Positions 1 through 64,000 of a stretch of 64,000 nucleotides of DNA are shown here, one piece after another. A program made the translations under genes and the position numbers. The stretch comes from Salpingoeca rosetta. Lineage: Eukaryota; Protista; Choanoflagellata. The DNA is taken from NCBI GenBank assembly GCA_033442325.1, contig JAWQFM010000007.1:997684-1061683 (forward strand). The letters run 5' to 3'. Each line of letters opens with the position of its first letter. The stretch's first letter is position 1. The notes below the pieces were generated by a model. The model was not told where the DNA came from, ran no database searches, and saw only the letters and a list, made by a program, of their open reading frames with translations.

Positions 1-18
1 GTGTGTGTGTGTGCGCGC

Positions 19-67
<49 letters not shown>

Positions 68-143
68 CGTCCTCTTGTGTGTGCGTGCGTGCGTGCATGT
101 GTGTCTTCTTGTGTGTGCGTGTGTGCGTACATGTGTTTGCGTG

Positions 144-185
<42 letters not shown>

Positions 186-187
186 GG

Positions 188-224
<37 letters not shown>

Positions 225-534
225 GAATGTGGGTAAATGTCCACGTGAGCCCTTGCATCGGTCACACCGTCTTTCTCACTTCACTTCAACCCCCACTTCA
301 CGAACATGTGGCAGGTTCCTTGGTGACCTCTCACGCGAGGGTGCCATCGACGTGCTTCGCGGCACGCCGCCAGGCACGTTCATCGTGCGCACGACCACGT
401 CCCAGTGCATCCTCTCCGTCAGAGGGCCCACGCCAGATGCCGTTCGCCACTTTGAGGTGAGCCGTTGGTGTCTGTGGCTGTGGCTGTGTGTGTGTGTGTG
501 TAGCTGTGTGGGGGGGCAGGGGCTGTGTGCACCT

Positions 535-601
<67 letters not shown>

Positions 602-877
602 GTCTGTGCATTGAGCTGGCTACATCCCTTGCCTACATCCCTTGCCTCTGCCGCCATCCCCCCTCTCTTCGTATCTGCTTTCCTTTCATTTCCCACACAT
701 CACACCACCACACATGGCTACGCCGCACCTTTCCCCTTCTCCCCTCGGCAACACAGATCCAACGTACAAAGGACGGCAAAGTTCGCTTGGGCGACGAAGA
801 AGAGCAGTTTGACTCCATCCCCCACATGGTACGGCATACTCGACAAGCTGGGTGCTGCTGGTCATCTTTGGTTGATT

Positions 878-8206
<7,329 letters not shown>

Positions 8207-8415
8207 CTTGGTTGGTGTTCCCGCGCAAACGTTGTTGTGTTTGTGTGGTTTGTGCAGTGCCGTGCGCTTTTTCTTTTGTTGCTGTTTGTTTGGGCCCGTT
8301 CCATGTGGCTCGTGTACTTTGCGGGAGACGTGGAGATATGGATGAGACATGCACGGCAGGAGGTGGAGAGAGGGGGGTGCACGTTTGAATTGGCACTTCA
8401 ATGAGCAAAGGGACA

Positions 8416-8463
<48 letters not shown>

Positions 8464-8993
8464 GAGGTGACAAAAAGAGGGGGAGGGAGCAACAAGCACG
8501 CAAGAACAAGACAGGATAGAGAGGACAGCAGTGGAGGAAAAGGAGGAAAGGACTTGGTATGTTTGTGTTGGCGAAGGGGAGGGTGGGGGCGAAATTATAA
8601 TGACATGAACCGAGCGTGCGCCTCATATCTTGATCCATCAGCCATGATGGGATGCAAAGGCATCATCAAGTCAGCAGCGAGCACAAACATACATCAACAC
8701 AAACATACGTGAACGCAGATACAAAACACAACACACACAACACACAACACACGCATACACACAACACACACAAGACACGCAAACACGCACAACTCACGCA
8801 TACACACAGGACACGCATACACATGAGTTAATTCATGCCACGACACAAAAACGAAGGGCATTCATCAAACTCAAAGCAGACAGAAAAACGATGCTAGTGA
8901 GCACGAGAGGAGTGTGTGGATGGAAAAGCAATGGGTGGATAAGGGGGAGGGGCGAGTTAAGGAAACTTTTTTGACATAACTGCACACAAAACC

Positions 8994-9347
8994 CTAGATG
9001 GTGACAACATCTGCCGCATCGGAATCGGGCTTGTCTTCTCCCGAGCCATTCGCATTGTCCTCTTGCTCCTGAGACATGTGAGAAAAGACACGAAGGGAAC
9101 AAGTGGCAGGAGACAAAACACGAGACGAGGAAGAAGTGTTAGGAAAACAGGAGAGAGCCCAACAGTTACGGGGGAGGTAACATAATTCAGGAAGTGGGCA
9201 AGCACGCGCTTGCACCAACTTTGCTTACACCAACTTCGCTCAATCGCATCGGCCACCCATGATCAAACAGAAGCAGAAGCGCGTGCAGTTTGACATGCAT
9301 GCGTGCAACGAGCATCAAGACGGCCCCGTCCCCAGCGTTGCTATCCT

Positions 9348-9423
<76 letters not shown>

Positions 9424-10823
9424 CACAAGGGCTGCTACGTACCGGGATGAGCTCGGATGCAGAGGAGAACTGGCGCATTTCCCTGTCCTCAATCGCGGGT
9501 GGCGGCCGGCTGACTGCAGACTGGAACGCGCGCACAACGCGGAGCTGGGAGCGCAGCCGGGCAACAGCCGTGCGCCACATGGCCAGCGCAGGCGTTGGCG
9601 GCTTCTCGTCGGCGTGGTGCTCGTGCATGTAGGTTGGGGCAGCGCGGCCGTGGGGGCCACCAAGAGCGCGGCTGGCGAGCATGGACGTGCGGCGGCGGAG
9701 GCGGGCAATGTTGCCGGCAGCGCGGAAGGCACCCGCAACGCGGACTTGGGTGCGGAGACGACGGCCAATGCGCAGCCACAGCAGCCCACTGTCCGTTTGG
9801 CGACGCTGTGGAACAGGCGTTCCCTCACTATCGGGGGGTTTGTGTTGTTGTTTGGTTGTTGTTTGGTTGTTGTGATGCAATGGGACATGATGGGTAAAGG
9901 CACGAGAGAAAAGCGTGAGAACGAGAGGTGTCAGAGTTCAAGAGGAAAAGAGGGGGGGGGAGGTGCGGGCGATGGGCGTAACGAAGACGGCAAGCAGGAA
10001 GTCATTCACACATGGTGTGCACAGTTGCAGGTGGCAGTGCACGCATGCTATGCAGAGATCGTGTGCTCAGAAAGATAACCTGTGGCGTGACACGGGCAAC
10101 TCAACGAGACAAAACAGCATGCAGGAGGAGACGTACCCCGACATGGTGCCGTGGCGCATGGGGCCGGAGATGGTGGCGGCGCGGGACATGGTGGTGGCGC
10201 GGGACATGCTGGGTGTGCGAGGGGCATCAAGGCCACCCTCGGGCAGCTCAATCTCCTCGTCCTTCTCCGCAACCTCGGCAGCACGGTCCGGGGTAAGCTC
10301 CTTGTACTGGCCAGGCTCAAACCACTGGCGGCGGACGACAACAAGACAATGGCAGCAACGACAACAACACACACGCACACACACACACACACAGACAAAT
10401 GTGAGCTTGGAAACAAAGAGTGGGTGTGCGAGGCCATGCAACTTGCACATAAGACCCTTGAAGACGTGGGGTGCTTTGACAATTGAGAGCAGCAGACACA
10501 ATCAATAAACAAGGCAAGTGGAGACGACAACACACCTCAGGAATCCACTCCCAAGGAAGGAGGAAGTGGATGATGACGTTCCAGAGAAGCGAGAAAGCGC
10601 CAAATGCCTGCATGCCACAACAGAACGGGGAATGGGTGAGATAGGTGTGTTCGGGGTGACGGGATCCAACGCGAAACAACTGCAAACCGGGGGATCGCGA
10701 ACATCCCACATTGTACCCTTTGGAGTGACCAACATTGTGGAACGCAACACACACACACAAGGATAAAACGAACACAACACGACAAACGCACGTCAAAGCC
10801 CCCTGCTGCCAAGCCCTCCATAC

Positions 10824-10897
<74 letters not shown>

Positions 10898-12081
10898 AGC
10901 AGCAGATGTTTACGTACAATGCACACGCCCCATTGCCCGGCGGTGAGGGGCTCGGTGAAGAGGGCTTGGCCGCCAACTTCGGTGATGATGGCCTGGGCAA
11001 CGGCTGTGCCAAGGACGACACAGACGAAGATGGGGTTGGTGAAGAAGCCCTTGAAGGGGCGCATGAGGGCGCCGAGGGGCCCGCCAATGATACGGCCAGA
11101 GCTCGTCTCAAAGTACAGGTCGTCGTGGATCACGCGCGCGTTGATTTCGTTGAAAATCTGCATCCACACAAACGTGTTGAAGACGATCGTAAAGTGCTGG
11201 GACGGGGACTCGGGGGTGCCCGTGGCCAGGTCGCCGCCGTTAGGGATGTCAAACATCTTGTCGCCATAGAAGACGAGGAAGAGAATGACAGCAAGCTGGT
11301 AGATGGAGTGGCCGCCAATCTGGCGAATCATGATGCGGGAAAGCAGCGCCTTGTTGCGGCCGTACGGCTTGCGCTTCAGCAGGTCCGGTGTCGGTTGCTA
11401 CCGCAGACAGACAGCCACCATCAGCAAGGTGGTGTGGTGTTTTGGGGTTGTGCAAGGGAGGGCAGGGGTTGAAAAGGTGAGTGCAGAACCAATACAACAA
11501 AAGCAACACACAAAAAAAAATAATTCAAGAACACCAAAACAATAATCAAAACCAAACCACAACACAAAAAAGCAGCGGGACGATTGCATCCACAGGCACG
11601 GGCCGGCACAGCACCACCAGCAGACATGAGGACCAAAGCACCAAGACGAACCTCAGTGGCGAGAGCAAGGGCGGCAAACGTGTCCATGATGAGGTTGACC
11701 CAGAGCAGCTGCACAGCACGGAGCGGAGAGGTGCGGAGGGCGCAGGCGCCGATGAAGGCAACAAGCACGGCAACAACGTTGACGGTGAGCTGGAAGACAA
11801 GGAACTTGGAGATGGAGTCGTACACGTTGCGGCCCCACGAGATGGCCTTGACAATGGAGCTGAAGTTGTCGTCCGTGATGATGATGTCCGAAGCATTCTT
11901 GGCAACGTCTGTACCGGCAATGCCCATGGCAAAGCCAACATCGGCCTCCGACAGCGCAGGGCCGTCGTTCGTACCGTCACCAGTCACGGCCACAACCTCG
12001 CCTGTTGTGTGTTAAGTGTGTTTGGGGGGGGGGGAAGGAGTTGTTCGCGCGACAGGGTTCAAAAGGAGGGATGACAGTGGT

Positions 12082-12160
<79 letters not shown>

Positions 12161-15100
12161 GTGAGTAGGGAGGAGGTGATGAACAAGGAGTCGAAACAGT
12201 TTTCGTGCAGAAAGACAATTGCAGGCTGGGTCCATCAACGTGATCACTTGAGTAGTTGTGAAAGAGATAAAACAGAAGAAACAGAAGGAGGCACTTTCCA
12301 ACCCACGCACACGCTCTCACACACGCTCTCACAGACGCTCTCACAGACGCTCTCACAGACGCTCTCACAGACGATCTTGCATACCTGCACGAATGAGGCC
12401 CTTGACAAGGTTGTACTTGTCCGAGGGAGAGCAACGCGCAAGCACGCGGAGCTGGGGCCAGATCTTGTCCATTTCCTCAAAGTCAATCGAGCCATCGGCG
12501 CGCGTCACACGCTGGCGGAACACGGGACCCTGTCAGTGGTGTTTTGGAAAGAGGGTGTGTGTGTGTGTGTGTGTGTTGAATGAGTGAGTGAACAGGCAAA
12601 GCAAAACCGGCCAAGGTGTGAGAGAAATCAGGCGCCCTCTGACCTATTATTAGGCACTTCTTGGATGCTAACACACGCGCACGCCAAACAAGCACACAAA
12701 CAAGCACACCAAACAAGCACACAAACAAGCACACCACAGCACAACTGCATTCCCGCGCAAAACAGAACGCAACACGCAAACATGCGCACCTCCATGACGC
12801 GGCCGTCCTCGTTGGCTTCGTCCTTGGTGATGATGTTGCAGTTGACGGCAATGGCGCGAGCAGTGATCAAGTTGTCGCCAGTCACCATGCGCACAACCAC
12901 ACCAGCGTCACGGCACGTCTCGACAGCGCCAGGCACCTCGTCGCGCACGGGGTCCTGGATGCCGACAAAGCAGGCGACAGTCAGGTCCTCAAGCAGCGCC
13001 TCCTCGTTGTCCCAGTCCTGCGCCGTGTCAAAGTCGCGGTAGGCAAGGCAGATGACACGCAGCGCCTGCGAGGCAAACTCCACAATCACGTTGTCGCCAA
13101 TGTCCTCGCGCAAGTCGTCGGTGATGGGCTGGCGCTCGCCGTTTGCGTCTGCGTAGTGGGTGGACATGCTGAGAATAATCTCCGAGGCGCCCTTGACAAA
13201 CATGCGGTACGTGCCGTTGGGCAGCTGGATGATGGTCTCCATGCGCTTCTTGGCAGAGTTGAAGGGGTACGCCTTGACAAAGTCCTCCGCCGGCGTCTCC
13301 TTGCGATATTGCTTGTGCGTCTTGGACACAATCTGGTCTGCGTACTGCAGGCACGCGCACTCGGTCTTGTTGTTCTGCTGCACGGGCAGGCCGTCCGCCT
13401 CGTTGATGGTGTAGGTGGAGAGGTAGTCGCTGTTGATGGCAATGCCCTGCGCCAGGTCGTCCAGAACAGGCGCCGTGACCTCCTTCTTAATCTCCTCCAC
13501 GTCGTCGTACTTCTTGCCGCCAACCCACGAGCGCACGACTGTCATGCGGTTCTTGGTGAGCGTGCCAGTCTTGTCGGAGCAGATGGTGGTGGCGTTACCC
13601 ATTGTCTCGCATGCAGCGAGCACGCGCACAAGGTTGTGGTCGCGGAACATCTTCTTGACAGAGTAGGCGAGGGAGATGGTGACGGCAAGCGGGAGGCCTT
13701 CGGGAATGGCGACGACGAGCACGGTGATGCCGGTGATAAAGTAGTCGACAAACTCGTTCCACATGTGGCTGTCGTAGTCGTTCTTCTTGATGGCGTACTC
13801 GTCAATGGTGTAGGCGAGAATCAGCTCCACAATGGTCAGCACAGCAAAGAAGGTGGCAAAGTACCCAATCTGCACAGCAAGCTTCTCCAGCTTCTTCTGC
13901 AAAATCGACTCCTTGTTGCTCTTCTTCTTGCTCTCCTTCTTCTCCAGCTTGTCCTGCACGTCGGGCTCCAGGTCGTCAAAGTTCTCCTGCTGTCGCTCGT
14001 CCACCTGCACGGGCGGTGATGTTGTGGGAGGAAGAGCAGGGAGATGAGGGTGTAAGAGCAGGGAGAGAAGGGTGCAGGGGGGACAGAGGGATGCGCATTG
14101 AAGGGCACACAAAAGGAGTGAGAAAGCAGAAGAAAACAATAAAGGCGTTAGCAACGCGTGCAAAACGATCAAGCTTGCCTGTCCTTACAGGATAATGCAA
14201 CCACGACAACCACAACCAATAGCAGCCACCCCCACCACAACCAATCACAGCCACCACCACAACCACGATCGCCACAATAGCGATCTAAGAGATGAAAAGC
14301 ACCATCCCAACAACAGCAACAGCCATCCCCCCCCCCCCCCAACGCATCGAGCCAGTGAGCCAAACGTAACACGGGTGACGTACGCGGTGGATGATGGCGG
14401 CTGCGTCCTCGGCCTCCATCTGCTCGGCAGCGGTGAGACCTTCCTTGGCAAGTGCTTCAAGTCGCTCCGTCTCCTCAATGCCCACGCCCGTAATCAGCTT
14501 CTGGATGATGCCTTCCTCAGAGAAGAGGCCCACGCACGTCACAATCATGCGGCCGCTGCCCTGCTTCACACTCGTACCTGTGACAGCGTTGATGCAACGC
14601 GTGAGGCACGGAGATACGTGAGAAAGAGAGTAGAAGCAAGGTGTGTCTGTCTGTCTGTGTGTCTGTGTGTCTGTCTGCCTGTCTGTCTGTCTGTCTGTCT
14701 GCCTGTCTCTCTGTCTCTCTGTCTCTCTCTGTCTGTCCATCTATGTCTATGTGCGTGTACGTACCAGAGAGGAGCCATGGGTTCTTGACGAGGTCTTTCT
14801 TAATGTCATGAGATTCGCCGGTAAGCGCCGACTCGTCCGTCATCACATCGTTCGCTTGGATCTGATCAGAAAAAGTTGGGGGTAAAACAACGCAAGACAA
14901 CAAAACAAGCGAGGGAGGCGGTGTCAGCAGGAGTGAGATGAGCGAGAGGAAGGACGGCAACGCACACTTGACACGACAAAGCACACCCGTGCATGCAGCC
15001 GTGCATTATTCACACGCAGGTTGGCAGAAGCATCGCACATGTTGTAGACGTACCAGAACACCGTCGGCGGGGAGCACGAGGCCGCCCTTGACTTCGACAA

Positions 15101-16891
15101 TGTCACCAACAACAAGGTCGGTGTAGAGAACCTGGGTGGGCTCGCCGTTGCGAATGACATCGGCAAGGTGCTGGCTGGCCTGCTTGGCCTTGAGCTCACG
15201 GAACTGCTTCTCCTTCTGCAGATCGTTGACGGCGGTGACCATGACGACAATGAAGCACGAGATGACAATAGCTACGCCCTCAATCCAGCCCGTGTCGTAA
15301 TCCTTCTCCACGGTGATGTTCAGCACGACGGAGAGCACGGCGGCAACCATGAGGATGATGAGAATCGGGTCCTGGAACGCCTCCCACATCAGCTCAAGCA
15401 GCGTCTTGGGCCGCACTTCCGGTGTCGTGTTGGTCCCAAACACACTTGTGCGGCGCTGTTCACAGATGGGCAAGCGAGAACAAGACAAACACGTGGGCGT
15501 GACAGTATGAGAGAGTGTGTGAGCGTGCGTGTGTGCGTGCGTGTGTGTGTGAAGTTGTGTGAGAGAAGCTGCATCACAGAAAGTGTGTGTGAGAGAAAGT
15601 GTGGATGCGCACACGTGTAGGTGTGTGGTGAATTGAGCTGCTGGGCGCGAGTGTTAGCGCCTCCCCTTCCCCATCATGCTTGCTTTCGTGCTTGCTTGCT
15701 CATGTTGTTTGTGATGCGAGCCGCGACACGTGTTGCAGCAGCAGCAGCAGCAGCAGCGGCACTGACCTCAATGTCATCCTCCGTGGCGGTGATACCGGCG
15801 GCAAGATCCGTGAGGAGCTTCTTGGCCAGGCCTTCGATGCCACCAAAGTGCACGTGCAGGCGCTCCATGCCATTGGTGCCACGCTCGGCAATGAGCTCGA
15901 CCAGCTGCGGCAGGCGGCAGCCAAAGCCACCAGGGCCCTTGGTGTTGATCGGGGTCATGGCGCTGTCGCTGAAGTCTGTAGCGGCAGCAGCGCCGTCGGC
16001 CTTCGTGGTGACCACCTGCTCATCGGTGGAGGTCTCGCCCGTTGTGGTGTCGTTCAGGCTGAGCGTCTCCCGGCGCGGCTCCGTGGGGCTGCCGGACTTG
16101 CGCAGCAGCGTCAGAGTGGGCTGTTGTGGATGGCAGTTGATACAAGACAAAAACAGGACACACGGGACGATGAGATAAGAACACGAGTGGCGGGGGAAGC
16201 AGAACAAAGCAGCTGTCGCTGTTAGTCTTGTCGCTGTTTGAGCTGGAGGAAGGAGAGAGAGAGAGAGAGAGAGAAACAGAAAGGTGTTCGCGGTGCCAGG
16301 AATCGCAGGACAAGCGTACGCAGTAATGGGTTGCACTGGCAGGAGGGCGCACACTCACACGCAAAAACAACCGTGGCCAAGCTGACACTTCAGCAGGTAG
16401 CACCACCACGCACCTTCTCCTTCTGAAGTTCTTCACGCAGGGCTTCGACAGCGACCTCGTGCTTGACGTTCTCAGTGTCCGTGGAACCAACGCACACGAT
16501 GCGGTCACCAGCCTTCACGCCGGCCTTCTCCGCAGCGCCGTTCGCTTCCACGCGCACCACATAGATGCCGTTGTTGTCTGCACAAAACAGCAAACACAGC
16601 AAACAAAGGCGCGCAGAGTCAGTGACCAGGAGATGATTGGTGGTGTGGTGCTCGGCTGCTCATGAGCTTTTATGCCACCCTTTTGCATGCGTCATGTCAT
16701 GTCACAACATGAAATTGCAGGTGACCAAGCAGGCTCAGCAGTGGGAAGGAGAAGCAGCACGAGGTCATCACATGCTGGCACGTGGAGGGCTCTCACTCAC
16801 CTTCCTCGTAAGGAGAGTCCACGCCACCGGCCAAGTCGACGCCGAGACCGAGGCTGGGGTCCAGCGTGACCTCCAACTCCGTGTGCGACAT
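8994..16891 (-). CDS. ATP2B: Plasma-membrane Ca2+-transporting P-type ATPase (P2B, PMCA) with an N-terminal PDZ domain
   Basis: About 14 exons. Motifs: [32 protein letters not shown] (phosphorylated Asp), [65 protein letters not shown], plus a C-terminal calmodulin-binding [20 protein letters not shown]. First exons 16891-16801, 16577-16414 and 16120-15767. Last exon ends ...DAADVVTI* at 8994. Confidence 0.93.
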
Positions 16892-17092
16892 GGCTGATGA
16901 ACTTCAGGGAGATGCCACCAACCAGACACAAACGAACGAATGAGTCCGAACAGCCAAGTGAAATCAAGATCCAAGGGACGGCACCGCGGGATGATGTCCT
17001 CTGCTGTGCACTGGTAACAACAATGTAAAATGGGTGCAGGAACCCAGCAACAAGCCCATCAAGAACACAAACAGTGGATGGGAAACAGAGGT

Positions 17093-17140
<48 letters not shown>

Positions 17141-17662
17141 TTGCGTGAGCGCAAAAGGGATCAATCAAGCATGGACAACAGCCATGTGGTGGAGGACCGG
17201 CAAAGCAAACAATAAAGGCTTTAAGGCCTGCACACATGCACACGCACGCACACACACACAGAGCAACTCCACTACCCATCCATCCAGCTTCCCCCCTTCC
17301 CTCACCCATCCCCTCCTGCCATCTCCAGCCAACAAACCCAGCCAGCAAGCAAACACATCAACAACGAGCAAGCCTCAAGACACTGCTGTGGGCTTGGCTG
17401 GCTTGGTCGCATGGCGCGCGCCCACATCACATCATGGCACACACCTCTTTCCGCCTTGCACTTCTCACGACGTAGTGGCGTGCAAAATTTGAAGCTTCCG
17501 CGTGGACGCATTGGCGCCAATCTGGCTTTGTCCCGCCCCGGTGGATAAGACATTGCACAACAACTCTTCTTAGCAGCTTCTTCAATTGCGATTTAATTCA
17601 GTCGAGACTGATATCAGTCTTGCTCCAAACACAACACACCTTTCCACTCACGCAGAAACACT

Positions 17663-17741
<79 letters not shown>

Positions 17742-17871
17742 CACACACACGCACACACACAAGGCAAAGCAAAGGAAAGAAAGCAAAGCAAAGAAACCGA
17801 AACCCCAAACGACCGAATCCCGACACACAGACAACACGCGAGCAATTGTCACTTGCTTGCCATCACTTCAC

Positions 17872-20800
17872 TCAAGCAGAGGCACGCTGACGCAGCAAGG
17901 CAACCTGCCGTTCCAAGGCCACCTTCTCCTTGACGAGCTGCCGCCGCTCAAGGGTCAGCTTGTGCACCTCAGCACTGCTGTGGCCACCAGCACTGCCCGT
18001 CTTGTGCAGGTTGGCCTGCAGCTCGTGCACTTTTGTGCGCAGCTTCTCATTCTCTGAGCGCAGCTGGAAGATGACGTCCTCGGCCTGTCGCAGGTCCTTC
18101 TCAAAGGTGGACAGCTTGCGCTACACATGACGAACAAAACACAACCAAAGGACGAGAATTATGGTGCATGGATGGAGTTTTTATTGTTTTTGTTGTTTTT
18201 TGTGTGTTTGCGAGTGTTAGAGTGAGAGTGTATGTATGTACGTGTGTGTGTATGTGTGTGTCAACTATGTGTGTGGTGCTTCGTGCATGCAAGAGACAGT
18301 GCACGCAAATGCATGTGTGTGCAGAAAGTTAAAGAGCACACACACACACACGTGCTGCACACGTGCCGCAATAACAGACAGGCATACAGATGTGCAACTT
18401 TCCGCCATCATTGCCAACACAAGCGCGGCAGCTCACCTCCAGAGCATCCTTGGCGCGCCCGTCCACTTTGGTTGTCTCAAGATGATCCTGCAGCCGCAGC
18501 ACCATCGTCTCCTTCTCCCGATCAAGTTTCTGCACAAACAAAGCAGGGATCAAGGAAGAGATGGAGCGTCATCAATGACCAACACAGTAGACCAAAAACA
18601 CACACGCGCGCGCGCGCACGAGCAAGTGTACTCGCACGCATACATGACTGCGAACACTCGCCCCAACCAAACACGCAGCGCACACACCTGCACACATACA
18701 CATACACATGCACACACACACACCCACATGCACACACACACACACACACGAGAGGGCGGACCTCGCGCAGGACGGAGCTTGTCTGCCGCTGCTGTGCGGC
18801 CGTCTGTGCCTGGTACTCCCTGAGCTGGTGCTGCATGTCGCGGCGGTTGCGGTTCAGCTCCTGGTCGTACACCTGCCGCGCAGCCTGCACCCGCTGCTCC
18901 AACTCGTGGTCAAACTCACGTGTCATCTGCAGGCGAGGCAGGGGCGTGGGACGATTGCGTGTGTGGTTGTGGATGTGTGTGGAGATGGTGTGTGTGAGAT
19001 GGTGTGTGTGAGATGGTGTGTGTGAGATGGTGTGTGTGAGATGGTGTGTGTGAGATGGTGTGTGTGAGATGGTGTGAGATGGTATGAGATTGTGTGTGTG
19101 TGAGATGGTGTGACATGGTGTGTGTGAGAGCACGTCAGGGAGCGCTTGCTGAACAAAGTCGCTAGCGGTTCGCGTAACAGACGCTCCCTTTCCCATCCAG
19201 CTCCCCCTTCCCAAAACTATTCACGCTTCTACTTATCAAAACACACACACATACACAAGCGCTTGCACGCACACACACACGCACATACAAGCACACGCAC
19301 ACACAAAGCATACACACACGCGGGCGCACCTCGACGCGGAGGGCCTTGAGCTCGGCGGCGTGCTCGTCCTTCAGCTCCTCCTCCACCTGCTTGCGCACAA
19401 GCTTGCGCTCCCGCACCATGTTCTGCTGCATGGCTTGCAGCTCGCGGTGGGCGGAGTTGAGGCCCTCAGTAAGCTCGTCGCAGCAGCGCAGCAGCACGTC
19501 GACGGTGTGCAGGGGCGCGGCGCTCGCCTCAAGGGACAGCTCGTCCATCCTGCTGTACTCGTTGCTACCCAGGCACGAGATGAGCGACATGATGGCGCTC
19601 ATGGCTGGCGACGGCGACCCCTCGTGCACATCCGGCAGCGCTGGCGGAGATGCGGTGAGGTTTGGTGGAACAGGGCGGAGGGAGAGGGGACAAAGTGGTG
19701 GGAATGGGGATTGGTGTGAGGGGGCGTGCACAAGTGAGCACTGATCATGGGGCATGTTGATGGGTGCCTGACAACATGGACCAAGAAGCTTGAGAAGCGC
19801 AAACAACAGCGCAAACTAGAGCGCAAACAGAAGATACACACACCGTCAGCGCGTGGGAGCATGGCTGTTTTGAATGTGGTGAGAACAGCACGCAGGCGCT
19901 CCTTCAGTGCCTGACGCGAGCGCTTGTTGCTCTGCTCTTGCTGCGACAGTTGCCTGCAAGCAAAACAACCCCCACCAACACAGCGGTGGTCAGACTGGCG
20001 TCAGCAAGAAAGACCTCCGCAGTGTTTCGTGTTCGCGAACAACCAATGCACAGAGAGAGACAGATAGGCAGGCAGGCACGCAGACAGGCAAACAGGGGGG
20101 GGGGGGAGACTCGGGACACACACACTGACAGACAGAAACATGCGCACACGCATGCACATGTGTCTGCACACACACAACAAACACACACGCACACATGCAC
20201 GCACTCTGCAGTCTGGTGGGATTGGATCTTGTATCTGTCGGCCATTTGTCGCGCCTCCAGCAACTGCGTTTGCAGTTGATCTGCAAGCTCGCGCGTGCAT
20301 GTGTGCGTGAGTGTGCGGGTGGGGCGTGGGTGTGTTAGAGGTTGTGGCAAAGGCCATGGCAGATGAATGAAGCGCAAGTGCCAGGCAATGAGAAAATGCA
20401 GCCAGCACAGCCAGCAAACAAAGGACCCCACCAAAACATACGCGCGCAACCGCTGCACACACGTGCGCACATGTCCATGCGAGCACCAACAAGATCCGCC
20501 TCACCAATCTCGGCCTTGTATTTCATCTCCAGCTTGTCCCGCTGGGCGGCGAGCGCTTCTTGCTTGTCGCGCTTGTGCTCGGCCGACAGCCGCTCTGTGC
20601 TCTGCACCTGTGTGCGGGACGCCGTGGACGACGCCTTGCGCCGCTGCATCTCAATCTCCTTCTTCAGCTTCGTGTCGTACTCGGCCTCCACGCGCTGTGT
20701 CACGCTCGCCTTGATGCGCTTCACCTCAAGCTTGTGCTTGTCCTCCAGCTCCTTTCGCAAGTTGTTCACCGCCACCTGCTGCTGCCGCTTGTGTTGGCTC

Positions 20801-21334
20801 TGAATTGGAAAGTTGGCACAAAGCAACACACAAGTGAGTCATGAATCGGGGTCTGGGCGTGCGTGTGTGCGTCTGCGTGTGTGCATATGTGTGCGTGTGT
20901 GTTGCGCATGTGTGTGCGTGTGTGTGCGCGCATGTGTGTGTGTGTGTGCGTGTGCGCATGTGTGTGTGTATGTGCGTTCGTGCGTTCGTGCGTTCGTGCG
21001 TAAACCGCACATGACCCCACATGACCCCACATGACCCCACATGACCCCACACGCGCCTCCCCCCCCCCAACACCCACACAGGTCCATCCTTGCTGTGCGT
21101 CACCTGAAGCTTCTTGCGCTGCTGTTCGAGTTCCCTCTGCAGGTTGGCTGCGGCCTGGTTGCTGGCTTGTGTCTCAATGCGTTGCCGCAGCTCCTGCATC
21201 GCCGCACGGTGCTCGTCCTCAAGCTTCGCCTGGAGCTGGCTCAGGCTCGCTCGCTTCTCGTTGTCAAAGTCAATCTGCACGCGGTGGTAATGATGACGGT
21301 GTGTGTGTGTGTGTGTGTGCGTGTGTGTGTGTGC

Positions 21335-21377
<43 letters not shown>

Positions 21378-22531
21378 CATAAACGTAGGAAGACAGTTGA
21401 ATGTGCCATCGAGCAGCACAAAACAAACCCAAGACGCACACACGTGCACACTGTAGGGTGCCATGTGCCAAGTGCACAGAGGAGGGGCGGCTGTTGGCCA
21501 AACGGACCGTGAGGTCGTGGCGGAGGTCATCAAGAGCGCGCTTCTGCTCGGCGCGCAGCTCCTGCTGCTGCTGCGCCAACTCGCCCTCAAGCCGCGACAC
21601 TGCTGCTGCATGCTGGCGCCGCAGCGTCTGCTCACACGCACACACACACACATAAGACTTTGAGCGAACATCAGGAATGCATGGAGCTTCCAAACACACC
21701 AACACATACAACACCCTATGGCGCACACACACCACATCACACCCCCTTGCACCCCCGCCGTGTGCACACCTGGATTGCGCGGTCCTTGTCTGCAATGAGG
21801 TCGCGGCGCATGCGCTCGAGATCGGCGTCCTGCTGGTGCGTCAACTCAGACTGCAGCGACTCAAGCTCAGACACCTGCGGCACGGGGCAGCGGGCGGTGG
21901 CGGTGGTGGTGGGGATGGCGTACGCATGTGAGCAGGTGTGGACGGCAATCATTAAATGACAAGACACCTCAGCAATGAGGTTGCAGGAACAGACCAAAGA
22001 GAGAGAAAGAGAGTCGAGCGCGCAAACAAGGCACAGAGGAGAGGGGATGCACAGTGCACACGCGAGCAAAGAAAAGACAAAAACAAGAGCAAAGAACAAA
22101 GAAGGAAACACAAAAGGAAAAAAAAAAAAAGAAAGAAAGAAACAAGACAGGGCAAAACGGACATGAAGACGCACCCAACAAACCACAAGTAAACACACAC
22201 GCATGCACACATCATCAACATCAACAACAACAACAACATCTCCCTCTGCCCCCACGCCGTCAAGTCGCACCTTCTCGTGGTTTGCCTGTGCGAGGAGAGC
22301 GTGGCGCTGCTCGGCAAGCTTGCGGTCGACAATGTCGGCGTAGCGCGAGTCGAGTTCCTGTCGCAAATCGTCCAGCTCCCGCAACTTCTCCGCGCGCATC
22401 GCAGACTCCAGCCGCTGCAGCGCATTCGCCCTGGGGCCGTCGCACAGGACAGCGGAGGTTCGTGTGGTGCGGAGTGATGGCAGTGTGTGTGACGTAGTGA
22501 TGGTGGTGATGTGTGTGTGTGCGTGTGTGTA

Positions 22532-22579
<48 letters not shown>

Positions 22580-22652
22580 TGTGGGTGAGAGAGAGAGAGA
22601 GTGTGTGTGTGTGTGTGTGTGCGTGCGTGTGTGCGTGCGTGCGTGGGTGGGT

Positions 22653-22691
<39 letters not shown>

Positions 22692-22837
22692 TGTGTGTGT
22701 CAACTACCGTCTGATCGGGNNNNNNNNNNNNNNNNNNNNNNNNNNNNNNNNNNNNNNNNNNNNNNNNNNNNNNNNNNNNNNNNNNNNNNNNNNNNNNNNN
22801 NNNNNNNNNNNNNNNNNNNGTGTGTGGTGGTGGTGTG

Positions 22838-22892
<55 letters not shown>

Positions 22893-24923
22893 GGTCAGAG
22901 GGGAAGAAAGCGTGCACGAAGTGATGTCATCGAAAACACCAGGAGCTCTCACAAAGGCGCGCACACACGCACGCGCCCACAGACAGACAGGTCCGCAAAG
23001 CGCCGCTGCGACCAGTACACACCGTGACTCGTCGCCCTGCGCTGTGAGTCTGCGGCGCTGTTCGCTGAGTGCAGACTGCATGCGCTCCTCAGACTCCCGC
23101 CGCAGCCGCTGCAGCTCCTCCTCAAGGTTGCGCACCTGCGCACACACACACACACACGCACACACAACAGATACACATTTATGCAGGCGCGACGCACAAC
23201 ACGCGCGCATACACGCACGCATACACGCACACGCACGCACACGCACATACACACACACGCACACACGTGTGGAAGGGAATGCTGTGAGCATCTCTTTCGT
23301 CTGCAGCGCACGGTGTGCGAGTGTCACGCATGACCATGTCCTCATGTTGGTGCAAACGGTGTTCTAGTCACTCACGTGCTCGCTGAGCTTGAGAACCGTC
23401 TCTGAGCTCTCGCCAAGCTGCTCCTTCAGTGTTGAAACCTAAACAGGCGCCAAACATGCAATATGGGAGTATCATGAGACCACATGGCGCAGCATGTAGC
23501 ACATACAGCTGCTTCATCAGCACAACCGACACCACATGCTCAACGTGCGGATATGTTCTCACAAACACCCACACGCTTGCTCAACAATCCAACCCCCCCC
23601 CCTTCGCACAACCAGGCACACACAACGCACACGCACGCACACGCGCACATACACAACTTACACAACTTACACAACACAAATTCCTCCCTCCCTCCCTCCC
23701 GCACACACGCACACACGCACCTGCAGCTCGAGGTGTCTCCGGCCAGAGGATTTCTCTGTGGCGCTCTCCTCCAACATACGCACGCGCGAGTGCAGCCCGT
23801 CCAGCTCAACGGCCATCTGCGACTTGATGCTGGCAATCCGCTCAAGGTCGCGCTGGCACACGCTCGCCATATCGTGGCCGAGCGCTCCGTTGCTCTCAAC
23901 CTGATGCCAGCCGGGCACAACAAAGGTGAGTACGTGTATTTGGGGGGGGGGGGTGTGCACGCACAGAGGGGTGAATGGTGGGAGTGGGCGCGAGCGATGT
24001 GACACATGTTCAAACAAAAATGCACGCGCGGTTGCACAGGGATGGACACAGCACAATCACAAACAAGGCTGGTAGGAGCGCGGGAGGTTATGTGGGTGAG
24101 CAAAATGTGGCATGACAATATGACATGCGTGATCCCCCGGTCGAAGTGCTGGTGGTGATTTGTGTGAAAGCAGCAGTTCCGTGCGCTTTTCCGCTTCAGC
24201 TTGCAGCATCCATCAACGCACCTTGGCCAGCTCTTGGGCGGCTTTCCTGAGCTGGTAGCGGAGCTCGTCGCGTTCAGCAAGCACGGCGCGCACCCCGAGT
24301 GGGCTCATGTGTTGTGCTGCTTTGAGGGATGCGAGCTTGCTCTTGCCGTGTGTCCATGCCTCTGCTTCGGCGCGTGCGCGCGCCATGACTGCCTCGGAGT
24401 CCAGGCTCTCGCGAGCGGCGCGAATGGCGCGGTTGGTCTCGTCTGCCTTTGCCATGCGCTCCCGCACGGTCGACGTCATTTGCTCGAGCAGCCGCAGCGC
24501 ATCGCTGCGATGCGCCGACGAGGGCTCGGGCGCGGTGGCGCCTTTGCTGGTGATAAACGTGCTGGTGTATTCTCCAGCTGCCATGTCCCGCTTACCGCCA
24601 CCAACACTGCCATGACTGCTGCCGCGGCCCTCTTCCCATGCACGCCGGGTTGTGCCGTATGCATCGCTGTCCAAGCGGGAGTCGCTGGCCAGTGTGCTTC
24701 GGCCGCCTCGGCCCGATGTGGAGGAGAAAGACGACGCAGACCCGCCACGCCTGCTACCTGCAGGCTCGCTCCAGTGGCGCTGGTAGGCAGAGGACGGTGA
24801 GTGGGCCGTGGATGCGGTGCCCTTGCCACGAGCGGCGCCTTGGCGCGTGGATGCGTGAAACGCAGACAGATCGGGATCCATGCCCGTTGGTCGCACACGC
24901 GACCGAAAACTGCTACGCGACAT
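17872..24923 (-). CDS. Long multi-exon coiled-coil protein, function unknown
   Basis: Many GT-AG-flanked exons with heptad-rich E/Q/K/R/L sequence, e.g. [68 protein letters not shown]...RQRASA* (TGA 17872-17874). Probable ATG at 24923 ([10 protein letters not shown]). It spans the gap at 22720-22819. Confidence 0.75.
18982..19110 (+). repeat. Intronic 14-bp minisatellite (GAGATGGTGTGTGT)n
   Basis: Directly visible tandem copies that degenerate toward the right end. Confidence 0.9.
22720..22819. other. Assembly gap (100 N)
   Basis: N run. Confidence 1.
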
Positions 24924-25306
24924 GTGTGAAACGAAACAAAGACGGAAGAAGAGGGAGGAAATAGACAAGAGACAAGAGACACAAACAAGAGGGGGCAGCA
25001 CTCACGACGATGAAAGAAACAGTGGAGGAGACGAAGAGGTGTGTGTGTGTGTGTGCCTTGGGTGCGGAGCGCAGCAATAACTGTCAACCCACAACAACAA
25101 CAACAAGCAAAGAAGGCCAAGCAAGCAACAACGGCCAACCAGCCAGCTCTGAACGGCGCGTCAGTGAGCAGTGTGGAAAAATAATTGAAATTATCCATCA
25201 AAATTCAGCAGCTGTGTTTGGCTTCGTGTGTGCGTGGTGTGTGTCGCGAGTGTGTGTGCGCGGTGTGTGTTGCTTTCCATCCAGACTCCCATCCAAGCAA
25301 GCAAGC

Positions 25307-25394
25307 ATGTCGGACGACGCGTGGACGTGCACCGTGTGCACATTGCAGAACCCAACGAGAGTTGTTCGGTGTCAAGGTGCATACAATTCTAATC

Positions 25395-25437
<43 letters not shown>

Positions 25438-25443
25438 GCGTGT

Positions 25444-25474
<31 letters not shown>

Positions 25475-25484
25475 CGTGTGCGTG

Positions 25485-25516
<32 letters not shown>

Positions 25517-25526
25517 CGTGTGCGTG

Positions 25527-25577
<51 letters not shown>

Positions 25578-26267
25578 GTGTGTGCGTGTATGTGTGTATG
25601 TGTGTGTGCGTGTATGTGTGTATGTGTGTGTGTGTTTGCAGTGTGCAGTGTGTGCAGTGTGTGTTTGTGTAGGTTACGTGCGTGAGAAGCTGTGTTTGCG
25701 CGCGAGAAGCTGTGTTTGCGCGCGTGAGAAGCTGTGTCATTTGTATGAATGGCCACACAAGCCATCTGCAAGGACGAAGCTATGAGTTTGCGCGTGCGGG
25801 TGTGAACATAGGCTTCATGCCATGCACCTAAGTTCTTTCCCTTGTGCCACCTCTCCCGCTCCACAACCCCTTCTCTTTTCTTTTCTTTCCTTTGCTTTTC
25901 TTTTTCTCCTTTCTTTGTTTGCCCCCGCATGTACACTCACACGAGTGCACTCACGTTTACACGCGCGCCGCCCTGATCTTCGTCGTGTCGGCCCCTCCTC
26001 TGTCTTTGCTTTTGTTGACTGTGACAGCATGCCTTGCCATTCGAGGATCTTCGCGCCGCCACACCTCGGCAACTGTCGATCGGCTTCGTCTCGAAGAAGA
26101 ACAGATGGTTTGTCAAGTGTGACTGTGTGTGCTTGCCATGTCCTTGACCTCTGCGCACACATTCACACATGCATGTGGTTGCACCCCTTGTGTGCTTGTG
26201 TGAATGTGCGTGCGTGTGTGTGTGTGTGTGTGAATGTGCGTGCGTGTGTGTGTGTGTGTGTGCGTGC

Positions 26268-26346
<79 letters not shown>

Positions 26347-27868
26347 GAGGGGGACGTGTTGTGTGATGTGTAAGAGCATGACTTGGCCGTGGTTCTTTCT
26401 CCCTTTGTTTGTTTGATGGCCTTGCTTTGCCTGTGTCAATGAAAGCCCTCACCTTTGTTTGCTCCCTGTGCGCGTGTCGACGCACTGCAGGCTGCCATGG
26501 TGAGGCTGCAACACGAGCCAGACGGTGCAAAGAAGAAGAAGCAGAAGAAGATGGCGGGCAGCCAGGAGACCAGCCCATCAACGGCACCGTCAAAGAAGAA
26601 AACAAAGTTGAAGAAGAACAAGACGAAGAAGAAGCAGCCACAACAACAACCCACAGCGAGCACCAAGACACCACAGCCACCCAAGAGCAAAGCGTCGCCC
26701 ATCACCATAGCCACACTGTCCCTGATGCAGGAACTGCCGGTCAGGACCACCTTCAGCCCTGACATGGTCCCGCACGTGAATGGTGTCGCGGGGAAGTACA
26801 ACGAGGAACACAGGTGCGCTCATGCTTTGGCGCCTGGTGACCGATGCGTGGATGATGGGGAAGGGGGGTGATGAATGGGTGGTGGCAAAGAGGGAGGGGT
26901 GGATGGATGAGTGATGGATGGGTGATGTGTGTTGATACCCATGTGTTGTGGTTGTCCAGCAGCCCCTTGTTGCTCCCTCAATGATGTCGTGTGCACGTGG
27001 TAGTGTGCTGCCTGCTCGCTGCGTTGCCAGCCCACGACTTCGTCCCATGCACGTATGCGCCCTTGCTCGTACCTCAAACGTGTGGTGTTTCCCTACACGT
27101 GCGCAGGTGCTACAACGTCATTGTTCCAGACACCACGTTCACGATATTTCAGTTCTTCTGCCACGAGAAGGTTGGTTGGTTACTTGTCGCTTTAACGACG
27201 ACACGGTGCCCGTCTCACGAGCTGGACCTGCCCCACTCGAATAGACACGTGGCACTCACACACTCACTCACTCACTCGCACACACACATACACTCACCCA
27301 CACACACACGCACCCACACACTCACTCACTCACTCACTCACTCACTCACTCACTCACTCACTCACTCACTCACTCACTCACTCACTCACTCACTCACTCA
27401 CTCACACACACACTCGCTCACTCACTCACTCATTCACTCACATTGCGCACACTCACGTTCCACCAGCCGACGCGGCAACGGTTTGCACGCCTGAGCGATG
27501 CGCACGTGCGCGAGGTGCAGTCATTTTTGGCAAAGGAGGCAAAGGAGCAAGCACAGCAGCAACAACAACACGAGCAACAGCAGCAGCAACAACAGCAGCA
27601 GTGGGAGGAGAAAGGTGCCGAGGCACACGGTGGAGTGGCAGACACGAGCCAGGCGAACGACAATGACGATGACGATGATGAGCATGATGGTGATGGTGAT
27701 GGTGGTGCAAGACGGCACGGTGTTGGTGATGAAGCAGGGGCACACAGGGAACATGGAAGGAGGGGTGAACAGATGGAAGAAGAGGAAGAAGAAGAAGAAG
27801 AGGAGGAGGAGGAGGAGGATGAGGAGGAGGATGTGCTTGTGCGTGAGACACACCGCGTGGATATCTGA
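25307..27868 (+). CDS. RanBP2/NZF zinc-finger protein, RYBP/YAF2-like
   Basis: Spliced exons 25307-25377, ~26028-26108, 26491-26813, 27108-27170 and 27467-27868. They give MSDDAWTCTVCTLQNPTRVVRCQACLAIRGSS (W-x-C-x2-C-x3-N-x6-C-x2-C), a Lys-rich linker, CYNVIVPDTTFTIFQFFCHEK and an acidic tail. Confidence 0.7.
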
Positions 27869-28116
27869 TATGAGAGCGCCGTCTCGCTGTTCATATGCTG
27901 CCATCCTGCCTCGCTTCGCCTCGCTTTGCCTCGCTTGCGGGCATGCCCTTGTCCATATGAATAATAGAGGACCACAGAGAGACAGACAGACCGATCGAGA
28001 CAGAAGACCAAACACAACAACCAAAGCAAGCAAGGCGATCCCACAAGAAGGGAGGACCCCACATTCATGCGCAACCACTGCCCACAACAACAACAACAAC
28101 CAACAACCAGCAAACG

Positions 28117-30795
28117 ATGCGGGTTGTGGCAGGGGCTGTTCTTGTGCTGGTGTTGTGCGCGCTCTTGCCTTTCGTGCACGCACAGATCAGGCCACCTGCG
28201 CGACCCCACAACTACGACTGCGCACTGAAGCAGCTGGCATACAACCGGTCCCTCGCCCTGCTTGCTGGCTCGAGCAACGCCGACGCAGGCGCTTGGCCAC
28301 AGCTCATCCACGATGCGCTGTTTCTGGGCCAGTGCTCCGAAGCGGCAGCTGCTGCCGCGACCGCCTCCACGTCAACGGCACGGCGCACCTTTCGCGAGCG
28401 CGTACGGCAGGCACGAGCAACTCCGCCACCGGAGCAGCGCTGCATGACAGTCTTTGTGTCACCGAGTGGCGACGACACGCATGGCGATGGCTCTGCTGCG
28501 CACCCGTTTGCATCCCTGCAGCGAGCACTCGCAGTCACGGCGTCCATGCCCGCGCATGGCAGTGGATCTGCACCCTCGTCCCTGGAGATACTCATGCAGC
28601 CCGGGCACTACTTCGTGGCCAACACCGTCTACGTCGGTCCGCAGCCTCTTCCCGTGACCATCCGCGCCGCCGACCCTGTGCGCAGACCCATCATATCGGG
28701 CGGCATGCGCCTGACAAACCTCACCTTCACAGCAGCGGGTGACCCTTCGCTGCCACCCACCACGCTGGTGACAACCCTGCCGCCACAGGTGGACCTCAGC
28801 AATGCCGCCAAAGGGCTGAGTGTCTTCGTGGACCACGAAGCGTACGTTGCCGCGCGGTGGCCAAACGCCAACCCGGTGTATGACCTGTGGCCAGCTGGCT
28901 ACGTGGACGGGCCCATCGAGTATGCACCTGCGCACCACCCTGGCCCGCACGAGATCCCCGTCAGCGTGCAGGCGGCGACGCTGCCTTTCCCTTCCGTGTA
29001 TCAGACGTATGAGCACACACTTGTCGACCCGCGCCAGTGGCACGTGGGCCGCGGCGTTGGCGGCGCCACCTTGCCGCCATCGGCCACACCCCCGGCCAAC
29101 CTCACCGGTGGCATTGCAGTCAACTGGGACGGCAACAACCATCCAGGCTACCGCGACCAGTGGATGAACTACGGCTACTTCATCACCAAGCAGAGCGACC
29201 CCAATACCAAAGCCAGTGCAGAACAGGCAACACCTTCCTCCGACCCCGACTCGCCTTCCTCTTCATCCTCTTCACTTCGCTCTTCTTCTTCTGTTTCTTC
29301 TTCTTCTTCCTCCTCCTCTCCTACTTCTTCTTCTTCTTCTTCTTCTTCTTCACCTTCCTCTTCATCAGCAACGCTGACAAGCACGTCAAAGGGCCGACCA
29401 GCGAGCGGCGGCCACACGCTCACCTTCGGTGCCGGTGGCTGGCAGGGCACCAACCCGGACTCTGGCGACAAGTACCGGCAGCTGTATGTGTACAACGCGC
29501 GCGGTGCGCTGGATGCCCCTGGCGAGTACTGGATTGATGCGTCCGCGCGGCAGCTGTTCCTCATCCCCAACAACACGGCCATCAACACCACGACCACCAT
29601 CACCATCGCCCAGCAGGCAACGGTGCTTTCTGTGTCCGGCACTGCGCGCAGACCCGTGCGCAACCTCACCTTGCGCGACCTCGTGTTCACGGCCACGCGA
29701 CCCACGTTCATGGAGGAGTACGAGCAGCCCTACTCCAACACGGCCGGGTGGTCGTTTGCCCGCCACGCCGCTGTGGAGATGGAGGGTGTGGAAGACAGCG
29801 CCGTGGTTGCCTGCTCCTTCCGCTGGCTCGGCGGCAATGGGCTGCTTCTGTCTGGCCGCGCCAACAACGTCTCTGTGCTCGACTCGGAGTTTGCGTTCCT
29901 TGGCGACTCGGCCATCCTTGCGCTTGGCCGCCCCCGCCTTGCGGCCGGCGTGTGGCCAGACTTCCCCAACGCAACCACCGTGCAGCGCTGCCTCTTCCAC
30001 GACCTTGGGCTGGTTGGAAAGCAGGTCGCAGCATACTCGCAGTACATGGCGGCGCACACCACGCTGGCGCGCAACGTGGCATTCAACCTGCCGCGGGCGG
30101 CCGTGAACTGGGGCGACGGCTTTCGCGGCGGCAACGTGCTCACGGCGTCCGTGTTCTTTGCGTGTGTGCGGGAGAGCGCGGACCACGGCGCCTTCAACTC
30201 GTGGGCACGTGAGCCCATGCTGTACGTGGACGAGGCGAGCGGCGGCAACGTGGCGGTGGTGCCCAGGACAAACACCATCTCCAAGATGCTCATTCTTGGC
30301 GCAGGTGGGACGCTGTCGAACCTGGACCACGACGACGGCAGCCTGCTCTACAACGACACGGACAACGTGCTCGCATATGCGCCCGCCAAGAGCTATCTCG
30401 GGTCGCAGAAGACAGCCACGCGCTCGCTGTTTCTGTTCCCGGACCTGGCGGTGATGCAGCACACGTGCTACATGTCAGACGGCGCGTTCAACTCCACCTT
30501 TGGCGAGCAATACACGCACAACACGTGCATGCTCTTCAATGCCACAACCGCGCCCGTGGCCTCTATGCCCGTGTGCAATCAGACGGCGCTGTCCGCGTGC
30601 ACCGCGTCCAACAACAATCGCTACTTTGTGTCCACGGATGCCTCTCACCCGACCCCCGTGTGGCGTGTGGGCCATGAGGCGTTGCACCTCCCAGGGATGC
30701 AAAAGCTTGGGCTTGAGCACAACTCAACCGTGGTCTCCGGCTTTCCTTCGCCGAGTGAGGTTGTTGCCATGGCCAAGGCTGTTCTTGACATGTAA
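28117..30795 (+). CDS. Secreted right-handed parallel beta-helix protein (pectin-lyase fold, GH141-like), 892 aa, intronless
   Basis: Hydrophobic signal peptide MRVVAGAVLVLVLCALLPFVHA. Motifs VFVSPSGDDTHGDGSAAHPFASLQRAL, PGHYF, ISGG, ARWPN, LDAPGEYWID, RESADHGAFNSW and LDHDDGS. Repeated beta-helix rungs and many N-x-S/T sites. Confidence 0.8.
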   Translation: MRVVAGAVLVLVLCALLPFVHAQIRPPARPHNYDCALKQLAYNRSLALLAGSSNADAGAWPQLIHDALFLGQCSEAAAAAATASTSTARRTFRERVRQARATPPPEQRCMTVFVSPSGDDTHGDGSAAHPFASLQRALAVTASMPAHGSGSAPSSLEILMQPGHYFVANTVYVGPQPLPVTIRAADPVRRPIISGGMRLTNLTFTAAGDPSLPPTTLVTTLPPQVDLSNAAKGLSVFVDHEAYVAARWPNANPVYDLWPAGYVDGPIEYAPAHHPGPHEIPVSVQAATLPFPSVYQTYEHTLVDPRQWHVGRGVGGATLPPSATPPANLTGGIAVNWDGNNHPGYRDQWMNYGYFITKQSDPNTKASAEQATPSSDPDSPSSSSSSLRSSSSVSSSSSSSSPTSSSSSSSSSPSSSSATLTSTSKGRPASGGHTLTFGAGGWQGTNPDSGDKYRQLYVYNARGALDAPGEYWIDASARQLFLIPNNTAINTTTTITIAQQATVLSVSGTARRPVRNLTLRDLVFTATRPTFMEEYEQPYSNTAGWSFARHAAVEMEGVEDSAVVACSFRWLGGNGLLLSGRANNVSVLDSEFAFLGDSAILALGRPRLAAGVWPDFPNATTVQRCLFHDLGLVGKQVAAYSQYMAAHTTLARNVAFNLPRAAVNWGDGFRGGNVLTASVFFACVRESADHGAFNSWAREPMLYVDEASGGNVAVVPRTNTISKMLILGAGGTLSNLDHDDGSLLYNDTDNVLAYAPAKSYLGSQKTATRSLFLFPDLAVMQHTCYMSDGAFNSTFGEQYTHNTCMLFNATTAPVASMPVCNQTALSACTASNNNRYFVSTDASHPTPVWRVGHEALHLPGMQKLGLEHNSTVVSGFPSPSEVVAMAKAVLDM

Positions 30796-30949
30796 TCACA
30801 TGGCCTTTGGAGACGGGGGAAGGGGAAGGGGGCTTGTGTGTGAAGAGAGCAAGGAATGTCTTGTCTGTCTGTAGGTCTGTCTCTGTGCGTTTCTGTGTGT
30901 TTGTGTGTCAGTCTGTCTGCGTGTGTCTGCGTGTCTGTGTGTGTGTGTG

Positions 30950-31000
<51 letters not shown>

Positions 31001-31850
31001 GTTCCAGTAACATTCCTGCCTCCCTCAACCCTTTGCTAGCTATCTCCCATCTGTCTTGTTGTTCTCCCTTTTCGACAGTTACACGCCCTGCCCCAACACG
31101 TTGTTACTTACTTCCATCGTATAAACAACCCAGAGCGCCAGATGTGCAGTTACGGATGGTTTACTCGACAGCAATGCCCACACGCACGCTCAAAGAGAAG
31201 CAGAACAGGCCAGACACTCGAATGGCCTCAACAAACAAGCGCGAGCACAAACACGCACGCACACACATGAGCGGTCGGTCGAGCAACAACGGAAGCACTA
31301 CAGTCGACAGTCGACACAAACACGCGCCCGCACACAAGCACACGCACACATGGGACGAAAGAAAGCGTTATCAAGAGGGTGCATCAGCACCGATTAGTGG
31401 GCACATGCGAAGCACTGGATTCATGGCGGGAACAGCAGAGTGCCATGTGCGCCTACTCCAGTCCAACGAACAGAGAAGGAAGGGGGGCATGGATGCAGGA
31501 GGGCGATGTCGGCAAGGTTGTGCGCCTCCCTGTGCAAAGATGTGCGCAGTGCGAGTGTGTATGAGGAGGGGTGAGCTCAAGAACCCAACCGAGAGTAAAC
31601 GGAGCGTGCGTGAAAAGATACTGTGTGGGCAATTGCGCGCGCGTGATGTTGGGTGCGTGCGTGCATGTTTGACATGGGTTTGGACGTTTGGTGTCTGGTG
31701 GTGCAGGGAGGGGTATGTGGATATCGCCAAGGCAGTGGGCCACGGACCGTGCGTGCGCACGAACATGCATCCACGCACGACACTGTGGTGCGCGCCTTGC
31801 ACCGCTACCACAACAACGCCCGTATAAACACGCACAAGTGCGCACGCACA

Positions 31851-31959
<109 letters not shown>

Positions 31960-32006
31960 GTACGTACACGGAAACATACGCAACGTGACGCACCTTGTTG
32001 GTGAGC

Positions 32007-32246
32007 TTACAAGCGGTGGCCACCGCGCAGGGCGAGGACGAGGTGAATGGTGCAGCCACTCTCAATCTTGCAATCCTTGAGAGTTTTGCTGTCGTTCAAC
32101 GGCTTTCCGGCATAGATGAGGCGCTGTTGCTCTGGGGGAATGCCTTGCTTCTCTTCCAGCTTCTCCTTCACTTGGAGCATGGTGTCGTCTGGCTCCACGT
32201 CCAGCTCAATCTCTCGCCCCGTCAGCGTCTTCACCTTGATCTGCAT
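32007..32246 (-). CDS. NEDD8: NEDD8/Rub1 ubiquitin-like protein
   Basis: [19 protein letters not shown]...[18 protein letters not shown]...[12 protein letters not shown]. Ala72 (LALRGG, not LRLRGG), Lys4 and the Glu31-Glu32 pair are NEDD8-type. A short C-terminal extension follows GG. Confidence 0.92.
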
Positions 32247-32725
32247 GGTGGTGGTGTGGTGGTGTGGTGTAGCTGTCGTCGGTTGCGGCGGTTGTCTGCT
32301 GTTTGGCTGGCAGTGGAAAAACTAAATTGTGGTGTCGTTTATGCGGCCCGCCCTGCACGTACAAACCTGCCGCTGGTCGCTCTTCTCCTCTTCTCCGGGT
32401 CCTCAGCTCTTCAAGTCTTAAAGTCTTCAGCTCTTTCTCTTCAGCTCCCACCGCCACCTGTTTGCTTGCCTGCAGGCCTCTCGACTCGACTGCACCCAGC
32501 CCTTCTTCAGTGTATTTCTTCAAGTGCCCAGCACCGCAGACCACAACAACAAGAGAACAAGACAACAACAGCTTCAACTGCGACAAAGCTACAAAGAGAC
32601 GAAAGAGACGAAAGAGGAAGATCTAAGATCGAAGGTCTTAAGATCGCAACAAGTACAACAAACCAGCACTCCTCCTCATGTCTCTGAACTTCAACACAGC
32701 CCAAGTGCGGACGCCATCGCGCACG

Positions 32726-33480
32726 TCACTCACTGTCGCCATCGGTGGCGTTATGCCCCTCGTCCCCGCCATCACTGCTTGTGGTAGAGTCATCAGAATC
32801 AAAGAAGAGGTTGTCAATGAGGGCTTGTTGTTGTTGCTGCCGTTGGCGAGCTGACATTGCCGGTTGCTGTTGTTGCTGCTTTTTCTTTTTGTTTGCGCTG
32901 GTCAGCTTGGCCCGCGTTCGCTTCTTGGTCTTCCTTGCGCGCCTCTGTTGTTGCTGCTTCGGCTCTGCAAACAACTGCCGAGCCGCCGCCGCCGCCTCTG
33001 GCGCTTGCACGAGCTCAGGTGAGCCATCAGGCAGAGGAACCCGCTGCTTCTGTGTGCTGGTTGTGCGCTGCTGTTGCTGCTGCTGCCCTTGTAGCTGCTT
33101 GTTCTGCTTCTCAACCAAGATGGCAAGTTGCTGTTGTTGCTGGAGCACGCGTTGCACCGTGTCCACGACGGCGAGGATGTTCTCGCGCTGGGCATCAAGC
33201 TGCCGGGATAACAGCCCCACGCTCTGCTGCAGCTGCTTCGTCTCCTCGGACAGCTTCTGCAGCTCAGAACACGTCGCCATTTGCTCAGATCCTACACCGT
33301 GGTCGTGGTTGGTGGCATCGTTGCGGAAGCAGGAAGGAACAGTCATAGACCAGGTGGAACAGATGTGAGGTGAGGTGAGCGTACGTCAAGTTGTGGATGT
33401 ATCGCGGTGGGGCATGATCAAGCCCTTGCAGCTTCACAACGGGCTCTGGTCACACTCACGCCCAACACGCACGCACGCCC

Positions 33481-33513
<33 letters not shown>

Positions 33514-34820
33514 ACACACGTACACACGTACACACATGCACACTGACACACGTACACACGTACACACACGCACATGAAAACGACCACGAAACAATCCAAA
33601 AGACAGCGCCGTTCCAGTTGACAGCGCTGTTCCAGTTGCCAACGCAACTTTAGAACTTTGCACGTGCACGTACCAGCAACGTCCTGCTGCTGAGACACGC
33701 TTTGAATAGCCCGTCCAATCTCGCCAACCTGCACGACAAGAGGTCAGCGTGCCAGGCGACAAAGTGAGCAGATACATTAGGGGTGTTGGTGGGCTGAAGC
33801 GAACAGACACCAAACAGGGGGGCAATTCAAAAGCGAGCAATCACGTTCTTGGCCGTAGGTGGGCTGCGCTCACATACCTCGGTGGTCAGGCACTGGACGT
33901 CGCGTGAAACACGCTCAATCCCTGAAGACAGCCTAGGTCGTGGCGAGTGGACAAGATGGCTGGGGTTTTGAACGGGCACGTGTGCTTAGGTGTACAAGGA
34001 AGCATGTGCGCACAAGCTGCTGTTCATGTGCAAGGAGTGCACACACAACATACAGCATACACACGCGCACATACCCACGCACACAACAACGCGCGCATAA
34101 CAACGCACATAGCTACGCACACAACAACGCAAGCACACACACACACACACACACGTTTGTGTGAGCCAGCTCAGCTGAGTTCGCTTACGTGGAGGATACG
34201 GTGGTGGTCTCGAGATCCTCCACGTACGCCGTGTAGCTGGCAATACCAGAGCGAAATGGAGCCTGGGTGTCCTGCGCGCTATCTGCTTCCGCATCACTGG
34301 GAAGGCGGGGTCGCGCTGGCGCATATTTGTGCAAAGAAACGGGACCCTGCTTGGCTGAGATGCCCGGGTTGGAGAGATGCTGTGACAACGATTCCTGCTC
34401 TGCGTACCGCTTATAGAACAATGTGGCATCGTTGGTGGGGCGCTGGGTTTGTTGACGCCACGTGTCGCCTCGCCTCTGAGCGGAGCTGGTCGCTGTGTTT
34501 GTGGCTGCAGACGGTGCTGCGGAGGACATGATCTGGCCCATCCTGTTGTTGGTGTTGTTGTTGCGCGCGAAGTTGAGCTGGTCCTGGTACTGGATGCTGG
34601 TGTTGGCGATGGAGCGTGAGGGGTAGCCCTGCGACTGGTCTCCGCTGCCCTGACGGGTGCCTGCTGCAGCTGAGGAGCTTGGTGCCGTGGTCCAGGGGAC
34701 ACTACCGGCACTCGACAGAACCGACTGCGTGTCGGAGAAAGGGCCCTGGGTGGACTGCGTGTGGCTGTATGATGTGACCTGGGAGCCCTCGAGGAGCTGT
34801 GATGGGGAAAAGAGGGACAT
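32726..34820 (-). CDS. S/Q-rich coiled-coil protein with an acidic C-terminal motif; IHO1/Mer2-like candidate
   Basis: Exons 34820-34189, ~33921-33878, ~33728-33674 and ~33291-32726 join in frame with GT-AG. The product has an SQ/TQ-rich N-terminus, a central coiled coil, a basic patch and a C-terminal LIDNLFFDSDDS. The gene is well supported; the family call is tentative. Confidence 0.6.
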
Positions 34821-35149
34821 GCCCCGAGTCAAGCAGTAACGGCCTGCTTGGTGGATTGGAGAATTGGGCAGCAGCAGGAGAGGAGGGAGGAGGGGAGTTA
34901 CAGAAGGGTGAGGTCCGCAGAGGGGTGAAGAGAGAGGATGGTTGTGAGCAAACACATGTGTACGCGAGGCGGTGATGGAGCAGGGGGTGTTTGAGAAGTG
35001 AAAAGCTGCGAAGAAAAACTGGCGGCTTGAACGAGCAGCAATGTAATGAGGCATCAACAGTAATGCGTTGCCTGAATCGATCGTGCAAACCAAGAAACCA
35101 GTTCTGCAAGAAGGTGAGAAGGAGAGGGACAACGGTTGAGAAGTTGGCG

Positions 35150-35520
35150 TTGGCGGGAATCATGTTTGTGCGAACATCGCGGCGAAGATGCTGAGAGCTT
35201 GAAAGCATGAGAGGCTGCAGAGCGAGATCAGGGTGTGAAACCCCAGCGCAAAGGTGCAAAGGCACGAGCACGACGACGAAGGGGTAGCTAGAGCGCGAGT
35301 TGGTAATGTAACACGCTGGTTTGAAAGATGCGGCCTGTGTGACTATTATTGGTTGGCGCCAACTTTGGTGGTTTGAAGAATTGGCGGGAAACGGGTTCCT
35401 TCGCGCGCTGATCTGAATTTTTGTTCGGGTGATTGGCCCCTCGCCTTGCACCCTGTTGATAACACGCATTGACACCCTATCCACCGCATGTCCAAAGGTT
35501 CGGAACCAGTTGGCGGGAAA
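35150..35520. promoter_or_regulatory. Cluster of E2F-like sites with a CHR-like element in a divergent promoter
   Basis: TTGGCGGGAAT at 35150-35160, TTGGCGGGAAA at 35381-35391 and 35510-35520, palindromic TTGGCGCCAA at 35353-35362, TTTGAA at 35372-35377. Confidence 0.45.
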
Positions 35521-35861
35521 CTTCTGAACACATTGATGTACGTGCGTGCGTGCGTTTGCGTGCGTGCGTGTGTTTGCGTGTGTTTGCGTGTGTGCAGTAT
35601 TATTGCCATTGCTCTCGGTTGAAGAAAGGCAGAAAGCCACAGCAGTGATTATTCAACTCACCTTGGGTCAGTGCCAGCTTGCTAGTGTTGTCATTTTCCA
35701 CAAGTTCATCCGACGACCGCATCGCCCACCAACACCCGCCAAGACCCGGCAAGACCGCCTAGACAACCTTGTCTTGTCACACACAAGCAACCTACAGAAG
35801 GTACACAAGTCTCACCGTCGCGCACGTACGCCAGGCACGAACCAAGATACCAACCGTCATC

Positions 35862-36392
35862 ATGGGCGCCAACCAAGCTGATGCCACCACCACTACCGAG
35901 GAGGCCGTTGCTGCGGAGGTCACAGACAAGCAGGAAGAGGCTGCTGCACCCGCCGTGACCGACGACGACAAGACGGAGGAGGCAACCGACGACGACAACA
36001 AGGAGAACGTGGAGGCCAAGAAGGAGGACGAGGACAAGACCGAGGAGGCTGACGAGGCCGAGGACAAGAAGGACGAAGACAAGAAGGGCGAGGACAAGAC
36101 GGAAGAGGACAAGACCGAGGAGGACAAGACCGACGAAGCTGACGAGGCTGAGGACAAGAAGGACGAAGACAAGACAGAGGAGGCTGAGGACAAGAAGGAC
36201 GAAGACAAGACAGAGGAGGCTGACGAGGCTGAGAACAAGAAGGACGAAGACAAGAAGACCGACGAGGACAAGATGGACGAGGAGAAGGACAGCGAGAAGA
36301 ACAAGGCTGACGCCGAAACCAAGCCCGAGTCCCCCAAGCGTGAGGCAGAGGAAGACACTGAGGCGAGCAAGAAGGCCAAAACAGAGGAGTAA
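35862..36392 (+). CDS. Highly acidic D/E/K repeat protein with a prothymosin-like C-terminal NLS, 176 aa, intronless
   Basis: ATG at 35862 (MGANQADATT), strong GAG/AAG/GAC codon bias, repeats of EDKKDEDKTEEADEA, and a C-terminus KREAEEDTEASKKAKTEE*. Confidence 0.75.
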   Translation: MGANQADATTTTEEAVAAEVTDKQEEAAAPAVTDDDKTEEATDDDNKENVEAKKEDEDKTEEADEAEDKKDEDKKGEDKTEEDKTEEDKTDEADEAEDKKDEDKTEEAEDKKDEDKTEEADEAENKKDEDKKTDEDKMDEEKDSEKNKADAETKPESPKREAEEDTEASKKAKTEE

Positions 36393-36917
36393 GCGCCAGG
36401 CCACGCCATTCACCCAAGATGCATTCTCTCCTCTCCTTCTTGCACTGTTTTGATATCTCAGTGTAGTCAAGTCGTCGTGCGTGTCTCGATGCTTGTTTGT
36501 TTGGCGCTGTTTCCGTCTTCAGTCAGCAGCTCCGCATTCCATCCCGTAGTCACATGTGCGATGCTTTGTAATTGTCCCTTTTTGTGTGTGTGTGTGTGCG
36601 TTGTTGGCCTTGCAAGCTGTAAATGCCTGCTACATTGACCCAGTGTTGTTGCTTTGCCGCCCTCTAACTGGTGGCCTGTGTAAGCGCACAGCTTTTCCTT
36701 GCATACTGTCTGTGATTGTGGTTTCTTTGAGTCTACTCAATACAACATCAACAACCCATCAGTCGCAAATGCGTATATGTTGTACGGGAACGTAAGAGTG
36801 TGGCTTCATTTCCTGCTGACTTTGGTGGAGAGTGCATCCTGGCTTTGTTGTACACACCCTTTATTGTTGAGTGAACCCCACAACACAAAGACAAACCCAG
36901 GAGCTAGCAAAAAGTAC

Positions 36918-37113
<196 letters not shown>

Positions 37114-37122
37114 AATATCGCT

Positions 37123-37770
37123 TCACCAGTCACCCTGCATGACAATGTCGGCAAACGCTAGGCTCTGTTCGACCTGCAAGAGCCCGGCACCAGCAAGATG
37201 CAGCACGTGCGACAAGCCAGACGCAGCAATGAACTTCGTCGGGGCGGTGCCGAGCACCTCTTGAAAGGAGACTGCGGCCTTCTTCTGCTGACCAAGCTCA
37301 ACAACATACCTGGACAAGGTATGCACGTGAAGATGTGAAGATGTGAATCAGGTGGAACAAAGATGTAAGAAAAGTGAAAGAAAGATGCACAAAAGGCAGA
37401 TGGTCGTTAGCCCAGCATGCACCAGCGTCGCGTGTGACGGCAATACGCAAACGGCACCCAAATGAAACAGATGGCGAACTCACCCAAGAAACTCCTTGCC
37501 TTCCTCCGTGATGGTGTCCAGCATCTCGATTTCTTTGAGGACATCAGGCGCGTTTCGTACCACAGCATCCATATCCACTACATGCACCACACGTACGCAC
37601 TTGAAGTGTGGGTACAGGTTTGGACAAACTCGCGCGTGTCTGTTGTCCAACAGGAGCGCCCCCCCCCCCACGACACGCCTCAGGGATGATTCACGAAGAC
37701 CGCCGCCAGCACACCACACATTCACATGCACATGAACGCATGAACTCCACACAAACACATGAATACCTAG

Positions 37771-37817
<47 letters not shown>

Positions 37818-39052
37818 GTGGAGTCGTCGAGTGGGTTCACTCCAAGAAGGCTGGTTGCCTCTGTCTGGCTTGGGGCAGTGCCAAACACATTGCTGCATGG
37901 GTGGGAACCACCAAGTATCATGCACCAAGCATGCAGCACGAAATCATCGGCGTGAATTATTTGCAAGCACGAGAAGCGTCTTGCAAGCCCAACTGGCGTG
38001 CGCACCACAGCACAGCACACGCCAAGCGCGAACCACGAACCGCACAAACAACACACAGCAATTCACAAGTGCCCATTACCTCTGCTGTTCTTGAGCCGCT
38101 GCCGCCTCAAATACAGCCGCAAGAGAGCGTGCGCGACTTCGCGGTGTCCCATCACCATCACCACCATCTCCACCATCTCCACCATCACCACCATCACCAC
38201 CATCACCAGCATCACCATCACTGCCGCTGCCGCCAGCAGCTGAACGGACGCTACGAAGTCCCGACGAGAGTGCGGACTCGCGACGGCTGTGACGCGCGCG
38301 CTCAATGCTCCGTGCGCCCGTCAGCGAAAACGCCGGGCTCTGCCACGGACGAGGGACCGATCGCGGCGACCTGTGCACAAGTACAAAAACGCATGTGGAA
38401 ATGAAACAAGCGGCGAATGTGGGTGAAAAGTGTGTGTATGTGTGTGTGTGGACGTATGTGTGGACGTGCTTGGGTGTGTGCGTGTGTTTGGGTGTGTGTG
38501 CTTGTGTGTGTGTGTGCTTGTGTGTGTGTGTGTATGTATGTGCGTGGGTGCGTGTATGTGCTTGGGTGACGTGTATACTGAGCTGTGGCTGCTCGCTACC
38601 GCCCAACGATGACGCATGAACAACAACAGCAAGATCAGATTGCAGCCCTGCGGTGCATGACCGCAAAACCACCGAGCAACGTGGATTGAGAGCTGTCTTA
38701 CGATGTTGGGGAGGCGCGGCCGACTTCTGGGTCATCAAGTGGGAGGGCGCTATTCGCTTCCACTGCCGAGACGTCACCCAAACCTTGCTGTTGCTGCTGC
38801 TCTTGATTCATATCTGCCCGATCGCCATCATCCGCATGGTCATCATCATTGTCATCATCACTGGCGCTTCGGTCGCCTTCGACGCCTGCCGCCTCATGAT
38901 CGTCGTCGTCGTCGTCGCCGCTGTTCAGATAGTTTGCATTCCTTTTGGCCGCGTATCGCTGGGAAAGTGCGCACGAGGGTGTGGATATTTGTGTGTGTGC
39001 GTGTGTGCGTGTGTGTGTGTGCGTGTGTGTGTGTGTGCGTGTGTGTGTGTGT

Positions 39053-39107
<55 letters not shown>

Positions 39108-39762
39108 CGAAGGAAAGCATGTGCACAAGCACGCATGTGTGTGCATTGGAGAGCATGTTTGCGCCTAAGTGGGAGATGGAAGACGAGGACCAAGCATCAG
39201 CCAGTACACAGTTGCACTGTCGCACTGCATTCATGGAATGATGTCACTGCATCAACAACATCGTTGCAAGCACACCTCTCGTAAAGCGTCGATGCCCAGG
39301 GCCAGTCGGTTCTGAATTCGTGCTCGTGTGCCTTCAAGATGACGCACAAAACAAGAACACATCCGAGAGCGTAGTGTGAAGAGAAAGAATGACAATTCGC
39401 CGCGCAGGTCACCATGTGCATCGTGCTTGATAGATGTGTGCGTGTGCGTGTGTGTCTGGGTATATTCACGTATGCATGCGCGCGCGCGCGTGTGTGTGTG
39501 TGATGGAGTTTGCTTGTCAGTGTGGGACCAACCTCGCTGAGTGATGTGTGTCCCTCTCCTGTGCCATGGGACTGTTGCCAAGCTCTGCACGGCCATGCGA
39601 TAGCGGAACGCAGAGCTGGCTGGCTGCACACACCCGCACGATTACCGAGGACAATGTGACGCGTGTAAGACATGAGGGCTATTGATGTGAGGAACAGCAT
39701 GGCCACACTCGTGGGGCCACACCCACGAACGCGCACAAGCGGCAGGTGTTCCTCTTCGTACG

Positions 39763-39821
<59 letters not shown>

Positions 39822-40161
39822 CATCACAAACAAGCGCCACCCCTATCACTCACCATGGCAGTGAGCATGTGGGAGCGCAGATGGAGCGTTTCCCAGGCGT
39901 CTGACATGGTCTGTTCATACATGACATCATCACTGGTGGCATATGACATGCACATAAGTGACAACGGCAAGAAGCTTCGTCAGCTGTGATTGAAAGCACA
40001 ACAATTGTAAACAGAGGCACTTGAGCACCCAATTACTGCCACGCTACCATGCGCACATGTCAGCACACCCTCCCCCCCCCCCACACACACACACACATAC
40101 ATACACATACACACACACATACATACATACACACACCCACACACACACACCCACACCCACC

Positions 40162-40199
<38 letters not shown>

Positions 40200-42401
40200 T
40201 ACACACACATACACATACATACACACATACATACATACACATGCACACACACATGCACACACACACACATACATACATACATACATACACATGCACACAC
40301 ACATGCACACAGTCGTGCACCTGAATGCGAGGGTGTGGTCGACCTTCAATTTTCGCCTGCGCCGCTTCTTGTGCTGTTGTGTCGGGCTGGCGGCTGTGCT
40401 CGCAGCGGCAGAGGATGATGTCGGTGACGATGGCGATGATGACATTGGCGCTGACAGTGGTGGCGGGTGGCTGCTTGCTTGCCCGCTGGTTTGCACTTGC
40501 TCATACACGGTGCCTGGAAACGGGTGAAGCAATCCGTGCACCAGCACGTTGGTGGATGAGCTTCAGCAACATTCCGGGGTGTCACTGACTCCTGTGCTCT
40601 CGTGCACAGAAAGCACACGTGTACAAGACACAAGCTTTGGCGTGTACAAGACACAAGCTTTGGCAGTGCACCTTCGTGCGGACCCACACACACGAATACC
40701 ACAGACGACATACGAATAAATGCACACACACGCACGCACGCACGCACACACACACACGCACACACAGAGTCAGTTGCACCTGCTGTCAAGGAAGCCACGT
40801 CCGTGATGGTTGCCGTCGCGCCACTCGCAGAAGCGGCAGCACTGTTGTTGTGACCATGCTTGGCGACAGCGAGGGGTTGGTGCTGCAGTGGCACCTGCGC
40901 GACGTGTGGGCTCACACCACCACCGCTGCCACCACCACCAGCGTCGTTGTCTCCTAAGCCACGACCGTTGCCATCGTCGTCATCGTTGTCATTGTCGTCG
41001 TCGTTGTCATTGACACCATCATCAGGGTACCCGCCCATATCATCCGCCTCCCCAAACTGCTGCTGCTGATGATGAGAAGCGTGCATGTGCTGCTGAATCA
41101 CGGCAGCGTCACCGCCATCCACCAGCGCTGAGGCCACGACACCCATCGCCTGCCTTCGTCCACCACCGCCACCACCACTGCCACTATGGTTGCGTTTGCC
41201 TGGGCTGTTGCTGTCAGCGTGACGACGGTGTGGGGAGCGCGGTGCGCGGGCAAACGCGGGGCTCGGCACGATGTGTGTGAGCGGATCATCATCCGCTGAC
41301 CGTGCTGTACATGTGCAAGTGCCAATATTGGTGTGAATCATTGGAGATATGTGTGTGTATCAATGAGCAGACATACACACACACAAGCACACATAGTTGC
41401 TAATTCACGAACATATCCACACACACGCATGCATGCACACACACGCATGCGCACTTGGTTCAGAATCACCACTGTTGCAATCGCCACGTGCATAGACCCG
41501 CACGGTGCTCACCAATGCTGAGCGCGGTGTCTGCGAGTGCGTCTGCGGTGAGAACAGCAAACACGTCTTCAGGCGTTGTGCTCAGACTCGAGAGTGGCGT
41601 GACTGCCCGCCCTTGTTCCGGTGTCACGAGACGGATCTGGTCATGCGAAGCAACCTGACACATGCACATGCACAGGTGCAAGGGCGGGTGATTATCGCCG
41701 CGCGCGCGAGTGTGTATGTATGTGTGCATGTGGGTGTGCATGTTTGTGTGTGCGTGCTTGCAGGTGTGCGATGATATGGAGCATGGCAACCACACTTGAA
41801 GGCAGCAAGTGTACTTGGACACCAAACCACGGCTCAGGGACGACAAGGGCGTACCTGATATTGCTTGTGATCCACAAGCTCGCTGTCAGGTACAACACTA
41901 CAAGAGTTTCGTTCCCAAAAGTGAGCACAAACACACACATACCACACACACACATACACACCACACACACACACATACTCACCACACACACACAAGTGCA
42001 TGTACAGGTAGGCAAAACCAACTCACACATGCACACCACACGTATACACACACACCAAACAGAACACAATGCAGCTGTAACGCACTCATCATCGAGGAAG
42101 AGGGATGATCGCTCGGCTTCAGTGAGCGTAAAGGAGCCACCTGTCCACGGCAGAGCCAGCGCCTCTTGCTGCTGGTGGTGGTGGTGATGTATCTGCTCGT
42201 GCTAATGATGACGTGCATGGTGTGGAGGTGGACAGACAGTGCCACGTGCGTGAGCGTCAACGCAGACCACACACACACATGTCAACGTGGGTGACGCTTG
42301 CATACATGTGACCCCATGCTCACCTCTGTCTCAAAGTCCTGAGCAAATGCATCGAGTGTCTCTGGTTCGAGGAGCAAGAAGTCGTCGTCATCGCTGTCCA
42401 T
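37123..42401 (-). CDS. Large multi-exon protein of unknown function; boundaries uncertain and may extend to ~43900
   Basis: A series of GC-rich exon-like blocks between microsatellite introns: [26 protein letters not shown]|gtgag; [22 protein letters not shown]; [18 protein letters not shown]; [35 protein letters not shown]; [20 protein letters not shown]...QGDW*. I could not assemble the full splice path or recognise a domain. Confidence 0.5.
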
Positions 42402-42477
42402 CGCATCATGAAGTGTGATTGTGTGCAGCTGAATACACAGACACAGAGAGAGAGAGAGAGAGCGACACCCACACACG

Positions 42478-42541
<64 letters not shown>

Positions 42542-43397
42542 TACAGACACAGACGCACACAGGCACACATAATCAGGGGCAAGGATGTGAGCATTGGTGT
42601 GAGGACATGGGCATGCATCAAGATGGTCACGCGGGTCCACAAGTTCCACAGCCCATACAGCATAGCAACACATCAAGGCATGTTTGTGTAATACGTTAGC
42701 AACGAGCCCGCGCTTCTTCGTCACAGCGGCGATATCTGTCACAAAACGGATGCGACAGTTGGCGCGCAGCGTCTCTGCAGAGGCTATAACATAGACATGG
42801 CAAGTGGTGATGTGGCATGAGCATGACAAGCACGTGTCTGCACCTTGCGAACACACGAAACAAACACTCAGGATCCGGTAAGATTGTACATTCATGCCCA
42901 CTCATCCCCCACACACACCCACTCATACCCACTCATACCCACTCACACACACACACCCATTCACACACACACACACACCACCCATTCACACACACACACA
43001 CATTCGCACACACTGATACTGACCAAGGGTCATTCGACATTGTTGGGCAAAGAGAAGACACACGCCCTTCATGAGGGTTCCTGTGATTCGGACAGCCAGT
43101 TTAGACCCTGATACTTCCGTGCTGAGGTCAGCAGGGGAGATGTGCGCAAGAGTTGACGTGGTGTGAGTTGAGTTCAAAGATAAAACACAGGCGCGAGAAG
43201 ATGCAGAGGGGAAGAAAGCACAGAGGAGCGAGGGGCAGGACATTCGAGAGACGCTTGGCAACAAGCTAGGCGCCAGAACGAAACAAGCAGGAGCATCTTG
43301 CTATCTTGAGCGCACCACATCATGACAATGTCAAGGGATTGCAGTTTCGTGCGGCTGATGCCTTTGCAGCCACTGCACCGGAGAAGAGCATGCGCAT

Positions 43398-43632
43398 GTG
43401 TGTGAGTGTGAGTGTGAGTGTGAGTGTGAGTGTGAGTGTGCGTGTGAGTGTGAGTGTGCGTGTGAGTGTGAGTGTGAGTGTGTGAGTATGAGTGTGCGTG
43501 TGAGTGTGCGTGTGAGTGTGAGCGTGAGTGTGTGAGTATGAGTATGAGTATGAGTGTGAGTGTGAGTGTGTGAGTGTGAGTGTGAGTGTGAGTGTGCGAT
43601 GGGTGTGAGTGTGAGTGTGAGTGTGAGTGTGT
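43398..43632 (+). repeat. (GTGAGT)n hexamer microsatellite
   Basis: Directly visible, with GTGCGT and ATGAGT variants. Confidence 0.9.
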
Positions 43633-44373
43633 GAGGCAATGTACCCGCGTGTAAGCGAGCGCCGTGTTCGTGCGTGTATGAGTGAGTGATATGCGACGAT
43701 CCCCCGTTGTCAGGCGCCCTTGTTTCGCTGTTTCGGAAGACACAAAACTGCGCTGCACGTTCAACAGCACACTTACATGATACCAGCGTGCCAGGCCAGG
43801 AAAAGGGGCGACTCTTTGCCCAGCACCTCCTGTCGATAGAACAGCGCCATGGCAATGCGCGCGCGGGCTGGGAGGATGACAGCAGGCACTCAAATATGCT
43901 CGCTATGGTTGTGGTTGTTGTTGTTGTTGTGGTTGCTGTTGTGTCGAGGGGCACTTGCGTGCTTGTGCACGACGCTCGACAAGTGCAAGTACGCTGTCGT
44001 GTGGTGTGTGGTGCGTGCTGGCCTGTGCTGGCTCGTGTTCCTGGTGCAGCGCAGTGCGGTGAATGGCGACTGCTGCATCCCAGCGCGCCAAAACCGCCAC
44101 TGCACACATCACCAACACAAAACAGGACACACAGGCGAAGGGAAAGCAAGGGAGGCAGGGGAGCAAATCTAGCACCACAGCGCACACACACGCATACACA
44201 CGCACACACGACACAGATCAAAGCACAACCCACACGACAACAAACACCTACACAAACCCCAACCAGCCAACCACATCATCATCGATCGCATCGTCGCAAA
44301 ACCCCGGACAAGTTTACGATAATTGTGTGAAATTTTCCACGAATCGCCAACAACCACACCAGCAGCGAAGGCG

Positions 44374-48109
<3,736 letters not shown>

Positions 48110-48512
48110 ACGCCTCAAAAGGACCAGCGCTGCTAATCAGCTGAGCGACCCGGAAGTTGCGCACGTGTGTTCTTCTGCGTGCAACACCTCCAACGCTCCC
48201 TCTTCTGACTTTGTCACCCTTTTGTTGATTGATATATGTTGTGTCAACAATAGTCGGTCTCTTATATTGCCAGGACTTTAGAGGGCCTGAGAATCAACCA
48301 CTGTGCACGGCAAACGAAACAACACAGCAAAACTACGCTCACAACAACACAAAAAAAAAAAAACCGCCACGCCACGCCACGCCATACGCAAACATCAAAC
48401 ACCACAACGCACACCGCCTTACACCTATCACAAGCAACAATAGCCAAGAAAGTGAGAGAGTGTGTGTGTGCATGTGTGAGAGAGAGAGTGTGTGTGTGTG
48501 TGTGAGAGAGAG

Positions 48513-48554
<42 letters not shown>

Positions 48555-48572
48555 TGTGTGTGTGTGTGTGTG

Positions 48573-51383
48573 CTAGAGCTCGCACGAGTCCGGCCCCGCA
48601 CACGCGAGCGTGAGCTGCAAGCTGGTGCCGTCCTGGTCCTCCTTCACCTCCCGCAGGTCAATGGCGGTGATGTGGGTCATCAGCTCATCGTACGTCGCCT
48701 TGCTGCACTCCTCAAAGGGCGCCTGCTTGTACGTGTGCCCGCTGTACGGCAACACGCACAGGCCGTTGTAGGCATCACGGTTGTGCCACATCCACGCACC
48801 AACGCCATCCCACTCGTGCTCGCGGACAGAGACGGTTGTTGAGACGTTGTTGGTGTTGACGCCGCGGCGGTGGCCACCACGGATCCACGTGTCGTGCAGG
48901 CGGTGCACGCGGTCAAGCAACTGCAGCACAGGTGGTGTTGGTGATGGTGGTGGTGTGAGTTTGAAAGGGGAGAAAAGGCCACATGGGCAACATGGGCAAG
49001 GGTTTCTGTTTGCTGCTCTGCCACACCACGACAAGACAACGCACAACCACAACACACACGCACGCACACACACACACACACAACCATACACATACATGCA
49101 TCCACAACGGCACAACGCACACACATGCACGCACACTCACGTGAAGGGCGCTTTCGCTGCGCAGGGTGGCGCCTGGCGGTGCGCGCTGCGGGAACGAGAC
49201 GACGGCGGTTGTGTTTGTGCTCATGACGTCGTCCTCGATCAGCGCAGGGCAGCGCTCCAGCAGATACGGATACAGCGACTCCTGCTTGTTCACGCGCATG
49301 CGGCGGATGTAGTGCTCGGCGTGCCACGGGTGCACGCCACTGCTGGTGCCCAGCACGAGGCTCGTGGTGCCTGCAGGCTTGACGGTGGTGACGCGATCGG
49401 CGGTGCTGATGCCAATGGCCGCAGACACACGCGCGTTCTCGTCGACAGCGGCATGCGCAGCGCGGGAGAGATCAAGCCGCATCACGGCGCCGCTCGCAAT
49501 GCCTGTGCGTACGGGTGCAGGGAGAGAGAAGAGGAGAGAGAGGGGGGGGGGTTGTGACGGCAAGATTGGGTAGTAGTGTTGCGGCAGGAGGATGCCATAC
49601 AGCTGATGACGAGCTAAATGTTCAGGGCACGAGGTCACACACGCGCGCACAGAGACCAAAGGCAGAGGCAGAAGGACAGGCAGGCAGGCAGGCAGGCAGA
49701 CACGCAGGCAGAAGGACTGACAGACACGCAGGCAGACACACACACACACAGACACACACAGACACACAGACACACACACAGACAGACACACACACCGGTC
49801 ATGCCGACGCCGAGGAGGGACGAGCGGCGCGTCGTCTCCGCCCACTCCGGCCGCAGGTAGTGGAAGTCCGTGTACGAAGCCTGCAGCGTGCCGATGAAGG
49901 CTGCACACCGGGCAAGCGTGTCAAGCTCCTGCTGCGACGACACCGCGCTCACATTCATTTCCGTCAGGTTGCAGAACTGGAAGGGCTCGAGCGCAATCTC
50001 GCAGCAGGGGTTGGTGCCCCACTCCGTGGAGTTGGTGAGGTAGATGCCTGGCTCCCCGCTGTTGGACGCGCGCACGTGCTGCCACAGCTCCATAAACTGC
50101 GCCTCCGTCACGTGTGCACGGTCAAGCACGGCAGAGTTGTTGGCCATGGCGCGCTGGCTGTTGCGCTCCCACCACTCACCGCTCTTGGCTGCAGCCATGC
50201 CGGCATCCTCGGGCGAGAACAGCGAGATGAGCGCCGAGCGCCGCACGCCCCCAGACGCAACGCAGGTGGCAAGGTGGCACACAATGTCATGCACGTCCAG
50301 CGGTGACAGGCGCGTGTTGTCTGCCGCGCGTGCGAGGATGGCCTCCGAGGCCTCCAGCGCCTCCCGCAGCGGCTCGGGTCCAGGCGCCCGCCCGCCAGCA
50401 GTGATGATGGGCGACCCTTTGGGGCGGATGGCAGAGTAGTCAAACTTGACAGGCACGCGCGGCACCCCGTCATCTGGCAGGTACGTGTCGAGCAGCACGC
50501 GGGCGGCGTCGGCCCAGCCCTCAATGGAGTCGTCGATGTTGTGCACGTGTGCGTGGGTGGCGACGGTGCCGCGGTGCGGTTGGCGCACACGGGGCAGCTG
50601 GCTGATGTGCTGCTGCTGCACGGAGAAGCCAGCCCCGGTGCCGCTGAGGAGCAAGAACATGAGCTCGGAAAAGGCGCTGGTGGTGGTGATGGGCAGGAAG
50701 CTGCAGTTGAACATGCGCACGTTGTTCACGGCGACAGCACCGCCAGCAAACTGCAACGAGCGCATGGAAGGCAGCACCAGCTTGTTGTGCACCAGCTCGT
50801 AGGCCGAGATGATGTCGTCGTGGAGGTCCGGGAACTTCTGCAGGTGCATGGTCTTGTTTCGCTCCACAATCTCGCTCCACACCTCGCGCCGGGACTCGCT
50901 CGGCAGGTAGCGCGCATACTTGGAGTACACGGTGATGTCCGAGAGGATGCCGCTGCTCGTGCTCCTGCTCCGGGGATCACCGTCCTTGTCGGTGGATGTT
51001 GCCGTCTCCGTGGCAAAGCGGCGGCCTCTCGCTGGTGTGGACGGCGTGTGGCCATCTGGCACGCCCGCTGCACTTGATGTCGACACGCTACGAGCTGCTT
51101 GCCTCCACAACCGCGGCTGATGCCTGCTACTGCCCACAACAGTGCTCAAGCACGAGGCATATCGACGTTGTCGCTGTCGTTGGCGTTGCAGTGGAAGCTG
51201 CCATCGCGCAGCAGTGCTGCTGCTGTGGGTGTGGTTCCTGTGGCTGCTTGCGTCACTGCCCCAGCATACCACTTCCACTTGCACTGCCGACGCTGCTGCC
51301 ACTGACGCATGGGTGCGGTGAGCACAACCCCTGCAAGCAGCAGCAGCAACAGAGGGTGTTGTTCTTCTCGCAGCCGCAAGCAT
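48573..51383 (-). CDS. nrdJ: Class II adenosylcobalamin-dependent ribonucleotide reductase (monomeric NrdJ/RTPR type) with an N-terminal mitochondrial-type presequence
   Basis: Exons 51383-49796, 49502-49141 and 48920-48573. Motifs KYARY...RREVW, LPSMRSL, RMFNCSF, GTGAGFSV, DSIEGW, FDYSAIRPKG, GGRAPGPEPL, SGGVRRSALI, TNPCCEI, QFCNLTE, TTVKPAGTTS, YKQAPFE, and a C-terminal Cys pair LACAGPDSCEL*. Confidence 0.93.
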
Positions 51384-51645
51384 GTCGGTGCACGTTCGTC
51401 GTCGTCGTTGTTTTATGCGGTTGTTGTTGCAGTTGATTGCGCGCACTGGCTGGCTGTTGTTGTGAAGGTGGGTTGGTTGTGATGTGATTGTGACATTGGT
51501 GCTGCTGACACAATCAACAACATGCATGCATGGCAGTGTGCTGGGAGGTGAGCTTGACGTTGGATGGTCGACTGTGTGTCACACTGCTGGCTCATCCACT
51601 CGCCTCTGCCTTGCTCACTCGCCTCTGCCTGCTCGGCAGACAGGC

Positions 51646-54296
<2,651 letters not shown>

Positions 54297-54354
54297 ACCC
54301 ACAAAGCGCGCGCGCGTGTGTGCGCGTGTGTGTGAGCGTGTGTGTGTGTGTGTG

Positions 54355-54397
<43 letters not shown>

Positions 54398-54548
54398 CGA
54401 TCTTGTATTACTGCTCTTTCCTGATTATTGCGTAATAACTATAAAAACCAAAAAAAAAATACGAGCAATGTATCAATCTAGGACTCTGTATCGCATTCAT
54501 TTGATTTTTTTTTTTTTTTTTTTTTGTTGTTATGTTTTTTTTTTTTTT

Positions 54549-54861
54549 NNNNNNNNNNNNNNNNNNNNNNNNNNNNNNNNNNNNNNNNNNNNNNNNNNNN
54601 NNNNNNNNNNNNNNNNNNNNNNNNNNNNNNNNNNNNNNNNNNNNNNNNNNNNNNNNNNNNNNNNNNNNNNNNNNNNNNNNNNNNNNNNNNNNNNNNNNNN
54701 NNNNNNNNNNNNNNNNNNNNNNNNNNNNNNNNNNNNNNNNNNNNNNNNNNNNNNNNNNNNNNNNNNNNNNNNNNNNNNNNNNNNNNNNNNNNNNNNNNNN
54801 NNNNNNNNNNNNNNNNNNNNNNNNNNNNNNNNNNNNNNNNNNNNNNNNNNNNNNNNNNNNN
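54549..54861. other. Assembly gap at the 3' end of the NCoR-like gene
   Basis: N run. Confidence 1.
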
Positions 54862-59462
<4,601 letters not shown>

Positions 59463-59830
59463 CTCCGCCAGTTGTCTGTTGTGCTGTGTTGTGCGCGGTT
59501 TGTGCGCTTTGTGCTGCTTCTCTGCAATCGGCGAATGTGGAAAATTGGATGAAAATATACACCATTCATCCACACTGCAAGCCGTTGCGGCGGGAAATTT
59601 TCAAAACGACAAGACCAAGCACATTAACTCTCCAACGCGCACACCTCGTCCCGTGTGCTTTGCTTTGCTGTGCTCTGCTGACGCTTCCTTTGAGTCTAGT
59701 AGGGTGCGCACTGCCGAGCGTGTCGACAACGACAGACGCACTGCCCAGCGTGTCGCCAACGACAGACGCATTTGAGAGAGAAACACAGAAGGGGAATATT
59801 CAGAGTGGGAGATTGCGAAGGAAAAGCAAG
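59463..59830. promoter_or_regulatory. Bidirectional promoter of the NCoR-like gene and SPC25 with an E2F+CHR-like composite site
   Basis: 368 bp between divergent ATGs. GGCGGGAAA at 59589-59597 is followed closely by TTCAAA at 59600-59605 (TTTGAA on the minus strand). Confidence 0.5.
59707..59770 (+). repeat. 30-bp tandem duplication upstream of SPC25
   Basis: CGCACTGCCGAGCGTGTCGACAACGACAGA followed by CGCACTGCCCAGCGTGTCGCCAACGACAGA (2 mismatches), then CGCA. Confidence 0.9.
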
Positions 59831-61611
59831 ATGGAGGATCCACAGCTGGCGCAGATTCAGCAGCAGGTTGCTGAGGCGCAGCACGAGTTTGATACCTGGG
59901 TGTCATCCGTGAACAACACCTTTGAGACCAAGCAACAAGAGCACAAGCGGAGTGTTCTCGCATCACGAGGTGAGTGTGCTGTGCATTGCGTGGATGGTGT
60001 GTGTTTTGGTGCAACTGTGGGTGTTTAGTTGCAGCTGTGTCATGTGGAAATCGCAGCAGCGCACGCGGTGTCGCCTGGTTTGTGTGTGTGTGTCTGTGTG
60101 TCTGTGTGTCTGTGTGTCTGTGTGTCTGTGTGTCTGTGTGTCTGTGTGTCTGTGTGTCTGTGTGTCTGTGTGCAGCACATGTGCACGTTGTTTCCTGAGT
60201 ATCTCACAAATGCTATCATTGTCGTGCTTGGCAACTGTGCAACTGTGTTGTTTGCAGACAACATCAAGCACTTGCGTGAGCAGATCAGCTCAAAGGCAAC
60301 AGAAAAGCAGGCGAACGAAAAGGTTGCGCGCAAGCAGGAGCAGGAGCGAAATGACATTGAGGACAAGATTTCTGCCGTGCACAAGGAGACGGAGCAGCTC
60401 CTCTCTGTTGACCAGCGCCTGAATCAGGAGATTGCTGCCCTCAACGCAGAGAAGGACCGCGTTCTCCAAGGTATGCACAAATGTCTGATTGTGTGTGGGA
60501 GGATGCTTAGTTGTTAGTACATGTGTGCGGGTGCTGTTGTCCTGCATGTGTGTGTGTGTGTCTGTGTGTTTGTGTGGCTGTGTGTGTATGTGTGTGGTTG
60601 TGTCTGTGTCTGTGCTTGCGTGTGCGTACGTGTGCGTCTGTGCACGTGTGTTGTGTGTGTGTGTATGCGGTGCTCATTTATCGGCCGATTCAAAGCAATG
60701 CATGAATGAATATGTTGGTTTCTTCCCTGCCTGTTCTATGCAATCCCTGGTGCCTCTGTTGCACACGCCCTTGCTTCAATGCGTTGCGTGGCTGTGTCTA
60801 TCAACACGCAGAGATTGAGGAAGTGAAGCAGGAGAACGACAGTGCATGCGCCCGAAAGACGCAGGGCATCGAGTGGTACCAAGACAGGCTTGGATGGAGC
60901 ATGAAGACGAAGAAGCGTGAGTTGCGCGCGTCAACTGCTGGCGTCGACTGCTTGTTCTTGACCTGTTAAGTTGGAAAACCACGACTGTCATTGCTTCTTG
61001 TTCAACACCCTCACCTCGCTATCCTTCTGGTCTGGCGTTGCATTCTCCCTGTGTGCAGGCGACACGCTGAGCATGCGTTTCACGCAGATTGACCCAGATG
61101 ACCGCGATCGCCCCTTCAGTTTCGACCTTGTTGTCAAGCCAAACGACACTTACGAAGGTGACTTTTGGGTGCACGTGTGCGTATCTCTTTGTGTTTGTGT
61201 GTGTGTGTGTGCCTGTGTTTGTTTGTTTGTTTGTTTGTTTGTTTGCTTGTTGTTTGTTCGCGAGTGTGTATACGAGTGTGTGTGTGTGTGTGTGTGTGTA
61301 GACGTGGTGCGTGTGTCTGTGTGTATGCCTGTGTGTGTATGTCTGTGTGTGTGTAGACGTGCATGCGTGTCAACGTGTGTGCACTTGTGTACCGTTGTCC
61401 ATGTGCGTGTGCACGTGCATGTGCACCGTGTGTATGTGCAACGTTGAATCCACAACTCTCACATGACCTTGCCTTGGTGTGGCCAAAACAACCAGCTGTG
61501 AACATGGAGCCGAAGATTGATGTGCAGCCACTGTTGGATGAGCTCAACACAAACAACAACCTTGGTCGTTTTCTCTTCCGCGTTCGCAACGCCTTCAAGG
61601 CGTCCCTCTGA
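59831..61611 (+). CDS. SPC25: Kinetochore NDC80-complex subunit Spc25
   Basis: Five exons. N-terminal coiled coil, then an RWD-like head: WYQDRLGW...DTLSMRFTQIDPDDRDRPFSFDL...YE...PKIDVQPLLDELNTNNNLGRFLFRVRNAF, matching the Spc25 pattern LG-F-IDP-F-F-L and N-F-FL-VRKAF. Confidence 0.88.
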
Positions 61612-61675
61612 ATCAGCACGCGCGATGTTTTGTCACATAACCTTCCCTTGTTACACTGACCTGCTGATGTGTGTG

Positions 61676-61752
<77 letters not shown>

Positions 61753-61931
61753 TGCGCATGTGCACCAATGCTTTGCTTCACCAACCACCACTGTCGCCTA
61801 CTTCCCTTCCTCCTCAGAAAAAGGCAATTTTGCCTTCCATGCATGGTCAAAATTGACATCCAACGACGACAACAACAAAGCTCGAGAAGCAAGCCAACCA
61901 AGCAAACAAACAAACCCTTGAGTGGCTGGAT

Positions 61932-62235
61932 ATGAGCAGCAGCGGTGGCGGCGGCGTGCGAGCGATGGAGGATATGGAAGGCGAAGCTGACCACAGTCAG
62001 GGCTTCTCCGGGTGCTGGCAGGGCGTGGACATCTCTGGTGCGGGGTTCTTCGCTGCAGTGCTCGTGTTTTTGATGCTGATCCTGTTCCCCGTGGCCATGG
62101 GCACAGACCAGTGGGCATCATCCGACGCCGTCAACATGGGCCTCTTCCAGTACTGCGACACCAGATGTCAACAATGTACGTGCACAGGGCGGATGTGAAA
62201 GAGGTGCGAGGAGCCGGTGGGAGCAGATGCTGTGC

Positions 62236-62269
<34 letters not shown>

Positions 62270-62793
62270 TTGAAGTTGTGGTTGTGTATGTGTGTGTGTG
62301 TGTGTAGTTGTTGTTGTTGTGTATGTTGTTGTGTATATTTTGTGTGGTTTTCGTTCGACAACACTTGCGACTTGTGCTGTTGCTCTCTTCGCTGTGTTGA
62401 GGGCCAGTACTTGTTTGTCTTTCTTCTTCTTTTTTTTCCTTTTCTTCTTCTTCTTCTGCTTCTTCTTCTTCTTCTTCTGCTTCTTCTTCTTCTTTCTCTT
62501 GTTCTTGTTCTTGTTCTTGTTCTTGTTCTTGTTCTTGTTCTTCTTTTTGTTCTCCCTCACCTTCGTCATTTGAACCCCACCGCAACCACGACGAAACGCA
62601 GATGTGGACAACCGATTCCCACCCACAGGCCAGAACGACTTGAACCTTGTCACCACGACAGAGGCGTGTGCTGCCTTCATCGGGCTTGCCATTACGGCGT
62701 CCTTCTTCGCCATGGTACAGATTGTGTTTGGACTGGGCCGCACAGGCTATGACCGCACCGTCTTCCGCGCAGCCGTCTGTGCCTACTTTGCAG

Positions 62794-62824
<31 letters not shown>

Positions 62825-63618
62825 CGTATGTGTGTGTGTGTGTGTGCGCATGTGTATGCATTTGTGCTTGTGCACTTGTGCGTGTCTGTGCTTGTGCGTT
62901 TGCGTGTCTGTGCGTGTGCGTTTGCGTGGAACAGCTTGCAAGAGAGATACGAAGAGAAGGAGAGCGACTCTGTGGGGTGGGTTCTGCGGTCGTGCATGTG
63001 TGTGCCTGCGATCCAATACGATCCGCTCTGCTTGTGCCCTCACGTCTTTGGCGCCATGGCAGCCGGGTGCGGTATCCTGGCGACGATCATTTTCGGGGCG
63101 CTGGTGAATGAGCTGCCATCGTCGTACGCGGTGGGCTACTCGTTCAACGTGAATGTCGCTGCCTGGATCATCAGCGCCATTGCGGGCATGCTGCTCAACA
63201 TCGACTCCCGCAACATCAGCTACGTCGACCCAGCCATCGCCGTCCACACCGGCGGCCGCCAGATGATGTGCGTGGCAAGAATCGAATGTCTGTGTTGTGT
63301 TGTGTTGTGTTGTGTTGTGTGGTGTACTTTGTGTGGATAACTGTGTGTGCTGTGTGTATACTTTGTGTGTGCGGTGTGTGTGTACTTTTTGTGTGCTCTG
63401 CGTGTGCTGTGTGTGTACTTTATGTGTTGTGTCGTGTTGTGTTGTGTCGTGTTGTGTTGTGTGTGCATCGACGTCTGCATAATGTTGCGACTGGGCGATT
63501 TGGTCCACCCACACGTGTCTGTTTGCCTGTGTTGCGTGTCTCCTTTGTGCTTCCTTGGCATTGACGCCTCAACCCCACGCACCCCTTGCCTTTCCGTTTA
63601 TTTCGCCATGACAGTTGA
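61932..63618 (+). CDS. Claudin/PMP22/EMP-superfamily tetraspan membrane protein
   Basis: Four hydrophobic segments. Loop 1 is TDQW...[11 protein letters not shown] (W...GLW-x2-C...C-like) and GYSF precedes TM4. Exons ~61932-62175, ~62602-62793, ~63063-63267 and a probable 4-nt final exon (RQMI*, stop at 63618). Confidence 0.7.
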
Positions 63619-64000
63619 GGCTGCGCGTTGTCACCACCGCCACAACACCACGTCCAATCTCCATCATCCAAGCAGTGCTGGTCGCTGTTCCCCATTTGCA
63701 ACCAACACACACACACACACACAACCCCGCAGCCTGTTTTTCCTTCCACTGGCGCGTGTGCTGACTCGTGCTTCCTCCAACCACCCCATCCTCTCCTCCC
63801 TTACCCATTTCTCCTCCCCACAAGCACACACACGCACTCAAAGCGCAACAACGCCACCCTCTGTCTTGTCTCCTTCATCATCACCACCACCATCATCATC
63901 ATCATCATCATCATCTTCGTTGCTGCGGCTGTTGCTTGGTCAACAGCTGCCTGTTCCCTTCATCACCATCCCATCTTCGTTGCTGCTGCTGCTGCTTCTT

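What the first reader, a model, noticed from the sequence alone, without database searches (positions are those of the whole stretch)
50950..51383. Mitochondrial-type presequence on the class II RNR: possible in-organelle dNTP synthesis
Seen: a ~145-aa extension before the conserved core, starting MLAAARRTTPSVAAAACRG. It is rich in R/A/S, has few acidic residues in its first ~105 aa, and has cleavage-like motifs RRYAS and AARSVSTSS. Established: adenosylcobalamin is made and used in mitochondria (methylmalonyl-CoA mutase pathway), while mitochondrial dNTPs usually come from import and salvage. Inference: the enzyme was retargeted to where its cofactor is, giving mitochondria their own de novo reductase. 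I know of no described case.
Basis: partly seen in the sequence, partly recalled or inferred. Interest (0 to 1): 0.72.

Follow-up and report, generated by a model that had tools for sequence, protein, structure and literature searches.

The report
Mitochondrial-type leader on choanoflagellate B12 reductase
In the choanoflagellate Salpingoeca rosetta, a vitamin-B12-dependent enzyme that makes DNA building blocks carries an N-terminal leader that looks like a mitochondrial import signal, and eight related choanoflagellate genes carry one too, so these mitochondria may make their own DNA precursors; this has not been tested experimentally.

Summary
The window comes from Salpingoeca rosetta. A three-exon minus-strand gene (48573-51383) encodes a 765-aa monomeric class II ribonucleotide reductase of the RTPR type. 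Homology to all prokaryotic and viral relatives starts at about residue 145.

- **Translation.** The 147 codons before the core are present, unspliced, in the mature mRNA. They follow the first AUG of the main transcript. No other in-frame AUG lies before the conserved core.
- **Character.** The stretch is predicted disordered and matches nothing else in the genome. It is Arg/Ser/Thr/Ala-rich, and its first acidic residue is at position 37.
- **Conservation.** All nine choanoflagellate-type orthologues I could read have such a leader (26-147 aa). It is acid-free at the tip, carries net charge +3 to +5, and has an R-x-(F/L/M/T)-(A/S/T) cleavage-like motif 10-29 residues before the core. Of 110 prokaryote and virus homologues, 108 start directly at the core. 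The nine form one clade with 100/100 support.
- **Genome context.** The genome also has class I RNR, and a methylmalonyl-CoA mutase with an acid-free N-terminus. I found no dNK-family deoxynucleoside kinase.
- **Against a simple "follow the cofactor" story.** A second adenosyltransferase lacks a leader but has a tail anchor, so it is probably cytosol-facing. The leader also has near-non-coding GC3.

Verdict: a mitochondrial presequence is the best reading (about 0.55). In-organelle dNTP synthesis is inferred. I found no published case.

The parts
50943..51383 (-). N-terminal extension, codons 1-147: the proposed mitochondrial presequence plus a Ser/Thr/Asp-rich linker
   Evidence: It has no homology to any prokaryote or virus relative. 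AF2 gives pLDDT 25-37 and no secondary structure for residues 1-140. No Pfam domain matches. Its only match in the genome is itself. It is present and unspliced in minus-strand mRNA.
51276..51383 (-). Acid-free, basic tip of the leader (residues 1-36), beginning MLAAARR
   Evidence: Net charge is +4 in the first 25-30 residues and the first Asp/Glu is at position 37. The maximum 10-residue Kyte-Doolittle mean is 1.5, so there is no signal-peptide core. The hydrophobic moment is 0.40, the weakest of the orthologues.
51153..51167 (-). RRYAS (residues 73-77), a first R-3-type cleavage-like motif
   Evidence: Regex scan. It is not positionally conserved in the orthologues.
51009..51023 (-). RRFAT (residues 121-125), an R-x-Phe-Ala-Thr motif 26 residues before the core; my preferred candidate for the processing site
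   Evidence: The same motif type lies 10-29 residues before the core in all nine orthologues, for example RWFAT, TRLST, RRLST and RQLST.
49796..51383 (-). Exon 1 (phase 1 at its 3' end): leader plus the N-terminal two thirds of the reductase, including the B12 insertion domain and the NPCCE thiyl-radical loop
   Evidence: It is 100% identical to P0001 over 529 aa. An RNA contig is colinear from 49850 to 51427.
49141..49502 (-). Exon 2
   Evidence: GT..AG borders were read. Its translation is contained in P0001.
48573..48920 (-). Exon 3 with the C-terminal Cys pair (CAGPDSC) and the TAG stop
   Evidence: The three exons sum to 2298 nt, which is 765 codons plus a stop.
51384..51427 (-). 5' UTR of the main transcript, as far as the RNA contig reaches
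   Evidence: Contig X6 ends at 51427 and there is no ATG in this interval.
51523..51533 (-). Cluster of three upstream ATGs (51531, 51527 in frame, 51523), upstream of the main 5' end
   Evidence: A few minus-strand-RNA reads reach up to about 51640, so a minor longer 5' form is not excluded.

Best explanation
Codons 1-147 of exon 1 are translated and act as a cleavable mitochondrial matrix-targeting presequence. The basic, acid-free tip would engage the TOM/TIM23 import route. The processing peptidase would cut at an R-x-Phe/Leu-Ala/Ser motif, most likely RRF|AT at residues 121-125, about 25 residues before the conserved core. The mature enzyme is a monomeric adenosylcobalamin-dependent ribonucleoside-triphosphate reductase of marine bacterial or phage ancestry. 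In the matrix it would reduce NTPs directly to dNTPs for mtDNA. The cytosolic class I R1/R2 enzyme would serve the nucleus.

Shown: the extension exists and is in the mRNA after the first AUG. It is disordered, it has presequence composition, and the same feature recurs in all nine orthologues of one clade. Inferred: import, cleavage, activity in the matrix, and the physiological role.
For: 1. **Gene and enzyme.** The closest solved structure is RTPR, the PF21995 and PF02867 domains are present, and the NPCCE and FCNL catalytic cysteines and the C-terminal Cys pair are present.
2. **mRNA.** Stranded reads cover 50950-51367 with no joint on that strand. An RNA contig runs colinear to 51427. ATG 51383 is the first ATG below that end. 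The next in-frame Met is residue 178, inside invariant core helices.
3. **Orthologues.** Nine of nine choanoflagellate-type orthologues carry 26-147-aa leaders: S. rosetta, Barroeca, Choanoeca, S. infusionum, two Hartaetosiga species, and three environmental sequences. Their first Asp/Glu is at position 26-52, net charge is +3 to +5 in the first 25 residues, and none has a hydrophobic core. In 110 prokaryote/virus relatives the first acidic residue is at a median of position 3 and the median net charge is 0.
4. **Cleavage-type motif.** An R-x-(F/L/M/T)-(A/S/T) motif lies 10-29 residues before the core in all nine.
5. **Single origin.** The nine form one side of a 100/100 branch and their branching roughly follows the species tree. 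The trait has therefore been kept since their common ancestor although the sequence is not conserved.
6. **Not a domain or a copy.** The leader is not folded (pLDDT 25-37), matches no Pfam family, and is not copied from elsewhere in the genome.
7. **Genome context.** Class I R1 and R2 are present without leaders. MMUT has an acid-free 32-residue N-terminus. One MMAB-type gene has a 55-78-aa N-terminal extension. No dNK-family kinase was detected.
Against: - No targeting predictor (TargetP, MitoFates) was available, and there is no localisation or proteomic data.
- The S. rosetta leader is atypical. It is 120-147 aa long, has Pro at position 10, and has the weakest amphipathic moment of the set (0.40 against 0.49-0.69).
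- Its GC3 is 0.59 against 0.82-0.87 in the rest of the gene, and codon likelihood does not prefer the annotated frame. It looks like young or weakly constrained sequence.
- S. rosetta, Microstomoeca and Barroeca have a second adenosyltransferase with no presequence and a C-terminal tail anchor. This implies adenosylcobalamin is made on a cytosolic membrane face. The only other known eukaryotic user of that cofactor is this reductase.
- A few minus-strand reads lie upstream of the in-frame uATG at 51527.
- Algal class II RNRs are described as cytosolic, with no consistent targeting prediction (bioRxiv 10.1101/2023.06.07.544158).
Confidence: 0.55

Rival explanations
1. The extension is translated but is only a disordered, Ser/Thr/Arg-rich tail, for example a regulatory, phosphorylated or degradation-controlling tail. 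The enzyme works in the cytosol, supplied with adenosylcobalamin by the tail-anchored, cytosol-facing adenosyltransferase paralogue. There it would serve as an iron- and oxygen-independent back-up to class I RNR.
For: A tail-anchored adenosyltransferase without a presequence exists in S. rosetta and two relatives. The leader is disordered and has near-non-coding GC3. Its amphipathicity is weak in S. rosetta. Class II RNR is described as cytosolic in algae. Its role in Dictyostelium is called enigmatic, with no localisation claim (PMC3605638).
Against: Generic disordered tails are not systematically free of acidic residues at their tip. Here nine of nine orthologues are, and all keep an Arg-containing cleavage-type motif at a similar distance from the core. 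In four species the leader is only 26-34 aa, a typical presequence length and short for a regulatory tail. Microstomoeca has the tail-anchored enzyme but no reductase turned up in the search, so the two are not strictly coupled.
Confidence: 0.2
2. Dual localisation. The leader is a weak or inefficient presequence, so part of the enzyme is imported and part stays cytosolic. In the Choanoeca-type orthologues a second AUG exactly at the start of the core could give a leaderless cytosolic form.
For: A Met directly precedes the LSD(L/I)TV core start in C. flexa, P0126, L020 and L019, where other species have Ile or Leu. Both a matrix-type and a cytosol-facing adenosyltransferase candidate exist. 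The S. rosetta tip is only weakly amphipathic.
Against: S. rosetta, Barroeca, S. infusionum and both Hartaetosiga species have no such internal Met. There is no evidence for two protein forms.
Confidence: 0.15
3. The extension is not translated. It is 5' UTR that happens to be open, and the annotated start is wrong: initiation would be at a non-AUG codon near the core, or most transcripts would start inside the stretch.
For: GC3 and codon usage look non-coding. An open frame of this length arises by chance in 1-6% of shuffles. RNA depth falls steadily from about 51050 towards 51383.
Against: ATG 51383 is the first AUG of the RNA contig and is in frame with the core. There is no other in-frame AUG before residue 178. 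Every orthologue, including complete transcriptome ORFs, has an in-frame Met-initiated leader of the same character. A falling 5' depth is expected for fragment libraries.
Confidence: 0.07

Closest known systems
Lactobacillus leichmannii ribonucleoside-triphosphate reductase (RTPR, PDB 1l1l) and its marine bacterial and phage relatives
   Same: Monomeric class II architecture, B12 insertion domain, NPC(G/C)E thiyl-radical loop, second active-site Cys and C-terminal Cys pair. Identity to marine prokaryote/virus homologues is 55-58%.
   Different: Those proteins start 2-11 residues before the core. The choanoflagellate genes have introns and a 26-147-aa basic leader.
Other eukaryotic class II RNRs (Euglena gracilis, Dictyostelium discoideum, Phytophthora, early-diverging fungi, some algae)
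   Same: A B12-dependent reductase of bacterial origin sits next to a class I enzyme in a eukaryote. Its role is described as enigmatic (PMC3019208, PMC3605638, PMC8085122).
   Different: None of the papers I read assigns these enzymes to mitochondria, and the algal survey calls them cytosolic. I did not examine their N-termini myself.
Mitochondrial adenosylcobalamin enzymes MMUT and MMAB
   Same: Nuclear-encoded AdoCbl-related proteins with N-terminal extensions. S. rosetta MMUT has an acid-free 32-residue N-terminus before the conserved core.
   Different: They are ancestral mitochondrial proteins, whereas the reductase is a horizontally acquired enzyme that would have gained its leader secondarily. 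The S. rosetta MMAB-like gene on contig 18 has an ambiguous 5' model.
Accepted supply routes for mitochondrial dNTPs (cytosolic class I RNR including p53R2, carrier import, TK2/DGUOK salvage)
   Same: They address the same need, dNTPs for mtDNA (review PMC12493167).
   Different: In that scheme no reductase sits in the matrix. Here the reductase itself would be imported, and no dNK-family salvage kinase was detected in the genome.
Bacterial-type RNase J with a mitochondrial-type presequence in the same genome (earlier scan note s1-436017)
   Same: Another prokaryote-type enzyme in S. rosetta with an N-terminal mitochondrial-looking leader.
   Different: It is an unrelated enzyme, and I did not re-examine it.

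Membership tests
Class II (adenosylcobalamin-dependent) ribonucleotide reductase, monomeric RTPR type | Sequence homology to RTPR and the RNR barrel | tested here: met
   The only PDB match at the default threshold (E <= 0.001) is 1l1l, at E 1.3e-19. PF02867 scores 25.2 bits against a cut-off of 23.9 on exon 1.
Class II (adenosylcobalamin-dependent) ribonucleotide reductase, monomeric RTPR type | B12-dependent RNR insertion domain | tested here: met
   PF21995 scores 30 bits against a cut-off of 27, at residues 324-397 of the ORF.
Class II (adenosylcobalamin-dependent) ribonucleotide reductase, monomeric RTPR type | Thiyl-radical Cys in the NPC-x-E loop, and the nearby redox Cys (RTPR C408 and C419) | tested here: met
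   GTNPCCEIAL...QFCNL aligns to RTPR GTNPCGEISL...EPCNL. C460, E462 and C471 are invariant in 23 sequences.
Class II (adenosylcobalamin-dependent) ribonucleotide reductase, monomeric RTPR type | C-terminal Cys pair that receives electrons from thioredoxin | tested here: met
   C757 and C763 are invariant. The S. rosetta sequence reads CAGPDSC.
Class II (adenosylcobalamin-dependent) ribonucleotide reductase, monomeric RTPR type | AdoCbl-dependent NTP reduction activity | not testable with these tools
   This needs an enzyme assay.
Mitochondrial matrix-targeting presequence | N-terminal position, absent from non-organellar homologues | tested here: met
   The extension is 147 aa in S. rosetta and 26-77 aa in eight orthologues. 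Of 110 prokaryote/virus homologues, 108 lack one.
Mitochondrial matrix-targeting presequence | Rich in Arg, Ser/Thr and Ala, nearly free of Asp/Glu, with net positive charge | tested here: met
   In S. rosetta Arg is 13.6% against 7.1% in the mature part, Asp+Glu is 4.8% against 11.3%, and Ser+Thr is 25% against 15.5%. The first acidic residue is at position 26-52 in all nine orthologues.
Mitochondrial matrix-targeting presequence | Potential amphipathic helix at the tip | tested here: inconclusive
   The maximum 11-residue hydrophobic moment is 0.40 in S. rosetta and 0.49-0.69 in the orthologues. I had no calibrated threshold or control set, and AF2 predicts no helix.
Mitochondrial matrix-targeting presequence | R-2/R-3 type processing motif | tested here: met
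   RRYA is at residue 73 and RRFA at residue 121 in S. rosetta. An R-x-(F/L/M/T)-(A/S/T) motif lies 10-29 residues before the core in nine of nine orthologues. The motif is short, and its chance frequency was not calibrated.
Mitochondrial matrix-targeting presequence | No signal-peptide or transmembrane hydrophobic core | tested here: met
   The maximum 10-residue Kyte-Doolittle mean in the first 40 residues is 0.7-1.7 in seven database orthologues.
Mitochondrial matrix-targeting presequence | Positive call by a trained predictor (TargetP, MitoFates, DeepLoc) | not testable with these tools
Mitochondrial matrix-targeting presequence | Directs import and is cleaved in vivo | not testable with these tools
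   This needs reporter fusion, organelle proteomics or N-terminomics.

The most novel reading that the evidence does not exclude
Craspedid choanoflagellates import a horizontally acquired, B12-dependent ribonucleoside-triphosphate reductase into the mitochondrial matrix. Their mitochondria would then make dNTPs de novo from NTPs, independently of the cytosolic iron- and oxygen-dependent class I enzyme and of deoxynucleoside salvage. That would be the first organelle-resident ribonucleotide reductase pathway. It would tie mtDNA maintenance in the closest living relatives of animals to bacterial vitamin B12.
Probability: 0.4. Interest if true: 0.82.

Novelty: new variant of a known kind. Interest (0 to 1): 0.66.

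Why it matters
Textbook and current reviews place ribonucleotide reduction in the cytosol. They supply mitochondria by import and salvage (PMC12493167). The role of class II RNR in eukaryotes that also have class I is openly called enigmatic (PMC3605638). A matrix-resident, hydroxyurea-insensitive, B12-dependent reductase would give that enzyme a role. It would be a new solution to organelle dNTP supply, and it would link mtDNA copy number to prey-derived B12. S. rosetta can be transfected and edited (my own knowledge), so localisation and knockout tests are feasible. The work also shows a horizontally acquired gene gaining a targeting leader that has been kept in character, but not in sequence, across a whole clade.

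Tried and rejected
- **Folded regulatory domain (for example an ATP-cone).** Rejected. No Pfam match and pLDDT 25-37.
- **Signal peptide or N-terminal membrane anchor.** Rejected. There is no hydrophobic core.
- **PTS2 peroxisomal signal.** I checked by eye for R-[LVI]-x5-[HQ]-[LA] and found no match. No tool was run for this.
- **Leader copied from another gene or a repeat.** Rejected. The only match in the genome is the leader itself.
- **A 5' intron that removes the stretch.** Rejected. There is no joint on that strand, and a colinear RNA contig exists.
- **The contig-18 MMAB-like gene as a clean mitochondrial control.** Withdrawn. I read a start at MFGRTL followed by a His-rich spacer. The database model (P0249) starts further upstream at MDDGRL and splices that part out. 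The GC3 figure I computed for that extension is therefore not a valid control.
- **GC3 controls.** The remaining controls show only mild drops: MMUT 0.70 against 0.75, and the L019 orthologue 0.60 against 0.75. The strong drop in S. rosetta (0.59 against 0.87) stays unexplained.
- **N-termini of class II RNRs from other eukaryotic groups.** Not examined. They fell outside the best 120 hits, and I had no referenced query for them.
- **Joining exons.** Searches used exon 1 by reference. Full-length work used the database protein P0001, whose length equals the three exons (2298 nt).
- **Large representative-protein search.** Not used, because nothing in the claim rests on absence of relatives.
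Full report
**What is there**

The window is from the choanoflagellate Salpingoeca rosetta. Exon 1 of the gene is 100% identical to the database protein 'ribonucleoside-triphosphate reductase [Salpingoeca rosetta]' (P0001, 765 aa).

The gene lies on the minus strand and has three exons with GT..AG introns: 51383-49796, 49502-49141 and 48920-48573. Together they make 2298 nt, which is 765 codons plus a stop. Searches used exon 1 by reference, and full-length work used the stored protein P0001.

The closest solved structure is the monomeric adenosylcobalamin enzyme of Lactobacillus leichmannii (1l1l, E 1.3e-19). The B12 insertion domain (PF21995) and the RNR barrel (PF02867) score above their cut-offs. 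The NPCCE thiyl-radical loop, the FCNL cysteine and the C-terminal Cys pair are all present.

**The observation**

Homology to RTPR begins at residue 145, equal to RTPR residue 24. They have these properties:
- 13.6% Arg, 25% Ser+Thr and 16% Ala.
- Only 7 acidic residues, the first at position 37.
- The motifs RRYAS, AARSVSTSS and RRFAT.
- No Pfam domain.
- AlphaFold2 pLDDT of 25-37 with no secondary structure for residues 1-140, while the core from about residue 141 folds confidently.
- No other copy in the 55-Mb genome.

**Is it translated?**

Three stranded RNA-seq runs cover the stretch on the correct strand and show no splice joint there. An RNA contig from a fourth run is colinear from 49850 to 51427.

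ATG 51383 is the first ATG below that 5' end. The next in-frame Met is residue 178, inside helices whose residues are invariant across 23 homologues.

Three points count against confident translation:
- An in-frame ATG at 51527, with out-of-frame ATGs at 51531, 51523 and 51496, lies upstream. A few minus-strand-RNA reads reach up to about 51640, so a minor longer 5' form cannot be excluded.
- A 146-codon open frame arises by chance in 1-6% of shuffles.
- The stretch has GC3 of 0.59 against 0.82-0.87 in the rest of the gene, and it shows no codon-usage preference for its frame. It behaves like young or weakly constrained sequence.

**Comparative evidence**

This is the strongest evidence. The nearest relatives are choanoflagellate proteins from Barroeca monosierra, Choanoeca flexa, Salpingoeca infusionum, Hartaetosiga gracilis and H. 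balthica, plus three environmental sequences.

For two environmental contigs a prokaryote-style gene call had started at an internal Met. Reading the DNA upstream shows in-frame Met-initiated leaders there too (L019 and L020).

All nine proteins share the following:
- An N-terminal extension of 26-147 aa.
- The first acidic residue at position 26-52.
- Net charge of +3 to +5 in the first 25 residues.
- No hydrophobic core.
- An R-x-(F/L/M/T)-(A/S/T) motif 10-29 residues before the core, for example RRFAT, RWFAT, TRLST, RRLST and RQLST.

The 110 prokaryote and virus homologues differ. In 108 of them the protein starts 2-11 residues before the core. Their first acidic residue is at a median of position 3, and their median net charge is 0.

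In a maximum-likelihood tree the seven full-length choanoflagellate sequences form one side of a 100/100 branch, with Hartaetosiga splitting first. The leader has therefore been kept in character, though not in sequence or length, since the common ancestor of these lineages. That is how targeting peptides evolve. Choanoflagellates have no plastid, so a basic, acid-free, non-hydrophobic leader points to mitochondria.

**Genome context**

S. rosetta also has a class I reductase: R1 on contig 2 and R2 on contig 7. R2 starts acidic (first Asp/Glu at position 4), and R1 starts directly with its conserved N-terminus. Class II is therefore an additional enzyme, free to specialise.

Methylmalonyl-CoA mutase is present, with an acid-free 32-residue N-terminus before its conserved core. 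No dNK-family (TK2/DGUOK-type) kinase was detected. That search works exon by exon, so absence is not proven.

**Evidence that cuts the other way**

There are two adenosyltransferase genes (PF01923).
- The contig-18 gene (PTSG_12477, P0249) has a 55-aa N-terminal extension in the database model. I read an alternative 78-aa form in the DNA, so its 5' end is ambiguous.
- The contig-2 gene (PTSG_11014, P0127) has only 17 residues before the conserved core. It lies 260 bp from a divergent MRPL13-like gene, and its best PDB match is human MMAB.
- The contig-2 protein ends in a 19-residue hydrophobic segment (Kyte-Doolittle mean 2.7) followed by a short basic tail. Its orthologues in Microstomoeca roanoka and Barroeca monosierra end the same way.

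That is the signature of a tail-anchored protein whose catalytic domain faces the cytosol. If so, adenosylcobalamin is also made outside the matrix, and the only other known eukaryotic user of the cofactor is this reductase. It keeps a cytosolic or dual location alive.

**Literature**

Class II RNRs are known from Euglena, Dictyostelium, Trichomonas, Monosiga, Phytophthora, early-diverging fungi and some algae (PMC3019208, PMC8085122, 10.1101/2023.06.07.544158).
- In Dictyostelium the enzyme's role is called enigmatic (PMC3605638).
- The algal survey states that RNR II is cytosolic and found no consistent targeting prediction.
- A 2025 review of mitochondrial nucleotide supply has no matrix reductase (PMC12493167).

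Four searches found no description of a mitochondrion-targeted class II RNR.

**Verdict**

The best reading is a cleavable mitochondrial presequence on a horizontally acquired RTPR-type reductase, conserved across craspedid choanoflagellates (confidence about 0.55). The rivals are a cytosolic enzyme with a non-targeting tail (0.2), dual localisation (0.15) and a wrong start (0.07). Import, cleavage and in-organelle dNTP synthesis are inferences, and no trained predictor or experiment was available.

Another reports a bacterial-type RNase J with a similar leader elsewhere in this genome (s1-436017).

Noticed in passing
G000:C2:146270-147700 (+); loci L007 and L009; protein P0127 (PTSG_11014): This is a second MMAB-like adenosyltransferase. 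It has no N-terminal presequence but has a C-terminal hydrophobic segment plus a basic tail, which looks like a tail anchor. The ending is conserved in Microstomoeca roanoka (P0128) and Barroeca monosierra (P0130). The enzyme is probably cytosol-facing, possibly on the mitochondrial outer membrane. I know of no described tail-anchored MMAB.
   Followed up: partly
G000:C18:64788-66000 (-); loci L008 and L011; protein P0249 (PTSG_12477): The 5' gene model of this MMAB-type adenosyltransferase is ambiguous. The database model starts MDDGRL and splices out a stretch. Read through, that stretch gives a Met-initiated basic leader followed by a long His/Arg run and then KRFSS, just before the conserved core.
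   Followed up: partly
window 51370-51880 (+): The divergent neighbour gene (ATG at 51646) has a non-coding first exon that overlaps the reductase's 5' end head-to-head. It also has a 5' UTR intron with two alternative donors (51465 or 51545, joined to 51638). Its next donor is at 51878. No Pfam family matched its first coding exon.
   Followed up: partly
window 51437-51643 (-): Low-level minus-strand-RNA reads lie upstream of the main 5' end, and in two of three runs they are not contiguous with the gene body. They could be a minor long 5' UTR that includes upstream ATGs (51531, 51527 in frame, 51523, 51496), or promoter-associated antisense RNA.
   Followed up: no
whole genome G000: No match to the deoxynucleoside kinase family PF01712 (TK2/DGUOK/dCK type) was found in the S. 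rosetta assembly. The search works exon by exon, so absence is not proven.
   Followed up: no
P0004, P0126, L019:206-226, L020:639-660: In the Choanoeca-type and two environmental orthologues a Met sits exactly at the start of the conserved core, where other species have Ile or Leu. This is a possible second initiation site giving a leaderless form.
   Followed up: no
window 50943-51383 (-): GC3 of the leader is 0.59, against 0.82-0.87 in the rest of the same gene. The closest orthologue (L019) shows a milder drop, 0.60 against 0.75. I have no explanation, though it may reflect recent recruitment of non-coding sequence.
   Followed up: partly
window 50579: G>A appears in 4 of 20 reads of one RNA run only (X21). 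It is probably a strain or culture variant.
   Followed up: no
window about 52500-53500 and 54560-54870: Two assembly gaps (runs of N) are flanked by long dinucleotide and trinucleotide microsatellites. Introns and UTRs across the region are full of (GT)n and (CA)n.
   Followed up: no
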